Shown here: positions 1 through 64,000 of the stretch, piece by piece
Position numbering within the stretch: position 1 is the stretch's first letter
How the letters are laid out: each line of letters begins with the position of its first letter
Assembly: GCA_035708725.1 (NCBI GenBank)
Contig: DASTFH010000003.1
Coordinates: forward strand, 16,828 to 80,827
Length of the DNA: 64,000 nucleotides
Origin: Gemmatimonadales bacterium
GTDB lineage: Bacteria; Gemmatimonadota; Gemmatimonadetes; Gemmatimonadales; GWC2-71-9
Reading direction: 5' to 3'
Notes under the pieces: generated by a model
Database searches by the model: none
Told to the model about the DNA's origin: nothing
Seen by the model: only the letters and a program-made list of their open reading frames with translations
Program-made: the position numbers and the translations under genes

Positions 1-514
1 GGCATCGGCCGGGGGCAGCAACGTCACCGCGGCCGCGGCCAACGTCCGCGCGGCCGATGCGAAGCTGGCTGCGGCGCAGACCGCCGTGGACAATGCCCGG
101 CTTCAGCTTTCGTACACGGTGATCACCGCGCCGGCAAGCGGCGTCGTGGCGCGGCGCAGTGTCGAACCGGGTGAACTGGTGCAGGTGGGCCAGCAGCTCA
201 TGGCGGTGGTGCCGGACAGCGGTGTCTGGGTGACCGCCAACCTGAAGGAGACCCAGCTCGAGCACGTGAGCCCCGGCGATTCCGCCGAGTTCTCGGTGGA
301 TGCGTATCCGGGCGTCACGTTCCATGGTGCCGTGCAGAGCCTCTCGCCGGCCACCGGCGCGCGGTTCGCGCTGCTGCCGCCCGATAACGCCACTGGCAAC
401 TTCACCAAGGTGGTGCAGCGGGTGCCGGTGCGGATCGCGGTCAACAATCCTGCGGCCGCCGACCATCCGCTCCGGCCCGGGATGAGCGTCGAAGTCACCA
501 TCACGACGCACTGA
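1..514 (+). CDS. HlyD/EmrA-family membrane fusion protein, C-terminal part (5' end outside window)
   Basis: The frame of ORF 86..514 stays open back to base 2 (ASAGGSNVTAAAANVRAADAKLAAAQTAVDNA...). Beta-barrel/lipoyl-like motif LSYTVITAPASGVV. Sits directly upstream of an EmrB-type pump, with only 2 nt between its stop and that ATG. Confidence 0.85.
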   Translation, partial: ASAGGSNVTAAAANVRAADAKLAAAQTAVDNARLQLSYTVITAPASGVVARRSVEPGELVQVGQQLMAVVPDSGVWVTANLKETQLEHVSPGDSAEFSVDAYPGVTFHGAVQSLSPATGARFALLPPDNATGNFTKVVQRVPVRIAVNNPAAADHPLRPGMSVEVTITTH

Positions 515-516
515 CG

Positions 517-2100
517 ATGGCGACGCTGGCCCTGCCCGCCCGGCCCGCACCGAGGGACCGGGCGGAAGTCTTCCAATATCGGTACATCATCGCGTTCGCG
601 GTGGTGCTGGCGAGCGTCCTCGAGCTGGTGGACACCAGCATCGTGAACGTGGCGATCCCCCACATGATGGGAAGCCTCGGCGCCACGCTCGAGGAGATCG
701 CGTGGGTGAGCACTGGCTACATCGTGGCCAACGTGATCATCCTGCCGCTCACCGGCTGGCTCTCCGACCGCTTTGGCCGGCGGAACTACTACACCGGCTC
801 CATCATCCTCTTCACCGCGGCGTCATTCCTCTGCGGCAACGCCCATTCACTGGAATGGCTGGTGAGTGCGCGGGTGCTGCAGGGGATCGGTGGTGGCGCG
901 CTCATTTCCACGGCACAGGCCATCCTGTTTGACGTCTTCCCGATGCATGAACGGGGCAAGGCGATGGCCATCTTCGGCATGGGTGTGATGGTAGGCCCGA
1001 CGCTGGGCCCGACGCTCGGTGGATGGATCACCGACAATTATTCCTGGCCCTGGATTTTCTACATCAACATCCCGCTCGGCATCATGGCCGCGATCATGAC
1101 GTGGCGCTATGTGCCGGAGCCCGAGCACACGGTGGACACGGAAACACCGGTGGATTGGCTTGGCCTCGCGCTGCTCATCCTTGGCATCGGCGCGCTGCAG
1201 GTCCTGCTCGAGCGCGGTGAGGCACACGACTGGTTTGACTCGCGGGAGATCGTCGCGGAAGCGCTGGTGGCGGGTGTCGCGATCATCGCCTTCCTCTGGC
1301 ATGAGTGGACCACCCCGCATCCGGTGGTCAACCTGCGCATCCTGAAGAATCGTCAGCTCTTTGCCGGGACCACCTTCGGCCTGGTGCTGGGCTTCGGGCT
1401 CTACGCCAGCGTCTTTGCGCTCCCGGTGTTCCTCCAGGCAAACCTCGGCTACTCGGCGTGGGACACGGGACTCGTCATCCTGCCGGGCGCCATTGCAAGC
1501 GCCGTGACCATGGCGATCGTGGGACGGCTGAGCAACAGGGTGGACAACCGGCTCATGATCTTCCTGGGCGTGCTGCTCTTCATGTACGCCATGTGGCTGC
1601 ACTACCATTTCACGCTTGACATCGGCATGGGCGACCTCTTCTGGCCCATGATTTTCCGGGGCGTGGGACTGGGCCTGATCTTCGTGCCGCTCTCCCAGCT
1701 CGCTGCCGCCGACCTCAAGTCGAGCGAGCTGGCGCAGGGCACCGGACTGTTCAATCTCTCACGCCAGCTGGGCGGAAGTTTCGGCATCGCAGTGGCTGCG
1801 ACGCTGCTCACGCGGTTCACCGAGCAGGGCCGGGAGGCGCTGCGGGCGCACCTGGACCTGGGCGACCCCATGACCCGGCACTGGCTCGGCGGCGCAACGG
1901 CGCGGATGCAGCAGCTGGGTGGGTCAGTCTCCGATGCGCATGCCAAGGCGCTCGCCCTGCTGGACGGCACCCTGCATCAGCAGGCGAGCGTGGTGGCCTT
2001 CGAGAAGGTGTTCCTGACGATGGGGCTGGCGTTCATCTTCACGATGCCGCTGCTGCTGCTCTTCAGGACGGGCAAGGGGACGGGAGGAGGGGGGCACTGA
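517..2100 (+). CDS. MFS drug:H+ antiporter, DHA2 (EmrB/QacA) family, 14-TMS type
   Basis: 527 aa, many hydrophobic segments. Typical DHA2 motifs (LDTSIVNVAIP, GWLSDRFGRR). Paired with the upstream EmrA-like gene. Confidence 0.9.
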   Translation: MATLALPARPAPRDRAEVFQYRYIIAFAVVLASVLELVDTSIVNVAIPHMMGSLGATLEEIAWVSTGYIVANVIILPLTGWLSDRFGRRNYYTGSIILFTAASFLCGNAHSLEWLVSARVLQGIGGGALISTAQAILFDVFPMHERGKAMAIFGMGVMVGPTLGPTLGGWITDNYSWPWIFYINIPLGIMAAIMTWRYVPEPEHTVDTETPVDWLGLALLILGIGALQVLLERGEAHDWFDSREIVAEALVAGVAIIAFLWHEWTTPHPVVNLRILKNRQLFAGTTFGLVLGFGLYASVFALPVFLQANLGYSAWDTGLVILPGAIASAVTMAIVGRLSNRVDNRLMIFLGVLLFMYAMWLHYHFTLDIGMGDLFWPMIFRGVGLGLIFVPLSQLAAADLKSSELAQGTGLFNLSRQLGGSFGIAVAATLLTRFTEQGREALRAHLDLGDPMTRHWLGGATARMQQLGGSVSDAHAKALALLDGTLHQQASVVAFEKVFLTMGLAFIFTMPLLLLFRTGKGTGGGGH

Positions 2101-2152
2101 TGGTCGACGGTCAACGGCCAACGGTTGACCGTCGACGGTAGACCGTAGACCC
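2101..2152. terminator. Palindromic word repeat between convergent genes; likely bidirectional terminator hairpin
   Basis: gtcgacggtcaac..gttgaccgtcgac forms a 13-bp perfect stem, followed by the small hairpin cgtagac/gtctacg. Lies between the efflux-pump stop (2100) and the pruA stop (2155). Confidence 0.55.
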
Positions 2153-2154
2153 GT

Positions 2155-3780
<1,626 letters not shown>

Positions 3781-3783
<3 letters not shown>

Positions 3784-3835
3784 GGGAGTCGAGAGTCGAG
3801 GGGTCGAGAGTCGAGAGTCAAGAGTTGAGGATGTG
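3781..3835. repeat. GTCGAG(A/G)G word-repeat array in the pruA 5' region
   Basis: ggagtcgagagtcgaggggtcgagagtcgagagtcaagagttgagg read directly. Confidence 0.8.
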
Positions 3836-3890
3836 AATATAGTCGATACCGAACGCCCCACGACCACGCCCCATGCTGCACGCCCACATC

Positions 3891-4970
3891 CTACCTGTAC
3901 CCCTCCACCCCCGTTGCCTTGAAGGACGCGAAGATGCCTGCTCCGGGAGCGAGATCCAGGGCGCGCGCGCCGGCGGCCGTCACCTCGGCCACGAGCGGCG
4001 GAACCGTATCCAGCGCCACCCGCAGCCGCTCGCCGTGTGGGGGCTCGGGCACCAGCTCACGCACCGTGCCGTGAAAAACATTGCGGGCGCTGCCTTCCGG
4101 CGTCGAGCGCGAGAGCGTGATGCTGCTGGGCGGCACCACGGCGAACGCCTCGCCATCACCGCCGGGATCGACGACCGTGAGCCGGCCGCCGGCCACTGCC
4201 AGTTCGGCGAGGCCCGGCTCCGGGCGCGCGATGACCGACCCGCGAAAGAAGTTGGCGCCAAGAAAGGCGGCCACCGAGTGGGATCGCGGCCGCACCAGCA
4301 GTTCTTCGCTCGTGCCTTCCTGGATGATCCGTCCCTGCTCCATCACCGCGATCCTGGTTCCCAGCGCGAGCGCCTCGAGGGGATGGTGCGTCACCAGGAG
4401 CGTGAGGCCCCGCCGTTCGGCGATGACCGCGGCGAGTGTCGCACGTAGCGCCGAGCGGCTCTCGGGATCCAGCGCGCTCAGCGGTTCGTCGAGGAGTAGC
4501 AGCTCGGGATCCACCGCCAGTGCACGCGCGAGCGCCACGCGCTGTCGCTCGCCGCCGGAGAGGGTGGTGACCTGGCGGTCGGCGAGGTGCTGGGCGCCGC
4601 ACTGGGCAAGCAGGTCACGGGTCGCGGGTCGCGAGTCACGTGACCCGCGACCCGTGACCCGTGACCCGTGACCAAACTCCACATTCTCCCGCACGCTGAG
4701 GTGCGGAAAGAGCGCCGCCTCCTGCGGCACCCAGCCCACCGAGCGCTTCGCGGGAGGAAGATCGAGCCGTCGGGTCGTGTCGGCCCAGGACACGTCGTTC
4801 ACCCGGATCTGCCCTTCGCGCAGGGCGTCGAGACCGGCCAGCAGCCGCAGCACGCTCGTCTTCCCCGCGCCGCTGCCGCCCGCGAGCACGAGTGTCCCGC
4901 CATCCGCGATGGACAGCGCGACATCGAGCGCGAGCGTACCGACCTGGCTACGGAGCCGGGCGTCGAGCAT
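3891..4970 (-). CDS. modC: Molybdate ABC transporter ATP-binding protein with C-terminal TOBE/Mop domain
   Basis: Walker A GGSGAGKTS, signature LSGGERQRV, Walker B LLLLDEP. The C-terminal half resembles E. coli ModC TOBE. Overlaps modB. Contains an in-frame palindromic repeat (see findings). Confidence 0.85.
   Translation of the reverse strand: MLDARLRSQVGTLALDVALSIADGGTLVLAGGSGAGKTSVLRLLAGLDALREGQIRVNDVSWADTTRRLDLPPAKRSVGWVPQEAALFPHLSVRENVEFGHGSRVTGRGSRDSRPATRDLLAQCGAQHLADRQVTTLSGGERQRVALARALAVDPELLLLDEPLSALDPESRSALRATLAAVIAERRGLTLLVTHHPLEALALGTRIAVMEQGRIIQEGTSEELLVRPRSHSVAAFLGANFFRGSVIARPEPGLAELAVAGGRLTVVDPGGDGEAFAVVPPSSITLSRSTPEGSARNVFHGTVRELVPEPPHGERLRVALDTVPPLVAEVTAAGARALDLAPGAGIFASFKATGVEGYR
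4613..4673. repeat. Imperfect ~60-bp palindrome of GGTCGCG/CGTGACC words inside the modC coding sequence
   Basis: ggtcacgggtcgcgggtcgcgagtcacg|tgacccgcgacccgtgacccgtgacccgtgacc, centred on cacgtg. Translated in frame as GHGSRVTGRGSRDSRPATRD. Confidence 0.85.
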
Positions 4971-5763
4971 GCGTGCCAGGGAAAACGGGGATCCAGGCGC
5001 GCACGGCGATCAGCACGCCGGCGGACATGGCCAGCAGCAGGACCGCCACCGCGAGCGCGGCGTCGAGATCCTGCTGCAGCGCGGCATAGACGGCGAGCGG
5101 CAACGTCTGGGTCTTGCCCGGCAGGTTGCCGGCGAACGTGATGGTGGCGCCAAACTCGCCGAGTCCACGGGCCCACGCCATCACGGCACCGGCAAGGAGC
5201 GAGGGCGCGGCAAGCGGCAGGGCAATCCGGCGGAAGACCGCGAACGCGCCATGCCCCAGTGTCGCACCAACCTCGAGCAGCTGGGGATCGACACGGCGCA
5301 GTCCCGCCGCACCCGCGAGGGCAAAATACGGAAACCCCACGAACACCTGCGCGATAATCACCGCTATCGGCGTGAAGGGAATGCTCACGCCGGCTGCGGT
5401 AATTGCCTTGCCGAGGATACCGGCGCGCCCGAAGGCCAGCAGCAGCCCGAGACCAGCGACGGTCGGTGGCAGCACCAGCGGCATCACCAGCAGCGCCTCG
5501 AACCAGCGGGTGAGGCGCGAGCGGCCGCTTGCGAGCCACCAGGCCACCGGCAGCCCGGCAACAATCACGATCACCGCTGCGGTCGCACTGGTGGCGAGGC
5601 TGAGCCCCAGCGCCTGGCGCACCATTGGATCCGCCAGCCGGCCATACAGCTCGGCAGGACGCACCGCGAGAATCAGGGCGACGACGGGAAGCAGCATGAA
5701 GCCGGCGGCCAGGCCGGCCACCGCGCCGGCGAGCCCACGCCATCCCGGCCGGCGCCAGCTCAT
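4948..5763 (-). CDS. modB: Molybdate ABC transporter permease
   Basis: 271 aa polytopic permease between modA and modC. ATGA overlap with the modA stop. Resembles ModB/CysT-type permeases. Confidence 0.85.
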   Translation of the reverse strand: MSWRRPGWRGLAGAVAGLAAGFMLLPVVALILAVRPAELYGRLADPMVRQALGLSLATSATAAVIVIVAGLPVAWWLASGRSRLTRWFEALLVMPLVLPPTVAGLGLLLAFGRAGILGKAITAAGVSIPFTPIAVIIAQVFVGFPYFALAGAAGLRRVDPQLLEVGATLGHGAFAVFRRIALPLAAPSLLAGAVMAWARGLGEFGATITFAGNLPGKTQTLPLAVYAALQQDLDAALAVAVLLLAMSAGVLIAVRAWIPVFPGTHARRPAP

Positions 5764-6569
5764 GTCTCTGGCGTGCCTGGCGGGAGCTCGAAGCCGTGCG
5801 CCGTCAATACCGCCCTGCCCTTGGCCGAGCGCAGCAGTTCGAGGAAGTTCCTGGCATCGGTCGTGTCGGTTGCCCTCCGGGTCAGGGCAACGAAGTAGTG
5901 CGCCAGGATGTCGCGCGCGCCCGGCACTGGCAGCTCGCGCAGCGTGCCGGTGGTGTCGGCCCGCAGCTGGGCACGGTAGATGATTCCGGCGTCGGCCTCG
6001 CCCAGCCGAAGCTTGCTCAAGACGCCCGCCGCGGAGAGTTCCTGCGAGACGACCCCGAGTTCGACGCGTGTCGCGAAGTCGGGGCCGTAGCCCTGGATGT
6101 GTGACAGCCGCTCCAGCAGTTCGCGCGAGTAGCGCCCGAGCGGAACCTGGGGCGCCGCGAGCACCACCTTGGTCCCCGGCGAGGCGAGGTTCAGCGGCTC
6201 ACGCACGAACTTGGCCGCACCGCTCTTGATCGAGAGGACCAGCGCGAGACTCGAGACGGCAAAGGTCTCGGCGGAGCCTGCCACTCCTTTCTCCCGCGCA
6301 ATCTGCATCCAGCGCTGATCGGCAGTGGCCAGGAGATCGGCGCTGCCGCCCAGCTGGAGCTGGGACACGAGCTCAGAGGAGGCGGCGCCGTTGAGACGCA
6401 CGAGCAGGCTGGAGTCCCGGCTCATCAGCGTATCGGCGAGGTCCTGGAACGCGGGCACCAGCGAAGACGCCACGAAAATGGTCAGCTCCCGTCCATGGGG
6501 CCCGCCCCGGGTCTCCCCACGCCGGCAGGCGGGGAGGAGGAGGGTGAGGAGGAGGAGGAGACGGGTCAT
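5760..6569 (-). CDS. modA: Molybdate-binding periplasmic lipoprotein
   Basis: Signal peptide with lipobox LLPAC. ModA-like body (FVASSL...AFQDL, ...DAGIIY). First gene of the modABC order. Confidence 0.85.
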   Translation of the reverse strand: MTRLLLLLTLLLPACRRGETRGGPHGRELTIFVASSLVPAFQDLADTLMSRDSSLLVRLNGAASSELVSQLQLGGSADLLATADQRWMQIAREKGVAGSAETFAVSSLALVLSIKSGAAKFVREPLNLASPGTKVVLAAPQVPLGRYSRELLERLSHIQGYGPDFATRVELGVVSQELSAAGVLSKLRLGEADAGIIYRAQLRADTTGTLRELPVPGARDILAHYFVALTRRATDTTDARNFLELLRSAKGRAVLTAHGFELPPGTPET

Positions 6570-6578
6570 GGGCTGCTC

Positions 6579-6671
6579 GTCGAGGGGTCAACGTGGTCGA
6601 GGGGTCAAGGCAGTCGAAAGGTCGAGATGGTTGAGCGGCTCCTGACCTCTCGACCCCTTGACCTCTCGACC
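6579..6671. repeat. Inverted arrays of GTCGAGG/GGTCAAGG words and their complements
   Basis: gtcgaggggtcaacgtggtcgaggggtcaagg ... gacctctcgaccccttgacctctcgacc, in the divergent intergenic region between modA and a lipoprotein gene. Confidence 0.8.
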
Positions 6672-6734
6672 GACACTGGACGCAACCGCCGTCTCCAAGC
6701 TAACATCTACCCGACTCATGAACCGGGAACCGCA

Positions 6735-7130
6735 ATGAATCGTGCCTTGGTGCCGCTCGCCCTCATCGCCGTGCTCGCCGCCTGCCCCACCTACGACGAG
6801 TACCCCAAGCTGAGTGACCAGAGCGGCCTGGTGGACGCCGACACCTACGCCCGCTATGGCAAGGAGCAGGCGGAAGCGATGGCCATCGCCCGGGAGTACG
6901 GCCATTTCCACCAGGGCGACACCCGGGCCGACCTGCAGGCCGCAGCCGAGAGCACCGTGGCCTACGCCCGGACGCTCCCCGACGTGGTGGACATCCAGGC
7001 CGACTCGCTCGGGCACCGGATGACCATCCAGTTCAAGAGCGGCTGGCGCACGATGGTAAACCCCATCAACGATGGCAAGCGCGGAAGTGAGACACCCAAC
7101 CTTCCGGGGGCGCCCCAGCCCAGGCAGTAA
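6735..7130 (+). CDS. Hypothetical lipoprotein
   Basis: Internal ATG gives MNRALVPLALIAVLAACP, a signal peptide plus lipobox LAAC. The upstream part of the track ORF is repeat-derived. Confidence 0.55.
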   Translation: MNRALVPLALIAVLAACPTYDEYPKLSDQSGLVDADTYARYGKEQAEAMAIAREYGHFHQGDTRADLQAAAESTVAYARTLPDVVDIQADSLGHRMTIQFKSGWRTMVNPINDGKRGSETPNLPGAPQPRQ

Positions 7131-7471
7131 TGCCCGACGAGGTCATTGAGGTGCGGACCACCGTGGCGAGTCGCGATGATGCCGATCGCCTGGCACGGGA
7201 CGTGGTCGCCGCTCGGCTCGCCGCCTGTAGCCAGGTCACGGGGCCCGTCACGAGCCGCTATTGGTGGAAGGGCACGCTGGAACGCGCCGAAGAATGGCAG
7301 TGCCATTTCAAGACCACGCGCACGCGGTGGCCCGACGTCGCCCGGTTCCTGCGTGAGCACCATCCCTATGAATTGCCCGAAATCGTGATGCTGCCGTTGG
7401 CCGGCAGTGAGGCGTACCTCGACTGGGTGAGGGGTGAAGTGGTCGAGGAGTCGAGGGGTCGAGGAGTCTAG
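7130..7471 (+). CDS. cutA: Divalent-cation tolerance protein CutA
   Basis: 113 aa with CutA1-like sequence (RLAACSQV...SRYWWKG...EEW....KT). TAATG overlap with the upstream gene. The last ~8 codons are encoded by GTCGAGG words. Confidence 0.85.
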   Translation: MPDEVIEVRTTVASRDDADRLARDVVAARLAACSQVTGPVTSRYWWKGTLERAEEWQCHFKTTRTRWPDVARFLREHHPYELPEIVMLPLAGSEAYLDWVRGEVVEESRGRGV

Positions 7472-7490
7472 CAGGGCGGCGCCCCGGTCC

Positions 7491-7539
7491 AATCGACCCG
7501 ATTGCTTCGTCGCACTTTGCGAGTGCTCCTCGCGATGAC
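7491..7539. mobile_element. Truncated copy (right half) of the GTCATTGCGAG-type MITE-like element
   Basis: aatcgacccgattgcttcgtcgcac...gtgctcctcgcgatgac matches the right halves of the copies at 23835..23940 and 29659..29760. Confidence 0.55.
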
Positions 7540-7601
7540 GCATGGCGTGCGCGTCGACCGTCGACCCTCGACCTCTTGACCTCTCGACCTCTCGGCCGCC
7601 C

Positions 7602-8981
7602 ATGCCCGCTCCCGCCACTCCTGAACTGCTGTACCTGCTCTCCGGCGACGAGGACGATTTCCTCGAAGCCTGCGCCGGCCTGCGTCCCGCCGATATCGTC
7701 GAAGCGCTGAATCAGCTCCCCGAAGAAGCCGCTGCGCGGATCGTGGCGGCGCTGCCCTTCCATCGAGCCGTCGAGGTCTTCGACGAGCCGGAGCTCGAGC
7801 GGCGCGGCGACATCATCGCCAAGCTGGAACAGGACAAGGCCGTGCGCCTGCTCGACGCCATGTCGGCCGACCAGCAGGTTGAGATCTTCCGGGTGCTCGC
7901 GCCCGAGGCGCAGGGCCGGCTGGAACACGTGCTGGCCGCGCCCACCCGCGACACGCTCCGGCTGCTGCTCAAGTACCCGGAGACGACCGCCGGCGGCATC
8001 ATGACGACGGAATTCGTGTCGGTGCCGTCGGGCTGGACGGTGCGGCGGGTGCTGGAGCACATCCACGCCGTGGGCGAGGCCAAGGAAACCGTTTACGCCA
8101 TCTACATCGTGGATGACCGGCAGCGTCTCGTGCATGTGGTCTCGCTCCGCCAGCTGATGACCGCCGATCCCGACCTGCCAGTGCTGAACGTGGGCGAACG
8201 GCGGAAGCCGGTCACGTCCGGGCCCTACACCGACCGCGAAGATGTGGCCCGGCTCATCTCCAAGTACAACCTGCTCGCCATTCCCGTGATCGACGATGCC
8301 CACCGCGTGCTCGGGATCGTCACGGTGGACGACATCATCGACGCCCTGGTCACCGAGCAGACGGAGGACGTGCAGAAGTTCGGCGGCATGGAAGCGCTGG
8401 ACGAGCCGTACATGCAGATCGGGCTGGGCTCGATGATCCGCAAGCGCGCCGGCTGGCTCTGTGCCCTCTTCCTCGGCGAGATGCTGACCGCCACCGCGAT
8501 GGGTCACTTCGAGGACGAGATCAATCGCGCCGTGGTCCTCGCGCTCTTCGTCCCGCTCATCATCAGCTCAGGCGGCAACAGCGGTTCCCAGGCCACGTCA
8601 CTCATCATCCGGGCAATGGCACTCCGGGAAGTCACGGTGCGAGACTGGTGGCGGGTGGCGGTGCGGGAACTGCCGGCCGGATTCGCGCTTGGCACCATTC
8701 TCGGGGGTATCGGGCTTGTGCGCATCCTCGTCTGGCAGTATTTCGGACTGTACGATTACGGCTCCCACTACATGCTCGTGGCCTATACCGTGGCGCTGGC
8801 GCTCCTGGGCGTCGTGATGTTCGGATCGCTGGTCGGCTCCATGCTTCCCTTTGCGCTCCGGCGCATCGGCTTCGACCCGGCCAGCGCCTCGGCGCCCTTC
8901 GTGGCCACACTGGTGGACGTCACCGGCCTGGTGATCTATTTCACCGTGGCGTCGCTGCTGCTGAGCGGGACGTTGCTCTGA
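7602..8981 (+). CDS. mgtE: Magnesium transporter MgtE
   Basis: N-domain, CBS pair (LLAIPVIDDAHRVLGIVTVDDIID) and a 5-TM C-terminal domain (GGNSGSQA). Start at M21 (MPAPATPELL); upstream codons are repeat words. Confidence 0.9.
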   Translation: MPAPATPELLYLLSGDEDDFLEACAGLRPADIVEALNQLPEEAAARIVAALPFHRAVEVFDEPELERRGDIIAKLEQDKAVRLLDAMSADQQVEIFRVLAPEAQGRLEHVLAAPTRDTLRLLLKYPETTAGGIMTTEFVSVPSGWTVRRVLEHIHAVGEAKETVYAIYIVDDRQRLVHVVSLRQLMTADPDLPVLNVGERRKPVTSGPYTDREDVARLISKYNLLAIPVIDDAHRVLGIVTVDDIIDALVTEQTEDVQKFGGMEALDEPYMQIGLGSMIRKRAGWLCALFLGEMLTATAMGHFEDEINRAVVLALFVPLIISSGGNSGSQATSLIIRAMALREVTVRDWWRVAVRELPAGFALGTILGGIGLVRILVWQYFGLYDYGSHYMLVAYTVALALLGVVMFGSLVGSMLPFALRRIGFDPASASAPFVATLVDVTGLVIYFTVASLLLSGTLL

Positions 8982-8984
8982 GGC

Positions 8985-9085
8985 CGAGGTGGTCAAGGGG
9001 TCGAGAGGTCAAGCAGCACTTCTTGCCCACCTCGACTCCTCGACTGCCCGACCCCTTGACCCCTTGACCCCTTGACCCCTTGACC
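8985..9085. repeat. Inverted GGTCAAGG/CCTTGACC word arrays
   Basis: cgaggtggtcaaggggtcgagaggtcaag...cctcgactcctcgactgcccgaccccttgaccccttgaccccttgaccccttgacc, immediately after the mgtE stop. Confidence 0.8.
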
Positions 9086-9095
9086 GGAGTTCCCC

Positions 9096-9821
9096 ATGAC
9101 GGACGCCGCTGCCGCACCTGCCCCGACACCGGCCAAGCCGAGCGTGATGGACTGCGCCGAGATCTACTACGCCCCATCGGATGTGTTCGAGCGGCGGCGG
9201 CAAGGCAAGTTCGGCATCCCGCTGCTGGTGTATGTCATCGCGATGGCAATCGCCTTCTTCGCGACCAAGGACCTGATGCGGCCGTTCTTCGACATGCAGG
9301 CCAGCCGCCAGATGGAGCAGGTCCTGAAGCAGCATCCGGAGATGACCCAGGAACAGCTGGAGCGTGGCCGCGCCATGGGGGCGAAGTTCGCCGGCGTCGG
9401 CGTCATCGTCGGCTCCGCCATCGTTCCCCTGGTGGCGGGCCTGCTTATCTGGCTGGTCGCCAAGTTTGCCGGAGCCGGGCTCGGCCTGGCACAGGGCATG
9501 GTGGTCGGCGTGTTCATGATGTTTCCGGCCATCGTCGAGTACATCGTCAACGCGATCCAGATGATCGTTGTGGACACGTCCGCGCTCACCTCCAATTACG
9601 ACGTCAGCATCGGACCCTCACGCTTCATGCACGATGCATCCGCCGTAATGCGATCACTGGTGGGCCACATCGACCTGTTCACCATCTGGATGGCGTTCCT
9701 CATCTACCTCGGCGTCAAGGTCATCGGTCGGACATCGACCCAGACCGCGACCACGGTGGCCGTCGTGATGTGGATCATCGGTGTGCTGCCCGCCCTGTAC
9801 GGCGCCATGAAGGCCGGCTGA
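9096..9821 (+). CDS. Yip1-like integral membrane protein
   Basis: 241 aa, about 5 TM segments. GGAG lies 7 nt upstream of the ATG. The family assignment rests on general resemblance only. Confidence 0.55.
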   Translation: MTDAAAAPAPTPAKPSVMDCAEIYYAPSDVFERRRQGKFGIPLLVYVIAMAIAFFATKDLMRPFFDMQASRQMEQVLKQHPEMTQEQLERGRAMGAKFAGVGVIVGSAIVPLVAGLLIWLVAKFAGAGLGLAQGMVVGVFMMFPAIVEYIVNAIQMIVVDTSALTSNYDVSIGPSRFMHDASAVMRSLVGHIDLFTIWMAFLIYLGVKVIGRTSTQTATTVAVVMWIIGVLPALYGAMKAG

Positions 9822-9831
9822 GGAGGGATTC

Positions 9832-10101
9832 GTGAAAAAGGGTGGGCTGTTGACGGTCGGTGCTGCGGTGGCGCTCGGGATTGCGCTCTATACCAGCACG
9901 ATGTCATCGCAGAAGATCGAGTGCTTTGCCGTCGTGACCTACGAGGGCCGCACCGACAGCGCCACGGCTTCCGCCGCTGATCGCGGCGAAGCGGAGCGCC
10001 AGGCACGGACCACGGCATGCGGCACCATCTCGAGCGGGATGGATGGGCGTATCGCCTGTTCCAATACGCCTCCGGCGCGCGTGCGCTGCCGGGAACTCTA
10101 G
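9832..10101 (+). CDS. Small hypothetical exported or membrane-anchored protein (4 Cys)
   Basis: GTG start with a hydrophobic N-terminus (KKGGLLTVGAAVALGIALY). No recognisable family. Confidence 0.4.
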   Translation: MKKGGLLTVGAAVALGIALYTSTMSSQKIECFAVVTYEGRTDSATASAADRGEAERQARTTACGTISSGMDGRIACSNTPPARVRCREL

Positions 10102-10103
10102 GA

Positions 10104-11441
10104 GTGCGGTTCCGGGTTCCGCACCCCATCGCCCTGCTGGTCGGCTGCATCCTGCTCGCGGCCGCAGCCACCTGGATTCTTCCGGCGGGCAGCTTCGAAC
10201 GACATCATGACGACGTGACCGGGCGCGACGTCGTTGTACCCGGCACCTACGCGCGGGTCGAGGCCGCGCCCGTCGGTGCATTCCGGGCGCTCGTGGCGAT
10301 TCCCAAGGGCATTGGCGCGGCGGCGGATGTCGTCGCGTTCGTCTTTCTGGTCGGCGGTGCCTTTGCCGTGGTGGAACAGACCGGCGCGCTGCGCCGGGCG
10401 CTCCGCCGGCTCATCGGCGCCGTGGGCGGGCGCCAGGCGCTGGTCATCCCGATCGTGTGCCTCGCGTTTGCCGCGGGCGGCGCTCTCGAGAACATGCAGG
10501 AAGAGATCATAGCCTTCGTCCCGCTGCTCCTCCTGCTGGTTCGCGGCCTGGGCTTCGATGCCTTAACGGCCTGCGCCATGAGCGTGGGTGCTGCCGCCGT
10601 CGGTTCCGCCTTCAGCCCCGTCAATCCGTTCCAGGTCATCATTGCGCAGAAAGTGGCGCAGCTGCCGCCCGGCTCAGGTGGGGGCTTTCGCCTCGTCGTG
10701 ATGGCGATCTCGCTGGTGCTTTGGATTGCGGGCACCATCTATTACGCCCGGCGCCATCGTGTCACCGCCGAGCCGCTGGTGCTCGAACATGAACATGAGG
10801 TGCACGGGTGGCGGCTGGACCTGATCCTCGTCATGATGCTTGCGGCCCTCGCCATGCTTCCCATCGGGCTGAACCTGCTTGGCTGGGGATTTGACGAGCT
10901 CTCGGCGCTGTTCTTCATCATGGGAGCAGTGGCAGGCCTGCTCGCGGGGATGGGGATCAGCGGCACCAGCGAGGCGTTCGGAGAGGGCTTCCGCCAAATG
11001 GCCGTTGCCGCGCTGGTGATTGGCTTTGCCAAGGCCATTTCGGTGGTGCTGGATCAGGGTCAGGTGCTGGACAGCATCGTCCACGGTCTCGTGACACCGC
11101 TCACCGGCCTGCCGCCAACCGCGTCAGCGATCGCGATGCAAGGCGTCCAGGCGCTGATCCACGTGCCGGTCCCCAGCGTGAGCAGCCAGGCGGTGCTCAC
11201 CATGCCGATCCTCGTTCCGGTCTCCGACCTGCTCGGCATCAGCCGGCAGGTGACGGTGCTGGCGTATCAGTACGGCGCCGGCCTCTGCGAGATCATCACG
11301 CCCACCAATGGCGCACTGATGGCCATCATTGCCGCCGCCGGCGTGCCGTATGAAAAGTGGATCAAGTTCGTGCTGCCGCTGTGGGGAGTGCTGATGCTGC
11401 TGGGGGCGGGGGCGGTGGCGATTGCGATGGGCGTCATGTGA
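10104..11441 (+). CDS. YfcC-family (C4-dicarboxylate anaerobic carrier-like) membrane transporter
   Basis: The N-terminus FRVPHPIALLVGCILLAAAATWILPAGSFER fits the YfcC-type start. Polytopic. GTG at 10104 chosen because the upstream track codons overlap the previous gene; the start is uncertain. Confidence 0.7.
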   Translation: MRFRVPHPIALLVGCILLAAAATWILPAGSFERHHDDVTGRDVVVPGTYARVEAAPVGAFRALVAIPKGIGAAADVVAFVFLVGGAFAVVEQTGALRRALRRLIGAVGGRQALVIPIVCLAFAAGGALENMQEEIIAFVPLLLLLVRGLGFDALTACAMSVGAAAVGSAFSPVNPFQVIIAQKVAQLPPGSGGGFRLVVMAISLVLWIAGTIYYARRHRVTAEPLVLEHEHEVHGWRLDLILVMMLAALAMLPIGLNLLGWGFDELSALFFIMGAVAGLLAGMGISGTSEAFGEGFRQMAVAALVIGFAKAISVVLDQGQVLDSIVHGLVTPLTGLPPTASAIAMQGVQALIHVPVPSVSSQAVLTMPILVPVSDLLGISRQVTVLAYQYGAGLCEIITPTNGALMAIIAAAGVPYEKWIKFVLPLWGVLMLLGAGAVAIAMGVM

Positions 11442-11443
11442 TA

Positions 11444-11569
11444 GGCGGACGAGGCGAACGAGGCGAACGAGGCGGACGAGGCGGACGAGGCGGACGAGGC
11501 GGACGAGGCGGACGAGGCGAGCCGAAGCTTGCCCGCTGGCACCAGTCCGCCCAGTCCGCCCTGTCCGTC
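11444..11569. repeat. Tandem 9-mer array (GGCGRACGA, ~8 copies) followed by inverted GTCCGCC words
   Basis: ggcggacgaggcgaacgaggcgaacgaggcggacga... then cagtccgcccagtccgccctgtccgtc. Lies between convergent genes (YfcC-like and trxC), so a probable long terminator hairpin. Confidence 0.8.
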
Positions 11570-12009
11570 TAGCCGACTAATCCCTCAAGCACCCGCTCAT
11601 CGGCCAGCCCCGTGTGCCGCCCGGACTCCGTGCCGCCGCGGAATGCGATGAGCGTGGGAATCCCGCGAATCCCGAACTTCTGAGCCGTGGCCGGATTGGC
11701 GTCGGTGTCGAGCTTGAGCACCAGCACCTGGCCGGTCCGGGCAGTGGCGAAGCTGTCGAGCGTGGGCGCCATCATCCGGCAGGGGCCGCACCAGTCGGCG
11801 TAGAAGTCCACCAGTACCGGCACGGTGCTCCCCTGGATCACCTTCTCGAAGTCCGCATCAGTCACCTTGATGGGCCGGTCCAGCCGCAAGGGCCTGTGGC
11901 ACTCGGCGCAGGTCGGCTTGTCGGCCAGGCGGGCCATGTTCACCCGGTTGAGCCGGCCGCAGAAAATGCAGCGGGCCACGGCGTGACGTGTGCTCGTTGC
12001 GTCGCTCAT
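11569..12009 (-). CDS. trxC: Thioredoxin 2-type thioredoxin with N-terminal zinc finger
   Basis: CIFCGRLNRV...CAECHRPL zinc finger plus a WCGPC active site. Start at MSDATS, with GGGAGAG upstream. Confidence 0.85.
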   Translation of the reverse strand: MSDATSTRHAVARCIFCGRLNRVNMARLADKPTCAECHRPLRLDRPIKVTDADFEKVIQGSTVPVLVDFYADWCGPCRMMAPTLDSFATARTGQVLVLKLDTDANPATAQKFGIRGIPTLIAFRGGTESGRHTGLADERVLEGLVG

Positions 12010-12137
12010 CACATCTCTCCCGGTGTAGGGGCGGCTCGCAGCCGTACCCCGGCACGGCGAGGCTGCCGCCCGGCACCAATAATGCATCCAGCGGGACGAG
12101 CGGGAAACATTCAGACCGAAACGCGGGTTCCTGAACT

Positions 12138-12560
12138 ATGAGCGAACTGATCATTCGGGAAATCGGCCAGGACGACGATTTCGGCCATTGGTTCCACGAG
12201 CTCCTGGAGCGCGACGACAGCGAGTCCTCCATTGGCCCGTCGGACGACCGCTATCTGGTGCTGAGCAACGAGATCGGCGACTGGATCGGCGGGCTCCGGT
12301 TCTCCCTCAGGGGTGGCGTTGCCCAGCTTATCGAAATCGGCATCTCGCCGGCTGAGCGCAGCCAGGGCCATGCTCACCGCCTGCTGGCGGCCTTCGAGCT
12401 CCGCGCCACCCAGGAAGATGCCCATTTGGCAGAGTTCTGGACTGACGACCTGGGCGCCGAGGGGCTGCTGTCGGCGCTCGGCTGGCACCGGGTGATGCTG
12501 CGGGAGAACTACCTCGGCGGGCGAGCGTGGTTGCTGATGGAGAAAAGGCTGGGGAGTTAG
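12138..12560 (+). CDS. GNAT-family acetyltransferase-like protein
   Basis: 140 aa. VAQLIEIGISPAERSQGHAHRLL resembles GNAT motif A. Weak assignment. Confidence 0.5.
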   Translation: MSELIIREIGQDDDFGHWFHELLERDDSESSIGPSDDRYLVLSNEIGDWIGGLRFSLRGGVAQLIEIGISPAERSQGHAHRLLAAFELRATQEDAHLAEFWTDDLGAEGLLSALGWHRVMLRENYLGGRAWLLMEKRLGS

Positions 12561-12697
12561 TCCTCCGTCGTCGGCTATTGGTCGTCGGTTGACGCTGATG
12601 GCCGACGACCCTCCCGCTGTCCCCCTCCCCCGGATTCCGTTAGTATTCGAGTCTATTCCGGCCCCCGCCGGCGCCGTCCCTCGTGCTCAGGAACGTC

Positions 12698-13672
12698 ATG
12701 GCCCTCACCGATTCCGCCCGCCAGCTGCTCTCCAAAGTCGAAGTCCTCAAGGACCTCGAGGCCAAGGTGCGCCAGCTCATGAGAGCGCACGAGGAGAAGC
12801 GCGAGCTGTGGTTTCCGAGTGAGCTGATCGGGCCCGGCCCGGATGAATGCCCCGAGACGCACCGCGCGGAGCTCAAGAAGCGGGCAGAAGGGATTCCCGA
12901 TGCGGTGCGGGCGGCACTGGCGCTCAATCTTCTGACCGAAGAAGGGCTGCCGCATTTCCACCGCCTGCTCGCCGTGTACCTCGATGACGACAGCTACTGG
13001 CGGTCATGGAACAACCTCTGGACCGCAGAAGAGGACCGGCACGGCCAGGTACTGCACGACTACACCCGCGATGCCGAGCTCTTCAAGCAGCGCCGGCTCG
13101 AGGAGATGCAGTTCGAGTACCTGAAGGCCGGGTTCCATCCGGCGTGGGACAAGGATCCTTACCGGGTCTTTGCCTACACCACGGTGCAGGAGCGCGCCAC
13201 CCAGTTCTCCCATGCAGCCACCGGCCAGCTCATCGCCGAGCATGACGAGCGGCTCGCCATGATTCTCGACCGGATCGCGCGTGAGGAGGCCCGCCATTTT
13301 GCCTTCTACCGCACCATCATGCAGGAAATCCTGGAGCGGGATCCCAACCAGGCGCTCGAGTCGATCGTGCAGGTTCTACCGAGCATCGACATGCCGGGCC
13401 ACAGCATGCCCGGCTTCCGCGAGATCGCTGACGTGATCCGGCGTTCCGGCATCTATGGCCCGCGCGACTACCTGCGCATCGTCCAGGAGCAGATCAAGTT
13501 CTGGAAGATCGAGACGCTCGAGGGGCTCTCGGAGCTGGGCCGCGTGGCCCAGGACAAGATCCTCGCCATTCCGGACCGGCTCCGGCGAGTGGCCGATGCC
13601 ATCGAGACGCGCAGCAAGGCCAAGACCTTCAGCTTCGACGTGGTCTTCAACCGGGAATTCGCCCTCGAATGA
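12698..13672 (+). CDS. Acyl-ACP desaturase (soluble di-iron fatty acid desaturase)
   Basis: Di-iron motifs EEDRHG and EEARH. AGGAA lies upstream of the ATG at 12698. Confidence 0.85.
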   Translation: MALTDSARQLLSKVEVLKDLEAKVRQLMRAHEEKRELWFPSELIGPGPDECPETHRAELKKRAEGIPDAVRAALALNLLTEEGLPHFHRLLAVYLDDDSYWRSWNNLWTAEEDRHGQVLHDYTRDAELFKQRRLEEMQFEYLKAGFHPAWDKDPYRVFAYTTVQERATQFSHAATGQLIAEHDERLAMILDRIAREEARHFAFYRTIMQEILERDPNQALESIVQVLPSIDMPGHSMPGFREIADVIRRSGIYGPRDYLRIVQEQIKFWKIETLEGLSELGRVAQDKILAIPDRLRRVADAIETRSKAKTFSFDVVFNREFALE

Positions 13673-14115
13673 GGCAGGCGTGCGGGCTGGTTGCCGCAAT
13701 GCTCGTCCTGATTTCGTGCGGCAAGGGCGAACCGACCCCCGCACGTGCCGCCACGCCCCGCACCGCTGCTGATTCCGCCGAGGCGGACGCGACGACGCTG
13801 GGCCGGGAGATCTACCACCTGCTTGACCTCGCCTCGGATTATCGCGGTTCGCACCGCGGGCGCCTGCCCCAGACACTCCGCAATCTTGGCATCGACAGCC
13901 TCACCAGCGACATCGCGCGGAGCATCAACGCCAGCGCAGGGCAGTTCACGGCTGGCGCCGCGTTCCGGGATCGCACGGGACACTTCTGGGTCGCCTGCAC
14001 CGGCGAGCTCAAGGTGCTGGAAGACGCCGTGATCGGCGCGGGGCGCTACACGCTGACCTGCATTTCGCCAGCAGGTGAGCCGCACGAGGTCCAGGCTGGC
14101 GGGGCGCTGGACTAG
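13669..14115 (+). CDS. Hypothetical lipoprotein
   Basis: MRQACGLVAAMLVLISCGKG, signal peptide plus lipobox. ATGA overlap with the desaturase stop. Confidence 0.5.
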   Translation: MRQACGLVAAMLVLISCGKGEPTPARAATPRTAADSAEADATTLGREIYHLLDLASDYRGSHRGRLPQTLRNLGIDSLTSDIARSINASAGQFTAGAAFRDRTGHFWVACTGELKVLEDAVIGAGRYTLTCISPAGEPHEVQAGGALD

Positions 14116-14258
14116 CCGATGCCTGTGACGTCATTGCACGCGAAGGCACGAAGGCACGAGGGCGCGGTGTGGCCTTCGGCAGCAACCGCAATTTCCCGGT
14201 TTTCGTGCTGTCGTGCGAGCCACGTTGCCGCAAGCCTCACCTCATCGATTCCAGCCTA

Positions 14259-14840
14259 GTGGCACTTCCGGCGATCTATCTTGGACTGCGGATCGTGGTA
14301 GCCGCCGCGTTTCTCTTCACGCTCGTCGTCGCGTTCACGCACTGGATGGTGCAGCAGCAGAAGCTCGCGCCCTTCAGTGCGTGGCCCAGGGCCATCCGGC
14401 GGGTGAGCGATCCGCTGCTGCGGCCGATCGAGCGGCGGCTGCTGCGCTCGGGCGGCAATCCCCAGAATGCTCCCCTCTGGCTCGCTGGACTCACGCTCGC
14501 CTCTGGCCTGATTGTGCTCTGGCTCTTCCGGTGGGTCGTTGGGGCCATCGTCTCGCTGGCCTACGCAGCCCAGGGCGGCCCCCGCTTCTGGGTCGCGCAG
14601 GTGGTGCACTGGACGTTCTCCATCGTGGAGATCGCACTGATCGTGCGGGTGCTGGGCAGCTGGATCGGTGCGAACGAGCACTCCAGGTGGATGCGCCCAT
14701 GCGTGTTGCTCACCGAATGGCTGCTGGTCCCGCTCCGCCGCTTTGTCCCGCCACTGGGCATGATCGACATCACGCCGCTGATTGCCTACTTCCTGCTTGT
14801 GCTCGCGGAACGGGCGGCGTTGGGGATACTGCTGTCGTAG
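14259..14840 (+). CDS. YggT-family membrane protein (two YggT repeats)
   Basis: Two YggT-like repeats (...DPLLRPIERRL... and ...LTEWLLVPLRRFVPPLGMIDITPLIAYFLL). Followed by yggU as in many genomes. The GTG start is uncertain (track ORF begins at 14169). Confidence 0.6.
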   Translation: MALPAIYLGLRIVVAAAFLFTLVVAFTHWMVQQQKLAPFSAWPRAIRRVSDPLLRPIERRLLRSGGNPQNAPLWLAGLTLASGLIVLWLFRWVVGAIVSLAYAAQGGPRFWVAQVVHWTFSIVEIALIVRVLGSWIGANEHSRWMRPCVLLTEWLLVPLRRFVPPLGMIDITPLIAYFLLVLAERAALGILLS

Positions 14841-14880
14841 GTCGTAGATCGTATGCCGTACGACTTATGAGTTCTGACTT

Positions 14881-15120
14881 ATGACTGACCTCACCCTCAC
14901 CATCCTCGTCCAGCCCCGCGCCTCGCGCAGTGAGATCGTCGGCCCGCATGGTGACGCGCTCAAGGTGCGCCTGGCGGCGCCGCCGGTGGATGGAGCGGCC
15001 AACGAGGAACTGGTGCGGCTGCTGGCGAAGGAGTATGGGGTTCCGAAAAGCGCTATTGCAATTGTGGCTGGGCTGTCATCCCGAAGGAAGACAGTACGGG
15101 TGCGCGGCGCTGGGCGCTAG
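14881..15120 (+). CDS. DUF167 (YggU) family protein
   Basis: [44 protein letters not shown] is typical of YggU. Confidence 0.8.
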
Positions 15121-15146
15121 GCGCGAGGCGCACAGCGGTCAGCGCT

Positions 15147-18110
15147 TCACTCCAGTGCCGCCGCCTCCGCCCTGATGCGGTCCACCTCCGGCTGTAGCGC
15201 CGGCTCGGGATGCGCGCGGAGCGCCAGGTAGTGACCGTACGCCGCACGGGCCTTCGCCTTGTCACCCGTGAGACTCGCGAGTCGGCCTTCCTCGCGGTAC
15301 AGCGTTGAGAGGGCCACCTGTACCCGTTGCGCGCCCGCGTCGGCCACGGGCGCCCGGCGCTCGACCACGCCGAGCCCCTTGGAGTAGTCGCCGAGTTCGG
15401 AGTAGAGCTCTGCCAGGGTCAGGTTCCCCAGCGTCACAGCCCAGGAGTTCAGGTACGGGTCGAGCACGCGGGGTGAGTCGAGCGCCGCCACCAGGCGCGG
15501 AGCCTCGGGGCTGTGGCGGTAGACCGCCCGTCGGGCCTCCAGCACTCGCAGGCAAATATCCACCACATCGTCGCGCTCCTCCGGTGCCACCCGCTCGAGC
15601 ACGGCAACCAGCGGCGGGATCCGATCCCATTCGCCGTGAGCGGCACGCCAGAGCGCCAGCCCGACGGCAGCAAGCTGTTGATCAGGAGTCGGCACGGCGC
15701 GCCCCGCGGCCAGTACTTCGAGCCCGGGTTCAGACCGTGCGATGGTTGCGGCGGCAAGGGTGGTATCGCCGTCCCAGTAGAGCGCGGAGAAGATGGTCGC
15801 GAAATCGTGATACAGGCCGGTCGCATCGGCAGCGGTCGCGGCCTGCATGAGCCGGGCAGCTTCCGAGGGCCTGCCCTGATTGAGCGCCAGCTCCGCCTGG
15901 CGCTGGAAGGCCCGAATGAGGTCGTGCGCGGCACCACTGCGCCGCTGCAGTTCGCGCGCCGCCGCCACCGCATCATCGAGCCCCACGCCTTCCACTTCTG
16001 CAGCTGAGATGAGCCGATCCAGCGTGGCATAGCTCTGCGATGCCATGGCACTCCGGAAGCTCTTCAGCGCCGTGGTATCACCCAGGGATGCGGCAATCAG
16101 CCAGCGGTAGTATTCGGCAAGATCGCCATCCGGATCCAGCGCCAGGTAGCGGCCTCCGAGACGCCGCACGCTCGCCGTGTCGCCGCGCGCCGCCTCGATC
16201 TCGAGCAGATGACCCAGCGCCGGCACATACGTCGAGTCGATGTCCAGCGCCTTCCGAAAGGCCGCGGCGGCCCGGTCACGTGCTCCCGCCAAGCCCGCCC
16301 AGGTCTGCTGGTTGAGCACCAGGCCGAACTGCAGCCAGATGTCGGGCCGCCTCGGGGCCGTGGTCGCCATCTCGCACAGGGAGTAATAGGCCATGGTATC
16401 CCGCACGGCGATCGGGACGCTCTCCGGCAGGAATTCCCGATTGAGGCAGGGAAGGAAGCGTGCATCCGTCATGGGCAGGTCGGCCTTGCGGGCCTTGAGC
16501 CAGCGGGTCACCGAATCAACGCCACGGTTGTTGGACAGCTGCCCCGCCATGAGCCAGCCGATGCCCGCCACGACAAGTGACGAGTCCTGTTCAATCGCGT
16601 CGGCATAATGCGACGCGGCGGCAGCGTAGTGCCCGCTCCCAAACTCATGTTCCGCCTGGAGAAAGGCACGCAGCGCTGGCAGCGCCGACTGCCGCATGGC
16701 GGCACGCTGCTCGGCTGGTTGTCCCGCGAGCGAGATGAGAAGTCCGGCGGCAAGCTGATCCGCAAGCGGGCCAAGCCGACTCATGGTGCCGCCCACCCCT
16801 GCCACGCTGGCCAGCTCCGCTCCATCACTGGATGATTCGATCGTTGCCGTAACGTTGAGCGAGTCACCCGAGGTGAGCACTTGCCCGCGCAGCATCAGGC
16901 CGCTTCCCAATGCCATTGCAAGCTCCCGAACATGCCGCTGGTCCAGCACGCCTGGCGCCAGGTCGAAGCGCCGCAGTGCCGCCTGCACGCCGGATGGTTC
17001 CGCCGCGCGCGGCCCGCCCTGTCCCGTGAAGCGCTCGGCGAGCAGGTTGGCCAGCGCGAGCCCGGCGGCGGCGGCTTGCGAGTCGCCGGGATTGGCTGGG
17101 GTTAGCGGCAGGATGGCGACGCGATCTGGGTCGAGCGGCGGGGTCCGGCGATGGCTGGCGACCAGGCGCCATGCGAGGATGGCGCCGACGATGGACACCA
17201 GGAGCGCGGCCGCGATGAGCCAGGGGCGCCGCCGCCGCAGCCGCGGCACGGCAAGCGACGCGCGGCTCCAGGCGGGAAATGATTCGCCCCTGAGGACCCG
17301 CGCAAGCTCTCCCGAACTGGAGAATCGGTCGGCCGGGTTCTTGGCCAGCGCCCGGTGGATTGCCCCCTCGACGATCTCGGGCACCACATCGCGCACGGCC
17401 CGAATGCTGGGAACCCGTTCCACGGCGTGGCGAGCAAACACCTGCTGCACCGACGCGCCGGTGAATGGCGGTTCGCCAACCAGCATCTCGTACAACACGC
17501 AGCCGAGACTGTACTGATCGGAGCGCGGATCAAGCCGCGCGGAGCTGCCGACCTGCTCCGGGCTCATGTACATCGGCGTGCCGACGACGAGCCCCGAGGA
17601 GGTCAGCACTCCCTGGTCCTGTTCCAGGGCGTGAGCCAGGCCGAAATCTGCGACGAGCGCGTGCCCGCCACTCAGGAGAATGTTGCCCGGCTTGATATCA
17701 CGATGGACCACGCCCTCCTTGCCGGCGTAGTCGAGCGCGTCGGCCACTTCGGCGCCGATGGCGAGCGCATCCTCGAGTGGCAACGGTCCTTCCCGCCGAA
17801 GCCGCGCCGCGAGCGACTCGCCCTTGATGACAGGCATGACATAGAACAGCAGGCCGTCGGCATCGCCACTGTCGTACAGCGGGACGATGCCCGGGTGGCT
17901 CAGCCGCGCCGCCACCCGGACTTCGCGAACGAACCGCTGATGCCCGAGGGATGCGGCGAGTTCAGGGGAGAGCACCTTGACGGCAACGTCACGATCGTGA
18001 CGAAGATCATGTGCCAGGAAGACGACCGCCATGCCGCCCCGCCCCAGCTCGCCCTGGACGGTGTAGCGATCGCCGAGGGCGTGCGCGAGTCGGTCGAGAA
18101 GTTCACTCAT
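15147..18110 (-). CDS. Membrane Ser/Thr protein kinase with a large extracytoplasmic TPR-containing region
   Basis: Start at MSELLDRLAHALGDRYTVQGELGRGGMAVV. Kinase motifs VAVK, HRDIKPGN, DFG, SPEQ. One TM segment (PWLIAAALLVSIVGAILAWRLV), then ~650 aa with TPR-like repeats. Its ATG overlaps the upstream stop by 8 nt (ATGAGTGA). Confidence 0.85.
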   Translation of the reverse strand: MSELLDRLAHALGDRYTVQGELGRGGMAVVFLAHDLRHDRDVAVKVLSPELAASLGHQRFVREVRVAARLSHPGIVPLYDSGDADGLLFYVMPVIKGESLAARLRREGPLPLEDALAIGAEVADALDYAGKEGVVHRDIKPGNILLSGGHALVADFGLAHALEQDQGVLTSSGLVVGTPMYMSPEQVGSSARLDPRSDQYSLGCVLYEMLVGEPPFTGASVQQVFARHAVERVPSIRAVRDVVPEIVEGAIHRALAKNPADRFSSSGELARVLRGESFPAWSRASLAVPRLRRRRPWLIAAALLVSIVGAILAWRLVASHRRTPPLDPDRVAILPLTPANPGDSQAAAAGLALANLLAERFTGQGGPRAAEPSGVQAALRRFDLAPGVLDQRHVRELAMALGSGLMLRGQVLTSGDSLNVTATIESSSDGAELASVAGVGGTMSRLGPLADQLAAGLLISLAGQPAEQRAAMRQSALPALRAFLQAEHEFGSGHYAAAASHYADAIEQDSSLVVAGIGWLMAGQLSNNRGVDSVTRWLKARKADLPMTDARFLPCLNREFLPESVPIAVRDTMAYYSLCEMATTAPRRPDIWLQFGLVLNQQTWAGLAGARDRAAAAFRKALDIDSTYVPALGHLLEIEAARGDTASVRRLGGRYLALDPDGDLAEYYRWLIAASLGDTTALKSFRSAMASQSYATLDRLISAAEVEGVGLDDAVAAARELQRRSGAAHDLIRAFQRQAELALNQGRPSEAARLMQAATAADATGLYHDFATIFSALYWDGDTTLAAATIARSEPGLEVLAAGRAVPTPDQQLAAVGLALWRAAHGEWDRIPPLVAVLERVAPEERDDVVDICLRVLEARRAVYRHSPEAPRLVAALDSPRVLDPYLNSWAVTLGNLTLAELYSELGDYSKGLGVVERRAPVADAGAQRVQVALSTLYREEGRLASLTGDKAKARAAYGHYLALRAHPEPALQPEVDRIRAEAAALE

Positions 18111-20469
18111 GCGCCGGCCCGGGAGAGGGCCACCCCTCCGGCTCGAAGAGCGGATGACAACTTCGTGCCGGCAGGGCCAGCTCCTGCTCCAGCAGCGCTG
18201 CCCCGAGCGCACCCTTGTACAGCGATAGCGTGCCCGATGCACCACGCGGAAACCCGCGCGCCGTCCGCCGCTGAAGCCGCCGTGCACGATCCAGCCATGC
18301 CGGCGCCCCGGTGGCCCGGTACAGTGCAAGCAAGGCATAGCTTCTGCCGGCCAGGCCGCAGCAGAGGTCGGGCATGAGGTCGGGAGCCTCCCACGCACTC
18401 CAGCCACATCGTTCGGCGAGCGCCTCGTAGCGGCGCTGTCCGGTGACCTGCGCCGCCAGAATCCAGAGATGCACCAGGCCGGCGGGCCCGTTGCACCAGC
18501 CGGGGATGTCATGGTGGCTGCCGGTCCCGCTGGCGTGAGGAAACTGCACACCGCTTCCCCGCGGCTCCGCCAGGCGACGCAACACACCGAGGGCGCGCGC
18601 CACGGCCGGCGTGGGCTCGACGCCGGCAACGCGGCACCAGCGGAGCAATGCGTAGAGAACGCCACCCCAGCCGTGGACAATGCCGGCGTTCTGCAGTGGT
18701 CCCGGATCAGCCGGAAAGCGATCGAGCGCGGGGAGCGACGCGTCGAGCCGCTCCGCCAGGGCGCGGCCGAGCTGCCAGAGATGATGGCGCGCCGTGACCA
18801 GTTCCGGCGGCGCACACTCCAGCAGCAGCATTGCTCCCAGCAGCACGCCGGCAATCCCCTGGCCCAGCTCGATCCTCACCTCTCTTGCTACGGGCAATGC
18901 GCAGAATTGCTCGATGATGGCCGTCATGCGTGAGCCCTGGCCGGTGGCCTGGGCCACATGCGCATCCACCAGCAGGAGGCCGGAGGCGGTAAACAATGGC
19001 GCGACGCTGCCGGCCACAGGCGCGCTGAGCCCCTGGCGGGGATTCAGGAATGCCCCGCGGCGGGCGGCAGCGAGCCTGGCGACTTCGCACCAGCCGGTCG
19101 CATGGGAGAGCAGTCGAGGATCGTCGCGGAGCACCGCCAGGCGGTAGAGACCGAATGCCGTTCCGGCCATGCCATGCATGACAGAGCATCGCGGCGGGGA
19201 CAGGCGCCTGACCCAGTCGGGCGGCGAATGGCGCTCCAGCGTCCGCAACCATGCATCGGTCCTGCTGCGAGGCGGGATCGCGGGTGACGACGCGACCGGC
19301 GGAAGCGCGCACCGCGTCAGCGCGCCGGCGAGCGCGCGCACCGAGGGGAAGCGCTCGTGCTCCTCGTGAGCCAGCGCCCGTGCGAGGACTGCTTCGAGTT
19401 CGGGCCACGGCGCCGCACCCTGCGCGGCAAATGGAAGCGGCGGCCGTGCGGTGAGAGCGCGAAGCATGGCCTCGCGATCCTGCATCGGACCGACGTGGGT
19501 AGCGCCGGTCGCGAGATGATAGAGCAGCGCGGCAATGGCAAACTGCTCACCCGCCGCGGACAACGGCGGCGGCGTTCCGCCGTGCAGCCAGGCGTCGGCC
19601 AGCAGGGGCTCGGCGTAGGGAAGCACGGCGCCGCGCTCGCACTCCCGCCGCCCGGCAACGCGGCTCAGCCCGTAATCCAGAATCGTGACTCGGCCGCTGG
19701 GGTCCACGAGCAGGTTGCCGGCATGGACGTCACCATGCAGGACCCGCCGGGCGTGCAGTCGCGCGTATGCCCGGGCGACGCGAATCAGCAGGCGAAGAAG
19801 CGCTGCCTGTCCGGCCTGGCCCTGGGATCGCAGTTCAGCAGCACGTACCAGGGGCGAGACGCCGCTGCGCCATGACATGGCCAGCCACGCCCGGCCTTCG
19901 ACCGTCCCGGATTCCCGGAAGCGGGGAGCATCGCGCCCCCGCAACAGCCGCAATGCGAGACATTCCTGCCGCATGGCGGCGCGTAAGCGGCCCTCAGCGC
20001 CGGAACGGGCAATCTTGAGCGCGGAGATCTGTCCCCCCGCGTTCCGGACCTGGTACAGCTCTGAATCCTCCAGGACCATCACCGAACGAATGATGACGTA
20101 GTCGGCAATCCGCTCACCCTTGTCGAAGGACGGGGCAATCCGGGCGGCGTCCGGCGAGTGGGCCGGAACCAGGATCCGGTCCTCGTAGCAGGCGCGCAGG
20201 AGGGGAAATGCTTCAGCAAGGGCCTCACGTGGGTCGCGCTGGTCGCCGTCAGCGATCAGCGCATCCACGATGCGCGTGGGGCTCCGGAAGCGCTGCAGCA
20301 GGAGCGCGGCATCGTGCCCAATCACCTTGGAAGAGGCGCGCACCCGGGCTCGGCCAACGGCGTATCCACGCGGCACGGCAGGAAGCCGGCGGCGCAGCGC
20401 ACCGGGAAGCTCGGCGAGCGGCCTCAGCAGGACATCGTCGGGAAGTACGAGCGGGTCAGTGAGCGCCAT
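18103..20469 (-). CDS. Protein kinase-like domain fused to a LanC-like (lanthionine cyclase) domain
   Basis: Kinase-like motifs ISALKIAR, HGDVHAGNLLVD, ILDYGLS. LanC-like motifs HGMAGTAFGLY, GIAGVLLG, HGWGGVLYAL, GWCNGPAG and DLCCGLAG (Cys codons at 18358-18363). Only ~125 aa precede the kinase. Confidence 0.8.
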   Translation of the reverse strand: MALTDPLVLPDDVLLRPLAELPGALRRRLPAVPRGYAVGRARVRASSKVIGHDAALLLQRFRSPTRIVDALIADGDQRDPREALAEAFPLLRACYEDRILVPAHSPDAARIAPSFDKGERIADYVIIRSVMVLEDSELYQVRNAGGQISALKIARSGAEGRLRAAMRQECLALRLLRGRDAPRFRESGTVEGRAWLAMSWRSGVSPLVRAAELRSQGQAGQAALLRLLIRVARAYARLHARRVLHGDVHAGNLLVDPSGRVTILDYGLSRVAGRRECERGAVLPYAEPLLADAWLHGGTPPPLSAAGEQFAIAALLYHLATGATHVGPMQDREAMLRALTARPPLPFAAQGAAPWPELEAVLARALAHEEHERFPSVRALAGALTRCALPPVASSPAIPPRSRTDAWLRTLERHSPPDWVRRLSPPRCSVMHGMAGTAFGLYRLAVLRDDPRLLSHATGWCEVARLAAARRGAFLNPRQGLSAPVAGSVAPLFTASGLLLVDAHVAQATGQGSRMTAIIEQFCALPVAREVRIELGQGIAGVLLGAMLLLECAPPELVTARHHLWQLGRALAERLDASLPALDRFPADPGPLQNAGIVHGWGGVLYALLRWCRVAGVEPTPAVARALGVLRRLAEPRGSGVQFPHASGTGSHHDIPGWCNGPAGLVHLWILAAQVTGQRRYEALAERCGWSAWEAPDLMPDLCCGLAGRSYALLALYRATGAPAWLDRARRLQRRTARGFPRGASGTLSLYKGALGAALLEQELALPARSCHPLFEPEGWPSPGPAHE

Positions 20470-21595
20470 GGAGCGCCCTCGAGAGCCCGGAAGCGCGCCC
20501 GGACGGCGCCCAGGTGCGAACGTCTACGCCGTCAAGCGATACTCGCTCCATGGCATAGCACCAGGACGGCACGGCACACCCTGGATCCTTGAGCGCCTGC
20601 ACCATCGCCGTGGCGAGCCGCTGCGTGAGCCAGGCCCGCCAGCTGTCGTCGCCACTCCATGGAGCGGCGGCGCCCTGGCCTCCCGGATCCACGCCCCACG
20701 AGAGGAGCGCCGAGGCGCCTGTCTGCCCGGTGAACGGCACGCCATGGGCCGGCACACCAGCGAGATCGCGCTCGAGTTGGCGCGCAGCCCGGGCCAGCTG
20801 CCGCGGCGTATTGAAGTACAGCACCAGCTTGTCGGGACGCAGGATGTTGGCAACATCCCGGCCCACTTTCATGGCAAAGGCATCACGCTGCCGCGACGCG
20901 GCCCCGAGCGCCGGCACCAGCTGGTCGGGCACCGGGCTGACGTAGAGCTTCCAGACGGCGCCAGGAGCGCTGCTGCATCCGGCCCGCTCCCATGAGAGCC
21001 AAGCCCCCTTCCCCGCTGTCACGGCAGCGTCCAGTCCCGCCGAGCGAGGGACGCATCGCCGAAGCTCGCGCTCGAGCGAGAGGGAATCGGGGTAACGGCT
21101 TCGCCAGGCCGGGCTCGCGGGAAGGGTGTTGAAATGGTAGAGAAGGCGCGCGAGTACGGTGGGGGAGGCAAGCTGCAGCGCCCCGGCGTCCTGCATTGCG
21201 GCAAGGGACAGCATACCGGTGGCGGACCGCGGTTCCGTCTCCTTCCCGACAGGAAGGCAACAGGACCGCGCGGCGGCCCCGCTCAGGTAGCGCCGACCCG
21301 CGTGAATTTCCAGCACGCCATCAAGCACCAGCGCGCGGAGCGCGCGCGACGGCACCGACCGGGGAGCCCGTCCCGGCCGAGCAAGACGCTGAAAGAGCCG
21401 CGCTGTGTCGCGGGTGACGACGCGCTGGACCCGAAAGTCATCAGCCGCGGGAACCAGCAGGCCGCCAAAGGCAGGATGGGTGGCATGCGCCCGGAGCCAG
21501 GTCGGGAGGGGAGGTTGGAGGGCTCCTGGCTCCACGAGACGGTAGCTGGCGGACGCCCGGAACAGGCGAGCTGAGAGCGGCGGAACTGGCGCCAT
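20456..21595 (-). CDS. Hypothetical protein, possibly a HopA1-like phospho-Ser/Thr lyase (function tentative)
   Basis: ATG at 21595 is the first start after the hairpin. 14-nt overlap with the kinase-LanC start. The C-terminal pattern WKLYVSP...FAMKVG...RPDKLVLYF...GVPF matches my recollection of HopA1-family proteins; not verified. Confidence 0.55.
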   Translation of the reverse strand: MAPVPPLSARLFRASASYRLVEPGALQPPLPTWLRAHATHPAFGGLLVPAADDFRVQRVVTRDTARLFQRLARPGRAPRSVPSRALRALVLDGVLEIHAGRRYLSGAAARSCCLPVGKETEPRSATGMLSLAAMQDAGALQLASPTVLARLLYHFNTLPASPAWRSRYPDSLSLERELRRCVPRSAGLDAAVTAGKGAWLSWERAGCSSAPGAVWKLYVSPVPDQLVPALGAASRQRDAFAMKVGRDVANILRPDKLVLYFNTPRQLARAARQLERDLAGVPAHGVPFTGQTGASALLSWGVDPGGQGAAAPWSGDDSWRAWLTQRLATAMVQALKDPGCAVPSWCYAMERVSLDGVDVRTWAPSGRASGLSRALHGAH

Positions 21596-21609
21596 GGGTG
21601 TACCGGAAA

Positions 21610-21639
21610 CCACCCGGCGCACGGGGGTGCGCCGGGTGG
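21610..21639 (-). terminator. Perfect 13-bp GC-rich hairpin between the peptide ORF and the next gene (candidate attenuator or partial terminator)
   Basis: Minus-strand RNA ccacccggcgcac-cccc-gtgcgccgggtgg followed by uuucc. Starts 12 nt after the peptide stop and ends 15 nt before the next ATG. Confidence 0.6.
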
Positions 21640-21650
21640 CAGTGGGCGGG

Positions 21651-21857
21651 TCAGGCCAGCGCTGCTTCGAGCTGAAGCCGAAGGTCGTCCAGTTCGCCAT
21701 CGGCGATCTTCGGTTTCTTCTGCGTGGTGTTGGTGCATGCACCGCAATTGGTGGGCTGCTTGCAGGGGCCATCCTTGTCCCCGTCGGCCCATGCCAGCTC
21801 GCCCGATTCCGACGCGCTCACCGGCATCATCACATCCCTGCTCTCGAACCTGTTCAT
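21651..21857 (-). CDS. 68-aa Cys/Thr-rich small protein, candidate RiPP precursor peptide
   Basis: GGGAGG lies 6 nt upstream of the ATG. About 80% G/C at third codon positions (hand count). Sequence MNRFESRDVMMPVSASESGELAWADGDKDGPCKQPTNCGACTNTTQKKPKIADGELDDLRLQLEAALA. First gene of the kinase-LanC operon. Confidence 0.6.
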   Translation of the reverse strand: MNRFESRDVMMPVSASESGELAWADGDKDGPCKQPTNCGACTNTTQKKPKIADGELDDLRLQLEAALA

Positions 21858-22011
21858 GCTGCGCCTCCCATCGCGTAGGACTGCTCGGCCAGCCGAAGTG
21901 ACTGGTCCGCCAACCGTCCATGGATTGCGAATGATGACGCTGGGATATACGGGCCGGCGGCACAGCCGTCAACTGGGATCTTGCCAGTGGGACGCGGGAG
22001 AGGTAGTTCAG

Positions 22012-22110
22012 GGTCGAGGGGTCGAGGGGTCAAGAAATCGACTTTGACGCCTCGACTGCTTGACTCCTCGACTTCTTGACCTCTCGACCCTCGACCCTCG
22101 ACCCTCGACC
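22012..22110. repeat. Inverted GTCGAGG/CCTCGAC word arrays in a divergent promoter region
   Basis: ggtcgaggggtcgaggggtcaag...cctcgactgcttgactcctcgacttcttgacctctcgaccctcgaccctcgaccctcgacc. Confidence 0.8.
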
Positions 22111-22113
22111 CCC

Positions 22114-23406
22114 ATGCCCCGCGCCCAACGCCCCACGCCCTTCCACATCCACAGCATCGCCTTTGCCTACCCCGGCAATCGCGAGGCGATTGCGCTGCGG
22201 TCTCCGGCCACCGACCGGCTGCTCAGCGAGCACGCCGAATGGATCCGACAGGAGCGCTCGGCGCCGGTGGCATACGTGCGGGGCGCGCGGCCGCATATCC
22301 GCGTAGTGTGCCGCCGGGTCGCCGGACCAGCGAAGCTGACGGCGGTCATCGGCGCCAGCGCTCGCGGCAAGGCCGTCGGCGTAGCCGAGCGCCGTGTGCG
22401 ACTGGTGTTTGGACGGAATGGCCTTTCGCAGCCGGTGCTGTTCCGCCTGTCGCGGGCGTTACCGAAGGCAGTGGGCGTCCAGCGGATCCGCTGGAGCTGG
22501 ATCGGCAAGGTCGGCGACGTACGCATGCCGCTGGGCGAATCGGAACACGAAATCTGCCTGGCCTGGCGGCGGCCTCGCGCGGCTGAAGCGTGGGCCGGCA
22601 TCGGTGAGTTCAAGGGTCACCCACCATGGGTCTACGCCCCGGTCATGCAGTGGACCTGTGCCTGGGCAGCTGGCCGGAATGATCCGAAGGCCATCTGCGA
22701 CGCGATCCTGCGGCGACTGCCTGCGTCCGGACTCAGCTACGCCAAGCCGGCGTGGGACGTGCGAAGCATGCTCAGTGCAGGAGGTGGCTACTGCGGCGGC
22801 TGGTACCGGATGTTCCAGGCCATGGCGGCGGCACAAGGCGTCGCGGTCGAACGGCGATCTTTCCTGGTCAACTGGCAGAACGAACGCGGAGGGCGGGCAC
22901 GATGGTGCGCCATCGTGGTGGGGAAACCTGGCATCAATCGCGAGACCGTGGCCGAAGCTGCAAGCACTTTCCATGACGTGCGCCAGCGACCGGTGAAGGA
23001 GGCGCCAGTTCGCTCCACCACGGTGGCGCGCTACCGCTTCTGGGGCGTGCCCGAGAAACTGGGCGACGGGCATTGCGTCAACTTCCTGCGCCATGAGGGA
23101 CGCTGGTACCTGTATGATGCCTGCTTCCTGTCGCAACCCGTGGCATTGCCCGGCTTCTCACTGCCCCGCTCCGACACCACCCGTGCCATTCCCCTGGGAA
23201 AACTCGGTGCGTTCCGCTCCCGCTATCTCGATCACGCCGTGGGCTACATGCTCGGCTCGTTTCGGAAGGACGGGCGTCTCTTCCGCACCGTGCATCCCGA
23301 CCCGGGCGATCCCAGGTTCGGCAAGCAGCCGGTCCTCAACGGGCTGAGCATCCGCACACCGATCGTGCCCAGGCCTGGCCAGCTCATTTCCTTCTACTGG
23401 GTCTGA
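22114..23406 (+). CDS. Transglutaminase-like (papain-fold) cysteine peptidase-like protein, no signal peptide seen
   Basis: Candidate Cys-His-Asp triad in GGGYCGGWYRMF and GDGHCVNFLRHEGRWYLYDACF. Start at M19, after the repeat-derived codons. Confidence 0.65.
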   Translation: MPRAQRPTPFHIHSIAFAYPGNREAIALRSPATDRLLSEHAEWIRQERSAPVAYVRGARPHIRVVCRRVAGPAKLTAVIGASARGKAVGVAERRVRLVFGRNGLSQPVLFRLSRALPKAVGVQRIRWSWIGKVGDVRMPLGESEHEICLAWRRPRAAEAWAGIGEFKGHPPWVYAPVMQWTCAWAAGRNDPKAICDAILRRLPASGLSYAKPAWDVRSMLSAGGGYCGGWYRMFQAMAAAQGVAVERRSFLVNWQNERGGRARWCAIVVGKPGINRETVAEAASTFHDVRQRPVKEAPVRSTTVARYRFWGVPEKLGDGHCVNFLRHEGRWYLYDACFLSQPVALPGFSLPRSDTTRAIPLGKLGAFRSRYLDHAVGYMLGSFRKDGRLFRTVHPDPGDPRFGKQPVLNGLSIRTPIVPRPGQLISFYWV

Positions 23407-23409
23407 ACC

Positions 23410-23754
23410 ATGTCCGTCGCCCACCAGCACCTCAGGCGCTGTCTCGCGGGAGACCTGATCCACGGCCAGCGCGCCACCTGGCCGCGCGCCATGGCGCTCA
23501 TGCATGCCGTCGCATCGGCCGAGAGCGCCGAGTCTGAAGCAGTGCTTCGAGAAGTCGCCCTGTACGACGGCCGGTTGCAGCTCGACGCCTCGGCGGGCCT
23601 CCCGCACGCCATGTCGCCCGAGGACGCGCTGCGCGCGCTGGCCGTGCAGGTGCTCGCGGCGTGGAATCCTCGCCGCCATCGGGCGGTGATCCGTGCGGTG
23701 CATCGCTCGGCGCGGAACGATGTGGTGCGGAAGATTGCGGAGGAGAGGGTGTAG
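23410..23754 (+). CDS. Hypothetical 114-aa helical protein coupled to the transglutaminase-like gene
   Basis: Starts 3 nt after the upstream stop codon. No recognisable family. Confidence 0.5.
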   Translation: MSVAHQHLRRCLAGDLIHGQRATWPRAMALMHAVASAESAESEAVLREVALYDGRLQLDASAGLPHAMSPEDALRALAVQVLAAWNPRRHRAVIRAVHRSARNDVVRKIAEERV

Positions 23755-23816
23755 GCTGCTGGCCGCTGGCCGCTGGCTGCTGGCTGCTGGCTGCTGGCTG
23801 CTGGCTGCTGGCTGCC
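23754..23816. repeat. Tandem GCTGGC hexamer array
   Basis: ggctgctggccgctggccgctggctgctggctgctggctgctggctgctggctgcc. The complementary words recur at 31017..31105. Confidence 0.8.
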
Positions 23817-23834
23817 CGAAGCTGTCAATGACGT

Positions 23835-23940
23835 GTCATTGCGAGCACGCCGCAGGCGTGCGACGCAATCGGGTGGAATGGATCGAGATGCTGGCTACCC
23901 GATTGCTGCGTCGCACCCTCCGGGTGCTCCTCGCAATGAC
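23835..23940. mobile_element. MITE-like element with terminal inverted repeats GTCATTGCGAG / CTCGCAATGAC
   Basis: 106 bp with 11-bp perfect TIRs. Internal sequence is shared with 29659..29760 (gcaatcgggtgg...gatgc.tg..acccgat.gct.cgtcg...ctcctcgc.atgac). Confidence 0.65.
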
Positions 23941-24015
23941 GCGTAGCCCTCAGCCTCCAGCCCTTAGCCTTCAGCTTTCAGCCCTCTCACATTATACTGA
24001 ATCCAGATCACGACC

Positions 24016-24064
24016 CGTGGCGATTTGCGCAGCTTGCGGCCACGTTAAACAAACTGCTAAAACG
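24016..24064 (+). ncRNA. Possible SAM-II (SAM_alpha)-like pseudoknot riboswitch upstream of metH
   Basis: P1 cgtggc(24016-21)/gccacg(24039-44). Loop gauuugcgcagcuugcg. The 3' tail uuaaacaaaCUGCuaaaa can pair with loop GCAG (24029-32). Resembles my memory of the SAM-II consensus (AUUU...GCUU...AAA..GCUAAAA). Not verified by a covariance model. Confidence 0.4.
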
Positions 24065-24102
24065 CGTCCGCTCGGGCCGTTTTGGCATCGGGCGGTTGTC
24101 AT

Positions 24103-27803
<3,701 letters not shown>

Positions 27804-27807
<4 letters not shown>

Positions 27808-29630
27808 CGCTCCGCGACCTGCTCGACGACGGCCGTGTGCACGTGGTGGACGGCGCCATGGGCACGATGCTCTATGCCCGCGGCGTGTTCCTCAATGTGT
27901 GTTATGACGAGCTCAACCTTCGCCAGCCCGACCTCATCCGCGACATCCATCACGATTACGTGCGAGCCGGTGCCGAGCTGATCGAGACCAACACGTTTGG
28001 CGCCAATCCGTTCAAGCTCGCGGGCTGCGGGCTGGGCGGCGAAACCGAGCTCATCAACTGCACGGCGGCGTCGCTGGCGCGCGATGCCGCAGGCACCCGC
28101 GCAATGGTGCTTGGCGCCATCGGGCCGCTCGGCGTACGCGTGGAGCCCTTTGGTGAGCTCGGGCTCGACGAGGCGCACGACGCCTTTGCCCGGCAAGTGA
28201 CGGGACTGCTCGAGGGCGGCGTGGACGGTTTCATCCTCGAGACCTTCAGCGACGTGTCGGAAATCGGTGCCGCCATCCGTGCGGTTCGATCGCTGTCCGA
28301 GCTTCCCGTCATCGCACAGATGACCATCGGCACTGATGGCCAGACCCATTACGGCACCGATCCCGCCACGTTTGGCCCCGAGCTCGCAGCGCTCGGCGCC
28401 GATGCGGTCGGTGTCAATTGCTCGGTGGGCCCGCACGGTGTCCTGGAGGCGGTGGAGCAACTGGCTGGCGTGGTCAACCTGCCCATCTCCGCGCAGCCCA
28501 ACGCCGGCCTCCCCCGCGAAGTGGCCGACCGCAAGATCTACATGGCGAGCCCCGAATACATGGCCGGCTATGCGCGACGCATGGTTGAAGCAGGCGCCCG
28601 GCTCGTGGGTGGCTGCTGCGGCACCACGCCGGAGCACATCAAGGCGATCGCGAGCTTCGTCCAGAGCGTGTCGCCCCGGCACCGGTACACCACGGTGGCG
28701 CCAGCGGTCCAGGAGCAGGCGCGCACCGCGGTCCCGCTCGCCGAGCGCAGCGGGCTTGGTGCCCGGCTCGCCGCAGGGCAGTTCGTGACCACCGTGGAGA
28801 TTGTGCCGCCGCGCGGGGTGGATCCGTCGCCCATGCTGGCGCAGGTGCGTGAGCTCAAGGCGGCCGGCGTCAACGCCGTGAATGTGCCGGACGGGCCACG
28901 CGCTCAAAGCCGGATGGGTGCCCTGCTCTCGGGATTGCTCATCCAGCGTGAAGTGGGAATCGAGGCCGTGGTCCACTACGCCTGTCGGGACCGGAACCTC
29001 CTCGGCATGCTGTCGGACCTGCTGGGTGCCGCAGCGAGCGGGCTCAACAACCTGCTCATCATCACCGGCGATCCGCCGAAGATGGGACCGTATCCAGACG
29101 CGACGGCCGTGTTTGACATCGACTCGATCGGACTCACCAACCTGGTGAACCGCCTCAACCTGGGGCTCGATCCCGGCGGCAATGATCTCGGCAGCGCCAC
29201 GAAGTTCGTGATCGGTGTCGGCGTGAATCCGGCGGCGCCTGACGCCGAGCGGGAAATGAGTCGTTTCGGCTGGAAGGTAGAGGCCGGAGCCGAGTACGCT
29301 GTTACGCAGCCCGTCTTTGACCTGGACCAGCTGGACCGGTTCCTGGCGCGGGTGGAATCTCTCGGGCTTCCCATCATCGCGGGTATCTGGCCCCTGGTTT
29401 CCCTGCGCAACGCCGAGTTCCTGGCCAACGAAGTCCCGGGCGTGAGCGTGCCGGAGGGGGTGCTGTCGCGGATGCGGCGTGCCAGCGAGCATGGAAAGGA
29501 AGCGGCCCTGGCCGAAGGCGTCACGATCGCGCGCGAGATGCTGACAGCGGTGCGCCAGCGGGTTGCCGGTGTCCAGGTCTCGGCGCCACTCGGCAGAGTG
29601 CCGGTGGCGCTGGAGGTGCTGCGGGCATAG
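27804..29630 (+). CDS. Bifunctional homocysteine S-methyltransferase / 5,10-methylenetetrahydrofolate reductase (YitJ-like)
   Basis: N-terminal Hcy-binding domain ([15 protein letters not shown]...[11 protein letters not shown]) fused to a MetF-like C-terminal half. ATGA overlap with the metH stop. Confidence 0.9.
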
Positions 29631-29658
29631 GGCGCGGGGCGTGGGGGCAACGCACTGA

Positions 29659-29760
29659 GTCATTGCGAGCGCCGAAGGCGCGAAGCAATCGGGTGGCCCG
29701 AACCGGGATGCCTGCGACCCGATCGCTTCGTCGGGCCCGTCGGGCCCTCCTCGCCATGAC
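29659..29760. mobile_element. Second full copy of the GTCATTGCGAG-type MITE-like element
   Basis: gtcattgcgagcgccgaaggcgcgaagcaatcgggtgg...ctcctcgccatgac, 102 bp, intergenic after the YitJ-like gene. Confidence 0.65.
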
Positions 29761-29856
29761 GCGTCGTCCCTCGTCCCTCGTCTCCTACCTTGACTCTCGA
29801 CGCTTGACTCTCGACTGTTATCCTCGACTCTTACCTCCGCTTCCGGAGCCCAAATC

Positions 29857-31020
29857 ATGCAGGACGCCGCGACCGCCACCCAGCCGCTGACGATACTATC
29901 CGAGGAAGAACTCATGTTCCGCGATGCGGTGCGCGAGTTCGCCGAATCGGAGGTGCGGCCGCACGTCGAGGAAATGGATGCCGCCGGGCTGTTCCGGAAG
30001 GACATCATTCCCAAGTTTTTCGAGCTGGGGCTCATGGGCATCGAGGTGCCCGAGAAGTGGGGTGGCGCCGACGGGACGATCTTCCTCGCGATGCTCGCCA
30101 TCGAGGAGTTGGCACGGGTCGATGCGTCGGCTGCGATCTATGTGGACGTCCACAACACCCTCGTCAACAACGCCGTCCTTCGCTGGGCCAGTGAAGAACA
30201 GAAGGCGCGCTACTTCCCTCGTCTCACCTCGGACCTTCTCGGCGCGTTCGCGCTCTCCGAGCCTGGCAGCGGCAGCGACGCGTTTGCCCTCGAGACCAAG
30301 GCGGAACAGAAGAACGGGCATTGGGAGCTGACCGGGCGGAAGTTCTGGATCACCAACGGCGGCGAGGCGGGGCTGTTCATCGTCTTCGCCAACACGGATT
30401 TCTCCAAGGGCTACAAGGGGATCACTGCCTTCCTGGTGGAACGGGACTTTCCGGGCTTCAGCGTGGGCAAGAAGGAAAACAAGCTGGGTATCCGTGCCTC
30501 CAGCACCACGGAGCTGATCCTCGAGCAGTGCCAGGTCCCGGTTGAGAACGTGATGGGTCCGGTGGGCCAGGGCTACAAGATTGCCATCGAGACGCTCAAC
30601 GAGGGACGCATCGGGATTGGCGCCCAGATGCTGGGCGTGTCGCGCGGGGCGCTCGATGCCGCGACGGCCTATGTGAAGGAACGAAAGCAGTTCGGCAGGG
30701 CGATCGCCGAGTTCCAGGGGGTGCAGTTCCAGCTGGCGCAGATGGCTACGGATCTCGAGGCCTCCCGCCTCATGGTCTACAACGCCGCCCGGCTCAAGGA
30801 TGCCGGCCAGCCGTTCGCGCAGGAGGCGGCAATGGCCAAGCTCTTCAGCTCCCAGACCGCCGATCGCATCACATCACAGTGCCTGGAGCTCTTTGGCGGT
30901 TACGGCTATTCCAAGGAGTACCCAGCAGAGAAGTATTACCGGGATGCCAAGATCGGGACGATCTACGAAGGCACCAGCAACATGCAGCTGCAGACGATTG
31001 CGAAGGGGATGCTGAAATAG
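29857..31020 (+). CDS. Acyl-CoA dehydrogenase (short/branched-chain type)
   Basis: 387 aa with typical ACAD sequence (ALSEPGSGSDA..., ...YEGTSNMQLQTIAK). Confidence 0.9.
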   Translation: MQDAATATQPLTILSEEELMFRDAVREFAESEVRPHVEEMDAAGLFRKDIIPKFFELGLMGIEVPEKWGGADGTIFLAMLAIEELARVDASAAIYVDVHNTLVNNAVLRWASEEQKARYFPRLTSDLLGAFALSEPGSGSDAFALETKAEQKNGHWELTGRKFWITNGGEAGLFIVFANTDFSKGYKGITAFLVERDFPGFSVGKKENKLGIRASSTTELILEQCQVPVENVMGPVGQGYKIAIETLNEGRIGIGAQMLGVSRGALDAATAYVKERKQFGRAIAEFQGVQFQLAQMATDLEASRLMVYNAARLKDAGQPFAQEAAMAKLFSSQTADRITSQCLELFGGYGYSKEYPAEKYYRDAKIGTIYEGTSNMQLQTIAKGMLK

Positions 31021-31105
31021 GCTGCTGGCTGTTGGCTACTGGCTGTTAGCCGCTAAGCGCTTAGCGCTACACGCCAACGGCCAGCGACCAGCAGCCAGCA
31101 GCCAC
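31017..31105. terminator. Long hairpin of GCTGGC words around a perfect 14-bp palindrome
   Basis: ggctgctggctg...gctaagcgcttagc...cagccagcagcc, directly after the acyl-CoA dehydrogenase stop. Confidence 0.6.
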
Positions 31106-31331
31106 CCGTCCGTCCCGCCCGTCCTGTCGTTGCATTGCCGCAGGTCCAGTCTTGCAACGTCATTGCCCCGGTTGAGTTTACGACGCACCCTTGTCATTTT
31201 CGGGTGGTGCGGTGTTTGCACTCCGTAGATGCCGGTTCCCCCACCACCCCTCCAATGAACGGAACCGCTGGCGGACCCGCTCCGCAGCCGGGAGGCTCGT
31301 TTGCATTGTGATTGACAAGGTTTCCGCTGTC

Positions 31332-32837
31332 GTGACAACGACTTACCGTCTCCGGACCAGCCTCATGCTGGCCGGGGCACTTGGGCTTGTCGGCCGGGCG
31401 CTGCCAGCGCAGCTGGCGCCAGAGCCATTCCAGGACGTCCGGCAGAACATCGCGACATGGTGGGAATCCGCGTCAAGGCTTGCACCCGGCCATTGGGGCA
31501 TCGCCATCGCCGACCGCTCCGGCCGACTCATCTGGAGCAACAATGCCGACGATGAGCTGATCCCCGCTTCGACCGTCAAACTGTTTACGACCGGCTTCGC
31601 CCGGAGCGTGCTTGGGGGCGATGCCCGTCGCCCGACCCGCGTGGTGGGCGAGGGCTACGTTGACTCGACGACCGGCAACTGGATCGGCGACTGGTCGCTC
31701 GAGCTGAACGGCGACGTGACCCTGGAGCGCGGGAGCGCTGCCGGGCCTTCACTATTTGATCTTGCATCGCAGCTGCGCCGCATGGGAATCCGCCGTCTGA
31801 GCGGACCGCTCGATGTCCGGAGCGCTACTGGCGTCGCCAACGCCGTCTGGCCCGATGTCTGGCCGACGCGTCATCGCGGTCATCTCTTCGCACCGCTCGT
31901 TGGACCCGTCACCCTCAACGAAAACGTCGTCTCCTTCGTGGTCCGTCCGGGCGCCAAGTCGGGGCAGCATGTACGCCTGATGAGCGCGGAGCCGCTCGGC
32001 GTTGGCTCCCTCCTGCGCATCAGCGCCAAGACGGTGGCGGGCCGGCGAAACCGGCTGCATCTGTCCGCGCAGTCGGACGGCTCCTGGCTTCTGAGCGGGA
32101 CGATTGGCTCGCGCGCGGGCTCGCGCACCTACGCCGTGACGGCGCACAAGCCTGTCGCCGTACTGCATGCGGTCTGGGCCGCGGCGCTCGATCGGGCCGG
32201 CATCGACTGGCAGGAGAAGGGCCTCCCGTCGCCCAAGGCGAAGCAGGAGGAGCGGGTGCTCGCCGAGGTTACCTCGCCGACGCTCGACTCGGTGGCGAGC
32301 GAAGTGAACCGGCGCAGCCTCAACATTGGCGCCGAGCTGATCCTGCAGTGGGCCGCCGGGCGGGGACCACAGGCGCCGCAGGCGCTCGAGGATCACATCC
32401 GGAGCGTTGTGGGACCGAACGCCGAGGTCTCGCTGGTGGATGGAAGCGGGCTGTCCGGGGAGGACCGGGTCTCGCCATCCACCTTCATTGAGTATCTGGC
32501 CAAGTTCCCGCTGACGCAGGGCGGGCGCGACTTTGCCCAGCTCCTGCCAGCCAATGGCACCGGCACGCTCAAGCGCCTCAAGGCGGGATTCCCGGACCAG
32601 GGCGTGGTGCGAGCCAAGACCGGGACGCTCCAGAACGTGGCGACCGTGACCGGCTACCTGGGCCGCCCGGAAGGCGTCCTCCTCATTTCGGTCATGTACA
32701 ATGGCTCCAAGCCCTGGGTAGCCCGGCAGCAGCAGTGGGAGCTGTTCCGGACCCTGGGCGGCGACGGGGTCATCGTGCCGAGCGCTGGGGACATTGCCAG
32801 TGAGGATGCGCAGTACGGAGGGGAAGATTCTCAGTAA
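31332..32837 (+). CDS. dacB: D-alanyl-D-alanine carboxypeptidase/endopeptidase (PBP4, peptidase S13)
   Basis: SxxK motif PASTVKLFT, KTGT motif RAKTGTL, and DGSGLS. Start uncertain (GTG 31332 or ATG 31365). Confidence 0.8.
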   Translation: MTTTYRLRTSLMLAGALGLVGRALPAQLAPEPFQDVRQNIATWWESASRLAPGHWGIAIADRSGRLIWSNNADDELIPASTVKLFTTGFARSVLGGDARRPTRVVGEGYVDSTTGNWIGDWSLELNGDVTLERGSAAGPSLFDLASQLRRMGIRRLSGPLDVRSATGVANAVWPDVWPTRHRGHLFAPLVGPVTLNENVVSFVVRPGAKSGQHVRLMSAEPLGVGSLLRISAKTVAGRRNRLHLSAQSDGSWLLSGTIGSRAGSRTYAVTAHKPVAVLHAVWAAALDRAGIDWQEKGLPSPKAKQEERVLAEVTSPTLDSVASEVNRRSLNIGAELILQWAAGRGPQAPQALEDHIRSVVGPNAEVSLVDGSGLSGEDRVSPSTFIEYLAKFPLTQGGRDFAQLLPANGTGTLKRLKAGFPDQGVVRAKTGTLQNVATVTGYLGRPEGVLLISVMYNGSKPWVARQQQWELFRTLGGDGVIVPSAGDIASEDAQYGGEDSQ

Positions 32838-32916
32838 GTGTCAGGGACGAGGGACAGCGAAAGGGGTCGGCGCTCATGACGAGCTCCGACCCCTTTCAGC
32901 TTTCAGCCTCCAGCTT

Positions 32917-33144
32917 CTAGCCCTTAGCTCCTCTCGCCCCCGCCACAATGAGCACGATTCCGCCAACCACCGCCAACCCACTGAGGATTGGTGACAGCGG
33001 CACGTGCTCCCTTGTCTTGCCTTCGACCTGCAGGGGACCAGCATCAATTACGGTCTTGTTCCTGGTGAAGGAAAATCCGCCGGCGACGAACCCGATGATA
33101 CCGAGGATCAGGAGCAGGATTCCCACCAGTGTGGCGACCTTCAT
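32917..33144 (-). CDS. DUF3185-like small membrane protein
   Basis: 75 aa, two TM helices with the G-rich pattern typical of that family. GGAGG upstream. Confidence 0.65.
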   Translation of the reverse strand: MKVATLVGILLLILGIIGFVAGGFSFTRNKTVIDAGPLQVEGKTREHVPLSPILSGLAVVGGIVLIVAGARGAKG

Positions 33145-33169
33145 GTGGCCTCCGTGAGGCGGACAGGGG

Positions 33170-33319
33170 TCAGAGTGGCCGACGTCCCGAAATGACGCGG
33201 ATCAGCACGATCACGATGGCAATGACAAGCAGGATATGAATGAAGCCGCCAAACGTGTTCGCCGTGACCACGCCGATCAGCCACAGGATGAGCAGAATGA
33301 CGAAGATGGTCCAAAGCAT
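33170..33319 (-). CDS. lmo0937-family small membrane protein (49 aa), absent from the supplied ORF track
   Basis: My own translation: MLWTIFVILLILWLIGVVTANTFGGFIHILLVIAIVIVLIRVISGRRPL. GGAGG lies 6 nt upstream of the ATG at 33319. Stop codon at 33170-33172. Confidence 0.7.
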   Translation of the reverse strand: MLWTIFVILLILWLIGVVTANTFGGFIHILLVIAIVIVLIRVISGRRPL

Positions 33320-33504
33320 TGGATTCCTCCGCGGAACAGAATTGAAACGGGCGCCCGGGCGCCCGGACGCCTCGGTGAACTGTCCTGCCGTTCAAGGGTA
33401 GCCCCATATCGAAACACTGACCGTGAGCGCCGTCACCCACATGTTGCGACGCTGGACGCGTCGCTTCGGCGACCCTACTTTGCGGCAACCCTTGCCCTGA
33501 CATT

Positions 33505-33936
33505 ATGCATCAGAAAAGGAAGACCAGCCAGTTACCCTCAGCCCAGGTTGCCCGAATCGTCCATCTGGCCCTGATGTCGGGGGTTACGCTCTTCGCCGTA
33601 GTCGCCTGGTTGGCGCCGGGACCGATTCCGGCGCCCGCCTCCGGCCTTCGGACCATCCTTCCCGTCGTCGCGATCCTCGGCTTTCTCGGCGCCAACCTGC
33701 TTCGCCGTCGGCTGCCGGCCCGGCACCCGGGCGAGACAGACGATGCCTGGTGGCAGCGTGCCATGCCAAGCGCCATCATGAGCTGGGCACTGGTCGAGGC
33801 AGCCTGCCTCGTGGCCTGCGTGACTGTGTTCCTGTCACATGACTGGATGGGCCTGCTCTGGGTCGGGATCGGCCTGCTGATGTTCACCCTGCTGTCTCCG
33901 GGCCGCCTCCGCGACTCGGTGCGGAGCGCTTCATGA
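33505..33936 (+). CDS. Hypothetical 4-TM membrane protein
   Basis: 143 aa, hydrophobic. ATGA overlap with the following gene. Confidence 0.5.
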   Translation: MHQKRKTSQLPSAQVARIVHLALMSGVTLFAVVAWLAPGPIPAPASGLRTILPVVAILGFLGANLLRRRLPARHPGETDDAWWQRAMPSAIMSWALVEAACLVACVTVFLSHDWMGLLWVGIGLLMFTLLSPGRLRDSVRSAS

Positions 33937-34379
33937 CCCTGATGAAAGATCTCCCCGATCACCATGACGCGGAGCTCGTGCTTCGGCTCTACGACCTCAG
34001 GCGTGAAGCGCGAATGCGCGAGGCGCGCGACGCCATGTACCGGGATTACTGGCCGAAGAACGCGGCGGAGGCAAGCGCGCCGATACCGCGCACCCATCCG
34101 CTCAACGCGGCCTGGCGGCAAACCACCACCTACTGGGAAATGGTCTTCGGCATGGCTCGGCACGGGATCGTCCATCCCGGCTACCTGATCGAGAACAATG
34201 TGGAAGGGCTGTTGCTGTTTGCCCGGGCCGAACCGTGGCTCCGGGAGATCCGAGAAGCGTCGTCCCCCCGGACGTTTCGTCACACTGAGTGGGCGGCGAC
34301 ATCCACTGAAACCGGCCAGGAGCTCATGAAGGAGCTGCGGGCCCGAGTCAAGAAAGTGATGGCCTCCCGTGCGTCCTGA
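33933..34379 (+). CDS. Hypothetical cytoplasmic protein
   Basis: 148 aa with coding-like composition. Coupled upstream and overlaps the M42 peptidase start. Confidence 0.5.
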   Translation: MTLMKDLPDHHDAELVLRLYDLRREARMREARDAMYRDYWPKNAAEASAPIPRTHPLNAAWRQTTTYWEMVFGMARHGIVHPGYLIENNVEGLLLFARAEPWLREIREASSPRTFRHTEWAATSTETGQELMKELRARVKKVMASRAS

Positions 34380-35433
34380 GTCGCTCGTCTTCCTTAAGGA
34401 ACTGCTGGACCTGCCGGGCCCGTCCGCCTTTGAGCGTGCGCCGGCCCGGCGCTGGCGGGATGAAGCGGGGAAGCTCGGCGCCGAGGTGGGGGCGGATGCC
34501 ACCGGCAACTCCTGGGCGACGCTCAAGGGTGGCGACAAGCAGCACGTGGTGCTCGCGGGGCACATGGACGAGATCGGTATCATGGTCTCGTATGTGGATG
34601 AGCATGGGTTCCTGAGCTTTGATACGATTGGCGGCTGGGACAGCCAGGTGTTCGTGGGCCAGCGCGTGCTGATCCTGGGCCGGAAGGAACGGGTGGTGGG
34701 AGTGATCGGGAAGAAGGCTATTCACCTCATGGACAAGGACGACCGCGAGCGGGTCTCGCGGGTGGAAGATCTCTGGATTGATATCGGGGCCGCGAACCGG
34801 GAAGAGGCGCTCGCCCGGGTGCGGATCGGCGACCCCGGCGTGCTGGCGTCCAGTGTGCTCGAGTTTCCCAACGGGCGGCTGGTGAGCCGGAGTATCGATA
34901 ACCGGATCGGTTCGTTTGTGGTGCTGGAAGCGCTGCGGCTGCTGGCGGCCGCGCGGCCGAGTGCCACGGTGAGCGCCGTCGCGACGTCGCGCGAGGAGAT
35001 TTCGGCCACTGGTGGCGGGGCCCGGCCGCTCGCCACCCGGCTCAATCCAACCGTTGCGGTCGTGGTAGACGTGACCCACGCGACCGACTGCCCCGGCATG
35101 GACAAGCGGAAGCACGGCGAATACAACCTCGGCGGCGGCCCGGTGCTCTCGCGCGGTGCAGCGGTGAATGAAGCGGTGTTCGAGATGCTGGTCGAGACGG
35201 CGGAAGCGGAGAACGTGCCCTACTCGCTGGAAGCCGCCGGACGGGACACACGAACCGATGCGGAATCCATCTTCAATGCCGGCGCCGGCATCGCGACCGC
35301 GCTGGTCTCGGTACCCAACCGGTACATGCATTCGCCCAACGAGATGGTGGCGCTGGAGGACCTGGAGCGCACGGCGCGGTTATTGGCCGCGTTCGTGCGG
35401 CGGGTGGAGGATGGGATGGATTTTATCGGATAG
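34369..35433 (+). CDS. M42-family glutamyl aminopeptidase (FrvX/PepA-like)
   Basis: LLDLPGPSAFE, GHMDEIG and SRSIDNRIG are typical of M42. Confidence 0.85.
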   Translation: MRPESLVFLKELLDLPGPSAFERAPARRWRDEAGKLGAEVGADATGNSWATLKGGDKQHVVLAGHMDEIGIMVSYVDEHGFLSFDTIGGWDSQVFVGQRVLILGRKERVVGVIGKKAIHLMDKDDRERVSRVEDLWIDIGAANREEALARVRIGDPGVLASSVLEFPNGRLVSRSIDNRIGSFVVLEALRLLAAARPSATVSAVATSREEISATGGGARPLATRLNPTVAVVVDVTHATDCPGMDKRKHGEYNLGGGPVLSRGAAVNEAVFEMLVETAEAENVPYSLEAAGRDTRTDAESIFNAGAGIATALVSVPNRYMHSPNEMVALEDLERTARLLAAFVRRVEDGMDFIG

Positions 35434-35473
35434 ACGGCTCGGCGGCTCGGCCGGCTGGACCGAACCGGTCGCG

Positions 35474-35550
35474 TCACCAGAGGGCGCGTCGGTGAGCGGC
35501 AGCCCGAATTTGATCTCGCCCACCGGAGCGAACCGCAGCGCCCGGCGCCG
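35474..35550. repeat. Copy 1 of a ~78-nt conserved-ends element (candidate structured RNA)
   Basis: tcaccagagggcgcgtcggtgagcggcagcccgaatt...gagcgaaccgcagcgcccggcgccg. Second copy at 55975..56052. Both follow GGCTCGGC word arrays downstream of a stop codon. Confidence 0.6.
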
Positions 35551-35972
35551 CGGCTCCGGCAAGGTACAGGCAACCAAACCAGAGCCGTAGATTTCCAATG
35601 GGCGCATCGGAATCGGCTGGCATCAACCTCGGAGACCGGTGTGGCGACTAACGAATGTCGGTCTGACCGCATTCTCAGCCGGCGGTAAAGCCAATAGCTG
35701 GCATACCGCAGCGCAATCACAACTCCACCGGCAACAGCGGCGGCCCCCCAATCAAGGCGATTCCCGGTGAAAAGCGCTGCTGCCAGAAGCAAAAGCGTCA
35801 AGTGGTAATCGGGCCACGCTGCGGAGGTCAATGCATCGCATGGCAAGCTCCTCCATCGGGTGCTGGATGAAAGAAGCAGCTGACTAGATCCTTCGGTCGC
35901 TACGCTCCCTCAGGATGAGGAGCATTGCCAGACCACCGTATCGCCGACGGCGACACCTGCCGAGCAGCGACT

Positions 35973-37460
35973 TCAGTCGCGTCCGCCGCGCTCCCCGCTC
36001 AGTTCCTTCTCCACCGCCTCCCTTACACTCGCATCCGCATCCTTCCGCAAACCCTCGAGTGCTGCGCGTGCCGGCGCGCTGCCCACCAGCCCCAGCGCCT
36101 CAATGGCCGCAATGCGGGTGGAAAGCGGCTTCCGACCGAAGAGCTTGCCACCCGGCTCCGCCGCCTTTGACAGCACCTTCACCGCCTCACTCGATTTCAT
36201 CCGCCCCAGCGCCAGCAGGTATTCCCGCACCAGGTCGGCACGGTTTTCGTCATCGAGCGCCACGGTGACCGTCATCGCGAGCCCGCGCAGCCGCTCGTCC
36301 AGGTTCTGCGCCACCGCCAGCCGCACCGCAGGCGACTTGTCGCGCAGCATGCTCCGGAGCGGCTCCGCCGATCCCGGCGCGGCGATGCGTGCGAGCGCCG
36401 CCGCCACCGACTTCCGCACCCGCTCGTCACCATGGGTCACATGCTTCGCGAGCTTGGGGACCGCGCTGTCGATTCGCAACTCGCCACACAGGTCCGCCAC
36501 GTTCCGCACCACGAACCATTCGTCATGCGTGAGCATGTTGACCAGCAGGTCGGTGCCTTCGGTCATCTGCCTGAGCGCGGCGTAATAGGCCCGGCGGTCC
36601 TCCATCTTGTCCGAGCCGGCCAGGAGCCCGAGCAGCGCCTCGGTGCCGTCGGCACCCACCCGCTGGAGCACGAGCTGCGCATCCGTCCGCTGCTCCGGCA
36701 GCGCCACCAGCCGGGCAATCCGCTCCACCACCGACCTCGGCATCATGCGCCGGATCGCGATGCCGAAGCTCCGCGCGTTGGACGAAGTGCGCGCGCGTTC
36801 TTCCCCGCGCACGATCGCCGCCGCCGCGGAGAGCAGTCCCGTCCAGTCGTCCTGCGCCGCGAGGTCGTCCACCGCACGGACGACCTCGTTCAGCCGCTCC
36901 GGAACATCGGACGCGGACGGATCCCGCGTGATCGCGTCGAGATGATCAGGCAGCAATTCCAGTCGCATAGCCACCGAGGGCCGCACCACCTCCGCGGCCT
37001 GGTCCGCCACCGCCTGCGCCACCTCGCCATAGGCGTTCCAGTCACCCGATTCCACCGGGCCCTGCGGCGCCGGCGGCGAGAGCACCAGCACCTCGCGCAC
37101 GGTGGGATCGAACGAAATGGCCATCTCATGAAGGGAGCGATACCGCCCCGGCGGCTCCGCCAGCACCTTGAGCAGATCGAGCAATTGCGCGGGACGCACC
37201 GTGGAGGCAAGGCGCAATTCTCCCACGCCGCGGTCGAGCAGGTGCGTGCGCAGGCCGCCAATCAGGGGCTGGGTGTCCTGGAGACGAACGCCGCTCACGG
37301 TGAGGCCGTCTTCGCCGGCGCGCACGTCAAGGCCGTGGCCGGCCATCGCGGCAAACAGGGCCTTGAACTGCGCGGCCTGGTCCTCCCTGGCGTCGGGACG
37401 ATCCCTGAGCAGGAAGATCATGGAGGCCAGTTCGAAGGCGAGCTGGGCAGGTTCAGTCAT
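35973..37460 (-). CDS. HEAT-repeat protein
   Basis: C-terminal HEAT/PBS-lyase-like repeats (DERVRKSVAAALARI, DKSPAVRLAVAQNL, STRIAAIEALG, DASVREAVE). Starts 15 nt after the ECF ATPase stop. Confidence 0.7.
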   Translation of the reverse strand: MTEPAQLAFELASMIFLLRDRPDAREDQAAQFKALFAAMAGHGLDVRAGEDGLTVSGVRLQDTQPLIGGLRTHLLDRGVGELRLASTVRPAQLLDLLKVLAEPPGRYRSLHEMAISFDPTVREVLVLSPPAPQGPVESGDWNAYGEVAQAVADQAAEVVRPSVAMRLELLPDHLDAITRDPSASDVPERLNEVVRAVDDLAAQDDWTGLLSAAAAIVRGEERARTSSNARSFGIAIRRMMPRSVVERIARLVALPEQRTDAQLVLQRVGADGTEALLGLLAGSDKMEDRRAYYAALRQMTEGTDLLVNMLTHDEWFVVRNVADLCGELRIDSAVPKLAKHVTHGDERVRKSVAAALARIAAPGSAEPLRSMLRDKSPAVRLAVAQNLDERLRGLAMTVTVALDDENRADLVREYLLALGRMKSSEAVKVLSKAAEPGGKLFGRKPLSTRIAAIEALGLVGSAPARAALEGLRKDADASVREAVEKELSGERGGRD

Positions 37461-37475
37461 GGTAGTTCCGTAAGA

Positions 37476-38285
37476 TTACGCATCAGGCGCCACTCGGCAA
37501 CGCGTGGCGACGAATTCAACGGCCGGCTCGAAGCGCCACCGCGCGGGAGGAGCACCCAGCCGGGCCACGAGGCGAGCCCACGCCGGAGCGGGCGGCGCAC
37601 CCGGTTGGCCCAACGCCTCCGCGGAGCTGCCGTCGCCCACCACGCGCCCGTGCTCCAGCGTGAGAGCCCGGTCCAGTGCTTCCAGTACGAATTCGCCATC
37701 ATGCGAGACAGCGACGACGGCTCCTCCCGCCGCACGATGGGCCGCGAGGGCGCGCCGCACCAGCGTGCGCGAATGACGGTCGAGCCCCGCGGTCGGTTCA
37801 TCCAGCAGCAGGAGCCGAGGCCTGAGGGCGAGGACCCCCGCGAGCGCCACCAGCCGGCGCCGAGGCGCAGGGAGATCGTACGGGTGGGTCGGAGCCACGT
37901 CGCAAAGCTCGAGCTGGTCGAGCGCACGCTCCACCGCATCGTCCACGTTACTCCGGCCCAGCTGGCGCGGGCCGAACGCCACATCCTCGCGCACGCTGCT
38001 GGCAAAGAGCTGGTGCTCCGGCTGCTGGAAGAGAAAGCCGGCGTCACCCGCCAGGTCTTCCGGCATGCGGCCAGCGGTCGGCTGGCCCATGACCCGGGCT
38101 TCGCCAGCAGAAGGATGCAGCAGCGCCATCGCGAGGCGGAGCGCCGTGGTCTTTCCCGCACCGTTGGGTCCGAGCAGGGCGAGCCCCTCGCCCTCCGAGA
38201 CTCGCAAGCACAGGTCGGTGAGGGCGCTGACCCCGCTCCCGGCATAGGCAAACGTCACCCGGTCAAATTCGAGCAGCGCGCTCAT
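37476..38285 (-). CDS. ECF/ABC transporter ATP-binding protein (second ATPase)
   Basis: Walker A GPNGAGKTT, Walker B LLLLDEPTAGLD. ATGA overlap with the upstream ATPase stop. Confidence 0.8.
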   Translation of the reverse strand: MSALLEFDRVTFAYAGSGVSALTDLCLRVSEGEGLALLGPNGAGKTTALRLAMALLHPSAGEARVMGQPTAGRMPEDLAGDAGFLFQQPEHQLFASSVREDVAFGPRQLGRSNVDDAVERALDQLELCDVAPTHPYDLPAPRRRLVALAGVLALRPRLLLLDEPTAGLDRHSRTLVRRALAAHRAAGGAVVAVSHDGEFVLEALDRALTLEHGRVVGDGSSAEALGQPGAPPAPAWARLVARLGAPPARWRFEPAVEFVATRCRVAPDA

Positions 38286-39124
38286 GCCCATCGCTCCAGT
38301 GCATCCTGCACCGTCACGGGGTAGGTGGCGGCTGCAAAGCGGGCGTCGCGTTCCGCGAGCGCGCGGGCGAAGGTGGCAACGGCCGTGCTGCCGGCGCCGG
38401 TTTCGCCGAGGGACGGATCGGCCAGCAACGTCGCCGGCACGCCGTCGCCCATCACCCGTCCTTCCTTCATGATTATGAGCCTGTCCGCCCACCCCGCCAG
38501 CCAGTCGGCATCCTCGCTCGCCACCATTACCAAGGCGCCCCGCTTCGCCTCCTCTCGCATGACGGAGGCAAGCGTCTCGCGCCCGCGCGCGTCGAGCGCG
38601 CTGCCTGGCTCATCCAGCAGCCAGGCGTCCGGCTCGAGCGCCAGCATCGAGGCGATCACCGCGCGCTGCTGTTCCCCACCCGAGAGCGACGCCGGTGCGC
38701 GTTCGGCCAGGTGCGCAATCTCCATCCGCGCCATCGCGCGCTCGGCGACAGCAAGAATCTGCTCCCGCGGCCGCCCCAGGTTGGCCGGCGCAAATGCTAC
38801 TTCACGCCGTACAGTTTCGGCGATGCCGGAGAGCTGGCTCGCGGGATCGGCCGATACGTACGCCACACGGCCGGCAAGACAGCGCCGACCTTTCGTTGAC
38901 TGGGGATTCTCGCCCAGGAGTGACGCCGACCCGGACACGCTGCCCCCGGTGTGCAGCGGGGCGAGCCCGGCGGCGAGGAGCAGCAGCGTGCTCGTGCCAG
39001 CGCCCGGCGCGCCGGTAAACCAGGTCACCACCGCGGCATCGAGTGACAATGTCACATCGGATAGCGCCGCACGTTCCGTGTTGCCGTACCGGAAACCGAC
39101 GGCTGTGGCAGTGAACGCGCTCAA
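38282..39124 (-). CDS. ECF/ABC transporter ATP-binding protein (first ATPase)
   Basis: Walker A GAPGAGTST, signature LSGGEQQRA, Walker B WLLDEPGSALD. Proposed TTG start at 39124 overlapping the T-component stop; the start is uncertain. Confidence 0.7.
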   Translation of the reverse strand: MSAFTATAVGFRYGNTERAALSDVTLSLDAAVVTWFTGAPGAGTSTLLLLAAGLAPLHTGGSVSGSASLLGENPQSTKGRRCLAGRVAYVSADPASQLSGIAETVRREVAFAPANLGRPREQILAVAERAMARMEIAHLAERAPASLSGGEQQRAVIASMLALEPDAWLLDEPGSALDARGRETLASVMREEAKRGALVMVASEDADWLAGWADRLIIMKEGRVMGDGVPATLLADPSLGETGAGSTAVATFARALAERDARFAAATYPVTVQDALERWA

Positions 39125-39801
39125 GCGAGCACGCGCCAGGCGAGCGCTGCGACCACGGCGCTGGCTGCCACCAGCAGGGAGCCCCAGTCGAGTCCGCGCA
39201 TCCGTACGACCTCGAGCGCGGTTCGGCGAGCCGTCCCGACACCCCGGGTATCGAGCGCCATCGCTCTCGCGTCCACTTCGCCCAGCGTCTGCAGGATGAG
39301 TGGCAGCGTCACGGGCACCAGCGCGCGCGCCCGCCCGAGCGCTCGGCCGCGCACCCGGAGCCCACGCGACCGCTGCGCTTCGAGGATTCGCGTCACGCGC
39401 GCCCGCAGTCTCGGCGCCGCCTGCAAGGTGGCAAGCACCAGCAGTGCCGCGCTCGACGACCAGCCGCGCGTGGCGGCAGCATCGAGAAATCGTGATGGCT
39501 GGAACGCGCGATATGCGAGCAGCGACGCGAGGATGATGCCGGTGAGACGCGAGCCCTGCGCGATGGCGGCAAGCCAGCCCTCGCCGCCGCGCATGGCGCC
39601 GTGCAGGATGAGGAGAAATATCCAGAGCGGCAGTGTCAGCAACAGCGCGGCACCAACCTGCCGGAACGCGCCGAGCAGCAGCGCAATGACGAGCACCACC
39701 AGCGCCAGCACCACCGGTCCCCACGGCGCCGGCAGCAGCACGGCAAGGAGCGCCGTGGCGAGAACGAGGAGGAAGGGAGTGAAGGGGTGAAGCGGAGTCA
39801 T
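39121..39801 (-). CDS. ECF transporter transmembrane (T) component, CbiQ/EcfT family
   Basis: 226 aa, polytopic, with a conserved Arg-rich coupling region (LEAQRSRG). Positioned upstream of two ATPases. Confidence 0.8.
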   Translation of the reverse strand: MTPLHPFTPFLLVLATALLAVLLPAPWGPVVLALVVLVIALLLGAFRQVGAALLLTLPLWIFLLILHGAMRGGEGWLAAIAQGSRLTGIILASLLAYRAFQPSRFLDAAATRGWSSSAALLVLATLQAAPRLRARVTRILEAQRSRGLRVRGRALGRARALVPVTLPLILQTLGEVDARAMALDTRGVGTARRTALEVVRMRGLDWGSLLVAASAVVAALAWRVLA

Positions 39802-39878
39802 AGGTCGTAAGTCGTGGGTCGCGTGCGATCTAGCGGCACGGCTTGCCGTGCCCCCTGAGATCCCGATCCCACCCGACC

Positions 39879-39972
39879 GTCACCCCAGCGAAAGCTGGGG
39901 TCCATGAGGGCTGCAGGCATGCTTAATGACTCCGGGTGAGCCCTCATGGATTCCCGCTTTCGCGGGAATGAC
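39879..39972. mobile_element. MITE-like element of the GTCA(C/T)CCC..GCGAAAGC..GGGAATGAC type (PAKAGI/RKRES family)
   Basis: gtcaccccagcgaaagctggggtcc...atgagggc...gccctcat...ggattcccgctttcgcgggaatgac. Imperfect ~25-bp TIRs and nested hairpins. Spurious ORFs across it translate as VIPAKAGIHEG / SFPRKRES. Confidence 0.65.
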
Positions 39973-40030
39973 GAGGCGGCCGGACAGGGAGTACGCGACG
40001 ACCGACGACAGACGTCCGGCGCCCCACGCC

Positions 40031-40585
40031 TCATGCCTTGCGCCCTGATCCGACTCGCATCCTCTCCGGCAACCCACGGAACGCCGCGCCGACCAGCAGG
40101 AAGACCATCACCTTGTCGATCAGGTCCGTGCCCACGCTGGCAACGGTCACGGCGCCCTGGCGCGAGAGACCCAGGCCGGTCAGCAGCGTCGTGACGGCCG
40201 TGACGCCCGTCGCGGTGACGCCCTTGAAGAGCACGTAGGAAATGACTGCCGACGCGAGACCGGCGGCGAGGCCGGTCACGAGGCCCCAGAGGACCGAGCG
40301 GCCCGCAATGCGGAACCCGCCGCGCGACGCGGCCAACGCCGCCAGCAACGCGATGATGACCTGGATCAGGCCGAACGGCAACCAGACGAAGCCCTCGTAC
40401 AGCGAACGCACCAGCTGACTCACGATCCCGGTGAGCACACCAGCCCCCGGCCCCGCGAGCGCCGCCACCAGCACCGTACCCGTGGTATCGAGGTACACGG
40501 GGAGACCGAGCTGGTTCACGATGAACCCCATGGCGAGGTTCAGGGCTACCGCGGACGGGATGAGCGCGAGCAGTCTCGGGTTCAC
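40031..40585 (-). CDS. ECF transporter substrate-specific (S) component, substrate unknown
   Basis: 184 aa, ~6 TM. The N-terminal AVALNLAMGFIV pattern is typical of S components. Same strand as the T and A genes. Confidence 0.65.
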   Translation of the reverse strand: MNPRLLALIPSAVALNLAMGFIVNQLGLPVYLDTTGTVLVAALAGPGAGVLTGIVSQLVRSLYEGFVWLPFGLIQVIIALLAALAASRGGFRIAGRSVLWGLVTGLAAGLASAVISYVLFKGVTATGVTAVTTLLTGLGLSRQGAVTVASVGTDLIDKVMVFLLVGAAFRGLPERMRVGSGRKA

Positions 40586-40693
40586 GGGCGTGGCCGGTCG
40601 AGGGTGGACCTGTCTATATTCCGGCGGTCAGGACGTCAGAAGTCTCTGTCGCACGTCCTTCTACTGCAACCCTTGCCTCACGTTCCGTCCCGG

Positions 40694-41986
40694 ATGCCTT
40701 CTCTGATGCGTATGCGTGGTTTCCTGCTGGCCGGATTTGCGGCCCTCGCGCTGTCGGCCAGCCCGCTGGCCGCCCAGCGCGCCGTCCCTGTCCCGGCCGG
40801 CCTGGTGGACGACATCAAGTACCTCTCCTCCGACCAGCTGGCCGGCAGGCTCACCGGGACGCCCGGCGCCGACAGCGCCGCCCAGTACCTGGCGCGCCGC
40901 TTTGCCGCAGTGGGACTCCAGGCGGCGCACGGCAGCTGGTTCCAGGACTTTGACGTGTCCGCCGCCGCGCCTGGCGCAGCCTCCACCGAGCCGAACCAGC
41001 GGCACGCCCGGAACGTGATCGGCATCCTGCCGGGCCGGGACCCCGAGCTCCGCCGCGAGGCGGTGATTGTCGGCGCCCACTACGATCACCTGGGCGGCGG
41101 CGAATTCGGCAGTCTCGACCCCGACAGCACCGGCAAGGTCCACAACGGAGCCGACGATAACGCATCCGGTGCCGCGGCGCTGGTCTACATCGCCAGGGAG
41201 CTGGCGGCCGCGCCGCCGGCCCGCACCATCGTGTTCATCGCCTTCTCCGGGGAAGAACTCGGGCTGCTCGGCTCGAGCTACTACGTCAAGCACGCGCTCT
41301 ATCCGCTCGACCGCACCACCGCGATGATCAACCTCGACATGGTGGGCCGGCTCAAGGACAAGCGCCTGATCGTCTATGGCGCGGCGACGGCGACGGAGTT
41401 CCCCGCCCTCCTCGATTCGCTCAACTGGTACCAGGGCTTCGACCTGCGCAAGCAGGGCGACGGGTACGGCCCAAGCGACCAGTCCTCCTTCTATGCCGCG
41501 CACCTGCCGGTGCTGCACGTCTTCACCGACCTGCACGCCGACTACCACCGCACCACGGATGACTGGGAGAAGCTCAACTTCGACGGGCTCGCCCGCGTGA
41601 TCGACTTCACCGCGGGAATCGCCTCGGCGCTGGGCAACCGCCGCTCGCCACTCACCTTCGTGGATGTTCCGGTGACGGCGCACGGCACCGCCTCCAATGA
41701 TTCCGTCGTCACCGGTGGCTACGGCGCATATCTTGGCACGATTCCCGACATGAGCGACACGCCGGGCGGTGTCGCGCTGAGCGGCGTCCGAGCCGGCAGC
41801 CCGGCCGATCAGGCGGGGCTCAAGGCGGGCGATATCATCACGAAGATCGGTCCGCACGAGGTGCCCGATCTCCAGGGCATGACCGACGCGCTCCGCGCAT
41901 ACAAGGCGGGCGACCAGGCGGATATCGTCATCCGCCGGAACGACAGCACCCTGACGCTCCACGCCACCTTCGGCATCAGGAACTGA
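40694..41986 (+). CDS. M28-family aminopeptidase with C-terminal PDZ domain
   Basis: Signal peptide MRMRGFLLAGFAALALSASPLAAQ. M28 motifs (HYDHLG, GADDNASG, SGEELGLLGS). PDZ-like tail (GVRAGSPADQAGLKAGDIITKIG). Start is among the ATGs at 40694, 40706 and 40712. Confidence 0.8.
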   Translation: MPSLMRMRGFLLAGFAALALSASPLAAQRAVPVPAGLVDDIKYLSSDQLAGRLTGTPGADSAAQYLARRFAAVGLQAAHGSWFQDFDVSAAAPGAASTEPNQRHARNVIGILPGRDPELRREAVIVGAHYDHLGGGEFGSLDPDSTGKVHNGADDNASGAAALVYIARELAAAPPARTIVFIAFSGEELGLLGSSYYVKHALYPLDRTTAMINLDMVGRLKDKRLIVYGAATATEFPALLDSLNWYQGFDLRKQGDGYGPSDQSSFYAAHLPVLHVFTDLHADYHRTTDDWEKLNFDGLARVIDFTAGIASALGNRRSPLTFVDVPVTAHGTASNDSVVTGGYGAYLGTIPDMSDTPGGVALSGVRAGSPADQAGLKAGDIITKIGPHEVPDLQGMTDALRAYKAGDQADIVIRRNDSTLTLHATFGIRN

Positions 41987-41989
41987 CGC

Positions 41990-42445
41990 ATGGCCATTCT
42001 CAACGGAGACCGCGTCGTGGCGGCACTGCGCGGCGCGTTCGGGCGCGACATGCTGGGCGTCGACCTGCTCAAGTTTGCGGCCGAAAAGATCCGCGCCGCC
42101 GGCCCGCCCTACACCTCGGTCTACATGTACATGCTCCACGACGGCGAGCTGGTGCTCGATGCCTATGATGGCCGGGAAACCGAGCACACCCGCATTGCGG
42201 TGGGCCATGGCGTCTGCGGCACCGCAGTGGCCGAGAAGCAGGACCAGAATATCGGCGACGTGCGCGCCATCGAGAACTACATCGCGTGCAACCTCTGGAC
42301 CCGCTCCGAGCTCGTGGTCCTCATCCGGCGCGGCGACCTGATCCTGGGCCAGATTGACATCGACAGCGACGTGGCCGATCCGTTCACGCCCGAGGAAGAG
42401 GCCGAGGTCCGGAAGGTGGCGGACGCGCTGGCCGTCCTGCTCTGA
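41990..42445 (+). CDS. GAF-domain protein (free methionine-R-sulfoxide reductase-like)
   Basis: GVCGTAVAEKQ...IACNLWTRSELVVLI...GQIDIDS resembles the fRMsr/YebR family. Confidence 0.75.
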   Translation: MAILNGDRVVAALRGAFGRDMLGVDLLKFAAEKIRAAGPPYTSVYMYMLHDGELVLDAYDGRETEHTRIAVGHGVCGTAVAEKQDQNIGDVRAIENYIACNLWTRSELVVLIRRGDLILGQIDIDSDVADPFTPEEEAEVRKVADALAVLL

Positions 42446-43282
42446 ATGGCGGAGACGTTCACCCGGTCGGTGCGCGGCGTCGAGCTGTTTGAGCGCCGGA
42501 TCGGTGCGGGCCCGCCGGTCATCGTGCTCCATGGCGGCCCGGGCGCCGATCACGGATATCTCCTGCCCGGCTTCGACCTGCTGGCCACCGGCCGCATGCT
42601 CATCTTCTACGACCAGCGCGGCGGCGGCCGCTCACCGGTGGACCGTGATGTGCCGGTGGGTTGGCAGGAGCAGGTGGCCGACCTCGAGGCGCTGCGCGAG
42701 CTCTGGATGCTCGATACCCTCACCATCGCCGGCTATTCGTGGGGCGGGCTTCTCGCCATGCTCTACGCCATCCATCACCCCGACCGGGTGAGCCGGCTGG
42801 CACTTGTTTCCCCGGCGCCAAGCTGGCGCGCCGCGCGCGAAGAATTCGAGAACGAGTTCTCCCGCCGAAACCTCGATCCTGCACTCCAGGCCCAGCGGAA
42901 GGCGTTGCGCGAGAGCGGGCTCCGCGAACAGGACCCCGATGCCTACCAGAAGCGCCTCTTTGAGTTGAGCGTCGTGCCCTACTTTCACGACCCCGCGCTC
43001 GCAGCCGATCTCACCCCATTCCGCGTCACCGGCCGCACCCAGCAGGACGTCTGGCAATCGCTGGGCAACTACGACCTCCGCCCTGCCCTTCGTGCGCTCT
43101 CGCTCCCGTCGCTGGTCACCCATGGCACCAGCGATCCCATTCCGCTGGAGACGGCGCGGATCACCGCCGAATGCCTCAAGGCGGAATTTTTCCCGTTGGA
43201 GCGGTGCGGCCATGTTCCGTACGTGGAACGCCCCGACGCTTTCCGGGAAATACTGGACGGGTTCCTCCCCAAGAAGCCGTAG
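42446..43282 (+). CDS. Alpha/beta hydrolase (proline iminopeptidase-like)
   Basis: HGGPG oxyanion motif and nucleophile elbow GYSWGG. C-terminal GHVPYVE contains the catalytic His. Confidence 0.8.
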   Translation: MAETFTRSVRGVELFERRIGAGPPVIVLHGGPGADHGYLLPGFDLLATGRMLIFYDQRGGGRSPVDRDVPVGWQEQVADLEALRELWMLDTLTIAGYSWGGLLAMLYAIHHPDRVSRLALVSPAPSWRAAREEFENEFSRRNLDPALQAQRKALRESGLREQDPDAYQKRLFELSVVPYFHDPALAADLTPFRVTGRTQQDVWQSLGNYDLRPALRALSLPSLVTHGTSDPIPLETARITAECLKAEFFPLERCGHVPYVERPDAFREILDGFLPKKP

Positions 43283-43308
43283 CGCCCGGTACGGATTACC
43301 TTGCTGGT

Positions 43309-43968
43309 ATGCCGCGCCCAACCCCCTTCGACCTGGCGTTCGATCCGCTCGCCGAACAGCGCTTCCCTGCGCTCAAGGAAGAGCTCGCGCATGACGGCCG
43401 CGACCCGCGCGATCGCGACGCCTTCCTGGTGAGTCCGGAAGCGGTCCAATTGATTCGCGACCTGCGCCCGACCGAGGGCGTGGGCGAGGCAATTGACCAG
43501 CTGGTTGCCTTTGTGCACCACGCCTACCTGTTCTGGGACGCGGGCCAGCAATACACCACCGTGCTGGCCGAACAAGTCGAGGCATTCCTCGGTTCGACCC
43601 CTCCGGTCTCCGACAGCGAGATCACATCGCCGTTCTACGTCCAACTGCCGGAGCGGCGTGTCTGGGGCGAAGTGCTGCAAGGCGAGCCGCATGAGCCGCT
43701 CGACGGCGCATTCGTCCACCATGACCCGGTGGGCGGGCTTCGTGTGCTCGGTGTCTTCGGCATGAACCGCGAGCGCGACGGGTTCAGCGTGGTCGAGGCT
43801 GCCGGCCCCCGCGTCTTCAACCTGGCTCGTCCCGATGGCTCGGCCCTTTTTGGTCCTGTCATGCCGGGGGGCGATGCGGCCGGGCTGCATTCCATCGCCG
43901 GCGCCGAAGAACTGCTTGAGATGGGATGGCGCGCGCGGAAACTGAGCGCCGGCGTGCAGGTGGGATGA
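43309..43968 (+). CDS. Hypothetical protein coupled to polX
   Basis: 219 aa from an internal ATG. ATGA overlap with the following polX start. Confidence 0.5.
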   Translation: MPRPTPFDLAFDPLAEQRFPALKEELAHDGRDPRDRDAFLVSPEAVQLIRDLRPTEGVGEAIDQLVAFVHHAYLFWDAGQQYTTVLAEQVEAFLGSTPPVSDSEITSPFYVQLPERRVWGEVLQGEPHEPLDGAFVHHDPVGGLRVLGVFGMNRERDGFSVVEAAGPRVFNLARPDGSALFGPVMPGGDAAGLHSIAGAEELLEMGWRARKLSAGVQVG

Positions 43969-45707
43969 CGTCTCCTGCTCGCCCGGTGATCGACCGCCGA
44001 GGCGCGAGCCGGGCCTTGGAGCAGATCGCGTCGCTGCTGGAGTTCAAGGGAGAAAGCGCCTTCCGGGTTCGCGCGTTCCGCGCCGCCGGCCGGGCCCTCG
44101 CCGCCATTCCGGCGGATCTCGAGACCGCACTCGCCGACGGCACGGTCGCGGCGACACGCGGGATCGGTCCCGCAACGCTCCACATCATCGAAGAGCTGGC
44201 GCGAACCGGCCGCTGCCGGATGCTCGATTCCCTGCGCAAGGAAATCCCGCCGGGCCTGGTGGAGATGTCCCGCATCTCCGGCTTCGGCGCCCAGCGCATC
44301 CGCCAGGTGCACAAGCTGCTCGGTATCGATTCCCTGCCCGAACTCGAGGCGGCGGCCCGTGATGGCCGCCTCGCCAAGCTGCCGCGTTTCGGACCTCGTA
44401 TCGCGCAAAACATCCTCAAGAGCATCGAGTTCCTGCGGCGCGCCCAGGGGCTCCGGCTCCGCCACCACGCCGAGCAGGAAGCGCTGGCGCTTGCGGGTGC
44501 GCTGCGGCAGGTGCCTGGCATCATCGATGTGTCGATCGCCGGCGATGTACGCCGCGCCATGGAGGTGATCCGCGAGGTGGTGATTGTCGTCGTCTCCGAC
44601 GTGCCGCCGGCCGACCTGTTCCGTCTATTGGCCGACCTTCCAGGTGTGGATGAGTTTGCCGGACGCGACGAGCGCCAGGTGACACTTCACTTCGCCGGCG
44701 GATCGGCGATCCAGGTCATCGCGACACCGCCGGTGAACGCCGGTGCCGTGCTCGCCGAGGCCACGGGCAGCGAAGCGCACATCCAGCACCTGGAGGCGCG
44801 CGCTCGCGATCGCGGCATGACGCTGACTGGCGCCGCGCTCTGGCGTGGCAGCGTGTTCGTGCCGACTCCGAACGAGCAGGCGCTCTACAGGCAGCTCGGC
44901 CTTGCATGGATTCCGCCGGAACTCCGCGAGGGAACTGGCGAGATCGCGCTCGCGGCGGAGGATGCCCTGCCGGCGCTGGTCACTGATGATGACCTCCGCG
45001 GATTCCTGCATTGCCACACCGGATATTCCGATGGCACCTCAACCATCCGGGACCTGGCCGTCGCGGCGCGGGCACAGGGCTACCACTGGATCGGCATCAC
45101 CGACCACAGCCAGGCAGCGACGTACGCCGGCGGGCTCTCCCCGGCGGCGCTGCAGCGCCAGGCCGACGAGATCGATGCGTTGAATGAGGAGCTCGATGGC
45201 ATCCGCATCCTCAAGGGCATCGAAGCCGATATCCTGAAGGATGGAAGGATTGACTACGATGCCCGGGTGCTCGACCGCCTCGAATTTGTCATCGCGTCCA
45301 TCCACAATCGCTTCAACCTCGATCGGGACGCCATGACGGCTCGCATGCTGGCAGCGCTGGATGACCCGCACGTCACGATCATCGGCCATCCCACCGGCCG
45401 GCTGCTGCTGTCCCGCGAACCCTACGAGATCGACATGGACGCCGTACTCGGCCGTGCCGCCGAGCGTGGCGTCGCGGTGGAAATCAACGCCGACCCGCAC
45501 CGGCTGGATCTCGACTGGCGCTACCTGCCCCGCGCGCGCGAGTTCGGCACCATGATCTCGATCGGGGCGGATGCGCACAGCGTGGCCGGCATCGGCAACA
45601 TGCGATTCGGTGTGGGCAGCGCGCGAAAGGGTGGTATCGGCCCGGCAGAGGTGGTCAACACCATGAGCGCCGATGGGTTTCTGGCCTTCGCGCGGAAGCA
45701 GGGATGA
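43965..45707 (+). CDS. polX: Family X DNA polymerase with C-terminal PHP domain
   Basis: HhH N-terminus (LEFKGESAFRVRAFRAA), a PolX core, and a PHP domain (HCHTGYSDG, ITDHS). Confidence 0.9.
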   Translation: MTSPARPVIDRRGASRALEQIASLLEFKGESAFRVRAFRAAGRALAAIPADLETALADGTVAATRGIGPATLHIIEELARTGRCRMLDSLRKEIPPGLVEMSRISGFGAQRIRQVHKLLGIDSLPELEAAARDGRLAKLPRFGPRIAQNILKSIEFLRRAQGLRLRHHAEQEALALAGALRQVPGIIDVSIAGDVRRAMEVIREVVIVVVSDVPPADLFRLLADLPGVDEFAGRDERQVTLHFAGGSAIQVIATPPVNAGAVLAEATGSEAHIQHLEARARDRGMTLTGAALWRGSVFVPTPNEQALYRQLGLAWIPPELREGTGEIALAAEDALPALVTDDDLRGFLHCHTGYSDGTSTIRDLAVAARAQGYHWIGITDHSQAATYAGGLSPAALQRQADEIDALNEELDGIRILKGIEADILKDGRIDYDARVLDRLEFVIASIHNRFNLDRDAMTARMLAALDDPHVTIIGHPTGRLLLSREPYEIDMDAVLGRAAERGVAVEINADPHRLDLDWRYLPRAREFGTMISIGADAHSVAGIGNMRFGVGSARKGGIGPAEVVNTMSADGFLAFARKQG

Positions 45708-46465
45708 AGAGACCGGTGAAAAAGGCGGCCCGGAAGCTCGGCGACTCGGCGGCTCGGCCACTCGGCAGGCCGAAGCCAGCGAGCCGCGGTGCCCGGTACG
45801 CGCCCGCACAGCAACGCTTCCCCATAATCCTGGCCCACCTCAAGAACGCGTACCCCGACGCCCACTGCGAGCTGGATTTCACCGATCCCTTTCAGCTGAT
45901 CTGCGCCACCATTCTCTCGGCGCAGTGCACCGACGTGCGCGTCAACATGGTGACGCCGGCGCTCTTCGCGAAATTTCCTGATGCCGCGGCACTCGCTGCG
46001 GCGAAACAGGAGGATGTGGAAGAGATCATCCGCTCCACCGGCTTCTTCCGCAACAAGGCAAAGAGCCTGATCGGCATGGCCCAGGCAGTGGTCGCCGAGC
46101 ACGGCGGCAAGATTCCATCCACCATGGACGCGCTGGTGAAGTTGCCCGGTGTCGGGCGGAAAACCGCGAACGTGGTGCTGGGGAATGCCTTCGGGATGAA
46201 CGAGGGCGTCGTGGTGGACACCCACGTGGGGCGGCTGAGCGCCCTGCTGGGACTCACACGCGAGAGCGACCCGATCAAGGTGGAGCAGACTCTCATGATG
46301 CTCACGCCGAGGGATGACTGGGCGCTGCTCTCACACCTTCTGATCTTCCACGGCCGGCGCATCTGCATCGCCCGGCGGCCCAGGTGCTGGGAGTGCGTGG
46401 TGGCGGAGTGGTGTCCTGGAAGGCGGGAAGATGGACAGATGGACAGTCAGACAGATGGACAGTAG
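45704..46465 (+). CDS. nth: Endonuclease III
   Basis: HhH-GPD (LPGVGRKTANVVL) and a 4Fe-4S cluster loop (CIARRPRCWECVVAEWC). Both the N-terminal extension and the C-terminal tail are encoded by word repeats. Confidence 0.9.
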   Translation: MKRPVKKAARKLGDSAARPLGRPKPASRGARYAPAQQRFPIILAHLKNAYPDAHCELDFTDPFQLICATILSAQCTDVRVNMVTPALFAKFPDAAALAAAKQEDVEEIIRSTGFFRNKAKSLIGMAQAVVAEHGGKIPSTMDALVKLPGVGRKTANVVLGNAFGMNEGVVVDTHVGRLSALLGLTRESDPIKVEQTLMMLTPRDDWALLSHLLIFHGRRICIARRPRCWECVVAEWCPGRREDGQMDSQTDGQ

Positions 46466-46538
46466 TGCAAAGGCAGATTCGAGTACCGATTCTCCATCTC
46501 GCTTCCAACGATCCAACTGCCCATCTGCCCATCTGTCC
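46429..46538. repeat. Inverted GGACAGATGG / CCATCTGTCC word arrays between convergent genes
   Basis: agatggacagatggacagtcagacagatggacag ... ccaacgatccaactgcccatctgcccatctgtcc. The left arm encodes the last residues of Nth. Confidence 0.8.
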
Positions 46539-46541
46539 GCT

Positions 46542-47183
46542 TTACCGTCCCAGCCGCCTCCGTAGCCCTGCCAGCAGCCCCCGTGCCTCGCTGGTCGGTG
46601 GTCGCTCGATGATCACGACCTTGCTCATGAACCCTTGGCCGGTGAGCCGCACGAGCAGGCCATTTGGTTCGGTGACGTCCCGGGCTCGCCTGTGCCTGGA
46701 ACCAGACAGCGTCTCCTCGATTTCGTTCTCGATTTGCGTGCCCGGCGGGATGATCAGGTGGAGCTTGCCACAGATCGAATCCACGTCAATCTCCAACGTG
46801 TCCGCCTCGAACCACGCATCACGCAGGTCCAGCTTCAGGTCACCGAACAGGATCTTGGCCTCAATGAGCAGCGGCACCGTCCACTGCCCCGAACGCCTGG
46901 TACCGGAGAACACGGCCGAGAGCCGCATCAGCTCCAGCGGCGCGACCGCCGCCGTTTGCATCGGCGCCGGCAGCGGCGTGTCGAGCCGCTGCAGCGCGTA
47001 GTCTCCTGACGCGTCCAGGTCGCCCAGAATCTGCCGCATCGCGGCTGGCGTCGGCGCTTCCCGCAACAGCAGCAGGCGCTGCTCGAATAGCTCGACCGAG
47101 ATGCGCTCGTGTGCCTGTGCCACGCACAGGGCATGAATGGCGTCTCGGCGGGCGGCGTCGAGGTCGGTGTCCGGGTGGGGCAT
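46542..47183 (-). CDS. DUF1707 / LiaF-C-like domain protein
   Basis: Start at MPHPDTDLDAARRDAIHAL. N-terminal DUF1707-like helix (ISVELFEQRL) and a C-terminal beta-rich region. Upstream track codons are repeat words. Confidence 0.55.
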   Translation of the reverse strand: MPHPDTDLDAARRDAIHALCVAQAHERISVELFEQRLLLLREAPTPAAMRQILGDLDASGDYALQRLDTPLPAPMQTAAVAPLELMRLSAVFSGTRRSGQWTVPLLIEAKILFGDLKLDLRDAWFEADTLEIDVDSICGKLHLIIPPGTQIENEIEETLSGSRHRRARDVTEPNGLLVRLTGQGFMSKVVIIERPPTSEARGLLAGLRRRLGR

Positions 47184-47190
47184 GGCTGAA

Positions 47191-47337
47191 GATAGATGGA
47201 CAGATGGACAGGTGGACAGCTTGACAGATGGACAGGTGGAGAAAGGAGGCTGGTCCAGCACTCGGTGGCTACCCATGCTTACTGTCCAACTGTCCAACTG
47301 TCCAACTGTCCAACTGTCCAACTGTCCAACTGTCCAG
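47191..47337. repeat. GGACAG words, then a CTGTCCAA 8-mer tandem array (~7 copies), in a divergent 5' region
   Basis: gatagatggacagatggacaggtggacagcttgacagatggacaggtgg ... actgtccaactgtccaactgtccaactgtccaactgtccaactgtccaactgtccagc. Confidence 0.85.
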
Positions 47338-47349
47338 CTATTGTTCCCC

Positions 47350-49407
47350 ATGTCCCGCAACCACCTCGCCGGCTCTGCCTCCGCCTATCTCGCCGCCGCT
47401 GCACATCAGCCAGTGCACTGGTATCCGTGGGGTGATGAGGCCTTCGCCGAGGCGCGCGCGCGCGATTGCCCGGTCCTGCTCGACATTGGCGCCGTGTGGT
47501 GTCATTGGTGCCATGTCATGGATCGCGAGTCGTACGAGTCGGAAGCGCTCGCAACGTTCCTCAACCAGCATTTCGTCTGCATCAAGGTGGATCGCGACGA
47601 GCGACCCGACGTGGATGCACGCTACCAGCGCGCCGTGCAGGCCATGAGCGGGCAGGGCGGTTGGCCGCTCACCGCGCTCCTCACGGCTGACGGCCAGGCC
47701 TTCTTTGGCGGCACCTATTTTCCCCCCGCCAACATGCACGGCCGGCCCGGCTTCCGGACCGTGCTCGACAGCGTGCTCGACGCCTGGCGCACCCGACGTG
47801 ACCAGGTGCACGCGCAGGCCGCGACGCTGACGCGGCTGGTCACCGAACACCTCGATGAGTCCGCAGCGGGCCCGGTGGCGTCATCCCGCCTCGCCGAGGC
47901 ATCCGCGTCGATGCTGCGACTGTTCGATCCCGAGTTCGGCGGATTCGGCCGGCAGCCCAAGTTTCCCCATCCGGCGGCACTGCGATTCCTGCTCGCCCGC
48001 TGGCACGAGTCGGATGATCCGCAGCTGCGCGATGTGGTCGAGCGCACCCTCGATGCCATGGCGCTTGGCGGCATCCATGACCAGCTGGGCGGCGGCTTTC
48101 ACCGCTACAGCGTGGACGCGCGCTGGGTCGTCCCGCATTTCGAGAAGATGTCGTACGACAACTCCGAGCTGCTCCGGATCTACACCGAGGCCTTCCTGGC
48201 GTTCGGAGACAATCGCTTCGCGGAAGTAGCACGGGGCATTGTCCGCTGGGTGCGTGAGACGCTGGCACAGGAGGGAGGCGGTTACGGCGCGAGCCAGGAT
48301 GCTGATGTCGGTCTCGACGACGATGGCGACTACTTCACCTGGACTCGCGCCGAGGCGGAGGCAGTGCTCTCGGGCGCCGAACTCGAGGTGGCGGCTGCGC
48401 ACTGGGACATTGGCACCGCCGGCGAGATGCAGCACGACCCCAGCCGCAATGTGCTCTTTGTCGCGGAAGCTCCCGGAAGCATCGGCCGCCGCATGCAGAT
48501 GACCGAAGACCAGGTGCGTGAACTGCTCGACAGCGCGGGTGACAAGCTGCGCGCGGCACGGAGCCGGCGCATCGCTCCCGCCGTCGATCCCACGCGCTAC
48601 ACGTCGTGGAACGCCATGCTCGCCTCGGCGATGCTGCTCGCCGGCATCGCGCTCGATGATGCGCCGGCACGCGACCATGCGCTGGCCACATTGCGACGGA
48701 TCCGCGCGGAGGCGCGAGAGCCCGATGCCGTGTCACATTCACCCTCGCAGGACCAGGGTTGGCTCGAGGACGCGATCCAGACGGCCGATGCTGCACTCAC
48801 CGCGTTCGAATTGACCGGCGAGGCCGCGTGGCTCGATTGGGCGGAAGCCCTCGCCGAGCGTGCGTGGGATGAGCACGAAGATCCGGTGGACGGCGCACTC
48901 TTCGATACGCGGTCCGATCCGGATGCCACGGGCCTGCTGGCAGCACGGGGCAAGCCGTCACAGGACGCGCCGACGCCGTCGGCCAATGGCGTCGCAGGAA
49001 TCGTGGCCTTCCGGCTCGCGCATGTCACGGGAGATGCAAAATGGGAGAAGCGAGGCAGGCGGCTCGTGGAGGCGTTCGGCGCCGGCCTCGCCTCGGCGAG
49101 CATCCACGGCGCGACACTGCTCCTCGCGGCCGACTGGGTGCTGTCACCGGTGGCGCAGCTGGTGATCGTCGGCGCGGATGACGACGAGACGGCCAGCGCC
49201 ATGCGTCTGACGGCCTGGCGCGCGTGGCGACCGAGGCGCGTGATCAGGCGATTGGCACCGGATGAGCAACTGCGCGGTGTACCGCCGGAGCTTGAAGCGA
49301 TGCTGGCGCACGCGGCGGGCGGGCCCGCAAGCTACCTGTGTGTGGGCACGAGCTGTCGCCCGCCGGCGCGGACGGTGGAGGAGTGGGAGGCGACGCTACG
49401 AAGGTGA
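47350..49407 (+). CDS. Thioredoxin-domain (DUF255) / six-hairpin glycosidase-like protein, YyaL family
   Basis: N-terminus HQPVHWYPWGDEAFAEARARDCPVLLDIGAVWCHWCHVM, and overall length typical of the family. Confidence 0.85.
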   Translation: MSRNHLAGSASAYLAAAAHQPVHWYPWGDEAFAEARARDCPVLLDIGAVWCHWCHVMDRESYESEALATFLNQHFVCIKVDRDERPDVDARYQRAVQAMSGQGGWPLTALLTADGQAFFGGTYFPPANMHGRPGFRTVLDSVLDAWRTRRDQVHAQAATLTRLVTEHLDESAAGPVASSRLAEASASMLRLFDPEFGGFGRQPKFPHPAALRFLLARWHESDDPQLRDVVERTLDAMALGGIHDQLGGGFHRYSVDARWVVPHFEKMSYDNSELLRIYTEAFLAFGDNRFAEVARGIVRWVRETLAQEGGGYGASQDADVGLDDDGDYFTWTRAEAEAVLSGAELEVAAAHWDIGTAGEMQHDPSRNVLFVAEAPGSIGRRMQMTEDQVRELLDSAGDKLRAARSRRIAPAVDPTRYTSWNAMLASAMLLAGIALDDAPARDHALATLRRIRAEAREPDAVSHSPSQDQGWLEDAIQTADAALTAFELTGEAAWLDWAEALAERAWDEHEDPVDGALFDTRSDPDATGLLAARGKPSQDAPTPSANGVAGIVAFRLAHVTGDAKWEKRGRRLVEAFGAGLASASIHGATLLLAADWVLSPVAQLVIVGADDDETASAMRLTAWRAWRPRRVIRRLAPDEQLRGVPPELEAMLAHAAGGPASYLCVGTSCRPPARTVEEWEATLRR

Positions 49408-49674
49408 GTCCGGGCTCGTCTCGCCCGGGCTTTCGCTGGTTCCGAAAACATGCTGATCGAGCCAGCAGGCAAACTGGAGGTCGCGCTCTTCATCCGGCTG
49501 CGCCGAGACTTCCGGCATCACTTGCCAGCGCTTGCCGGCGGACATCAGGTACCAGCCCGGTGGCGTTGCTTCGCGACGTTGCGCAGCGTTCGCCGGGACG
49601 GCTTCATAGGCCACGAAGTGAAAAGCGCGACCGCGATGGCGAAAATGGTGCTGCTGGACGGCCAGGCGGGTCAT
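49396..49674 (-). CDS. Hypothetical 92-aa protein
   Basis: GAGG lies 7 nt upstream of the ATG at 49674. No family recognised. 12-nt convergent overlap with the previous gene. Confidence 0.4.
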   Translation of the reverse strand: MTRLAVQQHHFRHRGRAFHFVAYEAVPANAAQRREATPPGWYLMSAGKRWQVMPEVSAQPDEERDLQFACWLDQHVFGTSESPGETSPDSPS

Positions 49675-49758
49675 GGGATACCTCGGGCGTGCGGCAGCCG
49701 CAAGGGCGACGATGCCGGCGGGAAATCGGCCATATCCGCAGGATGCGGATGCTGCAAT

Positions 49759-51144
49759 CTAGCCTCGTGGACCGCCTGAGGGCGGATGTCCGCTTTTCCC
49801 ACCGAATTTTCCGCCGCGCGACCGCTTCCGGCGCCGGCTGCCGCCCGCACCCCCGGCGCCCGCCCTGGGGGCGTTGCTTCGCGCCGCCGCGGCCGCTTCT
49901 GCCTCAGCCCGTCGCTTCACCTTGGCAGCTGCACGGGCGCGGTCATCCGCCTTTTTGGCCCGGATGGCCTTGATCCGTTCCTCGAGCGGAATCTCGAGCA
50001 CGGCGCCAGCCTTGGAGGTGTAATCGAAATCGGGCACGACAATCCTGGGGAGCCGCTTGCCCACCACCCGCTCGATGCTCCGCAATATCGGCTCCTCGTC
50101 CGGCGCAACGAACGTGAAGGCGTCACCCACCGCATCGGCGCGCCCGGTCCGGCCCACACGGTGGATGTAGTCCTCCGGCAATTTCGGCACATCGAAGTTG
50201 ACAACATGGCCCAGCTCCTCGATGTCGATCCCGCGCGCGGCGATGTCGGTGGCCACAAGCACGCGGTAGCGGCCGTCCTTGAAGCCGGCCAGCGCCTCGG
50301 TGCGCTGAGGCTGGGAGCGATTCCCGTGGATCCGCTCGGCTGCAATCCCATGCTGCACCAGATACTTCATCAAGCGGTCGGCCCGGTGCTTCGTGCGGGT
50401 GAAGACCAGCGCCTCCTGCATGTCACCGCGCTGCAGCAGTGACAGGAAGAGTGCCGACTTGAGCTCCTGCGCCACCGGATAGACGGCATGGGTGATCCCG
50501 ACCGCCGGCTTGGACTCCCGCTCGAGGTTGAGCGTCACTGGATTGCGCAGCATGGTCCGCGTAAGTGTCAGGATCGGGCCTGGCATCGTCGCGCTGAAGA
50601 ACAGGGTTTGCCGCCGCTCTGGCGCCGGCACGTGACGGAGAATCTTCCGGATCTCGGGCAGGAAGCCCATGTCGAGCATCCGGTCGGCCTCGTCCAGCAC
50701 CAGCACTTCGAGCCCGGTGAGCCTGGCATAGGGCTGGCGGAAATGGTCGAGGAGCCGGCCTGGCGTGGCGATGAGCACGTCAGCGCCGCTGCGGAAGGCA
50801 TGCTCCTGCGGGCCCATTCCCACGCCACCGAAGATGGCAGCACCCGTGATCGGTGTGTGCACCGCCAGCGCGTTCAGGTCCTCGAGGATCTGGGCCGCGA
50901 GTTCCCGCGTCGGCGTGAGCACGAGCGCGCGAGTGATGCCGCGCGGCTGGCCCAGCAAACGCTGCAGGATCGGCAGAATGAAGGCGGCCGTCTTGCCGCT
51001 GCCGGTCATGGCGCAGGCGAGCACGTCACGCCCGGCGAGGGCCGGCGGAATGGCATCGGCCTGGATTGCGGTGGGCCGAATGAATCCGAGTTCCCGGATA
51101 CCCTTCAGCAGGTCAGGATGGAGGCCCAGCGATGTGAAAGGCAC
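49759..51144 (-). CDS. DEAD-box ATP-dependent RNA helicase (RhlE-like) with a basic C-terminal tail
   Basis: Q motif, AMTGSGKT, DEAD (VLDEADRM), SAT and HRVGRTGRA. GTG start at 51144 gives the typical FTSLGL N-terminus; ATG 51201 is the alternative. Confidence 0.9.
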   Translation of the reverse strand: MPFTSLGLHPDLLKGIRELGFIRPTAIQADAIPPALAGRDVLACAMTGSGKTAAFILPILQRLLGQPRGITRALVLTPTRELAAQILEDLNALAVHTPITGAAIFGGVGMGPQEHAFRSGADVLIATPGRLLDHFRQPYARLTGLEVLVLDEADRMLDMGFLPEIRKILRHVPAPERRQTLFFSATMPGPILTLTRTMLRNPVTLNLERESKPAVGITHAVYPVAQELKSALFLSLLQRGDMQEALVFTRTKHRADRLMKYLVQHGIAAERIHGNRSQPQRTEALAGFKDGRYRVLVATDIAARGIDIEELGHVVNFDVPKLPEDYIHRVGRTGRADAVGDAFTFVAPDEEPILRSIERVVGKRLPRIVVPDFDYTSKAGAVLEIPLEERIKAIRAKKADDRARAAAKVKRRAEAEAAAAARSNAPRAGAGGAGGSRRRKRSRGGKFGGKSGHPPSGGPRG

Positions 51145-51458
51145 GGAGAATTCCCAGGAGGGAGAGAAACGGCTTCGGCGGGTGAAGCATAGCGGCCGCA
51201 CGGATGTGCGGCAATGCGCAAGACGGAAGGAGTCTCGCCGTTACCTGATCCAGAGCAACTCGGTCGTCTCGACGCGAACCGGCACACCCCCGATCCGCCC
51301 CGGTGCAAACCGGCACCTGGCTATGCTCTTCGCCATCTTTTCGCCCACCTGCGGACTGCTCGTCCGGAGCACTTCGATGCTGTGCTCATGCGCTCGGCCG
51401 TCTTCCCCGACCTCGAGTGGCGCGCGCCATTCAACTCACAGCTCTCAGCGCTCAGCGC

Positions 51459-52484
51459 TCAGCTCACAGCTTCCAGCGCCCCCACCACTTCCTCCGCATT
51501 CTCATATCGCGCGGCTGGGTCCGCTTGCAACAACCGCTCCACGACAGCGCCAAGTCCTGGCGGTACCTCGGGCCTCAACGTGGCAAGATCGGGAACCGGC
51601 TCTCGGGCCAGGACTGATGCTGCGACGGCGACGTTGTCACCCTCGAATGGCCGTCGGCCAGCCAGCATTTCGAACAGCACCACGCCCAGCGCCCAGAGAT
51701 CCGATCGGGCACCCACCGGAGCGCCGCTCAGTTGCTCCGGCGACATGTAGTGCAAGGTGCCGGGGCGCTCACCGGTGCGGGTGAGCTGCATGTCGCCCAG
51801 TTTCGCAATCCCGAAATCGAGAATCCGCACCTGCCCATCCGCACCCAGCATCAGGTTGGCCGGCTTGATATCCCGGTGAATGATCCCGCACCGATGGGCC
51901 GCGGCAAGCCCGCGCGCGACGTCCGCCGCAATCCGGACGGCGTCGGGTACCGGTAGCGCTCCCCGAGCGAGCCGGACCTTGAGGGTTTCCCCCTCGTAGA
52001 ACGGCAGGACGAGGAAGATTCGGCCATCTGGCAGCTCACCCGTCTCGATCAGCCCGCACACCGCCGGATGGTTCACCGTGGCCACGGCCCGCGCTTCTGC
52101 CAGGAGCCGTGCCTCCGCGCGAGAGCCCTTCTGCGCCGGCGCGGCGAGGAGCTTGACCGCCACATCGCGGCCGCGAGTGGCGTCACGCCCCCGGTAGACC
52201 AGGCCCATCCCGCCCGTACCGATGGGCTCCAGCACGGTGAGATCGCCTACCTGCTGGCCGGTCAGGCTGTCGCCTGCCTCGGGCCGCCCGGCATCCGGCG
52301 CCAGCACAGCCAGCAAGCGGTCGACCGGTCCCTCCCCGTCATGGCCCGCAAGCAGCGACACCAGCTCCTCGGCCATGGCCGGATCGCGGCGCTGAAGCCG
52401 CGCAAGCGCGTCCCGCCGCACCGAGCGCGGCAAGGGCGCAAGGCGGAAGAACAGCTCCTGGACCCTGTGCAATCGATCGATCAT
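51459..52484 (-). CDS. Ser/Thr protein kinase, catalytic domain only (no TM or sensor tail)
   Basis: GTGGMGLVY, VAVK, HRDIKPANL, DFG and SPEQ motifs. The N-terminal ~60 aa helical region is typical of sigma-associated kinases. The ORF ends just upstream of a GCTCAGCG word-repeat array (51430-51475). Confidence 0.8.
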   Translation of the reverse strand: MIDRLHRVQELFFRLAPLPRSVRRDALARLQRRDPAMAEELVSLLAGHDGEGPVDRLLAVLAPDAGRPEAGDSLTGQQVGDLTVLEPIGTGGMGLVYRGRDATRGRDVAVKLLAAPAQKGSRAEARLLAEARAVATVNHPAVCGLIETGELPDGRIFLVLPFYEGETLKVRLARGALPVPDAVRIAADVARGLAAAHRCGIIHRDIKPANLMLGADGQVRILDFGIAKLGDMQLTRTGERPGTLHYMSPEQLSGAPVGARSDLWALGVVLFEMLAGRRPFEGDNVAVAASVLAREPVPDLATLRPEVPPGLGAVVERLLQADPAARYENAEEVVGALEAVS

Positions 52485-52648
52485 GCGGACCAGTCTCCCG
52501 CGTCAGTGGCTGCTCGTCCTGCTGCCAAGAGAAGCCGGATGCAGGGCCCGGTGAGCTCAGCGGGCGCTGACTTCGGCTTTTCTCCCTGTCGCTCACTCAC
52601 CATGACTCCGGAAGGCCGGAGTCGCCACTTCACAGCTCGGAGACCGTC

Positions 52649-53290
52649 ATGCGCACGACCACTCTCATTGCGGCGCTCGTCGCCGCCAGCGCGATCACCG
52701 CCCTCGGCGTCGCCTGCACCGGCGAATCACCTACTGAAGCTGCGTCGCTGACAACGGCCCACGACGACATGTTCATGGGCGTCGGCAATTCGGAGCAGGC
52801 GCAGGCACAATATGCCGAACTCCGCCAGTGGCTCGCGCCACTGCACAATCCTGCCAAGGCCGCCGCCGCCGGCTACACGGCCCTCTTCGGGTGCATTGAC
52901 GAGACCACGGTGGGCGTGAGCGCCTCGAATGCCCGGGGCATGGGGTACCATGTGACGGCAGGCAACAGGGATATCGTGGGCGATGGCGTCATCAGTGTCA
53001 CCGAGCCCGAGTTCCTGGTCTACGCACCCGCCGAGAATGATGCGGCGCTCGCACCGGAAGACCGGCTCGCGGCGGCACGGCTCGTGGCCGTCGAATACTT
53101 CGTGCCTGGCACGACCAATGATGAATTCCACCAGCCCGCCGACATCCTCGGTGGTTCGTTCGTCTGGGTGGACCGCTTCCAGGGCTGGGCCCGCCATGTC
53201 TGGGTCTTTGGCCACAACCCCGCCGGCATCAACGACAACTGGAACACCGCCGTGCGGCTGTGCACGGATGCGATCCCATTTGAAAGCTGA
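52649..53290 (+). CDS. Hypothetical lipoprotein
   Basis: MRTTTLIAALVAASAITALGVAC lipobox. GGAG lies 7 nt upstream. Confidence 0.55.
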   Translation: MRTTTLIAALVAASAITALGVACTGESPTEAASLTTAHDDMFMGVGNSEQAQAQYAELRQWLAPLHNPAKAAAAGYTALFGCIDETTVGVSASNARGMGYHVTAGNRDIVGDGVISVTEPEFLVYAPAENDAALAPEDRLAAARLVAVEYFVPGTTNDEFHQPADILGGSFVWVDRFQGWARHVWVFGHNPAGINDNWNTAVRLCTDAIPFES

Positions 53291-53337
53291 GGATTGAACG
53301 CTGAAGGCTGAACGCCGTTGCCTTCAGCCTTCAGCGT

Positions 53338-53856
53338 TCAGCTCCCAGCCTCCAACTCCCTGTTCAGCCACGCCCGCGCCAGCTGCCAATCCCGCTTCAC
53401 GGTCGCCGGTGACAGGTCGAGCGCCTCCGCGATTTCGGGCACGGTCATGCCGGCGAAAAAGCGGCACTCGACCACCTTGGCGAGGCGCGGCTCGTCAGCT
53501 TCCAGGTGCTCGAGCGCTTCGTGAAGGGCGAGCAGCTGGTCCCCCACTTCGTCCGCGATGGCGAGATCGTCGCCGAGCTCGACCCGTACCTGCTTGCCGC
53601 CCCGCTTGCCGGCCCCCCGGCGCACGGCATGATCCACCAGCACACGCCGCATCGCCTGGGCCGCACCCGCAAAGAAGTGCGCGCGGCTCTGCCACTCGAT
53701 CCGCTCCAGCCGACCCAGTTTCAGGTAGGCCTCGTGCACCAGATCGGTGGTGCAGAGCGTATGATCGGAACGCTCACCGGCCAGCTGGCGGTGCGCCATG
53801 CGATGGAGCTCCTGGTAGAGCTCATGTGCGAAGCGATCGAGCGATTCGTGGGTCAT
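53338..53856 (-). CDS. ECF-type RNA polymerase sigma factor (TIGR02999-like subgroup)
   Basis: The sequences LVHEAYLKL and ATVKRDWQLARAWL are hallmarks, as I recall them, of the sigma subgroup usually linked to Ser/Thr kinases. Confidence 0.85.
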   Translation of the reverse strand: MTHESLDRFAHELYQELHRMAHRQLAGERSDHTLCTTDLVHEAYLKLGRLERIEWQSRAHFFAGAAQAMRRVLVDHAVRRGAGKRGGKQVRVELGDDLAIADEVGDQLLALHEALEHLEADEPRLAKVVECRFFAGMTVPEIAEALDLSPATVKRDWQLARAWLNRELEAGS

Positions 53857-53919
53857 CGGTCGCAGGTCATGGGTCGCAGCTCATAGGTCACAAGTCGTCG
53901 CACGTATGACCTACGACTA

Positions 53920-54222
53920 TCAACAATCCACCCTCAGCGGGCGGCGACTTCGGATCTCGTAATACTCCGTGCAGGCTCGGCCCGCGCGCTCGATGCCGCG
54001 GTGCCCGACACTATTGGCCCGCAAGTATTCGAACGGTGAGGTGTGCCCGCTCGAGTTCCAGTCCATCTCGGCCCAGCTGTACCCGGTGCGGTGCGCTGCC
54101 ACGGCAAGATAGCCGACGTAAAGCAGGGCAAAGACCAGCGCCGCTCCAGCGATATAGCCCAGCAGGCGCCGGAGCGTCAGCGGTTCATAAAGCGTTTCGC
54201 GGTGCTTGCGCTGTGTATGCAC
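53920..54222 (-). CDS. Hypothetical single-TM protein
   Basis: GTG start chosen to avoid overlap with the upstream gene. TM segment LLGYIAGAALVFALLYVGYLAV. Weak call. Confidence 0.35.
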   Translation of the reverse strand: MHTQRKHRETLYEPLTLRRLLGYIAGAALVFALLYVGYLAVAAHRTGYSWAEMDWNSSGHTSPFEYLRANSVGHRGIERAGRACTEYYEIRSRRPLRVDC

Positions 54223-54238
54223 GTCGACGGCCAGCGGT

Positions 54239-54454
54239 CTACGATCGGCCGTTGACCGTTGGCTGTCGACCGTCGACAGCCACAGGCGGGCAGGGCGCAT
54301 CACCGTAGGAACAGAAGACGCAGCAGTCGCCCGCCATGGGGCGTAGCAGCACCTGGCACACCGGACACTCGAAGAATCGCAGGCACGCGTTCTCCGGCAT
54401 CGGCTCCGCCGTGCGGGCGCCGCATTCCGGACAGGTGATGACGCCGGCCTGCAT
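54239..54454 (-). CDS. GDCCVxC-type small zinc-ribbon protein
   Basis: MQAGVITCPECGARTAEPMPENACLRFFECPVCQVLLRPMAGDCCVFCSYGD. The C-terminal tail runs into GTCGAC/GTCAACGG word repeats. Confidence 0.6.
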   Translation of the reverse strand: MQAGVITCPECGARTAEPMPENACLRFFECPVCQVLLRPMAGDCCVFCSYGDAPCPPVAVDGRQPTVNGRS

Positions 54455-54723
54455 CACGCCGCTTCCGCTCGCCTGCCCCGGGCCGGCGAGATATCGATCA
54501 TCAGCGCGATCACGATCCCGATCACGGGCCACAATCCCCAGTGCCCGCCAAACCAGTGCTGCACGGCGGTGTACCAGAGCAGCGTGGTCGGAAGGAAAAT
54601 GAACCCGAGGACAGGCCAGAGAATCGTCGTGAAAAGTCCCTGGAACCAGCTGGTGAGGAACCAGAGCAGCAGTATGACCACGCGCGGCACCGCCAAGGCC
54701 AGCACGGCAAGCAGGCAGGGCAT
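54454..54723 (-). CDS. Small 3-TM membrane protein
   Basis: 89 aa. TGATG 1-nt overlaps at both ends link it to the neighbouring genes. Confidence 0.55.
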   Translation of the reverse strand: MPCLLAVLALAVPRVVILLLWFLTSWFQGLFTTILWPVLGFIFLPTTLLWYTAVQHWFGGHWGLWPVIGIVIALMIDISPARGRRAEAA

Positions 54724-55292
54724 CAGTGACTCTCCATCCCGGTGGTGCAGGAGTCTGCGCCGGCCGGATCAGGCGCGCCGAAATGCGCGCGCACGAGCCG
54801 CACCGGCGAACTGTCGAGCTCGAGCACGAAAATCGTGGAATACGAAGCATCACAGAGGTCGGGCAACCTGGGGCCACCAAGCGCCGCAATGATGGGTGGG
54901 ACCGTATTACTGTGACCCACCACGAGCACGGCCTCCCCCTTCGGGATGCGGCGTACCGCGGCCGCGACCGCGGCCACGTGGGCGGAGTCGCCCCCACCGA
55001 GCGGTACCACCACCGGCGTCAGGTGGCGGGCGCTGATCACGCTGGCGGCCGTCAAGGTCGTCCGCTGCCGGGAGGTGACGATGATGTGGCTGATGTTCGC
55101 GTGCTGGAGCGCCGCCTGGAGCGCCTCGGCCCTGGCCCTGCCCGCCTCGCTCAGCGGCGGATCGTTCCCCGGCATGTTGGCCTTCTCCGCGTGGCGCACG
55201 AGAATGACCGTCTGCCCGGTGAGCGGCCCCGCAGCGCCGAGCAGGAGCGGAAACAGCAGGATGGCGACTCGCATGCGGTTCAGCGTCAGCAT
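54723..55292 (-). CDS. Histidine phosphatase superfamily protein (SixA/PGAM-like), exported
   Basis: Signal peptide, RHAEK catalytic motif (VILVRHAEK) and VVGHSNT. GAGGAA upstream of the ATG at 55292. Confidence 0.75.
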   Translation of the reverse strand: MLTLNRMRVAILLFPLLLGAAGPLTGQTVILVRHAEKANMPGNDPPLSEAGRARAEALQAALQHANISHIIVTSRQRTTLTAASVISARHLTPVVVPLGGGDSAHVAAVAAAVRRIPKGEAVLVVGHSNTVPPIIAALGGPRLPDLCDASYSTIFVLELDSSPVRLVRAHFGAPDPAGADSCTTGMESH

Positions 55293-55431
55293 CGGTTCCT
55301 CATGATCGTGCCCGGCGGACCGGCCGTCCCCTGCGGCTGGTGTCGCCTGCCGCTCCCCCGTAGTATGAAGGCGATGCGGCCCAGACGCGAGACTCCCGCC
55401 TCGCGCCCCGGAACCTGGAGGAGGACAATCG

Positions 55432-55902
55432 GTGTCGTCCGCTCGATCTGTGACATCTGTGGACCGGATTCGGGACCAGTTCGAGCGCGCCTGGGACGGT
55501 GACGCCTGGCATGGCCCCCCGCTGGCCGAGCTGCTTGGTTCGATCACGGCCGCGGCCAGTCAATGGTGCCCGGCTGCGGGGGCCCACACGATCCAGGAGC
55601 TGGCGTCGCACATCACCTTCTGGCTCGACGCAGCACACCGCCGGCTCGGTGGCGAGGCGTACCTGCCGACCGGCGGCGACTGGGACGTGCCGTCGGGAGA
55701 AGGCTGGGACGGCACCGTCGCACGACTTCGGGAGACCTATGCCTCGCTGGTCAACGCGATCGCGACGACCGCCGACTCTCGGCTGCCTGATCCCGTGGCG
55801 GGCAAGCCCTACGACGTGTACGTCCTGCTCCACGGCGTGCTGCAGCACACGCTCTATCACGCCGGCCAGCTCGCCATGATGCGGCGGCTGGCGGGTGGGT
55901 GA
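55432..55902 (+). CDS. DinB-superfamily (DUF664-like) protein
   Basis: Four-helix pattern with conserved His residues (ASHITFW..., LQHTLYHAGQL). Confidence 0.75.
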   Translation: MSSARSVTSVDRIRDQFERAWDGDAWHGPPLAELLGSITAAASQWCPAAGAHTIQELASHITFWLDAAHRRLGGEAYLPTGGDWDVPSGEGWDGTVARLRETYASLVNAIATTADSRLPDPVAGKPYDVYVLLHGVLQHTLYHAGQLAMMRRLAGG

Positions 55903-55974
55903 CTGCTTGGCGGCTTGGCGGCTCGGCGGCTCGGCGGCTCGGCGGCTCGGCAGGCTGCGAGCGAGCGGATCGTA

Positions 55975-56052
55975 TCGCCAGAGGGCGCGTCAGTGAGCAG
56001 TAGCCGGAATTCCCAGCCATCCTTCCTGAGCGAACTGCAGCGCCCGGCGGCG
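55975..56052. repeat. Copy 2 of the ~78-nt conserved-ends element
   Basis: tcgccagagggcgcgtcagtgagcagtagccggaatt...gagcgaactgcagcgcccggcggcg. Preceded by a GGCTCGGC word array (55905-55955). Confidence 0.6.
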
Positions 56053-56409
56053 ATGCGGCCGCGAGCGCCCGTCGGAGGGGAAGCGACCGGCTTTTGGCAT
56101 CTGCCACCCCGGGCATTCCTCATCGCGCTCGTGACCCGCGCGGTCACTATCTGGGCTGGCATGCGCGTACTCCTCGCGCTGGGTATTGCCCTGCTCGACG
56201 CGGGCCCGCCTCTCCGACTCCCAGCCAGCACCGCATCCCTGCTGGCCCTGCTCGCCGGCACGCTCGGCTTGGTGGAACTTCGTCGCCGGCGTGAACACCT
56301 GCTGCTCGGCAACCTGGGTGTTGGTCAATCAGTCCTGTTCCTCACCGGGCTTGTGCCGGCCGCCTTCCTGGAGTCACTTCTCTTGCTGGCCAGGCATGTA
56401 TCGCCTTGA
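56053..56409 (+). CDS. Hypothetical membrane protein upstream of the ABC ATPase
   Basis: Internal ATG. 3-4 hydrophobic segments. 14-nt overlap with the following ATPase gene. Confidence 0.4.
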   Translation: MRPRAPVGGEATGFWHLPPRAFLIALVTRAVTIWAGMRVLLALGIALLDAGPPLRLPASTASLLALLAGTLGLVELRRRREHLLLGNLGVGQSVLFLTGLVPAAFLESLLLLARHVSP

Positions 56410-57010
56410 AGTGGACTGCGTCACGAAGCACTTCGGTCGGCGCCGGGTACTGACGAACGCGTCGCTGAGAGTAGTGGCCGGCCAGGTGCTCCATTTCGTG
56501 GGACCGAACGGCGCCGGCAAAACAACCCTGCTGCGAGTTGCGGCAGGCCTCCTGCGCGCCGAGGTGGGGCGGGTGAGCGTCGACGGAACGACGGTACCTC
56601 GGCCGACGCTTGCACGCATGGCTCGGCTGGGCCTGTTCTTCATGCCAGAGGAGTCACTGCTCACGCCCTCGATGCCGTTGGCACGACAGCTCAGGGCCGT
56701 ATCCGAGCGCTTCGGAACAGTGGATCGCGTCGAAGTGGTGGGCGAGCAACTTGCCCTGCACGACCTCGGCGATCGATCGCCAACCCAGATGTCGGTGGGA
56801 GAACAACGCCGCGCCACGCTCGCGCTCGCCGTGCTCCGGAATCCGGCGATCCTGCTGGCGGACGAACCCATCCGCGGCATCGATCCCATCGATTCGGAGC
56901 GCATGCTGCAGGCCATGCAGGAGCTGGCGCGGCGAGGAGCAGCCGTCGTCGTGACGGGGCATGAGATGGGGCTGCTGGGTGAGTACAGTGATGAGATGTA
57001 CAAGCTGTGA
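56396..57010 (+). CDS. ABC transporter ATP-binding protein (short, single domain)
   Basis: Walker A GPNGAGKTT, a degenerate signature (MSVGEQRR) and Walker B LLADEP. Confidence 0.75.
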   Translation: MYRLEVDCVTKHFGRRRVLTNASLRVVAGQVLHFVGPNGAGKTTLLRVAAGLLRAEVGRVSVDGTTVPRPTLARMARLGLFFMPEESLLTPSMPLARQLRAVSERFGTVDRVEVVGEQLALHDLGDRSPTQMSVGEQRRATLALAVLRNPAILLADEPIRGIDPIDSERMLQAMQELARRGAAVVVTGHEMGLLGEYSDEMYKL

Positions 57011-57065
57011 GCCTGGCGCCAAGCGCTCCGCGCTAAGCGTTTAGCTAACCAACAACGAGGCTGCC

Positions 57066-57587
57066 ATGCACGACGAACTCCTCTTTGCCGTCATCAGGCT
57101 GATTCACATCCTGGCCGGAGTCCTCTGGGTAGGGGCCGCGGTCATGCTGGCCTTCTTCGTGGGGCCGGCGGCCGGCGACGCCGGACCGGCGGGTGGCGCG
57201 GTCATGGATCAGCTGATCCGCGTGCGCAAGCTGCCGGCCTACATGGCCAGCGTGGCGGGCTCTACCGTGCTGGCCGGCCTCATCCTGATGTGGATGCATG
57301 CCTCGGCGACCGATGGCGGATGGATGCGAACCGCCTCGGGCAAGCTCTTCATGTGGGGTGCGCTGGTGGCGATCATCGGGTTCGTGTGGGGCATGGTGAT
57401 GGCGACCCGGCTGGCCAAGCGCATGACCGCGCGTGCCTCGGCCATGGCGGCCGCGGGACGGCCACCCACACCGGAAGAGCAGGCGGAGCTCCGCCAGGGC
57501 TTTGCCCGGCTCAGCTTCCACACCCGGGGCGCCGCGATCGTGCTGATCCTCGCGGCGACCATGATGGCGCTGGCGCGGTATGTATGA
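57066..57587 (+). CDS. Hypothetical 4-TM membrane protein
   Basis: 173 aa. GAGG lies 5 nt upstream of the ATG. Confidence 0.5.
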   Translation: MHDELLFAVIRLIHILAGVLWVGAAVMLAFFVGPAAGDAGPAGGAVMDQLIRVRKLPAYMASVAGSTVLAGLILMWMHASATDGGWMRTASGKLFMWGALVAIIGFVWGMVMATRLAKRMTARASAMAAAGRPPTPEEQAELRQGFARLSFHTRGAAIVLILAATMMALARYV

Positions 57588-57590
57588 AGG

Positions 57591-57616
57591 CGTAGGGCCC
57601 CTGCAGCGGCCCTACG
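57591..57616. terminator. Hairpin between convergent genes
   Basis: cgtagggcc-(8 nt)-ggccctacg, a 9-bp stem. Overlaps the stop codon of the minus-strand gene. Confidence 0.5.
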
Positions 57617-57857
57617 CCCCCGCTCCCGCATGATCCACCGCTTCCGTCACGCCCATCTCGCGGGCGCAATGCGCGCAGCAGAAGAATGTTCCCTTGGCCT
57701 CGATCCCATGCCCGGCGATCTTGCAGCCGCAGTGCGTACACACGGGAGCGAGCTTGTGAATGGCGCATTCGAAACTGTCGAAGACGTGCTTCTCTCCGGC
57801 GGCTATGACTTCAAATGACAGATAGTAGTCATTCCCGCAGACTTCACAGCGAGCCAT
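57612..57857 (-). CDS. Small cysteine-rich putative metal-binding protein
   Basis: MARCEVCGNDY...FDSFECAIHKLAPVCTHCGCKIAGHGIE...FFCCAHCA; 10 Cys in 81 aa. Start moved to M13. Confidence 0.6.
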   Translation of the reverse strand: MARCEVCGNDYYLSFEVIAAGEKHVFDSFECAIHKLAPVCTHCGCKIAGHGIEAKGTFFCCAHCAREMGVTEAVDHAGAGA

Positions 57858-57883
57858 CGGGCCCTCCTGGTCAAGGCAGCCGC

Positions 57884-58813
57884 ATGCTGCCACCTCAATA
57901 CTGGCTCGGCTTTCCAGCCCGCGCCACCCCGGTCATCGCGCTGACCACGCTGACACTGCTGGCGTTCGCGGCGAATTCCCTCCTCTGCCGTGCCGCACTG
58001 CGTAGTTCGCTCGTGGACCCCGCCAGTTTCACCGCGATACGCCTCGCCAGCGGCGCCGCGATGCTCGGGCTGCTGCTGGCATTTCGTCGGGCGTCGCCGG
58101 CGGCGGAACCATCCGGCGGTTCGTGGGGCTCGGCCCTCGCGCTCGCCGCCTACGCGATCTTCTTCTCCCTGGCATTCGTGCGCATCGGCGCCGGCGTGGG
58201 TGCCTTGATCCTCTTCGGCGCGGTGCAGGTGTCCATGATCGGCTGGACCGTGGTGGGGTCCGAACTCCCCTCCATCGGGGAAACGCTGGGGCTGGTGCTC
58301 TCGCTCGCGGGATTGGCCTGGCTCACGCTGCCCCATGCGGTGGCACCCGATCCTGTCGGGGCAGCGCTCATGGGCGTGGCCGGCATCGCGTGGGGCAGTT
58401 ACAGCCTGCGGGGCCGGCAAGTGCGAGCACCGATCCGCGCCTCCGCCGCCAACTTCACGATGGCCGTGCCGCTGGCGCTGATTCCCGTCCTGCTCAGTCT
58501 TCACACGCTCCGGCTTACCAGCAACGGCCTGATCCTGGGCGTCATTTCCGGCGCCGTCACCTCAGGCCTGGGCTACGTGCTCTGGTACAGCGTCCTCCCA
58601 GCACTCGGCGGCACCCGCGCCGCCATCGTGCAGCTGCTGGTGCCAGTCATCGCGGTCCTGGGCAGCATTGTCTTTCTCGGTGAAGCACTCACGGCACATC
58701 TGGCGCTGTCAGGCTCGGTGATTCTGGCCGGGGTGGTGGTGGCGATGCTGAGTCGCGGGCGCCAGTCGCGGGTCACAAGCCGACCGTTGACTGATGACCG
58801 TCGGCCCAATTGA
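57884..58813 (+). CDS. EamA/DMT-family transporter
   Basis: 10-TM pattern with two EamA-like halves. Start at M24 of the track ORF, which avoids overlap with the divergent gene. Confidence 0.75.
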   Translation: MLPPQYWLGFPARATPVIALTTLTLLAFAANSLLCRAALRSSLVDPASFTAIRLASGAAMLGLLLAFRRASPAAEPSGGSWGSALALAAYAIFFSLAFVRIGAGVGALILFGAVQVSMIGWTVVGSELPSIGETLGLVLSLAGLAWLTLPHAVAPDPVGAALMGVAGIAWGSYSLRGRQVRAPIRASAANFTMAVPLALIPVLLSLHTLRLTSNGLILGVISGAVTSGLGYVLWYSVLPALGGTRAAIVQLLVPVIAVLGSIVFLGEALTAHLALSGSVILAGVVVAMLSRGRQSRVTSRPLTDDRRPN

Positions 58814-58845
58814 CAGCCCTGCATCCACCCTTCACCCTTATGGCA

Positions 58846-58958
58846 CTGTCCAACTGCCCAACTGTCCAACTGCCCAACTGTCCAATTGTCCAACTGCCCA
58901 ACTGTCCATCTGTCCATCTGTCCATCCGTCCATCTGTCCATCTGTCCATCTGTCCAAC
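58846..58958. repeat. Unidirectional tandem array of ~14 8-mers (CTGTCCAA / CTGCCCAA / CTGTCCAT)
   Basis: Read directly. Ends 5 nt before the AAGGAGG Shine-Dalgarno of the next gene. Confidence 0.9.
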
Positions 58959-58974
58959 TTCCAAGGAGGCCCTT

Positions 58975-59826
58975 ATGGGTCGTCGGTATTCAGTGTTCGT
59001 AGTCGCGGGGCTGCTGGGCATCGCAGCGTGCACGGAGAAGGCGCCAGAGCAGGCTGCCGTGGCGGCCGCACCGGTGGCGCCGCGGGAGATCACGGTGCGT
59101 GCCCATGACTTCGGCTTTGACGCGCCGGACACCATTCCCGCCGGGTTCACCACGATCCGCCTCATCAACGACGGGCCCGGCCTGCATCATGGCCAGCTGC
59201 TGCGGATTGACAGCAGCAAGACCTTCGACGACGCGGTCGCCGCAATCCCGAAGCAGCTCAACTTCCCGTCCTGGCTGGTCGCCGTCGGCGGGCCGAATGC
59301 CGTGGCAGCGGGCGATACCAGCGTCGTAACGCAGGATCTGGCTCCGGGCAACTACATGTGGATCTGCTTCGTCGACATTCCTGGTGGCTCGCCGCACTAC
59401 AAGAAGGGGATGGAGCGGGCACTCACCGTGGTGCCGTCCTCGGCACCTGGGGCCACTCCGCCGGTCGCGGACATTGACGTGACCCTCAGAAGCTACGCCT
59501 TTGAATTCTCCAAGCCCCTTACCGCCGGCCGCCATACCTTCAAGGTGATGACCGCCGACACCAGCAGCCAGTCGCATGAGCTGGTGCTGATCCAGCTCGC
59601 GCCCGGCAAGACCGGGGACGACGTCCTGGCGTGGCTGAAGAAGCCGGAAGGCCCGCCCCCCGGCCGCCCCCTTGGGGGCGTCGCCGACCTGACGCGCAGC
59701 ATGCCAGTCTACTTCTCGGCCAACCTGACGCCGGGCAACTACTTCCTGATCTGCTTCGATCCGGATTTCAATGATGGCAAGCCGCACTTCATGCATGGGA
59801 TGATGGAGACGGTGAGTGTGAGCTGA
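58975..59826 (+). CDS. Lipoprotein with two cupredoxin-like repeats (putative type-1 copper sites)
   Basis: Lipobox LLGIAAC; AAGGAGG upstream. Each repeat has an H...C-x(n)-H-x(4)-M pattern: GLHHG...[16 protein letters not shown] and SQSHE...[17 protein letters not shown]. Confidence 0.5.
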
Positions 59827-59828
59827 GG

Positions 59829-59920
59829 GGCGTCGGTCGTCGGTCTTCGGCCATTGGTCGTGTGCTACCTTATTATTCCTGCTGCTGACGACCGACGACC
59901 GACGATCGACGACCGACGAC
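59829..59920. terminator. Inverted GGTCGTCG / CGACGACC word arrays around an AT-rich centre
   Basis: ggcgtcggtcgtcggtcttcggccattggtcgtg ...ttattattcc... gacgaccgacgaccgacgatcgacgaccgacgac. Confidence 0.55.
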
Positions 59921-59938
59921 TATAACCCCGAGCTTCCA

Positions 59939-60400
59939 TTGTCCAAGACCGCAACCATCCAGACCGCCAAGGGCACCATCACCGCCGAACTCTTCGATGA
60001 CGAGACGCCGGGCACGGTGGCCAATTTCGAGAAGCTGGCCAACGACGGCTTCTACGATGGCACCCGCTTCCACCGCGTGATCGACAATTTCATGATCCAG
60101 GGCGGCGATCCGCTCTCCCGCGACCCGAACAATCCGCGCGTGGGCACCGGTGGACCCGGCTACACCATCAAGTGCGAGACCGATCGCAACAGCCACCGTC
60201 ACGTGGCGGGCACGCTGTCCATGGCGCACGCGGGCCGGAACACCGGCGGCAGCCAGTTCTTCATCTGTCATTCGCCCCAGCCGCACCTCGATCGCCAGCA
60301 TACCGTCTTCGGCCAGGTGACCGACGGCATGGACGTGGTGAACGCCATCCGCAAGAACGACGTGATCACGTCCATCAGGGTGGCGCCCGCTGCAGGTTGA
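59939..60400 (+). CDS. ppiB: Peptidyl-prolyl cis-trans isomerase, cyclophilin type
   Basis: [15 protein letters not shown] and [22 protein letters not shown] start per the track. Confidence 0.9.
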
Positions 60401-60461
60401 TTTCGCCGTCATCGCGGACTATGCGCTGATTGACCAGCATGGGAAGCTCAGCGTACTGGGC

Positions 60462-60794
60462 ATGTTCCAGCATGTCTGGGTTCAGCAGTTTCCGACCGTG
60501 CACCCGCGAACGCACCTGGTACTGAGGGTCCGCGGCCGCCGCACCGAGATCGGAACCCATACGTTGCAGATCCGCTTTCTCGATGACGAAGACACGATCC
60601 TCCTGGGGGGCGAGGGCACCGTGCAGTTTGGCGAGCCGGCGGCCGGCGTCGTCGACGTCGAGGCTGGTGCCGTGCTCGTCTTTGACATTCCCCTCGCCCG
60701 CGCCGGCCATTACCGCTTCGAGATCACGCTGGATGGCGACCGCGTGACCCAGGTTCCCCTCACCGCCAGCAGCGCCCAGGACGCGGACAACTAG
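60462..60794 (+). CDS. Hypothetical protein (family unknown; resemblance to DUF6941 recalled from memory only); N-terminus unresolved
   Basis: Coding-like sequence continues upstream in frame ([22 protein letters not shown]) to about 60396 with no ATG, GTG or TTG. The opposite-strand ORF 60375..60710 is treated as a shadow ORF. Confidence 0.45.
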   Translation: MFQHVWVQQFPTVHPRTHLVLRVRGRRTEIGTHTLQIRFLDDEDTILLGGEGTVQFGEPAAGVVDVEAGAVLVFDIPLARAGHYRFEITLDGDRVTQVPLTASSAQDADN

Positions 60795-60952
60795 CGGCCG
60801 CCCGGCGGGCCTCGTACCGTCGAGCCGGCCCTTGCCGCTTCGGGGCGGCGCCCGGCTACCTTTCCTCAGCAGGCCTTCAGTGCTTCTTCATGGTGGAGCG
60901 TGCAGCTTTGGCGCTCCAGTTACTCGCACTGCCTTTCAACGGAGACCCTTCC

Positions 60953-62341
60953 ATGCCTGGGCTTCGTCTGCTTCTGGGCGCTGCCACCGCCGCATTGGTA
61001 GCGACCGCACTGCCCCTCCGGCCCGCCGACGCCCAAGGCTACGGCGTCTACGAACAGAGCTCCTGCGTCATGGGACGCGCCGGTACCGCGGTCGCGAGTG
61101 CATGCGGCGACGGATCCAGTATCTATTTCAACCCCGCCGGCATCGCCACGGCCACGTCCACCGAACTGTCGGCCGGCGCCACCGGCATCGCCGTCAGTGG
61201 CGACTTCACCAACGACATCACCGGCTTCCGGACCAGCCTGAACGACGACCTGCACCTGGTGCCCCACGCCTACCTGGTGCGGCCGGTCAGCGATCGCCTG
61301 GTGGCCGGCCTCGGTGTCTTCGTGCCCTACGGCCTCGCCACCGACTGGCCGTCCGATTTCGAGGGACGCTTCCTCGGCTACCACAGCAAGGTACAGGCGA
61401 TCTATGTGCAGCCCACGCTCGCGTTCCGGGTCTCGCCCCGGGTGCGCATCGGTGCTGGCTTCGATCTCACCTTCGTCAGCGTGCGGCTCGACCAGCGGCT
61501 GGACCTCTCGGAACAGGCGACGCCCACGCCCGGCGTGACATTCGGCATGCTGGGCGTGCCCGCGGGGACCGATTTTGCGGACGTCAACCTGACGGGCAAC
61601 GGCACTGGCGTGGGCGGCCACTTCGGCGTTCAGGCCGACGTCACGCCTGAGCTCACGCTTGGCGCACGTTACCTGCTGCGCCAGACGGTGGACTTCAGCA
61701 ACGGCACCGCCGAGATCAACCCGGTCCCGACCGGACTGATCCTCGCGGCCGGGAATCCATTCGGCGCTCCCGCCGGCACGCCGATGGACGCAGTGCTCGC
61801 GCCGCAGTTCACGGCAGGCGGTCCGCTCGAGTCCCAGGGCGGCGGCACCTCGCTCACGCTTCCCGCACAACTGGTGGTGGGCGTCTCATGGCGCGGGATT
61901 GACCGCCTCAACCTGCTCGCTGATTTCCAGTACACTGACTGGCGCGTGTTCGATACGCTCTCAGTCACACTCGAGCGGCTGGGCACGACGGACATCCCGG
62001 AGGATTACCAGCGCGCCTACACCTGGCGCTTCGGCGCCGAGTACGGGCTCACGCCAACGAGCACGCTCCGCGCCGGCTTCTACACTCATAATGGTGCCGC
62101 ACCCGACGAGACGGTGACCCCGAACCTCCCCGAGGGCCACCGCAACTCCTGGACGCTCGGCTTCGGCACTCGACTGTGGAGCAACCTCGGGCTCGACCTG
62201 GCCTACCAGTTCATTGATCAGGGCGACCGGCGTGGCCGCACCGTGCCGCTGAATCCCGCGCTCTCGCCGTCGGAAAACACCAACGGCCTCTACACGTTCA
62301 AGGCCCATCTCGTCGGCGCGACGCTGCGCTACGCCTTCTGA
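60953..62341 (+). CDS. Outer-membrane transport protein, FadL/OmpP1/Toluene_X family
   Basis: Signal peptide ending ADAQG. N-terminal hatch YGVYEQSSCVMGRAGTAVA...IYFNPAGI. C-terminal aromatic LRYAF. Confidence 0.8.
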   Translation: MPGLRLLLGAATAALVATALPLRPADAQGYGVYEQSSCVMGRAGTAVASACGDGSSIYFNPAGIATATSTELSAGATGIAVSGDFTNDITGFRTSLNDDLHLVPHAYLVRPVSDRLVAGLGVFVPYGLATDWPSDFEGRFLGYHSKVQAIYVQPTLAFRVSPRVRIGAGFDLTFVSVRLDQRLDLSEQATPTPGVTFGMLGVPAGTDFADVNLTGNGTGVGGHFGVQADVTPELTLGARYLLRQTVDFSNGTAEINPVPTGLILAAGNPFGAPAGTPMDAVLAPQFTAGGPLESQGGGTSLTLPAQLVVGVSWRGIDRLNLLADFQYTDWRVFDTLSVTLERLGTTDIPEDYQRAYTWRFGAEYGLTPTSTLRAGFYTHNGAAPDETVTPNLPEGHRNSWTLGFGTRLWSNLGLDLAYQFIDQGDRRGRTVPLNPALSPSENTNGLYTFKAHLVGATLRYAF

Positions 62342-62355
62342 AGGGAGTGACCACC

Positions 62356-63597
62356 ATGACCCCTCGCATTCCGGCGGCCGCGCTCTTCATTGCCGCTGCC
62401 CTCGCTGGCTGTCGCGGCGACCAGGCGCTCGCGCCGCCCCTTTCTGCCACCGACAACGACGGCCTCTTCCGCCGCTACGTCTCGCTCGGCAACAGTATTG
62501 CTGCCGGATTCCAGTCGGCCGGCATCAACGACAGCACCCAGCGCGCCTCCTTTGCCGTGCTCTTCGCGCAACAGGCCGGGACACCGTTCACCTATCCAGC
62601 GTTGGCCGGGCGCGGCTGCCCTGCACCACTGGTCAACAATGTCACCGAGGAGCGACTGGGTGACCAACCGGCGGACCAGCCGTGCGACCTGCGCCAGACC
62701 CCGCCGCCTGTTTATCTCAACAACCTCGCCGTCCCCGGGCTCGACGTGGCCGATGCGTTCAGCAACACCGCCTCGGGACTCGGGACCTATTCCCGGCTCA
62801 CCCAGTTCTTCCTGGGCGGTCGAACCCAGGTGCAGTGGCTGATGGCCGAACGCCCGACTTTCGTTTCCGTCGAGGTCGGTCCCAACGACGTGCTGGGCGC
62901 CGTCATCTCCAGCACCAATCCCGGCGATCCCGCCGAAGTAACCCCACCGGCCGACTTCGAGGCCTCGTACCGCGCGCTGGCCGACAGCATCGAGGCCATC
63001 GGGGCCGAAGCCGTGCTCTTCACCATTCCCGACGTTGCATCCGTGCCCTACGTGTCGACTGGAGGCACCTGGTGGTGCATCAAGAACCAGCCGGCCTGCG
63101 GCTTCACCACTCCTGCAGCGTTCCCGCCGACGTTCACGGTGAGCAACAATTGCGCGCCCGCCGTCGCGATTCCGGACTCGCCCGGTGACCAGACGCTGGT
63201 GCCGTGGATCAAGGGCCTCCCGCTCCTGGCCGCCGCAGCCGGAGGCGCCTCCACGACGCTCGATTGCAGCGTGGACACCGACGTCATCCTGCCGTCCGAG
63301 CTCGCCACCATCACAGCGGCGGTCACGGCGGACAACGCCGTGATTCAGGACGTTGCGGCGGAGCACGGCTGGGCGCTCTTCGACATCAATGTGCCATTCG
63401 CCGCGCTCCGCGCCGACGGCAGCATCCCTGCCTTTCCCGACATCAGCCAGGCCCTGTCCGGGGGCAGCGTGACCTTCGGCCCGATCTTCTCGCTCGATGG
63501 ATTCCATCCCTCGAGCGCGGCGCAGAAGCTGATCGCCAACGAGGTGATCAAGGCGGTGAATGCGAAGTATGGGACGGCGGTGCCGGAGCTGGAGTAG
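62356..63597 (+). CDS. SGNH/GDSL-family hydrolase lipoprotein
   Basis: Lipobox LAGC, block I VSLGNSIAAG, block V DGFHPS. AAGGGAG upstream of the ATG at 62356. Confidence 0.75.
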   Translation: MTPRIPAAALFIAAALAGCRGDQALAPPLSATDNDGLFRRYVSLGNSIAAGFQSAGINDSTQRASFAVLFAQQAGTPFTYPALAGRGCPAPLVNNVTEERLGDQPADQPCDLRQTPPPVYLNNLAVPGLDVADAFSNTASGLGTYSRLTQFFLGGRTQVQWLMAERPTFVSVEVGPNDVLGAVISSTNPGDPAEVTPPADFEASYRALADSIEAIGAEAVLFTIPDVASVPYVSTGGTWWCIKNQPACGFTTPAAFPPTFTVSNNCAPAVAIPDSPGDQTLVPWIKGLPLLAAAAGGASTTLDCSVDTDVILPSELATITAAVTADNAVIQDVAAEHGWALFDINVPFAALRADGSIPAFPDISQALSGGSVTFGPIFSLDGFHPSSAAQKLIANEVIKAVNAKYGTAVPELE

Positions 63598-63647
63598 GGG
63601 CCCGGCGTGCAGGGCCCGGCAAGCGGGGCCCCTGCTACCTTTCCCCC

Positions 63648-64000
63648 ATGACCCGCGACGAAGCCCTTGCCCTCATGCACGAGTACACGGCGTCGGAAGC
63701 GCTGCGCCGTCACATGTACGCTGTCGAGATTGCCATGCGCGCGATTGCGCCGCGCTACGGCGGGGATCCCGAGCGCTGGGGGCTCGCAGGACTGCTGCAC
63801 GACTTCGATTACGAGCGCTACCCCAACGATGCGCGCTCCGCCACGGAAGAACACCCGGCGCAGGGCGTCCGCATCCTCGCCGAGCGCGGGGTGGATGACG
63901 AAATTCTCCGGGCCATCCTGGCGCATGCCAGCTACACCGGTACCCCGCGGGACAGCGACATGGCTCGGGCGCTCTTTGCCGTGGACGAACTGAGTGGATT
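63648..64000 (+). CDS. HD-domain phosphohydrolase (N-terminal part; runs off the window end)
   Basis: My own translation: MTRDEALALMHEYTASEALRRHMYAVEIAMRAIAPRYGGDPERWGLAGLLHDFDYERYP...HPAQGVRIL. Contains the H...HD motif. Not in the supplied track because no stop codon falls inside the window. Confidence 0.75.
   Translation, partial: MTRDEALALMHEYTASEALRRHMYAVEIAMRAIAPRYGGDPERWGLAGLLHDFDYERYPNDARSATEEHPAQGVRILAERGVDDEILRAILAHASYTGTPRDSDMARALFAVDELSG

Follow-up and report, generated by a model that had tools for sequence, protein, structure and literature searches.

A putative HopA1-like lyase encoded together with a kinase-LanC protein: a candidate split lanthipeptide-type synthetase from Gemmatimonadales

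The DNA analysed here, referred to as the window, is a stretch of 64,000 nucleotides from a Gemmatimonadales bacterium. On its minus strand, ORF calling identified a gene of 379 codons and a stop (20456..21595), the product of which is, with a probability of about 0.75, the lyase subunit of a lanthipeptide-type synthetase composed of two polypeptides. This putative activity is assigned on the basis of the gene context, since the invariable pairing with a kinase-LanC protein devoid of a lyase domain decides the case. The evidence supports a system that is a split hybrid of the class IV and class V lanthipeptide-type synthetases. In literature searches for a system combining a HopA1-like protein with a kinase-LanC protein, no description was found.

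The 379-amino-acid protein and its family

A preliminary description of this DNA had listed a reading frame for 379 amino acids with the motif series KLYVSP, FAMKVG and RPDKLVLYF, without naming the strand. The frame is present on the minus strand, and the string AVWKLYVSPVPDQLVPALGAASRQRDAFAMKVGRDVANILRPDKLVLYFNTPRQLARAARQLERDLAGVPAHGVPFTGQ is contained letter for letter in its translation. The motif block, reaching from KLYVSP to RPDKLVLYF, was located by translation at 20950..20813 and is marked by invariance in 260 sequences and by the residue spacing of CaoY. It contains the codons for the putative catalytic residues K216 (20948-20950), K243 (20867-20869), R253 (20837-20839) and Y260 (20816-20818), and Y218 is a further putative catalytic residue. 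A longer reading of 438 amino acids starting with the ATG at 21772 was rejected, because it overlaps a conserved ORF of 68 codons in another frame (21857..21651) and because its N-terminal extension is missing from the 57% identical ortholog in locus L001. The ATG at 21595 is thus the better start. The protein is divided into an N-terminal domain without a Pfam match (residues 1-192; 21020..21595) and a putative C-terminal lyase domain (residues ~193-379; 20459..21019), the latter containing the regions to which the HopA1 and RamC_N matches of a relative designated P0095 map.

In 260 family members with an overall identity of 30-40%, the residues K216, Y218, K243, R253, D255, P287, S318 and R320 were found to be 100% invariant, while Y260 and K256 are 99% conserved. 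Judged from these sequences, the conservation of the motifs is far beyond chance. The family is large, with more than 1331 homologs, 1593 clusters at 50% identity and members in at least 218 species genomes, and its best 150 relatives span 349-474 amino acids.

Profile searches with the full-length protein, its N-terminal half and its C-terminal half gave no match in Pfam or NCBIfam, and for the C-terminal half alone nothing was obtained from Pfam even at E<=10; PF17914 was not found at this level with the full length either. The checks proposed in the preliminary description gave a mixed outcome that is favourable on balance. One of them was a match to the HopA1 profile PF17914. For the window protein itself this did not hold, since it remains below the threshold without any match, but some of its relatives did match the profile: in a separate alignment of 38 relatives (34-82% identity), seven matched PF17914 at E<1. 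Only P0095 exceeded the curated gathering cut-off of 22.7 bits (26.9 bits, E 5.3e-6), with a match that maps to residues 214-358 of the window protein and covers all three motifs. Weak matches to the RamC_N lyase domain were identified over the motif region in five of the 38 relatives, the one of P0095 mapping to window residues 197-251. Searches of the PDB sequences by phmmer and hmmsearch, with the window protein, the family profile or the most HopA1-like relative as query, gave chance matches only.

The Lys/Arg/Tyr set of the phosphoserine/phosphothreonine (pSer/pThr) lyases, which is K136/R148/Y158 in SpvC and K219/R229/Y236 in CaoY, is present as K243/R253/Y260, and the spacing K-10-R-7-Y is identical to that of CaoY. 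Mutation of K219, R229 or Y236 in CaoY abolishes or impairs elimination (PMC9486802). By hhalign, K216, Y218 and K243 were aligned with K104, H106 and K136 of SpvC, with a weak score (E 0.04, probability 1.3%). According to this weak alignment, the K-x-H pair of SpvC (K104/H106) is represented by the invariant K216 and by the equally invariant Y218 in place of the histidine. LanY enzymes are likewise without the histidine of the SpvC type (PMC9486802).

The AF2 model of the 379-amino-acid protein has a pLDDT of 88.3 and a pTM of 0.88, and in the model and the 260 sequences the strands bearing K216 and K243 are conserved. In the Foldseek search proposed earlier as a structural check, the best match was HopA1 (4rsx, E 2.9e-7, TM-score on the target 0.58, probability 1.00), and the second-best structure was the lexapeptide lyase LxmY from the LxmKY dehydratase (9dk2_B, E 6.3e-7; 9dk1-3_B, ~7e-7). 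A second HopA1 structure, 4rsw, followed with E 1.2e-5. The HopA1 and LxmY matches have TM-scores of 0.43-0.58 on the target, which identifies a fold of the HopA1/LanY type. Lyase domains from CuvL (class IV) and from ThurKC, SalKC and PneKC (class III) came next, then SpvC, VirA and OspF. All 23 PDB matches with E<0.05 are pSer/pThr lyases. These matches are partial, with TM-scores of 0.37-0.58 and identities of 12-21%. The preliminary claim of a HopA1-like lyase is thereby strengthened by the fold, by the spacing shared with CaoY and by the seven relatives matching PF17914.

The N-terminal ~170 residues had been left unassigned in the preliminary description; about 190 residues are now seen to form a domain that is specific to the family and has no counterpart in HopA1 or LxmY. 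When modelled alone (pLDDT 79), this domain gave nothing significant in a Foldseek search of the PDB, and HopA1 and LxmY were absent from the list. Six of its 20 top weak matches (TigE, TbtB, MccB, ThcOx, MibB and TglHI) are RiPP enzymes with RRE or peptide-clamp domains, the best of them aligning over ~100-110 columns with an rmsd of 3.5-5 A. These weak matches are suggestive of a possible peptide-binding (RRE-like) or docking domain.

The kinase-LanC partner, the candidate precursor and the distribution of the locus

Directly downstream, on the same strand, a gene for a protein of 788 amino acids was identified (18103..20469). In Pfam, the protein matches Pkinase (PF00069; residues 138-326, 19492-20058) and LANC_like (PF05147; residues 427-760, 18190-19191). 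No lyase domain is present, and residues 1-130, within the ~137 residues that precede the kinase domain, have no Pfam match. Its best NCBIfam match is the LanL model, with 127.7 bits compared to a cut-off of 650, and the alignment begins only at model position 235 of 851; therefore, the lyase part is missing from the partner. The residues K152, E169, D247, N252, D265, H599, C659, C703 and C704 are at least 90% conserved in 75 orthologs. C659, C703 and C704 give the zinc site, a Cys-Cys-Cys (CCG) motif, and together with H599 they agree with the set of zinc ligands and catalytic His of the zinc-dependent LanC domain of class IV. The stop of the lyase gene overlaps the start of the kinase-LanC gene by 14 nucleotides (ATGGCGCTCACTGA; 20456..20469), which indicates translational coupling.

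A gene for a kinase-LanC protein of ~790 amino acids follows the lyase gene directly, on the same strand, in all 84 loci. This pairing with a partner that has no lyase domain, and whose gene in the window overlaps that of the lyase, supports the earlier proposal of a trans-acting enzyme. Nearly all of 106 kinase-LanC homologs are 705-940 amino acids long, and neither PF17914 nor RamC_N was detected in them. No Rosetta-stone fusions of the lyase with the kinase-LanC protein were found; long ORFs in four loci, considered as such fusions, proved to be out-of-frame artefacts.

Upstream of the lyase gene, the ORF of 68 codons (21651..21857, minus strand) encodes a candidate precursor, MNRFESRDVMMPVSASESGELAWADGDKDGPCKQPTNCGACTNTTQKKPKIADGELDDLRLQLEAALA, with orthologs in loci L001 and L002. 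In this peptide, a recognition-like motif at the N-terminus is followed by a core containing three Cys and four Thr and by an amphipathic helix at the C-terminus; it has no match in NCBIfam. In comparison to L001, 31 codons are identical, 16 differ synonymously only and 21 are changed in the amino acid, while C..PT.CGACTNTT is retained. Among 82 loci, 73 have a precursor-like ORF ahead of the lyase gene. Common to these ORFs are a conserved motif at the N-terminus, a core that is rich in Cys, Ser and Thr and often repeated (9.4% Cys, 16.6% Ser+Thr), and a conserved amphipathic helix at the C-terminus; they are hypervariable and sometimes present in multiple copies. Such a hypervariable ORF with conserved flanking motifs, immediately before the lyase gene in these 73 loci, is a hallmark of a dedicated substrate. 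The adjacent position, the core of Ser/Thr and Cys and the recognition-like sequence are those expected of a lanthipeptide precursor, with the unusual feature of motifs at both termini. The conserved C-terminal helix or coiled coil is atypical for lanthipeptides, and lengths reach ~280 amino acids and, on a single Bacillus plasmid, 595. It may be that the product is something other than a classical secreted lanthipeptide.

The third gene of the operon (15147..18110, minus strand) codes for an accessory membrane Ser/Thr kinase of 987 amino acids, which is TPR-like in its C-terminal region. The stop of the kinase-LanC gene and the ATG of this gene overlap by 8 nucleotides (ATGAGTGA), and the same gene order is repeated in L001 and L002. 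Similar kinases adjoin the lyase/kinase-LanC pair in 22 of ~82 loci and are thus not universal. In about 82 loci, no transporter or protease was conserved alongside the triad of precursor, lyase and kinase-LanC protein. In the three loci inspected for them, genes for M1 or S8 peptidases are found close to the pair. A known anti-phage defence system was also considered and rejected, since PADLOC gave generic kinase-domain matches only and left both the lyase and the precursor unmatched. Scanning the operon for promoters and terminators gave nothing informative.

The 84 loci belong to Acidobacteriota, Gemmatimonadota, Actinomycetota, Bacillota, Pseudomonadota, Chloroflexota, Nitrospirota and WPS-2, about eight bacterial phyla, and to Nitrososphaerales archaea. 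The three-gene system is common in soil bacteria of the Acidobacteriota and Gemmatimonadota, and it reaches plasmids of Bacillus and Paenibacillus as well as ammonia-oxidising archaea. The large lyase family occurs in soil phyla that are poorly represented in culture and, in addition, in cultured strains of Bacillus, Paenibacillus, Cupriavidus, Amaricoccus and Solirubrobacter, and the latter make it directly testable.

Proposed mechanism and alternative explanations

In the proposed mechanism, the kinase domain of the 788-amino-acid partner would phosphorylate Ser and Thr within the core of the 68-amino-acid precursor, as suggested by the conserved catalytic residues of the kinase. The HopA1/LanY-like C-terminal domain would then carry out a beta-elimination of the phosphate that leaves dehydroalanine or dehydrobutyrine, a chemistry deduced from fold and residue conservation. 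K243 would serve as the base for the alpha-proton, K216 would polarise the carbonyl, R253 would hold the phosphate and Y260 would assist, with Y218 in place of the catalytic acid His of OspF and LanL. The zinc-dependent LanC domain with its CCG site would add Cys thiols of the precursor to the dehydro residues, forming thioether rings. The N-terminal ~190 residues of the lyase probably bind the N-terminal motif of the precursor or dock onto the kinase-LanC protein, a speculative lead, and the C-terminal helix of the precursor might take the role of the leader helix to which the kinase domain binds in class III/IV. Points that weigh against the proposed synthetase are the missing significant sequence match of the window protein, the partial structural matches, the weak SpvC alignment, the Tyr in place of the His acid, the lack of a conserved transporter or protease, and the atypical precursors.

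Among the alternatives, an active pSer/pThr lyase acting on proteins is unlikely. Such an enzyme would irreversibly erase the phosphosites of adjacent kinases, as OspF and SpvC do, and the LanC domain would cap the resulting dehydro residue by adding a thiol, in the way in which eukaryotic LanCL proteins use glutathione. The translationally coupled membrane kinase, which adjoins the pair in 22 loci, is consistent with this, as are the missing conserved exporter or protease and the grouping of kinase-linked LanC-like domains with human LanCL proteins (PMC7268733). However, the membrane kinase is missing from most loci, and the hypervariable Cys/Ser/Thr-rich ORF with its conserved flanking motifs points to a peptide substrate. 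Quite improbable is a non-catalytic adaptor, in which a degenerate lyase fold with a peptide-binding N-terminal domain presents the precursor to the partner enzyme, with elimination occurring elsewhere or never. The weak RRE-like structural matches, the position below the HopA1 Pfam threshold and the missing His106 would agree with it, but 260 sequences have invariant equivalents of the catalytic Lys, Arg and Tyr despite their low overall identity, and the partner provides no other lyase.

That the fold is misleading, and that the protein has an unrelated function merely co-occurring with the kinase-LanC protein, is very doubtful: the TM-scores are modest and a significant sequence-profile match of the window protein is missing, but the significant structural matches are lyases without exception, the motif spacing equals that of CaoY, and lyase activity is exactly what the partner is short of. 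Hardly credible is a type III secretion effector and virulence protein, although HopA1, the closest protein in structure, is such an effector of Pseudomonas syringae. The identity to HopA1 is only 12-16%, no secretion genes occur among the called or annotated genes of the loci inspected, and the constant pairing with a kinase-LanC gene and a Cys-rich ORF is found in soil Acidobacteriota, Gemmatimonadota, Bacillus and archaea.

With the lyase subunit as the preferred reading, the chances are about even that the triad represents an undescribed lanthipeptide-type class. It would comprise a large, hypervariable and often multi-unit precursor with an N-terminal motif and a C-terminal helical 'follower', a LanY-like lyase with a perhaps RRE-like domain, and a Pkinase-LanC protein with the CCG site. 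Its products may be mini-proteins with heavy thioether crosslinking and not secreted lantibiotics of the classical kind.

Comparison with known lanthipeptide synthetases and lyases

The definition of the lanthipeptide classes rests on the distribution of dehydration and cyclisation over different proteins. A paper from 2026 still counts six of them, and the present locus would be a seventh arrangement, with a LanY-type lyase acting in trans with a kinase-cyclase of the class IV type. It bears on the gain, loss or swapping of lyase domains in the evolution of lanthipeptide synthetases. Under the genome-mining method for calling class IV described in PMC7268733, rules that ask only for Pkinase and LANC_like would assign loci of this kind to 'class IV', and would miss the lyase, which is annotated as 'hypothetical protein', and the long precursors. 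'Class IV' clusters have been reported in Acidobacteriota genomes, which may or may not be the present family.

The LanY lyases of class V lanthipeptides and thioamitides (CaoY, LxmY and TvaD/ThoD; HopA1-like, PF17914) are likewise stand-alone proteins that act in trans with a kinase, and they resemble the 379-amino-acid protein in fold, LxmY being the second-best match, and in the identically spaced Lys base, Arg and Tyr. In contrast, their partner is a stand-alone APH-like LanK (PF01636) together with LanX, and the cyclase is not LanC-like. The preliminary description had referred to the partner kinases of class V lanthipeptide and thioamitide biosynthesis; here the partner is instead a Pkinase-type domain fused to a zinc-dependent LanC cyclase. 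At the position of SpvC K104, the present protein has Lys, whereas CaoY has Arg (R187). The extra N-terminal domain of ~190 residues is without a match to LxmY or HopA1, and most family members fall below the PF17914 threshold. HopA1 itself (4RSX/4RSW) is secreted as a virulence protein and binds a chaperone through its N-terminus, a context that is absent from the present locus.

With the class IV enzymes LanL (VenL, SgbL and CuvL), the partner shares the architecture of kinase and zinc-dependent LanC, and the same three-step chemistry is proposed here. However, LanL is a single polypeptide with an N-terminal OspF-like lyase containing K-x-H, whereas here the lyase is a separate HopA1-like protein with K-x-Y, and the zinc motif is CHG in LanL compared to CCG in the partner. 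Stand-alone lyases of the BLES03 type (PMC4159009) belong to a different family, and the enzymes named 'LanKCt' and, in class VI, 'LanKCb' belong to different systems. SpvC and OspF are members of the same fold superfamily. The equivalents of K104, K136, R148 and Y158 are conserved in the present family and the acid His106 is replaced by Tyr; the sequence similarity is marginal, and the equivalents of R213 and R220 are uncertain. The CCG zinc motif of the partner's cyclase domain is shared with cyclases of the ProcM type, which have many substrates, and this motif has been associated with substrate promiscuity (PMC13509491). By analogy, a similar promiscuity might be inferred for the present cyclase, with its hypervariable and sometimes multi-copy precursors. 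ProcM belongs to the LanM enzymes of class II, the dehydratase domain of which is lipid-kinase-like, unlike the split lyase and kinase-LanC system described here.

The 379-aa protein and its predicted active site

The gene for the 379-aa protein is located on the minus strand at 20456..21595, where the sequence quoted in the preliminary description was found verbatim, and the block KLYVSP…FAMKVG…RPDKLVLYF is translated from 20950..20813. An alternative reading of 438 aa from ATG 21772, part of which was adopted by some database gene calls, is disfavoured, since it runs out of frame across a small ORF (21857..21651) kept as a protein at orthologous loci, and since the added N-terminal stretch is not shared by a 57%-identical ortholog. 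Translation is accordingly taken to start at ATG 21595. Database calls for the protein and its close orthologs (P0001, 414 aa; P0005 and P0006, both 413 aa) begin upstream of this ATG (region 21596-21772, minus strand) and cross the last part of the conserved small ORF, at its 3' end, in a different frame; the extra N-terminal residues are probably gene-calling errors that mask the precursor gene.

The protein belongs to a large family, the members of which are annotated solely as 'hypothetical protein'. A word-indexed search gave more than 1331 matches, and an exhaustive profile search yielded 1593 clusters (50% identity), of which 1125 reach E<=1e-30; the best 150 matches have lengths of 349-474 aa. 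Identity to the window protein is typically just 34-41%. A MAFFT alignment of 260 members shows no variation at K216, Y218, K243, R253, D255, P287, S318 and R320, and conservation of 99% at K256 and Y260 and of 98.5% at R351; the motifs are under strong constraint.

A relationship to HopA1 had been proposed from the motif pattern. No match to the window protein was identified in Pfam, NCBIfam or PDB sequences, so that the suggested check against PF17914 (HopA1) failed for the protein itself; seven of 38 family members matched PF17914, and only the best of them, P0095 (E 5.3e-6, 26.9 bits), exceeded the cut-off of 22.7 bits. Its match corresponds to window residues 214-358 and encloses all three motifs. 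Five of the 38 weakly matched PF25816, the RamC_N model for class III synthetase lyase domains. Judged from these profiles, the family lies at the edge of Pfam HopA1.

[quoted passage not shown] All 23 matches with E<0.05 are pSer/pThr lyases. With TM-scores of 0.37-0.58 the similarity is partial, as would be anticipated for a remote homolog carrying an additional domain. Trypanosome eIF4E5 was weakly matched at ranks 30-34, echoing the fold shared by phosphothreonine lyases and BLES03/eIF4E-like proteins (PMC4159009).

The N-terminal part, previously left unassigned, still has no Pfam match (residues 1-192), and it is now modelled as a domain of its own (pLDDT 79). Since this model gave no significant match in the PDB, with HopA1 and LxmY missing from the list, the domain is, on the basis of the model, a family-specific addition. 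Six of its top 20 matches, all non-significant, are TigE, TbtB, MccB, ThcOx, MibB and TglHI, RiPP enzymes with RRE or peptide-clamp domains; the best of these align over about 100-110 columns at an rmsd of 3.5-5 Å. A peptide-binding role of the domain may be regarded as a lead rather than a finding.

For CaoY, a LanY enzyme (the stand-alone lyase of class V lanthipeptide and thioamitide pathways), alignment to SpvC and mutagenesis revealed that K219, R187 and R229 matter for phosphate elimination; they correspond to the base K136, the K104 position and R148 of SpvC. Y236 (SpvC Y158) is conserved, and the acid His106 is absent from LanY enzymes (PMC9486802). The spacing of K243, R253 and Y260 in the window protein (10 and 7 residues) is identical to that of K219, R229 and Y236 in CaoY. 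Comparison of the family profile to SpvC from plasmid pSLT placed K216 at K104, Y218 at H106 and K243 at K136 with weak statistics (E 0.04, probability 1.3%), which would agree with the predicted active site rather than prove it. OspF and LanL, the class IV synthetase, share the lysine at the K104 position with the window protein, whereas LanY has arginine there; the missing histidine acid is shared with LanY, an invariant tyrosine taking its place in the window protein. The predicted site thus looks intermediate between the OspF/LanL and LanY types.

The kinase–LanC partner and neighbouring genes

The stop of the lyase gene overlaps the start of the gene for a 788-aa partner (18103..20469, minus strand) by 14 nt. 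Pfam identified a Pkinase domain at residues 138-326 and a LANC_like domain at 427-760, while the first 130 residues gave no domain match. Alignment to the NCBIfam LanL model (851 positions) begins only at model position 235, showing that the partner has no lyase part. Conservation of at least 90% among 75 partner proteins was found for the kinase residues K152, E169, D247, N252 and D265 and for the cyclase residues H599, C659, C703 and C704. The CCG zinc motif is a ProcM-like variant, which has been linked to substrate promiscuity (PMC13509491).

A kinase–LanC gene directly follows the lyase gene on the same strand in all 84 loci examined, 80 of which came from a scan that found lyase relatives in 218 species genomes; in two, the contig ends within the kinase–LanC gene. 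The hosts are mostly Acidobacteriota (Thermoanaerobaculia, Terriglobia), with Gemmatimonadota, Solirubrobacter pauli, Amaricoccus macauensis, Bacillus pfraonensis, Bacillus sp. Xin1, MAGs assigned to WPS-2, Chloroflexota, Nitrospiraceae and Gammaproteobacteria, and two Nitrososphaerales archaeal MAGs. A search with the partner gave 106 homologs, nearly all of 705-940 aa and named 'serine/threonine-protein kinase' or 'lanthionine synthetase LanC family protein'; a lyase domain is absent from all of them, and no fused lyase–kinase–LanC form was found among these homologs, the best 150 lyase relatives or the long ORFs of four loci. The earlier view of a lyase acting in trans is supported by this arrangement.

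Among the neighbours of the pair, a membrane Ser/Thr kinase recurs most often, in 22 of about 82 loci. In the window, it has a TPR-like C-terminal region (15147-18110, minus strand), and its gene overlaps the kinase–LanC gene by 8 nt and is translationally coupled to it. Across about 82 loci, no transporter or protease is conserved near the pair; M1 peptidase genes follow it in two loci (L003, L004), and the Bacillus paramycoides locus (L086) is flanked by S8 peptidase genes, 0.6 kb away on the upstream side of the lyase gene and 1.3 kb away on the downstream side of a repeat-protein gene. Two plus-strand ORFs, a divergently transcribed one of 448 aa (22060-23406; five loci) and one of 114 aa (23410-23754), are conserved beside the cluster in Gemmatimonadales loci only, and neither has a Pfam, NCBIfam or PADLOC match. 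The 448-aa protein carries a Cys...His...Asp pattern (GGYCGGWY, GDGHCVNF, WYLYDACF), which to us recalls transglutaminase-like cysteine peptidases. Four housekeeping neighbours, labelled by Pfam in the syntenic genes of the orthologous loci L001 and L002, are syntenic with Gemmatimonadales MAG loci: a B12-dependent methionine synthase (24082-27807, plus), a thioredoxin with Zn-ribbon (11569-12087, minus), an acyl-ACP desaturase-like protein (12683-13672, plus) and a YggT-family membrane protein (14169-14840, plus).

Candidate precursor peptides

The small ORF upstream of the lyase gene (21857..21651, minus strand) encodes a candidate precursor of 68 aa, MNRFESRDVMMPVSASESGELAWADGDKDGPCKQPTNCGACTNTTQKKPKIADGELDDLRLQLEAALA, with orthologs in L001 and L002 that retain C..PT.CGACTNTT. 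Between the window and L001, 16 codons differ only synonymously and 21 change the amino acid. An HMM was derived from a motif at the N terminus, M-x-F-[KR]-x-[KR]-D-L-M-x-x-V-x-P or its variant MPK[VI][KR][DE]LG[VI]; with it, 73 of 82 non-redundant loci were found to have at least one motif-bearing ORF upstream, and 11 loci to have two. Three of the nine loci lacking a match are cut off at a contig edge. In the paralogous pairs of these 11 loci (for example, L013, L009, L055, L066, L069 and L056), the cores differ and the terminal motifs are the same. None of the NCBIfam precursor models matches the candidates.

Core sequences are hypervariable, and Gly, Thr, Pro, Cys and Ser are abundant in them (Cys 9.4%, Ser+Thr 16.6%), with a median of 8 Cys and 14 Ser/Thr and up to 33 Cys. 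Tandem repeats are common, such as CTDCTTQAFSICGTTPGP ×7, CTPTPPD ×5 and about 25 (S/T)xC units in Solirubrobacter. After the last Cys, an amphipathic helix L-x-x-L-K-x-Q-L-x-x-A-L is conserved, often continued by a coiled coil. In class III and IV leaders, recognition depends on an amphipathic helix to which the kinase domain binds (PMC8341899, PMC10604976). There the helix is in the leader, whereas the comparable helix of the present precursors is C-terminal to the core, and by analogy it would act as a follower, not as a leader.

Larger forms were also found. On a Paenibacillus peoriae HS311 plasmid, the upstream protein (L087 7014-7766, 250 aa) consists of three near-identical tandem whole units, each in the order helix, MFRTVDLAANV motif and core with CGITCLASCG. 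On plasmid p1 of B. paramycoides JYZ-SD5, a 595-aa 'hypothetical protein' directly after the kinase–LanC gene (L086 11760-13547) contains 13 tandem Cys/Ser/Thr units of about 44 aa (LVCNGGQNAGQGFTANPIATNISAGGQCLPIVS...) and a helix like that of the family at its C-terminal end; it is a candidate giant multi-core precursor. The full triad is also present in the two MAGs assigned to Nitrososphaerales (L073 1862-2599, L079 5214-5951), where the precursor has two motif-plus-helix units, core 1 without Cys and core 2 with three Cys followed by poly-Pro.

Proposed pathway and relation to known synthetases

In the proposed pathway, the kinase domain of the partner would phosphorylate Ser/Thr residues of the core, the stand-alone HopA1/LanY-like protein would eliminate the phosphate to give Dha or Dhb, and the Zn-LanC domain would add Cys thiols to form (methyl)lanthionine rings. 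What the analysis establishes is the fold, the invariant active-site-like residues, a partner without a lyase domain, strict synteny, translational coupling and a conserved substrate-like ORF; the chemistry, a physical complex and which protein binds which precursor element are what we infer. With a probability of roughly three in four, the window protein acts in trans as the lyase of a split lanthipeptide-type synthetase, a class IV/V hybrid whose precursors are unusual. The original HopA1-like proposal is supported and made more precise; a main caveat is that the role is predicted for a protein with no significant profile match of its own.

No description of a lyase and kinase–LanC arrangement was found in full-text searches of the literature, and PADLOC gave no defence-system match beyond generic kinase matches. 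Mining pipelines requiring only Pkinase plus LANC_like would call such loci class III or IV (PMC7268733), and 'class IV lanthipeptide' clusters have been reported for Acidobacteriota, a label that by itself does not equate them with the present family. The system would be of real interest to RiPP specialists, with members in cultured strains. The class VI 'LanKCb', the thioamitide 'LanKCt' and the BLES03-type proposal are each a different system.

The kinase partner is a Pkinase–LanC fusion instead of the APH-like LanK plus LanX, so that assignment to class V is rejected, even though the window protein would work like LanY of class V lanthipeptides and thioamitides. Class IV is likewise rejected: the present system would function like LanL but does not unite the three domains in a single polypeptide, by which that class is defined, and its score is far below the LanL cut-off.
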